Source of the DNA: Octopus sinensis
Lineage: Eukaryota
NCBI RefSeq assembly: GCF_006345805.1
Contig: NW_021833969.1
Coordinates: 1 to 52,216 of the forward strand
Reading direction: 5' to 3'
Length of the DNA: 52,216 nucleotides
Made by a program: the position numbers and the translations under genes. Positions within the stretch are counted from its first letter, which is position 1, and the number at the start of each line of letters is the position of its first letter. Below the pieces are notes generated by a model that saw nothing but the letters and a program-made list of their open reading frames with translations, was not told the DNA's origin and ran no database searches. Shown one piece after another: positions 1-52,216 of the stretch.

Positions 1-1
1 T

Positions 2-118
2 ACCCATACAGCGAACCGACTACAACGTTGGGATACAATATTGCTGTATCGTAATTTTACGATGCATTATATTCCGTCGAAGAAAATTGGTTACGCGGAC
101 TGTTTATCACGTTTAAGT
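2..118 (+). mobile_element. Ty3/Gypsy pol remnant (RNase H C-terminus)
   Basis: Frame from base 2 reads THTANRLQRWDTILLYRNFTMHYIPSKKIGYADCLSRL, matching the Gypsy RNase H end (RLQRW...ADxLSRL). Confidence 0.7.
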
Positions 119-733
119 GAGGGGGTATATACGCCACAGAATCCGGGAAACGGGTTTTATATGCCTATGGCTAGGAAAAGGCCTTTCATCTTTTTCATAT
201 TCATATATAGCCCCTGCGTACAACGAAATTCTCGTACACGCACACACATACGTTAAAACTCTATACACATACATACTAACGGATATATACTGTGATCACC
301 ATATCCGCAGTAAATGTACGCATATATCTGCATGTGCACATAAGCACTTTACACAGAGTTGCCTCCCCTCTTGCTCTTGTACGTTTCTTCTGGGTTGCTT
401 CCCGTCATTCAACCTCCGTCGTTTTCAGAATGACTTATCACAAACGCTTCTTCCTAAATTTACTCCTTCAGCTCTACTTTCTTTAATTTCAGCTCCTTAA
501 TCCTTGAGTATTAAGCTAACAATTACAGCATGTTTTTGCTTCTGCAGTTTTAGTATCGTAGTTCATGTTGTACCTGCGTCGATGTGTGTACGTGTGTGTG
601 TTTAATGAGGAATTAAACCCATCAATGCTTATGTCCCTTATATCTGGTCAGGTGAGTAATTTGAGAAACAGGAATGGATAAAATAAGTACCAGACAACAC
701 TGCCAGCTCACAGAGAGGGAGGGAGAGAGAGGG

Positions 734-777
<44 letters not shown>

Positions 778-780
<3 letters not shown>

Positions 781-797
781 TGAGCTGTCAGAAACGT
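778..797 (+). mobile_element. tRNA-derived SINE, 5' fragment of the split copy (includes TSD tcagaaacgt 788-797)
   Basis: aggtgagctgtcagaaacgt matches the head (gcgagctggcagaa..gttagca) of uninterrupted copies at 22158 (+) and 10905-11001 (-). Confidence 0.75.
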
Positions 798-816
798 CAC
801 CCCACCGTTTGACGTC

Positions 817-1900
817 TCAGACATGCGTTGAGGCTAAGGCATCTCTGGCACCACCTGGAAGGTGATAAGGTGTGGAGTCCGCTGGCAGGGGGATTTTTCC
901 CGAGACCGGCCTCCTAAGTGAATTTTAAACCCGGTTACATCAAAAGATGGAAACTGACTCCATGGCAAAAGGAGTGCCGACAGGCACTCACGCTGATCCA
1001 CAAGGCGGGCAAGGCCGGCTGCGGAAATACCACCTCGGTATTTTATAGAGGGCTGGTAGAGGCAAAAAACGACGACGTCCTAGGAGGGGCTCTGGGGTTC
1101 GACGAAGACCAGCTTACCAACCTGTTTAAAAAAACTTTCAGGTCGGGGTATTTGGATAATTTCCAAAGATCCCTGGCCTGGCAGTGCTACAGGAATGCTT
1201 TACCTGTTCGCGAGAAGTTATCGCGGCACGGAGTTTCAGTGCCACCGACGTGTCCAAGGTGCGAGTTGGACGATGAAACCGTCCAGCACGCTTTTGTTCA
1301 CTGTCGGAAGTTGTCCGACTTGATAAGTTACGCAGAACACGTGTTATCGCATCTGGGACGAGTACAGCTGTCGGCTGAGTCTATGATTAAGATGATACCG
1401 CCAACTGGACTCTCGAAGGAAGGTAAGGCATATTTTCACTGCACGGTTGCAGTAGTAAAAGAATGCATGTGGAGAACAAGAATGGAAGGAGCCGCGATAG
1501 GATCCTTTGTCTCCGGCCCCGGCTTGCTCACTTACTTCAGATATCATCTGAAGAGCAAAATGGGGCTGGAAAAGAGGATCTTACCACGGGGTGTGTATGA
1601 GAAAAGATGGAAGGAAGTGGAAAAAAAGGTGGGTGTCAGAAGCCCAGCTTGACCATGGAGGAAGGAGAGGAAATAAAAGCTGCGGGGCCTCATAAATTGC
1701 CGGGGTGTAAAAACTCCAGTGAGATTATAAGTTCATGTACTGTTGTTTGTTCTACTGGTCATGTAAAGGACATTTATGTTAGAATGAATAATCCAAATGT
1801 AAATGAAAATTTTTAAACGAATCTCTTAAATGTTTTTTGTATATATGTCCTGTATTTGTCCTTCTGTGTAATCGATTTTTATAATCATAATAAAGAAATA
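817..1900 (+). mobile_element. 5'-truncated Tx1/L1-clade element D (ORF2 C-terminus plus 3' UTR)
   Basis: Starts at RHALRLRHLW (same motif at ~9622 in C). ORF 918-1652 has WQCYRNALPV and the CPRC..ETVQHAFVHC zinc finger. Ends AATAAAGAAATA. TSD cccaccgtttg[a/t]cgtc at 801-816 and 1901-1916. Confidence 0.9.
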
Positions 1901-2089
1901 CCCACCGTTTGTCGTCGGTCGTGGTTTTTTTACGCTCTGTAAAATTCGGTAAAAAAGAAAAAAGGACAAAAACTGAATTATTTTTATTGCGGAATTTTGA
2001 ACGTCGTTGATGCGGTTTCGCGTTTCGCTGGTTCTGCGCGTTACACTTTTTCTGTTCGGGCGGCCGTTTTCGGCCTGTCAGACAGGGAA

Positions 2090-3451
2090 ATGGACGACCA
2101 CTCCCTAGTGAAGGAGTCGGAGGAGGAATGGATATTTGAGACCTTGTCGGAGACATCGACCTCTGAAGACGAGCAAATCGGTGATGTAAATAATGTGGAG
2201 ATAAAAAACAGGAAAACGTATGCAGGAGTTGCAAAAAAGAAGACGGCACAGGAAAAGGAAATAAACCTAGAAAGATTGCCAGGTTTCCAGAGGTATATGA
2301 GGAAGGACAGCGGTGAGGTCGAACTGGCACCACCACCAAAGAGAAAGGAATGGTACGAGAAAAGGACCATCATATACAGGGTGTTCGCAAGCGAAAAGAA
2401 AAAGATAGAAGTGGTGAATATGGAATGGATAAATGAGGCGCTAAGAAGAACGGAAGAGGAAATCGAATTTCTTTCGAGAGGTTCAAAATATGGTACTGTA
2501 GTGGTACAGTTCAAAAGTGAGAAGGCAGCAAGGAAGATGGCGGCGAAGGTGGTGAAATCCGAGAAGGTAATACTTTTGCCTACATATCTAAATAGAAAAA
2601 TTACTAGAGCAAGGGTCGAGGGAGTGCCCCCAAACGTTGAGGCTGAGTGGATAGTGGCGGCTGTGATTAGCGGCCACGAAGCGGAAGTGGACATCCTCCA
2701 TGCCTCGGTTAAGACCGAGGGCTGGAGGGGCGTGACAGTGGAACTGAATGTGCAGGCAGAGAACGAGGTACTGGTGGACCTGGCGGAAAGCATCAGATTG
2801 GGAGACGTGATCATGAGAGTGTGGGTGGAGGGCAGGGCGCCCAGGTGCTATAAGTGTGGCCTGAGGGGTCACATAAGAGCCTTCTGCCCTCCCCCACCAA
2901 GAGAAAAGGAAATTGTTGCGGAACCCCCAAGGGAGGAAGAAAATAAAGAAGAGATCCAGACAGAGAAGGAAACGACAGAAGAAGAGATCCAGCAGGAGTG
3001 GGAAGAAGGAAGGAAAAAAAGAAAGAGAAGAAGGAGAAAGGCGAACAACACGGTAAATCAATCCATCCCAACACCACCCACACCCTCTGAGTCCCACCCT
3101 ATCCCTGCAGACAGTGAACCCACCCGCTCCCCTCCAACAAGAAAACAAAAAAGTAATACACACAGACAAGAGACTGAAACCGAATCCGGGCGCTTTGTTC
3201 TGTGTAGGTTAAAAAAAGAAAGAGAGGACATAAAAGACATATTAGAGGGTTATCCAGGGTATGAAAAGGGGGACTGGAAATATGCAATGGTGAAGAGGGA
3301 AGAAATGGATGAACTGTTAGTGTGGTGCGAAAATAGAAATGTGAAGGTGGAGGAGTGGGCAGTTGGGGATAAGATAAAGAATGTTTTTAAAAAAAGATAT
3401 GCGATGGACTTGGAGAATATGTTTATTGAAATTGGGGAGAACAATGGATGA
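2090..3451 (+). CDS. Intact Tx1-type ORF1 protein (453 aa) with CX2CX4HX4C zinc knuckle, element A
   Basis: ATG at 2090 aligns with the ATG of copy B. Knuckle CYKCGLRGHIRAFC. Core aligns with ORF1 of C (RGxKxGTVxVxF, VPPxVE, VEGRxPRC). Confidence 0.85.
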   Translation: MDDHSLVKESEEEWIFETLSETSTSEDEQIGDVNNVEIKNRKTYAGVAKKKTAQEKEINLERLPGFQRYMRKDSGEVELAPPPKRKEWYEKRTIIYRVFASEKKKIEVVNMEWINEALRRTEEEIEFLSRGSKYGTVVVQFKSEKAARKMAAKVVKSEKVILLPTYLNRKITRARVEGVPPNVEAEWIVAAVISGHEAEVDILHASVKTEGWRGVTVELNVQAENEVLVDLAESIRLGDVIMRVWVEGRAPRCYKCGLRGHIRAFCPPPPREKEIVAEPPREEENKEEIQTEKETTEEEIQQEWEEGRKKRKRRRRKANNTVNQSIPTPPTPSESHPIPADSEPTRSPPTRKQKSNTHRQETETESGRFVLCRLKKEREDIKDILEGYPGYEKGDWKYAMVKREEMDELLVWCENRNVKVEEWAVGDKIKNVFKKRYAMDLENMFIEIGENNG

Positions 3452-3626
3452 TAGGGTACGAAGGACAGGTAAGTGATGCTAGCGGATGGGGCCGTTAGCA
3501 TTACTTTCATAATATCATTTTCAATATTCATTTTTCATTCTTTGTAATTGTGATGTTCTATGTCCCCAATGTTTGTAGTGTCCCATCTGTGTAGCCCCTC
3601 GTGGGTAATAAAGAAATCAGAAACGT

Positions 3627-5300
3627 CAGCTGTGCGTTTGACGTCGGTCGTGTTTTTTTTACGCTCTGTAAAATTCGGTAAAAAAGAAAAAAGAACAAAA
3701 ACTGAATTATTTTTATTGCGGAATTTTGAACGTCGTTGATGCGGTTTCGCGTTTCGCTGGTTCTGCGCGTTACACTTTTTCTGTTCGGGCGGCTGTTTTC
3801 GGTCTGTCAGACAGAAGGAAATGGACTATGAGACCCTATCAGACTTGTCCACGACTGATGAGGAACTGGAACAGGCAGTGAGAATGAAGCTGAGTTATAC
3901 CTATGCCGGAGTGACCAAGAAGGCGGAAGAGAAAGGGGTAGACTTGGCCAAGCTGCCAAGTTTCCAGAAATATATGAAGAAGGACAGCGGTGAGGTCGAA
4001 CTAGCACCGACACCCAAGAGAAAAGAATGGTACGATAAAAGGACCATCATATACAGGGTGTTCGCAACCGAAAGGAAGAAGATAGAAGTTGTGAACATGG
4101 AGTGGATAGAGGAGGCGCTAAGAAGAACGGAAGAGGAGATTAATTTTCTGACGCGAGGGTCAAAGTATGGTACTGTAGTGGTACAGTTTAAAAGTGAGAA
4201 TGCAGCAAGGAAGATGGCGGCGAAGGCGGTGAAGTCCGAGAAGGTAATACTTTTGCCTACATATCTAAATAGAAGAATTACAAGAGTAAGGGTCGAGGGA
4301 GTGCCCCCAAACGTTGAGGCCGAGTGGATTGTGGCGGCTGTGATCAGCGGCCACGAGGAGGAAGTGGACATTCTCCATGCCTCGGTTAAGACCGAGGGCT
4401 GGAGAGGCGTGACAGTGGAACTGAACGTGCAGGCAGAGAACGATGTACTGGTGGACCTGGCGGAAAGCATCAGATTGGGAGACGTGATCATGAGAGTGTG
4501 GGTGGAGGGCAGAGCTCCACGTTGTTACAAGTGTGGCCTGAGGGGTCACATAAGAGCCTACTGCCCTCCCCCAGTGAAAGAAATGGATTTCGAACCACAG
4601 AGAGAGGAGGAAAAGGAGCAGAAACCAGAGGAGAAGGAGACAGTAGAAGAGGAAGAGAATACACAGGAATGGAAAGAAGCTGGGAAGGAGAGGAAGAGGA
4701 GAATAAGAGGAAAAGAAAATGACATAGAACACCAATCCATCCCAACACCACCCACACCCTCTGAGTCCCACCCTATCCCTGCAGACAGTGAACCCACCCG
4801 CTCCCCTCCAACAAGAAAACAAAAGAAAAAAATAATACAGACAGACAAGAGACTGAAATCGAACCCAGGCCGAACATTTGTATTATGACAGAACAGAAAG
4901 AAGTTAAAAGGCTAATGGAAGAGTATAAATGGTGTGAAGTTGGTGAAACCAGGTATGCTGTGATTGAAAAGAAGAGAATAGATGAGTTTGTGTTTAGGTG
5001 TGAAAGGGAGAATTGGGAGGTGAAAGACACAAGAATGAGCGATGAATTCGTGGAAAATATGGAGGAGTATTTCGGAGTAAGAATGGATATGGATGGTCTT
5101 CGTATTGGGAATGAACATTTCAGTGACAGTGAAAACCAAAGGACAGGTAAGTGATGCTAACGGATGGGGCTGTTAGCATCGCTTTCATATTATCATTTTT
5201 TCATGTAATAATTCATTCTTCATAAATTTAATTATAATGTTCTATGTCCCCAATGTTTGTAATGTCCCTTCTGCATCGCCCCTTGTGGGTAATAAAAAAA
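3627..5300 (+). mobile_element. ORF1-only non-autonomous Tx1-like retroelement, copy B
   Basis: Flanked by tcagaaacgt (3617-3626 and 5301-5310). 5' UTR nearly identical to A. Same ORF1-plus-3' UTR layout with no ORF2. Confidence 0.85.
3821..5154 (+). pseudogene. Tx1-type ORF1 of element B, one frameshift in the A-run at ~4821-4832
   Basis: ORF 3821-4888 carries the CCHC knuckle. The shifted frame resumes NTDRQETEIE (A has NTHRQETETE) and runs to TGA at 5152-5154. The frameshift could be a homopolymer sequencing error. Confidence 0.8.
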
Positions 5301-5352
5301 TCAGAAACGTTAGCACGCCGGGCGAAATGCGTAGCCGTATTTCGTCTGCCGC
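5301..5352 (+). mobile_element. tRNA-derived SINE, middle fragment of the split copy
   Basis: tcagaaacgttagcacgccgggcgaaatgcgtagccgtatttcgtctgccgc is colinear with intact SINE copies in the window. Confidence 0.85.
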
Positions 5353-5513
5353 ACATGTGTTCGTGGTAAGAATTGCTGTTTATTGGTGTTAATATTGTTA
5401 ATATCTGTTGTTTCTTGTTAAACTGTTGAATAACTTAACTGTTGGAGTTTTCAATTGAAAATACTTAGTGCTTGTGGTAGCACGCGTTGTTCATTCCCCC
5501 TTTGGGGGGAAGA

Positions 5514-7043
5514 ATGTCGTCTAGCATGGAGCCTACCGTTGGAGCAGAAATACTTGTTTCTCCTGTTGAGAGGAGGAAATACATGTCCGGCGAGGAGCCA
5601 ACTACAGACAAGGAAATATGGGTTTGCCCCGCTACAAGAAGGAATAGCAGAGAGGATAATATATTTGATATTTTTGGAGATGTGTCTGAGAGCTCGTCAG
5701 AACTTTCACCAGAAGAGTTTCCGACTTTGCTAGAGAACAAAGGCATTGTGTCGAAGAGAATAATTGATGTACCTAGCATCCAGATAGAACCAAAAAATAG
5801 AAAAAAAAGTTTTGCGTTGGCTGCTGGGGGTGGAACCCGGATACTGTCGACGAATAAAAGCGACTTTATGAAATACAGCCAAATGATGAAAATAACTGAC
5901 AACGGTGTGAAAATTGAACCTCCGCAAAAGTTATTACAAGAAGAAAAGCAAGAAACAATAATTTTCAAAACATATTGTCTACAAAAAAGAAAAATTGAAA
6001 GAATGTCAGAAGAGAAAATAGAAAAGTGCTTAAAGCCAATATGGGGCGACGTAGTATATCTGAGAAGAGGAAAAAAATTCGGAACGGTGGAAGTAAGGTT
6101 CACCAATAAAGAAATAGCACACAAGAACTCAATTGAAACGCTGAAAACGAACGACGTGGAGCTCATCCCCTATTATATGGGGATGAGGACGTCGAGAATA
6201 AAAATTACAAGGGTCCCGCCAGAGGTCGAACCTATGTAGTTGTTGGCGGCAGTCCTAATCAAAGAGGTAGAAAAAATTACTCTCCTCCAGGCTACCGCTA
6301 CGGAAAACCCACGCTGGGATGGTCAAACAATTAATCTTCTCATTCAAGCGGACCCTAAAATAATTCAAGCTATTCCCGAGACAATTGAGGTAGGGGAGGA
6401 GAACCTCGTGGTGTTTGTTGAGGGCCGAAAACCTCGATGTTTTTTATGTGGTCAATTAGGCCACATTCGAAGGAACTGCAAGGAAAATGAAGAAGAGGAG
6501 GAAGAGGAGAAAAAAGACAAAGAGGAAGAAGATAAAGAAGAAACAGATGAGAAAAAAAACAACAAACAAAAGAAAAATACAACCAGCAACCCAGCCGAGA
6601 GCGGCGACTACTACAGAACAACGACCAAAAAGACTGCCAGAAGAGAAAAAGAAGAAAAAGGCATAATAGCCGTATACACTAAAGATACTGAGCTCATGAG
6701 AGACATTCAACTCATAAAGACTGTAAAAAAAATTGATAACCTTTCAGAGGAATTTATCAATTACGACATATATGAAGTCTCAAATAAGACTTATAGAATT
6801 CCACAAAATAAATACAGAAAGACTGTATCTTCATTGAGATTAGATTTTAACAAGTCGATATTTCATGGATTACCAGCTCCGATCCCGCGAGAAAAGGAAA
6901 AGGTGGAGATTCCCCCTCCACCTGATAATTCTGTGTCGGTGGTGAGACGGGATTTTGACAAATCTATTTCCCAAGACCGTCCACCTCCGATCCTGGATCA
7001 AAAACAGGTGGAGGGTCCCCCTCCACCGGACAATCCTAATTAA
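5514..7043 (+). pseudogene. ORF1 of element C with one premature stop (6237-6239)
   Basis: ORFs 5487-6239 and 6240-7043 share a frame. The TAG aligns to the W of EAEWIVAAV in A and B. Knuckle CFLCGQLGHIRRNC. Confidence 0.85.
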
Positions 7044-7054
7044 ACAGGTAAGTG

Positions 7055-10000
7055 ATGGCTATTCACATTGGTTGTTTAAATGTTCATGGCCTGTTGTCAA
7101 GCTGGAAGCAAGGACGCTTTCTGAATGACATCAGGTCGAGAAATTTGGATGTAATTGTTGCAACGGAAACCCGGGTGAAGGGGCCAAGAGATCTGCTCCC
7201 CCTCCTGAACGGCTACGAGAAATACGTTTCTCCGAGTCGGGCAGGAGGTGGGGGTGGGGTGTTGGTCCTACTAAAAAGAAACCGGGTAGCCGAGAAAAAG
7301 TTGGTTTTTTCTGACCCAGAAGGCAGGCTGGTCGTTCTCGACTTGACATTCAGTTGTGGCAAGACAATCAGGCTGGTCGCTATTTACGCACCAAACATTA
7401 TTGGCCCGCAAACTGAATATTTTCGTGGCCTAGGAAAGTTCCTAGCCACGTCGCATTCACTAGTAGTGTTAGGAGACTCTAATACAATATGTGCAGCACA
7501 CACAGATTGTGTTGGCTCAAACTCGAACATGAACAGAAAATGTAACCCAGGCTTTCGGGATCTGCTAAGTCAATTTCAGCTAGCAGATCCATATAGGTTG
7601 GAGCACCCGAACATTCCACAATGGACGTGGTCAAATAGTGACGGGTCTACCAGAACATATCTAGATAGGATTTTAATTAGAGAAAAAGATAAGTCCATAG
7701 TTGAGTGTCCACAGTTTTTTCTAGTCAGCTACAGTGACCACAAGATGGTTACCTGTAAACTGACGGTAGATAAGTTGCATAGACAGGGATCTGGCTACTG
7801 GAAACTCAATACGTCCCTTTTGGCGATTGAGGAGTACAGAAAGCGGATCAAGATGTTAATACAGAGGCATTAACAGGTACCATCATTAATAACAAATGGT
7901 GGTACGCCCTAAAAAGAGCCATCAAATATGAGTCTATTAGGTTTAGCATAAGTTTAGCTAAGAAGGGACGTAAAATAGGAGATGGTCTAGTTAAGGAACT
8001 AGAAGAAGCCTGGAGGACTGGTAATACAGACCAAGCGAGGGTGAAAAGAATGGAGTTAAACCAGCATCTTGAAGCCCACCATATGGGAAGTATTACCAGA
8101 GCTAAGTTACGTGCAATGGGAAGTGAAGGAATCAAAGCCGCTGGATGGGCCCGAGTGGTGGAAGCTCGGCAAGGAAATAGTTCTTCTATTCGGTCTTTGA
8201 CGAATCAAAATGGTGTCTTGATAAACGAACCCGAGAAAATGTGTGAGGTCTTTCGGGAGTACTTCGCCCAGCTGTTCGGGGGTGACGGCGGTCCTGGTGG
8301 TGGGAGAGCCCTAGAGGACTTTCTTACCGGGCTGCCGTGCCTCTCGGGGTCGGATGCGGAGTCTTGCGAAGGGCCAATCACACCTGAGGAGGTGATGGAG
8401 GCTTTGGCCGATTGTAAAGCGGGTAAGTCACCGGGACTTGATGGTCTTCTGTACGAGCTATATAAATGTATGCCAGACTTGTTCGGGCAACTACTGACTG
8501 ACGTGTACGCGAACTGGAAACAGAATGGGTTTATCCCCAGATCTGTGCGCCGGGGAGTAGTGACGTTGGTCAGAAAGGACCCGGACAAGGGGGACGTTCT
8601 AGAGAATTTCAGGCCCATCACTCTGTTAAACGCAGAAGTGAAGATTTTGGCCAAGGTTCTAGCAAAAAGGTTGGCGCGTGTCGCGAATGGTATAGTCGGG
8701 GAGGCACAGACATGTGCCATCCCAGGCAGAACCATTCAGGATACCCTCCATCTTATTCGCTATACCATAGAGAGGTTTGGTAATAAATCTGGCAAAGGGG
8801 GGGGGCATTGGTGCATTTGGACCAGTCTAAAGCTTTTGATAGGGTTGACCATCGATACCTAGCGACTGTACTTGCGCGGTTTGGCCTGGGCCTTGGCTTC
8901 CTCAGGTGGTTTATCGCTTTGTACCACAACATTGACTCGATAGTTCGGGTGAACGGTTTCCTTTCGAAGCCGTTCTGCATCAGACGCTCGGTTCGTCAAG
9001 GATGTCCGCTTTCACCACTTTTGTATGTGATGGCTCTCGAGCTATTACTGCAAAGGTTGAGTGGCATCCCGAGAGAACCAGGACTAGAGGAGTTTGTTAC
9101 GGCTTTCGCGGATGATATCACTATCAGTGTAACCACAGTGGCACGCCTACGTGAAGTAGGTAAGACTATTGAGGCTTACGAGGAGGTAGCAAGAGCAAAG
9201 ATTAACCGGGAAAAGTCGGTCGGCTTGCAGCTCGGCACCTGGGTTGGCAAGTCGATGCCTTCAGACAGTGTTGTTAGGCGCTGGACGGAGGGACCGGTTA
9301 AGTTGCTGGGAGTCTGGTTTGGACCAGGCCTCCAGATAGAGAAGAACTGGACGGAGGTATTGAGCAGGGTGGCTGCAGTAGTCAAGACCTGGTCTTGGCG
9401 GTGGCTATCCCTGAAAGGGAGGGCGGAGGTGGCCAATGTGTTTATCGCATCGGTCATTACCTACCGCCTGACCGTCGTGCTCTGTCCGGATTCGTGGTTG
9501 ATCAGGTTGGAGAGACAGCTCTTTCGCTTTTTGTGGAAGGGCAGGTCGCCACTTGTGAAACGCTCTGTCTGCTGTCAAAAGCCTTTAAAGGGAGGTTTAG
9601 GGAAGCCTTGGTTAATGATGCGCAGACATGCGTTGAGGTTGAGGCACCTCTGGATTCTCCTGGATAGTGAACGGGTGTGGTCTCCGCTAGCCAGACAAAT
9701 GTTCCCTGAGTTCAAGAGTTTTTGCGAACAGGAAGCCTGGTGTTCTCGTAGACCGAGGTCGAGTGAGTGGCATAAAGAGTGCCGTAAGGCCCTCTTGCTG
9801 TTCCGGCGCTCGGGCAACGCCAGCGGTGGGGGTTCCACACGGATTTTATATAGTGGGTTGGTAGAGTCTGAACGGGACGATGGCCTTGGGTCGACTCTAG
9901 GTCTCGGATTTATTCAACTGGACAGCTTGTTTCATCGTACATTCGGGTTGAGAACGTTGGACAACTTCCAAAAGTCCTTAACCTGGCAATGCTACAGAGG

Positions 10001-10460
10001 TGCCTTGCCCGTTTGGGATAAGCTCGCAAGACATGGTAAACGTCAGTCGCCGACCTGTCCAAGATGCGGGGGGGGGGGCAGGGAAACCGTCCCTCACGCT
10101 ATTGTTCAGTGTCCGGAGATAACTGAAATGTGGGCTTATGCTGAACCTCTGTTGTCCGGCGAAGGAAGAGTACGGCTGTCGACTGAATCAATTATAAAAA
10201 TTGACCCAGCGGGAGTTCTAACGAACGAAGGTGAGAATTGTTTTCTCACGGTTGTAGCAATAGCAAAAGAGGCAGTATGGAAGACTAGGATAAAAGGAAT
10301 TAAGACAGGCAACTTTATCTCTGGTGACAATTTACGATCCTTTTTTTCTTTTCATTTGAAAAGGAAACTGTGGCTGGAGAAGAGGTGTCTGTCAGAGTGT
10401 ACGTTCCAAAAGAGATGGAAGTATGTTGCACGAGTGCTGTGCGTGCAAGGAACCGTGTGA
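7055..10460 (+). pseudogene. ORF2 of element C (APE endonuclease, RT, C-terminal CCHC); frameshifts at ~7865 and ~8797-8805
   Basis: APE motifs GCLNVHG, ATET, GDSN, LDRIL, SDH. YWKLN linker. RT motifs KSPGLDG, FRPITLLN, DQSKAFDRV, VRQGCPLSP, FADD. C-terminal CPRC..ETVPHAIVQC. Confidence 0.92.
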
Positions 10461-36063: not shown

Positions 36064-36745
36064 GACATGATGATACATGATGGCCGTCCACTCGTGACCG
36101 AGGAAGACCATTGCTGACCTTCAGGAACATTGTGCGCTCTAGGACTAACTTATATTTTGCATTTGCAGCTCCGTTGGTGGCTAATGAGAACCCTGCTCTT
36201 GACAAGCATACACGACTGCAAACATTGCTAACCAAGCTTTCCCCATCATTCACTACACCAGCCATGCGCTTTCGAGCAGCAGGCTTAAGTCCTTCATGCT
36301 GAATACGTGCTCTCTCAAAGGTGCCGATCCCTTCCTTAACCTGCTTCCTCCATCTGTGGACATGACAGACATTGCTCTCCCAGACTATCTCCTGCATATC
36401 ACAAGCCTTTAGTGAGGACTTGACACAGTCATTAAATCAAAGCCTTTTCCCGCTCACAAGTTCCCCGTATAGCATCTGTCTAGGGATCCTGCTATCCGTC
36501 ATTCTAATAAGGGGTCCAGTCCAACGTAACCAGGGCTTATACATCGTCGCCTCAATCCCCAGGACATCAGCTTTCCTCAAGAAATGTGTGTCTGGAGTTT
36601 TTACGGTCCAGCCAACATTCAGAATGTGTCTCAGACATCTCTGTTGAAAGTGTTCAAGGACCCTTACATGACGTTTGTAAAGGTTCCATGTTTCACATGA
36701 GTAAAGAAGCGATGTTAGTATACATCCACGGTATATGGATGTGCA
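36062..36745 (-). mobile_element. RTE-clade LINE 3' fragment
   Basis: LLYSCETW, FQQRCLRHIL, LRWTGPLIRM.DSRIPRQMLYGEL on the minus strand. Confidence 0.85.
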
Positions 36746-36754
36746 TGTACCTAC

Positions 36755-37520
36755 GTACATACATACATACATACATACATACATACATACATACGTACAT
36801 ACATACATACATACATACACACATACATACATACATACATTCATACATACATACATACATACATACATACATACATACATACATACATACAGTCGTACAT
36901 ACATACAGTCATACATACGTACATACATACATACATACATACAAACATACATATATACATACATTCATACATACATACATACATACATACATACATACAT
37001 ACATACATACAGTCGTACATACATACAGTCATACATACGTACATACATACATACATACATACATACATACACACATACATACATACATTCATACATACAT
37101 ACATACATACATACATACATACATACATACATACATACATACATACATACATACAGTCATACATACGTACATACATACATACATACATACAAACATACAT
37201 ATATACAGACACACATAGATACATACATACATACATACATACATACATAGATACATATTACATACATACAGACATACATATATACCTACTGACACATACA
37301 CACACACATACATACATATATACATACATACATACATACATACATACATACATAACACAAAAAAAGATACATACTTACATACAGACACTTACATACATAC
37401 ATACACACATACATACATACATACATACATACAAACATACATACATACATACATACATACATACATACATACATACACACATACATATATACATACATAC
37501 ATACATACATAGACACACGC
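36755..37520. repeat. (CATA)n microsatellite
   Basis: Direct reading. Confidence 0.95.
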
Positions 37521-37845
37521 ACACATTCTAAGATTATTGATTGCATTTATTTGCCTTTTTGAAGGGAAGCTACTCTCAAATATATATTTTCTCATATCGA
37601 GAGTTACCTCCCTGGACACATACCTTAAACCACTTCATTATCGTATTTACTAAATAGATTTTATTGATCGTTGTTTACTTCTTTCAGTCATTGAACTACG
37701 GCCACGCTGGAGCACCACAGTGACGTGATTAGTCCAAGAGACAGACTCCAGTATTTCTCTTTCTCGAGAATACCACGTATTCCTTCCGACCGATTTGCCG
37801 AACTGCTATGTCACAGGAACTTAGACTTAGCAAAACAAATGTTGG

Positions 37846-37887
<42 letters not shown>

Positions 37888-37949
37888 TATATATATATAT
37901 ATAGCTCTACGCGCGGGTAAGTGTGTGGTTGTTATTTTCTCTTGCATCC

Positions 37950-38278
37950 TTTCGGCACGTAAAAAGCACCATCCGAACGTGGCCGATGGTAGCACCGCCT
38001 CGAGTGGCTTCTGTGCCGGTGGCACGTAAAAAGCACCAACCGATCGTGGCCGCTGCCAGTGTCCCTCCCTCCGTGGCACCTGTGCCGGTGGCACGAAAAA
38101 AGCACACACTAAAATCACGGAGTGGTTGGCGTTAGGAAGGGCATCCAGCTGTAGAAACACTGCCAGATCAGACTGCAACCTGGTGCAGTCTCCTGGCTTC
38201 CGAGACCCTGGTTGAACCATCCAACCCGCTCTAGCACGGAAAACGGACGTTAAACGATGATGATGATGATGATGATTC
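37950..38278 (+). mobile_element. SINE/bipartite element with internal ggcacgtaaaaagcacc repeats and (GAT)n tail (second copy 48500-48862)
   Basis: Both copies share ggttggcgttaggaagggcatccagctgtagaaac and end gacgttaaacgatgatgat. Confidence 0.75.
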
Positions 38279-39085
38279 TCCCTCTTTGTTTCTCTCTCCT
38301 TTCTCTCTCCCTTTCCCACTCTCTTACTCTTCCTTTCTCTCGGACTGTCCCCCGTTTTCTCTTATTCTCTATCTTTATCTATCTATCTCTCTCCCATTTA
38401 TAAACAACAAATTTGAGTATGTTGAGAAAGAAAGTAGTTTGAAAGATCAATCATAAATATCAGGCAGTGACAACGGAAAGGTCTGCTTCAGGGCAGAAAG
38501 CAAAACACTAGCATTTAAAAGGGACATACGAACTTGCGAGCTGAATAAAAATGTTAAAAAATTAGAAATCAAAGTTTGAAAGGATAGAATGTGAGGATAG
38601 TAGAGTCACCATGGCTGGCATTTCTTAACGACGAACAGTAACATAGTGGCAGTTTAACGGCTGGCGTAAAATTTTGAACTTGATGTAAAAGAAAATTTCT
38701 AAACACCAAGCTTTGAAGTGATTCTTTCTCACGACAGTGGACTCACCATGGCAAGCATTCAAAACTTCTTCATCATGGACGGCAACACATTGACGATTTA
38801 AAGGCTGGCGCAAATTTTTTAGCTTCATGTAACAGAGAATTCCTAAACACCCGCTCGTGTAAACTTTAATCCCCTTCAAGCCCTATTTAGACCTCTTTTC
38901 ACATTTTGGTTAATATAACCCGATTTCAATCGGGTCTACTCGGGTCACATTTTATAAGATGAGGAATTTTGTCCTAGAGGTCACGCCTTTCATTTGAGGA
39001 AAAAAATAGTTGCCGTGCAAACTCGCCAGCACTTTTAACATAGGTGTGCATATTTTCAGCACAACCGACCACATAATGCACACAT

Positions 39086-39156
<71 letters not shown>

Positions 39157-40089
39157 CGCATTATATATATATATATATGTGTGTGTGTGTTCGCATTATA
39201 TATACAAATGTATACAAATTATATATATATATACATATATATAAATTAAATTAGAGATAAAACCACATTAGGCAAATCAAACAGTGAAAAACGTAAACGA
39301 AAACATGAAAATGAAAATATAATATACAATATATATAAAATAAAAAATTTAAAATTTTAAATTATTTAAATTTAAAATTAAAATTATCAATTTATAATTA
39401 TAATTTAAAAAATATATATATAACTATCAAAAAGTATTAAAAAGTTTAATATACATATTTATATACAGAACACACACACACACACATATATAAATTAACG
39501 CAATCAACATCTGATTCATAATATTTGTTCTCATGATTGTGTGGTGGTGGTGGTGGCGAAGATAATTCTGTCTATGAATGCAGACAGACGTAGAGAGAGA
39601 GAGAGAGTGTGTGTGTGAAAGCGCTGTTGAAGGCGGGGAGGGGGAAATATAGAACGCTGTTTGACGACGTTATAAAGAGAAAGTGAAGGGGAGTTAGACG
39701 CTGTTAAATGACGTTATATATAGAAAGTGATGGGAAGGGAGGAAAGAGAGTGAGTGACGGAGGAAGACAGATACATAAAAGAATGAGAGTAGACTTGTCA
39801 AAGTGCGTTTTTGGCCCTAGCAACGACACCTTTTACATGTCCCTGTAAATTTTGGAGTCAATCCGACGGGATCTAGTGGCCTTTAACCCGTTCTCAATGC
39901 CAAAACCAGACAAACAAACAAACAAACTTTTTGCATTTCAGATTTATAATATATACATGCGTGTGTGTGTGTGTGTGTGCTTATATATATCTATATCTAT
40001 CTATCTATCTCTCTATCTCTCTATCTATCTATCTATCTACATATACATATATATATATATTATATATATATATATTAATATATATATAT

Positions 40090-40146
<57 letters not shown>

Positions 40147-40299
40147 GCATATACATATTAGAGGGAAACTAGTATGTGGACACACTTATGCTAAAAATTG
40201 ATCCGCTATAGATCTAATTAAATTAATGCCTAATTTCTCACCCTCATTTTTAATTTATATGTATATATATATATATATATAAATATATGCACATATATA

Positions 40300-43200
40300 T
40301 CGATGGCAATCCCTCAAGGTCGAGGATGATGGTCTTCGCGCAAATCTCCTGGTGATTCCGCAGGTGACTGATGAGACCAATTTTTGCTCGAAAAGGTCGG
40401 TCGCAGTGCGGACATCTAGTGCCGGAAGGGAATGTCGCACGTGGTTGTTGTTGGCGCTCCTTCTTCCGTCGTCGTCTTTTCTCCTCCAGCTCTGCAGACC
40501 TTTTCGACTCGAAAGTCGCCGTTCCCTCATGGATGGTGGTTTTCCAGAGTGGTCTGTTTTTTGCCGTTTCCTCCCAGTTGGTGAAGTCAATGTCACACTT
40601 TTTGAGGTTCGTTTTCAGGGAGTCCTGTAGCGTTTCTCCTCGCCTCCTTTTGTACGCTTGCCGTCTTTGAGTTGGGAGTAGAAGATCTGTTTGGGAAGTC
40701 GTTCGTCAGTCATTCTCACCACGTGGCCGCTCCATCTTAGTTGGCCTTTGATGACATAGGCTTCGATGCTGGTCATTTTTGCTTCTTGTAGCACACTGAC
40801 GTTAGTTCTTCTGTCTTCCCAGCTGATGTTGAGGATCTTCCGAAGACAGCGTTGGTGAAATTTCTCGAGCGTTTTCAGGTGGTGACTATACGGGGTCCAA
40901 ATTTCGGATGCGTAAAGGAGGGTTGGAATAATGACTGCCCTGTACACCATGAGTTTGGTTTCGGTTCGGATGTCCCGATCAGCAAAAACTCTTGTTCGAA
41001 GCTTGCCGAAAGCTGTTCCTGCACACTTCAGACGGTGTTGGATTTCATCGCTGAGGTCTACCTTTGCTGACAGATGGCTCCCAATGTAGCAAAAGTGGTT
41101 CACATTTTCCAGTGGAATTCCTTCGAGTTGAATCGATGGCGGGTTGTCAACACGGGCATTGGGAGGAGGTTGGTAGAGTAAGTGAGTCTTCTTGATGTTG
41201 ATGCTCAATCCAATTTTAGTATATGCATGATGGAAAGCATTTAGGATCTGTTGGAGGTGATCCTCTCTGTGAGTTGCAACACTGTTGTCGTCGGCATATT
41301 GGAACTCTAGCAAGCTTCGTGCCATTGTCTTTGACGTACTTTTGAGGCGAGCGAGGTTGAAAGGCTTGCCGTCTATTCTGTACGAGATCTTGATGCCAGG
41401 TGGAAGGTCATTTCGTATGATGTGCAACACTGTCTGCAAAAGTTCACAGAGAGGATCACCTCCAACAGATCCTAAATGCTTTTCATCATGCATATACTAA
41501 AAGGGGCTAGAAAAGGTGCCCTAAACATAGTCTGCTTCACCCCAATCCTGTCTGGAAAACCGCGTCCAGAGGGATCACCATTATGCGGTCGAAAATCAAG
41601 ATCAAGATACGCAACGCTGAAATTCGGGACCTGGAATGTCAGGACTCTCATAGATAACACCAACTCAGACAGACCCGAAAGGCAAACTGCAATCATCGCT
41701 CGGGAACTCCATCGATTCAATTTTGACATCGTAGCTCACAGTGAAACCCGGAGAGCCGGAGAAGGCCGGCTGAGAGAAGAAGGCGGTCAATACACCTTTT
41801 TCTGGAAAGGTTACGATCCCGACCATCAACAGATCCATGGTGTGGGTTTTGCAATACGAAACACCATCCTATCCAAACTGACAGAGCAGCCCATCGGAAT
41901 GTCCGCACGACTCATGACCCTCCGAATCCAGCTTGTCGAAAGTCAGCACGCAACTATCATCAGCGCGTATGCTCCCACCTTTGACGCGGAGGATTTAGTC
42001 AAGGAAGACTTTTACAGCCAGCTCGTTAGCATTCTCTCTACCGTCCCAATGGACGACAAGACCATTCTCCTGGGAGATTCAATACCAGAGTTGGGAGAGA
42101 TCGTGAACTCTGGACAGGAACCATCGGAAAGGAAGGAGTGGGAAAAGTCAATGCCAATGGAACTCTGCTGCTCACCAAATGTGCTGAACATAACCTGGTG
42201 ATAACCAACACCCTTTTTCGCCAGAAGAATCGATATAAGGTCTCATGGCAGCATCCAAGATCTAAAAAATGGCATCTCATCGACTATATCATCGTGAGAT
42301 CCCGAGACCAGCAAGATGTGTTGCTCACCAGAGCCGCCACTGGAGCAGATGAGTGCTGGACAGATCATTGGCTCATCGCCTCTAACCATGAAAATCAAAC
42401 TCCGACCAAAAGTGAAATATCACAGCAAGGAAAGCAGAGTAAAGAAATTCAACATCGAAGCACTGCAAGACAAAAACTCGTGTCGCTTTCCAGCAGCGCC
42501 TACAGGTCAATCTTCAAAATAAGACTCCAAATCATCTCGTCGAAGAAAATTGGAACCAGCTGAAAGAAACCATCATCACCGCTTGCGAAGAAACCATCGG
42601 TCGCAAGAAAAGGAAACACGAGGACTGGTTTGACGACAATGATGAAGCTCTCAAAGAACTGATCGACCAAAAATGGAAAGCTTTCATCAGCTCACAGAAT
42701 GATCCAAAGTCTGCCACTAAACGAGAGTCTTTCAAGAAGTGCAAAGCCGCAGTTCAAAGGACAACCCGTACCCTGAAGAACCAGTGAGGGAGACACAAAT
42801 CTCGTGAAATCCAGAAGTTAGCAGATGTAAACGACACCAGAGGGTTCTTCAAAGCCACGAAAGAAATATACGGACCTTCCACACATGGACAGGCTCCTCT
42901 GAAGAGTAAAGACGGAGCAACCATCCTGAAAAGCAACACCGAAATAGGAGACAGATGGAGAGAACACTTCGATGACTTCCTCAATCACAAAGCTACCATC
43001 GACAAAAGTATACTTGACATGATTCCTAAAGAGGCCAAAGATTACTCTCTCGCTCGAATTCCATCCCTCGAAGAGGTCAAAATTGCTATCACAGCGATGA
43101 AGAACAACAAAGCCGCGGGTCCTGACGGAATCCCATCTGAGATCTACAAACTGGGAGGTGATTTTGTCCAACACCAGCTCCACCAACTCTTGGTCAAAAT

Positions 43201-43715
43201 CTGGACAAATGAAGTTGTACCATCCGACTTCAGGGATGCCAACATCATTACCATTTACAAACGAAAGGGCGATCGTTCTGAGTGTGGAAATTACCGGGGT
43301 ATTTCCTTATTGGCAACTGCTGGGAAGATTCTTGCACGCATCCTGAACAACCGCCTCAGAACGCTGTCAGAGAGGATCCTTCCTGAGACAGACCGGCTTT
43401 AGGCCATCACGAAGTACAACCGACATGATCTTCACGCTGCCACAGCTACAAGAAAAATGTCGTGAGCAACACCAACCGCTCTACTTGGCCTTTATCGACC
43501 TATCCAAAGCCTTTGATCGTGTCTCGTGAGAGCTCCTCCGGGATATTCTCACCCAGTATGGATGCCCAGATAAATTCATCCGGATCCTCAAACTCCTCCA
43601 CGACAATATGCAAGCCAGAGTCCAGACAGACGGAGGCAGTTCTGAGCCCTTAAAGTCACCACCGGAGTGAAGCAAGGCTGCGTGATAGCGCCACTCTCTT
43701 TGCCATCTTTATCGC

Positions 43716-43719
<4 letters not shown>
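40300..43719 (-). mobile_element. RTE-BovB-like LINE with 5' inversion inserted in (TA)n: 3' half minus 40300-41434, 5' half plus 41503-43719
   Basis: Plus part has FGTWNVRTL, HLIDYI, KAAGPDG, YRGISLL, GVKQG..AIFIAT. Minus part continues TVLHII, YADD, YIGS, LLYASEIW. Confidence 0.9.
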
Positions 43720-43806
<87 letters not shown>

Positions 43807-44519
43807 CATACACACAGCACACTACACACACACACACACACAGACATATATATATAACCCCTCATAACGCTTTTTTTTTCATTATGGGGAATTTTAAAAT
43901 AATTTTGGCGAATTTATATTCTATGCACGGAAATCCATCCGATTTACCAAAAACGAAAGAAAATATATTTTGCTGCAGGATTTAAGGCCTGATTAGCTGT
44001 TATTTTTATCAACTTTAACCACCACCTCATATGTCATATGTTTTAAAGCGTTCAAGAATAACCATCTTAAATACTTTGAGAAATACGAAAAAAGATTGAG
44101 TCAATGAATGAGGAAAGAATTGCAGACAGGGATGTGGATTTAAATCATTAAAGGAATGAAAAGGTCGTTCATAAGTTTAGAAGAAATTGTAAAAAGAGAG
44201 AAAGTGAAAGTGAAAGCAAGAGAAACATCCGTTTGGAGATTTAAGGTGAAATGAACAGACTAAGTCGCTTGAGACCTTTCTGAGAGAAATCAGAAAAGTC
44301 TTTATTTTACTCTTTTACTCTTTTACTTGTTTCACTCATTTGACTGCGGCCATGCTGGAGCACCGCCTTTACTCGAACAAATCGACCCCAGGACACATTC
44401 TTTGTAAGATTAGTACTTATTCCATTGGCTTTCTTTTGCCGAACCTCTAAGTTACGGGGAAATAAACACACCAGCATCGGTTGTCAAGCGATGTTGGGTG
44501 GACAAACACAGACACACAA

Positions 44520-44576
<57 letters not shown>

Positions 44577-44849
44577 TATATATACATATATACGATGGGA
44601 TTCTTTTAGTTTCCGTCTACCAAATCCACTCACAAGGATTTAGTCTGCCCGAGGTATAGCGGAAGACACTTACGCAAGTTGTCACGCAGTGGGATTGAAC
44701 CCGGAACCACGAGGTTGGTAAGCAAGCTACTTACCACACAGCCACTCCTAAGCCTATAATTGTTTCATAATTATTTTTATTAAATGAAATACCTAAAGTT
44801 ATATTTGTTATTCAACAGCACCGTAATTATTACCCTAGGAATCATTACC

Positions 44850-45622
44850 CTATTTATATTTCAATTCATTCATTTGAAATCTATCCAAATTAAATCCTAA
44901 ATCCCAGCGGGATTCGAAGTCAAAATGTAAAGTTTCATGACTGAATACTAAAGATAGTTTATCAGTCGATTCATGATTTCTACAAATCCATCCATGTCCT
45001 TTCCGTTCTCTGAGGAAACGAGAAATGACAACTGTAAACCGAATGTAACGAAAGCACAAGTCAGCTACAGTATTTTATATTATAGAATTATAAAAACAAT
45101 TTCAGTAATAATCTCTCTTTATTGATTCATATTATATGCCTCTTGTATGAATAAAATACTTACTCTATCAGGTCTAGTCAGAAAACCAGACCTAATAAAG
45201 AAAAACTGGAGTAAGTTTTGAATTTAGAAGGCAAAATCACTTGGAATTCATTGAAATATTCCAGGCACCAGACAAGAAAAAATTTGCCCAGTGTTATTTA
45301 TTTTAATATTCAACAGCTCGCTAATCACTATCCTAAGACTTATTACCCTATTTTCATATCTATTCCTTTATTTTAAATCTGTCTATCTACATTAAATCCT
45401 AAATAACGGCAGAATTCGAAATCAGAACGTTAAGTTTCAAGACAGAGTAGAAAGAATAGTTGATCAGTCGATCCATGATTCCCAGAAATCCATCTTCGTC
45501 CTTTCCATTCTCATCGGAAGTGGGAAATGAAAATGATAAACCGAGTGTAATAAAAGCACAAGTCAGCTACAGTATTTTATATCATAGAATTATAAAAACA
45601 ATTTCAGTAATTATCTCTCTTT
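44850..45622. repeat. Diverged direct duplication (~44850-45120 and ~45345-45622)
   Basis: Shared aaagcacaagtcagctacagtattttatat..tagaattataaaaacaatttcagtaat. Confidence 0.75.
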
Positions 45623-46349
45623 TCATTCTTAATATTATTAATTCACTTACCTTTAAGGTTCATGACTCTTACAGGGTTGTTAAGTAAACTTCACTTTTAG
45701 TTGCAAAATCGACCAACAGGACGTCTCACTGCAAACAATAAGTTTCTGCCTTTTAATGTTCCCTTTTCCTAGTCTCGATAAACAAGCTTTCTTTTATTTA
45801 TTCCTATTCTCTTCGTTCTGATAATTTAAGAATAAATTCAGGATATTTCACAGTTGATTTCTTTTTGCTTTGGCTTCGAAAAGACGATGTCTTTAAAACA
45901 ATCTCTCCCGAGTTCTTCCACTCTTATAAAACTTGATGGCCAACTTGAACTTTCTTTTCCTCTTACTCCAGAAGTCGTCGCCAGATAATTTCACTTTTCG
46001 TTAAATAAGTTCTTAAATTCCAGGTCTTATATTCGTTTCTCTTTCTCTCCAGACTGCTTTGCTCTTCAGAAGGTAAGTAAATTATCAGTTTTACCCGTAG
46101 CTATGTTAGGTTATCAATAACAACTGTTTCTATCCATCGATCTTAGCTAATAAACTGCTTGAAACAAGTCCACTGCGTTTGTATGCATGGTGAGAGAAAC
46201 GATTTTATTTTAACTTGGCAATATATCGATAGCTTTGAAGTATTGATTTTTACACTAGATAAATTACACTTAATGCCCTCGAAAAACCTGTGGTCAACAA
46301 TTTCAGGAAGAGAATCCAAATCCAAGTCAGTGAATGTAGTGAAGAGGAA

Positions 46350-46626
46350 GAAATTATATGGTCACCAGCCCCAGATCTCAATATTATTGAACATTTATGG
46401 TGCATTATAGAAAAAACAAATTAGGAGTCGATATCCTCCACCATCATCTCTACAGCAACTGGAGACTGTTTTAGCTGAAGCCATTCCTTTCGAAATTCCT
46501 TTCGAAGCGATTCAAATTTTGTACGTGTCTATACCTCGTAGAATTCAAGCTGTAATTACTGCCAAAGGTGGTCCTACCCCATATTAAAATTTTAAGGTGT
46601 TTCCATTATTTTTGCCTAACCCCTGT
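46350..46626 (+). mobile_element. Tc1/mariner transposase C-terminal remnant with probable right TIR
   Basis: PDLNIIEHLW, PRRIQAVITAKGGPTPY*. Confidence 0.85.
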
Positions 46627-47249
46627 TCATATATACATACATACATACACACATGCATACATACATGAATACATACACATACATACATACACACATACAT
46701 ACATATATACACACACAAACATACACATATTCATACATACATGAATACATACACACATACATACATACACACATACATACATGAATACATACACGCACAT
46801 ACATATATACACACATACATACATATATACACACACATACGTACACACATTCATACTTACATAAATACATACACACACATACATATATACACACATACAT
46901 ACATATACACACACATACGTACACGCATTCATACATACATGAATACATACACACACATACATATATACACGCATACATATATGAATATATACACACACAT
47001 ACATATATACACGCATTCATACATACATGGAAGCATGCTGTGTTCAGTGCGTCGCTTCATCCCCCATTTCTTAGTAATTTCCTGACGGACGACCCCTTTG
47101 TACAATTTAGGCGACAACCCTACAACCCATGGCTCTGTTGAGCAGTCGTTGGTAGAGAGGATTTTACGGGATCAAAGTGCAAATCCTAACTCGGCCCCTT
47201 TTGGTCGCTTTTTACGAAACGCAGACGAAACATTGGATCTATTCATTGA

Positions 47250-47385
47250 TATGCCAGTCCCCTCACACCCTGGGGCAACGTGAAATGCAGAACTTTGCTC
47301 AAGGATCACACACGCCATCCCGTCCAGGAATCGATCGCACGTTCAGCGAATCGTGAGTGCAAATTCTGGCCCCTAAGCCACTCAT
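47250..47385 (-). mobile_element. Degenerate tRNA-SINE
   Basis: Minus strand gtggcttaggg..cgattcctgg..gtgatccttgagcaaa..catttcacgttgc. Confidence 0.5.
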
Positions 47386-47904
47386 ATTCACCGATGAAAA
47401 AAAGTATAAACGTTGGGATAATATTTTAAAATTCAATAAAACAATAATCATTTTCCCTGATTGTGAGTATCTTATCACTTCTGGATACTAATCGATACTA
47501 AGAACATAACTAGATTATACTCCACGGAAAACATGGCTACTTAAGAGGAAAAACAATGAACATATACTTTCAACAAATAAATCGCGGTTGACTGCATATT
47601 GAATAGACTCAAGGATGTTTATCACAATCAGCAGCCGGATATTATTAATTAATATTTTCAATTCATTCTTTCAAAGTGATTATGCCTCAGCGTTGTAAAG
47701 ACTTCACGAATATTTCGTGTTCGAACTTGTTACTTTTCTTAAATTAATGAGGCTTTTTTCCTATCTTTAAAATGCATTTCATTGTGATTTTATCATGACG
47801 TGGCAGATGTATCATTTTAATGAGGATGTGTGTGTGTGTGGACGTGTACACGTGTGTGTGTGTATTTATGCGTGTATATATATATACATATGCACATACA
47901 TACA

Positions 47905-47940
<36 letters not shown>

Positions 47941-47966
47941 TACATATATATATATCTATATATATT

Positions 47967-48015
<49 letters not shown>

Positions 48016-48016
48016 G

Positions 48017-48048
<32 letters not shown>

Positions 48049-48405
48049 TTAAATTAGAGATAAAACCACTGTTAGGCAAATCAAACAGTGAAAAAATAAA
48101 CCAAAACACAGAAATAAAATTAATAAATATAATATACAAAATATAAAATATAAATTTCAAAATTTATATTATCTAAATTTAAAGTAAAAAATATAAAATT
48201 ATTAAATTATATTTATAAATTTATATGTATATATATATATATATTTTTTTTTATTTTTTATATTTCATTTTTTGATTATTATTATTATATTTAAATATAT
48301 ATAACTATCAAAAAGTATATTAAACTTTTTATACATGAATACATACACACATACATATATACACACTCACACCACACACATATATTATATATATATATAT
48401 AATAT

Positions 48406-48461
<56 letters not shown>

Positions 48462-48979
48462 GCCAACCCCCCTTTACTTGCGAAGACATGTTGGGGCAAG
48501 CGAAAGCGAAATCGAATTGAACCAGCCAGGATCCCTGGTCTGGTGGTACGTAAAAAGCACCATCCGACTCGTGGCCGATGCCAGCGCCGCCTCGGCTGGC
48601 TTCCGTGCCGGTGGCACATAAAATAAACCAATCCGACCGTGGCCGTTGCCAGCCTCGCCTGGCACCTGTGCAGGTGGCACGTAAAAAGCACCCACTACAC
48701 TCACTGAGTGGTTGGCGTTAGGAAGGGCATCCAGCTGTAGAAACATTGCCAGATAAGACTGGAGCCTGGTGCAGCCTTCTGGCTTCCCAGATCCCCGATC
48801 GAACCGTCCAACCCATGCTAGCATGGAGAACAGACGTTAAACGATGATGATGATGATGATGATATATATATATATGTATGTATTCATGTATGTATGTAGA
48901 GTTGTCGCCTATACATATACACGCATAAATACACACGCACACGTAAACGTTCACACACACACACAAATACAACTCCCAC

Positions 48980-49815
48980 CTCGCTACCTTATCCTTCATA
49001 ATAATAATAATCCATTTCTACTATAGGCACAGGGCCTGAAAGTTGGGAGACGGAGGATAGTCGATTACTTCGACCCCAATATTCAACTGGTACTTATTTT
49101 ATCGACCCCGAAAGAATAAAAGGCCAAGTCGACCTCGGCGGAATTTGAACTCACAACGTAGCGACAGATGAAATATCGCTAAGTATTTCGCCCGGCGTGC
49201 TAACGATTCAACCAGCTCACAGAGAGAGAGAGAGAGAGGGGTGGGGTGAATGGTTGTATAGATCACAAATCTTAAAATGTTTGTAGAAGCCTTTTTAAGC
49301 GTTGGTTCGTAAGTTGCTAAATAAGATTCCTTACGGTGGAGTCACCCCTTTAACATTAATGTTGTATGTTGTAGTTGATATAAAGAAGAGAAGCGTTTCA
49401 GAAATATGACAGACGAGTCTTTTTCTCAGATGAAAATGTTTTATTTAACAACAATAAAATAAATAACTGAGTCACAGAGAAAAAATTACAACAGCAGAGA
49501 AACAACATAGAATAATCACTCTTTGAATATTACATTGGGAAAGCAAATACATAAACTTGTCTTTGTGTGCAACAGAATATTTCAGAAAATATATTAAGCA
49601 GAAGAAGGATTAAAATGATGCGAATGTGTATATGTATATATGTGATAAATATTTTGCATTTCCGAGCTGAACAATGGTATATGCTAATGAAAAAGATAAA
49701 CTCTGAAATAAGAAAATTTAACGCCGGTTTTTACATTGTAAAATGTGCCAGAGTGTTAGCATTGTGGTCAGTTAAAAACACTACAACGGACAGGTCAATT
49801 GTTTGTTTTCTTACA
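48980..49815. repeat. Duplicated ~1 kb block, copy 2 (contains a minus-strand tRNA-SINE at ~48995-49220)
   Basis: Colinear with 11220-12213. Confidence 0.85.
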
Positions 49816-50339
49816 AGTATTATATATATATATATATATATATATGCATGTATACATGAATTTGTATATGTGCATATGCATGTATGTGTGTGTGAGAGAA
49901 AGAGAGAGGGAGAGAGAAGGAAATGAAAGAGAGAAAGTGTGTGTGTGTGTGCGTGTGTATATGTGTGTGTCCGTGTGAGTTTATAACGATGGTAGCATCT
50001 CGTCGTCCGAGAAAGATAATTCTGTAATTTCTTTGCCGAACGACCTGCACAAATGGTTTGTTTATAAGAGATCAAATGTTTGTGCCATACATTTATTAGC
50101 GCATTCCCTCCATCATATCGGCGGTGCTTGAACAGGTACATGGTGTACCTTACGCCAGGTGTCGAAGTTAATCACAGAGGAATATTAGTTGAAGTGTTTT
50201 GTTCAACAGCACAGGGCAACAATCGGTCAACTGAGATGGAATCCACGATCTCGCGATCATGAGTGCAACCCACTAATCACTAGGCTACGCACCTTCATAT
50301 CATATCTCATTATATATACAATACCTATATATATATATG

Positions 50340-50393
<54 letters not shown>

Positions 50394-50494
50394 TTATATT
50401 ATATATAATATATAATAAATATTAGGGAATAAATCCAAAATTACAGGGAAAAAAAATCAGATTTAGGATTAAATCCAATTTTATAGTAAAATAT

Positions 50495-50673
50495 TATATA
50501 ATATTAATTCGAGACAAAACCACTATTTTGCAAATCAAACAAGGAAAGACTTAATCAATACATAAAAAAATTTAATATAAAGTAAATAAATAAATAAATA
50601 AATAAATTAAAATTTTTTATGTATTGATTAAGTCTTCCTTGTTTGATTTGCAAAATAGTGGTTTTGTCGCGAA

Positions 50674-50686
<13 letters not shown>
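50495..50686. repeat. Inverted repeat (~78-bp arms), MITE-like; related sequence at ~39245 and ~48045
   Basis: gacaaaaccactattttgcaaatcaaacaagga pairs with tccttgtttgatttgcaaaatagtggttttgtc. Confidence 0.8.
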
Positions 50687-50723
<37 letters not shown>

Positions 50724-50724
50724 T

Positions 50725-50761
<37 letters not shown>

Positions 50762-50879
50762 ATAAACTTAGATATGTTTCGACTAAAGATTGGTCCAGGC
50801 CATGTCTAACTTAATAGCACCACCTGATGGGATTATTTTAATCCTGTTTAAATCAAGTTTTGTTTATGGTCCACTCAAG

Positions 50880-51775
50880 TAGTAAGTTTTTGTTGGGTGA
50901 GTTGTATCCAATTATGGGTGGCTTATCTGGTATTCCTTGAAGGAATCTATCCAGACTCCATTTAAAGTTGATGGGATCCTTTTCCTCTTTGATCTCTTTC
51001 GGGACAATGTTAAATAGAGCAGTGCCTGTTGAGGAAAAGAAATTATGTTGCAGTGTACATGTATGCTGTGATCCTTTTCCTCTTTGATCTCTTTCGGGAC
51101 AATGTTAAATAGAGCAGTGCCTGTTGAGGAAAAGAAATTATGTTGCAGTGTACATGTATGCTGTGATCTTGAATTGGGCAGGGGACGTATGGCCCGTGGT
51201 CCCAGTCCTGGATGAACCTTGAAGCTAATGTTCAGGTCGTTTGGGCAAAGTTGGCGATATATTCTCCACATCGTGCAAATGATGTACCGCTCACGGCGAC
51301 GCTGGAGAGAGTAGAGTTTCAAGGCTTTAAGGCGATCCCAATAATCGAGAGCAGCCATGCATTCAATTCGTTTAGTGAGTGCCCTCTGGGGTGATTCAAT
51401 CCTCGAGATGTTTTGTCTTGTATGGGGAGACCACAGTGGGCAGTAGTATTCGAGGTGTGGCCGTACAAAGGAGGAGAAAAGTGGTATGATGACACCTTGT
51501 TCTCGACCGGAAAGTTCTTAAGATCCAGGAACTCATCCTACGAGCTATATCGACCTTCTTGTTGATGTGTGCACTCCAACTGAGATCGTCATCAACAATT
51601 ACACCCAGGTCTCTGATATTGTTAGAGGCTGTGAGCGGTTCCCTGAAGGAAGAGAGTATGGCTGTTTTGGTGAGGAATTTCTTCCAAAATGCATCAGCTC
51701 AAATTTTCCCTCGTTCAGTTGCATTTTGTTTCTGTCTGCCCATTGACTCACAGCATATAGATCAGACTGGAGGTG
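50880..51775 (-). mobile_element. CR1/L2-group LINE 3' fragment
   Basis: LQSDL..V.QWAD.NKMQLNEGKF, DLGV, RPHLEYYCPLW, LDYWDRLKALKLYSLQRRRER. Confidence 0.85.
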
Positions 51776-52216
51776 TATATACACACCATAGATACATTTA
51801 TACATATATGTTTATATATCTGCACGTATGTATGTATGTATACTTACATATATAGATATATATATTATATATATATATATAATATATATATATATATATT
51901 ATATATATACATACTTTTATATATATACATATATATATACTTATACATTCATACATACATATATATATATGAATGTATAAGTATATCTATTGCTTTGGCT
52001 AATAATCACTTTAAGGCGGTATTCCAGTATGGCCGTAGTCAAGTGACTGAAACAAGTAAAAGAAAAAGACTCTCTCTCTCTTTCTTTCTTCTCTCTCTAC
52101 CTATATATATATATATATCAGAAATTAAAGAAGGAAAATACACACACTTTACGTAGATTTCATACGATTTTTAATTTATCTTGTATTGTGTTTGTCGACC
52201 GGTTTTCTCTTTCGCT

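What the first reader, a model, noticed from the sequence alone, without database searches (positions are those of the whole stretch)
798..5300. ORF1-only, RT-less Tx1-like retroelements that still transpose site-specifically
Seen: A and B each have a 5' UTR, one gag-like CCHC ORF1, a short 3' UTR and their own TSD, with no ORF2. Their ORF1 aligns with ORF1 of autonomous C but only at roughly a third identity by eye, so they are not recent deletion products of C. A's ORF1 is fully open (453 aa), and A and B differ enough to be separate subfamilies. Known: ORF1-only non-autonomous LINE derivatives exist (HAL1 from L1; HeT-A), and Tx1-clade elements are often sequence-specific. Inference: this is a self-perpetuating half-Tx1 lineage that keeps its own RNA-binding ORF1 and borrows ORF2 in trans. 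I cannot tell from here whether it has been described.
Basis: partly seen in the sequence, partly recalled or inferred. Interest (0 to 1): 0.9.

Follow-up and report, generated by a model that had tools for sequence, protein, structure and literature searches.

The report
RT-less ORF1-only LINEs targeting an octopus SINE
Two neighbouring octopus retrotransposons have lost their reverse-transcriptase gene but kept a selected RNA-binding gene, and they and a relative in another octopus species sit at exactly the same spot of a common short repeat, so they look like a long-lived parasite-of-a-parasite lineage comparable to HAL1 in mammals and HeT-A in flies.

Summary
The window is octopus DNA. 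A (801-816 plus 1901-3616) and B (3631-5300) are full-length non-LTR elements. Each has a 5'UTR, one ORF1 (predicted fold: two RRM-like domains; CCHC knuckle read from the sequence), the ORF2 start codon, then directly the 3'UTR and an AATAAAGAAA tail. There is no ORF2.

Both lie at the same nucleotide of one SINE copy, flanked by three copies of TCAGAAACGT(C/T)AGC. A third element, D, in Octopus sinensis has the same layout and the same deletion joint. It has its own TSD at the same SINE position, yet its ORF1 is only about 50% identical to A's.

ORF1 is under purifying selection (A-B core dN/dS 0.15). A 15-bp hairpin spanning the deletion joint kept its pairing through four compensatory changes.

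In an ORF1 tree, all five members of the A clade whose 3' side is visible lack ORF2. The sister clade (C, and tandem copies in O. vulgaris) has ORF2.

One correction: 817-1900 is a separate 5'-truncated LINE nested in A's 5' end, not A's UTR.

Not tested: genome-wide copy number, identity of the ORF2 donor, Repbase/Dfam status, and Tx1-versus-L1 placement.

The parts
779..800 (-). Left end of the host SINE copy (SINE is antisense to the + strand). Bases 788-800 (TCAGAAACGTCAC) are the upstream TSD copy of A.
   Evidence: Read (D10). Alignment of the joined flanks with other SINE copies of the window.
801..816 (+). First 16 nt of element A, which is also the upstream TSD copy of the nested element E0 (CCCACCGTTTGACGTC).
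   Evidence: Direct repeat with 1901-1916, one mismatch.
817..1900 (+). E0: a 5'-truncated autonomous-type LINE nested in A. It holds the ORF2 C-terminus (918-1652, open to its stop), a 3'UTR and the tail AATAAAGAAATA. It is not part of A.
   Evidence: Pfam zf-RVT E=1.5e-10. 64% nt identity to C ORF2. 48-55% aa identity to ORF2 of L009 and L010.
1901..3616 (+). Element A (the body continues from 801-816). 5'UTR 1901-2089; ORF1 2090-3451 (453 aa, open); inter-ORF motif with the ORF2 ATG 3465-3478; 3'UTR; tail AATAAAGAAA 3607-3616. No ORF2.
2090..3451 (+). A ORF1. N-terminal acidic region, two RRM-like domains (about aa 90-250), CCHC knuckle (CYKCGLRGHIRAFC), E/K-rich linker, conserved P-rich motif (PTPPTPSESHPIPADSEPTRSPPTRKQK), and a C-terminal domain of about 85 aa.
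   Evidence: AF2 model: core pLDDT 75-87. Foldseek best hits are tandem-RRM proteins at E about 1e-4. 324 homologues at E<=1e-3. No Pfam hit for A itself.
3471..3506 (+). 15-bp hairpin AAGUGAUGCUAGCGG-AUGGGG-CCGUUAGCAUUACUU across the ORF2-deletion joint. The 5' strand comes from the inter-ORF spacer plus the ORF2 ATG. The 3' strand comes from the 3'UTR.
   Evidence: MFE -22.7 kcal/mol, z = -5.2, 0 of 200 shuffles as good. Four pairs keep pairing through changes on both sides between A/B and D.
3617..3630 (+). TCAGAAACGTCAGC: downstream TSD of A and upstream TSD of B.
   Evidence: D10.
3631..5300 (+). Element B. 5'UTR 3631-3820; ORF1 3821-4888; frameshifted C-terminal domain 4885-5154; inter-ORF motif 5143-5156; hairpin 5149-5184; tail AATAAAAAAA 5291-5300. 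No ORF2.
5301..5314 (+). TCAGAAACGTTAGC: downstream TSD of B. It runs on into the SINE (5315-5336).
5337..5352 (+). Upstream TSD of C (GTATTTCGTCTGCCGC). The downstream copy is at 10705-10720 (GTATTTCGCCTGCCGC).
   Evidence: Read.
5353..10704 (+). Element C: an autonomous-type relative, now degenerate. ORF1 5514-7043 has one in-frame stop at 6237. The inter-ORF motif is at 7044-7057. ORF2 runs from 7055 to 10460, broken into at least 3 frames. The tail is GGGCAATAAAGAAATTC. It sits in the same SINE copy, 22 bp downstream of the A/B site.
   Evidence: Pfam zf-CCHC, Exo_endo_phos, RVT_1, zf-RVT. Closest solved structure is human L1 ORF2p, E=9e-19. 55% identity to an Argonauta hians protein.
10721..10790 (-). 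Remainder of the host SINE copy.
   Evidence: alignment with SINE copies at 10870-11460 and 49090-49260.

Best explanation
A and B are full-length copies of two subfamilies of a non-autonomous LINE lineage of the L1/Tx1 group in octopus.

An ancestor lost ORF2 by one internal deletion. The deletion ran from about codon 2-3 of ORF2 to about 40 nt past its stop. It left the 5'UTR (presumed internal promoter), ORF1, the stop/start inter-ORF motif and the 3'UTR with its tail.

The lineage then diversified as an ORF1-only element, to about 50% ORF1 amino-acid divergence between A/B and D.

Proposed mechanism:
- The RNA is translated into ORF1p, a protein predicted to have two RRM-like domains, with a CCHC motif.
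- ORF1p presumably coats its own RNA in cis.
- An ORF2 protein (endonuclease plus RT) made by an autonomous relative recognises the shared 3' end (..CCCYYGTGGGYAATAAAGAAAT).
- That protein carries out target-primed reverse transcription.

Integration of the A/B/D family occurs antisense into an abundant SINE, at GCTGG^CAGAAACGTTAGC. It produces a 13-14 bp (possibly up to 19 bp) TSD that regenerates the target. A second insertion therefore gives the head-to-tail A-B pair.

Shown: the anatomy, the TSDs, the same site in two species, purifying selection on ORF1, the shared deletion joint with a covarying hairpin, and the clade structure.

Inferred: trans-mobilisation, the identity of the donor, a cis role of ORF1p, and current activity.
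For: Layout and missing ORF2.

Inter-ORF motif: the 14-nt motif is identical in A, B and C (D16). It is conserved as AGGTAAGTGATG in three autonomous O. vulgaris copies.

Third member: D in O. sinensis has the same layout. Its ORF1 is 49% identical to A over 343 aa and is followed directly by the junction and a 74%-identical 3'UTR. No ORF2 hit occurs in 20 kb.

Same target: D is flanked by CAGAAACGTTAGC / CAGAAATGTTAGC inside another SINE copy, in the same orientation. SINEs make up 11.6% of the O. vulgaris genome (PMC13282606), and the SINE unit is about 230 bp (D2). A random insertion would therefore hit a given SINE nucleotide and orientation with p <= about 2.5e-4. Three of three A/B/D insertions do so.

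Selection: A-B core (207 codons) has dS 0.277, dN 0.043, omega 0.15. The excess of synonymous changes has p = 1.2e-9. For A-D, pS is 0.78 and pN 0.27.

Hairpin across the joint: z = -5.2 (A), -5.0 (B), -3.3 (D). Four compensatory pairs separate A/B from D. One is a T>C change inside the otherwise invariant inter-ORF motif, matched by A>G in the 3'UTR strand. By eye, the inter-ORF motif of the O. vulgaris elements has no complement in their 3'UTR, while C's does (see evidence against); local folds were run for C and the O. vulgaris elements only.

ORF1 tree: (A, B, D) has 92% bootstrap. It groups with L003, P0147 (element G), P0124 and P0126, apart from (C, F, P0125) at 82%. In the A grouping, A, B, D, L003 and G all lack ORF2. 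C and the F copies have it.

Shared 3' tail with autonomous elements of Octopus and Argonauta: (D12).

ORF1 fold: tandem RRM-like domains.
Against: - Only four to five ORF2-less copies from three or four genomes were seen. No genome-wide census was possible, so copy number and recent activity are unknown.
- No autonomous element inserted at the A/B/D site was found. C and a 75-bp A-tailed fragment in O. bimaculoides sit at a second SINE site 35 bp away. The source of the site-1 specificity is therefore unexplained.
- A/B identity is mosaic (5'UTR 97% against synonymous divergence 0.28). This implies recombination or gene conversion. Some ORF1 conservation could thus have been imported from autonomous elements.
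- An autonomous element with an A-type ORF1 could exist unsampled.
- In C, the inter-ORF motif could pair with C's own 3'UTR (9 bp by eye). A structure-guided recurrent deletion is therefore not fully excluded.
- Deep nodes of the NJ tree are weakly supported.
Confidence: 0.8

Rival explanations
1. Recurrent dead-on-arrival deletion products. Autonomous masters with A-type ORF1 exist but were not sampled. Their RNAs repeatedly lose ORF2 at the same place, for example when the RT jumps across a long-range stem that brings the ORF2 start and the 3'UTR together. Selection on ORF1 and on the stem would then act in the autonomous masters, not in an ORF1-only lineage.
For: - In C, the inter-ORF AAGUGAUGG can pair with UCAUCGCUU of its own 3'UTR (read).
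- L003, whose ORF1 is about as close to C (43%) as to A (40%), has a similar joint.
- The mosaic A/B identity shows that exchange between lineages happens.
- Sampling of autonomous elements is tiny: C, E0, L009 and L010.
Against: - A/B and D share the joint to the nucleotide, although their synonymous sites are saturated.
- The O. vulgaris autonomous elements have no complement to the motif in their 3'UTR, so the long-range stem is not conserved (comparison by eye).
- All five A-grouping members with a visible 3' side lack ORF2, and none of the sister-clade members do.
- No A-type ORF1 was ever seen next to an ORF2.
Confidence: 0.13
2. A local artefact. One element lost ORF2 by a genomic deletion at this locus and was then tandemly duplicated. 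A and B would be paralogous copies that never transposed in this form.
For: A and B are adjacent and head to tail. They share a 14-bp repeat that unequal crossing-over could also produce. Their 5'UTRs are 96-97% identical.
Against: - D has the same ORF2-less layout at an unrelated locus in another species, with its own TSD.
- L003 and G are further ORF2-less relatives.
- A and B differ by whole modules: the N-terminus and the C-terminal domain are about 45-55% identical against 91% in the core. Uniform post-duplication decay cannot give this pattern.
- dN/dS of 0.15 is incompatible with neutral decay of two dead copies.
Confidence: 0.02
3. A domesticated ORF1-derived host gene, analogous to L1TD1. 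Purifying selection would then reflect a host function rather than a role in transposition.
For: Open 453-aa ORF, omega of 0.15, and NCBI gene models on relatives.
Against: - There are several diverged copies, each with a LINE 5'UTR, 3'UTR, tail and TSD. They are inserted in SINEs and arranged in tandem.
- B and D carry frameshifts.
- The gene models are partial or chimeric TE annotations.
Confidence: 0.02

Closest known systems
HAL1 (half-L1) of mammals (Bao & Jurka 2010, Gene 465:9; cited in PMC4494074)
   Same: A non-autonomous LINE derivative that keeps the 5' region, ORF1 and 3' end, lacks ORF2, and has amplified as such using the ORF2p of autonomous relatives.
   Different: HAL1 derives from mammalian L1, whose ORF1p is of the coiled-coil, RRM and CTD type (from my own knowledge). 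It inserts without sequence specificity. Here ORF1p is predicted to have two RRM-like domains followed by a CCHC motif, the host is a cephalopod, and the A/B/D family uses one nucleotide position of a SINE.
HeT-A and other ORF1-only telomeric Jockey-clade elements of Drosophila (PMC13534243)
   Same: ORF1-only elements that depend on the ORF2 of related families. They show repeated or inherited ORF2 loss within a target-specialised group, form head-to-tail arrays, and ORF1-only lineages give rise to new ORF1-only lineages.
   Different: They belong to the Jockey clade, their target is chromosome ends, and they are mutualists of the host. Here the group is L1/Tx1, the target is an interspersed SINE, and no host role is apparent.
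Tx1L of Xenopus and other target-specific Tx1-clade LINEs (Keno, Kibi, Koshi; Kojima & Fujiwara 2004, as summarised in PMC4494074)
   Same: APE-type LINEs with ORF1 and ORF2 that insert at a defined sequence inside another repeat (Tx1L into the Tx1D DNA transposon). The autonomous relatives here (C, F) have the APE, RT and zf-RVT architecture.
   Different: Those are autonomous elements. Their targets are a DNA transposon, snRNA genes or microsatellites, not a SINE. Tx1-clade membership of the octopus elements was not tested by phylogeny here.
Internal-deletion non-autonomous LINEs without coding capacity (Bov-A, Vingi derivatives; PMC4494074)
   Same: They arise by internal deletion, keep the LINE 5' and 3' ends, and are mobilised in trans.
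   Different: They encode nothing. A, B and D keep a selected ORF1.

Membership tests
Non-LTR (LINE-type) retroelement inserted by TPRT | Target-site duplications flanking each copy, a defined 3' tail, no LTRs | tested here: met
   13-14 bp TSDs for A and B, and 13-19 bp for D. The tail is AATAAAGAAA(T). Joining the flanks restores one SINE copy.
ORF1-only non-autonomous LINE (HAL1-like kind) | ORF1 present and ORF2 absent in several independent copies | tested here: met
   A, B, D and L003 have ORF1 followed directly by the 3'UTR. G has a truncated ORF1. No ORF2 similarity was found.
ORF1-only non-autonomous LINE (HAL1-like kind) | ORF1 kept under purifying selection after loss of ORF2 | tested here: met
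   Omega is 0.15 for A-B. For A-D, pN is 0.27 with saturated pS. The shared joint and the compensatory changes in the joint-spanning hairpin place this evolution after the deletion. Caveat: recombination with autonomous elements is not excluded.
ORF1-only non-autonomous LINE (HAL1-like kind) | Amplified to a multi-copy family; mobilised in trans by an autonomous partner | not testable with these tools
   No octopus genome could be searched by DNA. Only loci reached through annotated proteins were seen. The shared 3' tail with autonomous C, F and L009 is indirect support.
HAL1 family proper (L1-derived, mammals) | ORF1 homologous to mammalian L1 ORF1p (coiled coil, RRM, CTD) | tested here: not met
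   No PDB sequence hit to L1 ORF1p. The model shows two RRM-like domains, and a CCHC motif follows them in the sequence. So it works like HAL1 but is not a member.
L1/Tx1 group (autonomous relatives C, E0, F) | ORF2 with an APE endonuclease, RT and a C-terminal zf-RVT cysteine motif; RT closest to L1-type | tested here: met
   Pfam PF03372, PF00078 and PF13966 in C, and PF13966 in E0. The best solved-structure match is human L1 ORF2p at E=9e-19, against R2 at 5e-10.
Tx1 clade specifically | RT phylogeny groups the element with Tx1L, Keno and similar references rather than with L1 proper | not tested
   No reference Tx1 sequences were available. Indirect support: L1-Tx1 is the only L1-like class listed among recently active O. 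vulgaris LINEs (PMC13282606).
Sequence-specific LINE | Independent insertions at the same nucleotide of the same target sequence | tested here: met
   A, B (window) and D (O. sinensis) all lie at GCTGG^CAGAAACGTTAGC of the SINE, in the same orientation. The sample is three insertions. More distant ORF2-less relatives (L003, G) lie elsewhere.

The most novel reading that the evidence does not exclude
A whole clade of reverse-transcriptase-less, ORF1-only LINEs has persisted and diversified in octopods over a long period (ORF1 has diverged to about 50% identity between copies found in different Octopus genomes). It has evolved its own cis-element, a hairpin created by the deletion joint. It also has an integration site (SINE site 1) that differs from the sites used by the sampled autonomous relatives. 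If that difference is real, target choice would be set in part by the non-autonomous element's own RNA or ORF1p, and not only by the borrowed ORF2 endonuclease.
Probability: 0.15. Interest if true: 0.8.

Novelty: new variant of a known kind. Interest (0 to 1): 0.58.

Why it matters
ORF1-only LINE derivatives are known from only a few settings, namely HAL1 in mammals and the HeT-A-type telomeric elements in flies. They bear on an open question: what does ORF1p do for a LINE RNA that must borrow its reverse transcriptase?

A cephalopod lineage offers a compact natural system for that question. It combines ORF2 loss, sustained selection on ORF1, a covarying RNA hairpin at the deletion joint, and single-nucleotide target specificity inside a SINE. 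With it one could test cis-preference, 3'-end recognition and target choice in L1/Tx1-type elements.

It also matters for octopus genome annotation. At least two NCBI gene models (LOC118767527 and LOC106871568) are fragments or chimeras of these elements. SINE copies act as landing pads that build nested and tandem LINE arrays.

Tried and rejected
- A full-length A ORF1 query in the word-indexed protein search found nothing. Low-complexity words probably swamped the candidate list. The exhaustive search and a trimmed-core profile did find relatives.
- Exact look-up of A ORF1 found nothing on record. The same held for P0126, P0124, P0127 and P0153.
- Scans of metagenome and prokaryote-genome collections with the ORF1 profile returned only unrelated CCHC knuckles.
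- Two DNA-pattern scans of viral contigs gave zero hits.
- No further A/B copy exists in the window.
- L004 and L011 (Logan contigs) hold degenerate ORF1 copies, but the contigs end before the 3' side, so they are uninformative.
- Splicing origin, rejected. The inter-ORF motif CAG|GTAAGT is a perfect 5' splice-site consensus. However, it is retained in A, B and D, and the deletion ends have no GT..AG. The elements are therefore not processed copies of an RNA spliced at that donor.
- Shared endonuclease motif between SINE site 1 and site 2: only 5 of 16 positions match, against about 4 expected. Not convincing.
- Hairpin search in autonomous elements: the local folds of C and the O. vulgaris elements differ, and the Argonauta inter-ORF spacer was not folded.
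- The L009 ORF1 was translated in the wrong frame in the tree, so its position there must be ignored.
- The literature searches found no description of ORF1-only or SINE-targeting LINEs in cephalopods. Repbase and Dfam could not be consulted.

Full report
**What the window is.** The region is eukaryotic repeat-rich DNA. The ORF2-type protein of element C is most similar to proteins of octopods (55% to Argonauta hians; other hits from Octopus). The ORF1 relatives that carry names are from Octopus sinensis and O. bimaculoides. A C-like fragment in O. bimaculoides is 90% identical at the DNA level. I did not determine the species.

**Anatomy of 779-10790**. One copy of an abundant SINE lies antisense to the + strand. 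It has been hit four times.

Joining 779-800, 5315-5352 and 10721 onward gives a continuous SINE that aligns with the empty copies at 10870-11460 and about 49100-49260.

The order of parts is:
- SINE start, with TCAGAAACGTCAC at 788-800.
- The first 16 nt of A (801-816).
- E0 (817-1900).
- The rest of A (1901-3616).
- TCAGAAACGTCAGC (3617-3630).
- B (3631-5300).
- TCAGAAACGTTAGC (5301-5314), running on into the SINE.
- GTATTTCGTCTGCCGC (5337-5352).
- C (5353-10704).
- GTATTTCGCCTGCCGC (10705-10720).
- The rest of the SINE.

E0 is a 5'-truncated LINE that holds only the last 244 codons of an ORF2 (zf-RVT). It is flanked by CCCACCGTTTG(A/T)CGTC, so it landed 16 bp inside A. It is not A's 5'UTR.

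The upstream and middle TSD copies both read GTCA where the SINE has GTTA. This suggests that B inserted first and that A inserted later into B's upstream TSD copy. That order fits the state of the ORFs: A's ORF is intact and B's is frameshifted.

**The elements.** A has a 190-nt 5'UTR and a 453-codon open ORF1 (2090-3451). About 13 nt after the stop comes ACAGGTAAGTGATG, then 140 nt of 3'UTR ending in GTGGGTAATAAAGAAA. B has the same plan. A frameshift at about 4885 puts its C-terminal domain in another frame.

The 14-mer is identical to the ORF1-stop/ORF2-start junction of C (7044-7057), where the ATG opens ORF2 (family D16). The core AGGTAAGTGATG is also present at the ORF1/ORF2 junction of three autonomous copies in O. 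vulgaris. A looser version (GGTAAGT...GTGATAATG) is present in an Argonauta element.

A and B therefore retain the ORF2 start codon and then jump to sequence that is homologous to the 3'UTR of C about 40 nt past the ORF2 stop. They are precise ORF2-deletion derivatives.

Pfam finds APE, RT and zf-RVT in C, and nothing of the kind in A or B. tblastn with C's ORF2 pieces finds nothing in A or B.

**ORF1 protein.** Pfam does not recognise A's ORF1. The exhaustive HMMER search finds 324 relatives.

An AlphaFold model built on a small alignment is confident for residues 90-270 (pLDDT 75-87). Its best structural matches are tandem-RRM proteins: SFPQ/NONO, U2AF65, IMP3 and hnRNP A1, at E about 1e-4. 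A canonical CX2CX4HX4C knuckle follows.

A proline-rich motif (PTPPTPSxSHPxPAD..PT.S.PTRKQK) is conserved in A, B and D. A looser version occurs in P0124.

So "gag-like RNA-binding ORF1" is a fair description. Identity to C's ORF1 is 27-30%.

**More copies elsewhere.** The closest relative, LOC118767527 of O. sinensis, lies in locus L001. There the full ORF1 (384 codons, 49% identical to A) is followed by a short remnant of the C-terminal region. Next comes GGACAGGTAAGCGATG, then a 3'UTR 74% identical to A's, and the tail AATAAAGAAA. Twenty kb around it hold no ORF2.

This element, D, sits antisense in a different SINE copy at the same nucleotide. Upstream it reads gagctggCAGAAACGTTAGCacgccg|tgtttgac. 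Downstream it reads aaagaaaTCAGAAATGTTAGCacgccgggcg. Its 5' end (GTGTTTGACACTTCGTG-T7) is homologous to the 5' ends of A and B, so all three are full length.

A Logan contig (L003) holds a degenerate ORF1 that is followed by AACAGGTTCGATG, a 3'UTR and AATAAAGAAA within 1.5 kb. Again there is no room for ORF2.

In O. bimaculoides (L002), element G has ORF1 cut after the second RRM and joined to the same kind of 3'UTR and tail. Another element start follows head to tail. The NCBI model LOC106871568 splices the two.

**Is the shared site chance?** SINEs make up 11.6% of the O. vulgaris genome (PMC13282606), and the unit is about 230 bp. The chance that a random insertion hits one given SINE nucleotide in one orientation is therefore at most about 2.5e-4. 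A, B and D all do.

C, and a 75-bp 5'-truncated copy with an A-like tail in O. bimaculoides (TSD GGTATTTAACCYAGCT), use a second site 35 bp downstream in the SINE. The SINE thus carries two landing sites for this LINE group. I found no convincing sequence motif common to the two sites.

**Selection.** Over the 207-codon RRM-CCHC core, A and B differ by 32 synonymous and 20 non-synonymous changes. This gives dS 0.277, dN 0.043 and omega 0.15, with a binomial p of 1.2e-9 against neutrality. Between A or B and D, synonymous sites are saturated (pS 0.76-0.78) while pN is 0.26-0.27.

**Evidence that this evolution took place in ORF2-less elements.**

First, A, B and D share the deletion joint to the nucleotide (ATG|YTANCNGATGGGG).

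Second, the joint forms a 15-bp hairpin, AAGUGAUGCUAGCGG-AUGGGG-CCGUUAGCAUUACUU. Its 5' strand comes from the inter-ORF spacer and the ORF2 ATG. Its 3' strand comes from the 3'UTR. The hairpin is far more stable than shuffled sequence in A, B and D (z = -5.2, -5.0 and -3.3). Between A/B and D, four pairs changed on both sides and stayed paired. One of these is a T>C change inside the motif that is otherwise invariant in autonomous elements. The local folds of C and the O. vulgaris element differ. By eye, the O. vulgaris element has no complement to the motif in its 3'UTR.

Third, in a neighbour-joining tree of the ORF1 core, A, B and D group at 92% bootstrap. Together with L003, G (P0147), P0124 and P0126 they form a grouping apart from C, F and P0125 (82%). 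Every member of the first grouping whose 3' side is visible lacks ORF2. C and F have it. Deep nodes are weak, and L009 was mistranslated in that run and should be ignored.

**Mechanism proposed.** Transcription starts at the element's 5' end. The three full-length copies begin within a few nucleotides of each other.

ORF1p is made and binds the RNA. An ORF2 protein from an autonomous relative recognises the 3' end and performs target-primed reverse transcription at the SINE site.

The last 25-45 nt (TGTCC...GCCCYYGTGGGYAATAAAGAAAT) are shared with C, F and the Argonauta element. That points to stringent-type 3' recognition by a related RT.

Because the TSD regenerates the target, repeated hits yield head-to-tail pairs. 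The autonomous relatives also form tandem arrays: three full-length copies in O. vulgaris.

Trans-mobilisation, the cis role of ORF1p and the function of the hairpin are all inferences.

**Open problems.**
- Which ORF2 supplies site-1 specificity is unknown. None of the four autonomous insertions seen is at site 1.
- A/B identity is mosaic: 5'UTR 96-97% and the P-rich segment about 97-100%, against dS 0.28 in the core and about 45-55% in the N-terminus and C-terminal domain. Local gene conversion between the adjacent copies, template switching between subfamilies, or nucleotide-level constraint could each contribute. This weakens any simple dating.
- Copy number and present activity are unknown.

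**Comparison and novelty.** In function this matches HAL1 (ORF1-only L1 derivatives) and the ORF1-only telomeric Jockey-clade elements of Drosophila. In those, ORF2 loss is recurrent and ORF1-only lineages beget new ones (PMC13534243). It also matches the target-specific habit of Tx1-clade LINEs (PMC4494074).

It is not a member of HAL1, because the ORF1 type differs. Tx1-clade placement was not tested. The RT is L1-like, and L1-Tx1 is the only L1-like class listed among recently active O. vulgaris LINEs.

The literature held here does not describe ORF1-only or SINE-targeting LINEs in cephalopods. Automated repeat libraries may already contain these consensi, and I could not check Repbase or Dfam.

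I rate it a new variant of a known kind, of moderate-to-good interest.

Noticed in passing
window 817-1900: E0 is a 5'-truncated autonomous-type LINE nested 16 bp inside A's 5' end. It holds the ORF2 C-terminus, which is still open over 244 codons, a 3'UTR and the tail AATAAAGAAATA. Its TSD is CCCACCGTTTG(A/T)CGTC. It is only 64% identical to C at the DNA level, so it belongs to a different family, and its target is not the SINE.
   Followed up: partly
window 7044-7057, 3465-3478, 5143-5156; L010 4052, 9331, 14616; L001 10896: The conserved inter-ORF motif (A)CAGGTAAGTGATG is at once a perfect metazoan 5' splice-site consensus (CAG|GTAAGT) and a stop/start cassette. TAA and TGA occur in two frames, with UGAUG overlapping the ORF2 AUG. 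This suggests termination-reinitiation for ORF2 in the autonomous elements. In B, the frameshifted ORF1 C-terminal frame ends exactly at that TGA.
   Followed up: partly
window 1906-2085 vs 3635-3814, and 3061-3190 vs 4735-4865: The 5'UTRs of A and B are 96-97% identical, and a 130-nt proline-rich coding segment is nearly identical. Synonymous divergence in the ORF1 core between them is 0.28, and the flanking modules are about 50% identical. The cause could be gene conversion between the tandem neighbours, subfamily recombination, or nucleotide-level constraint. This is unresolved.
   Followed up: partly
window 788-816 and 3617-3645: Both upstream TSD copies read ACGTCA where the SINE has ACGTTA. 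The element 5' ends carry TGACGTC a few bases further on. Two CRE-like half-sites therefore sit at the 5' junction. This may be coincidence, or it may be relevant to transcription.
   Followed up: no
L010 (O. vulgaris OX597840.1, 31864384-31881409, reversed): Three head-to-tail, full-length, apparently intact autonomous C-like elements with a period of about 5.28 kb. They are separated by 9-bp repeats (AACCCGACA / CACTGATAA / CACCCGATA), and each 5'UTR holds a long internal A-run.
   Followed up: partly
L002 9530-9612 (minus strand), O. bimaculoides: A 75-bp, severely 5'-truncated copy whose tail is 88% identical to A's. It is inserted at the same SINE position as C (site 2), with a 16-bp TSD. 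A-type 3' ends are therefore also used at the site where C inserted.
   Followed up: partly
L001 10001-10729 and L002 10001-10881: The NCBI gene models LOC118767527 (O. sinensis) and LOC106871568 (O. bimaculoides) are TE-derived. The first is an N-terminally truncated reading of D's ORF1. The second splices a truncated ORF1 (element G) to the start of the next element through a predicted intron.
   Followed up: yes
L009 10255-10650 (Argonauta hians): The autonomous element there has its 3'UTR and tail present twice. The second copy is about 350 bp and 5'-truncated, lying about 140 bp downstream. This is another case of stacked insertions in this LINE group. The element's 17-bp TSD (TATTTTTAAAATTTGTA) is not in a SINE.
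   Followed up: no
window 10870-11460; 24000-26000; 19500-21300; 26500-28400; 40600-42600: - Three SINE units in tandem, spaced about 230 bp.
- A 2-kb block of 7.7% GC simple repeat.
- Several fragments of other LINE families with RT- or APE-like ORFs. Identified by eye only, for example YVDDLKL at 26518-27495 and an APE-like ORF at 41476-42201.
   Followed up: no
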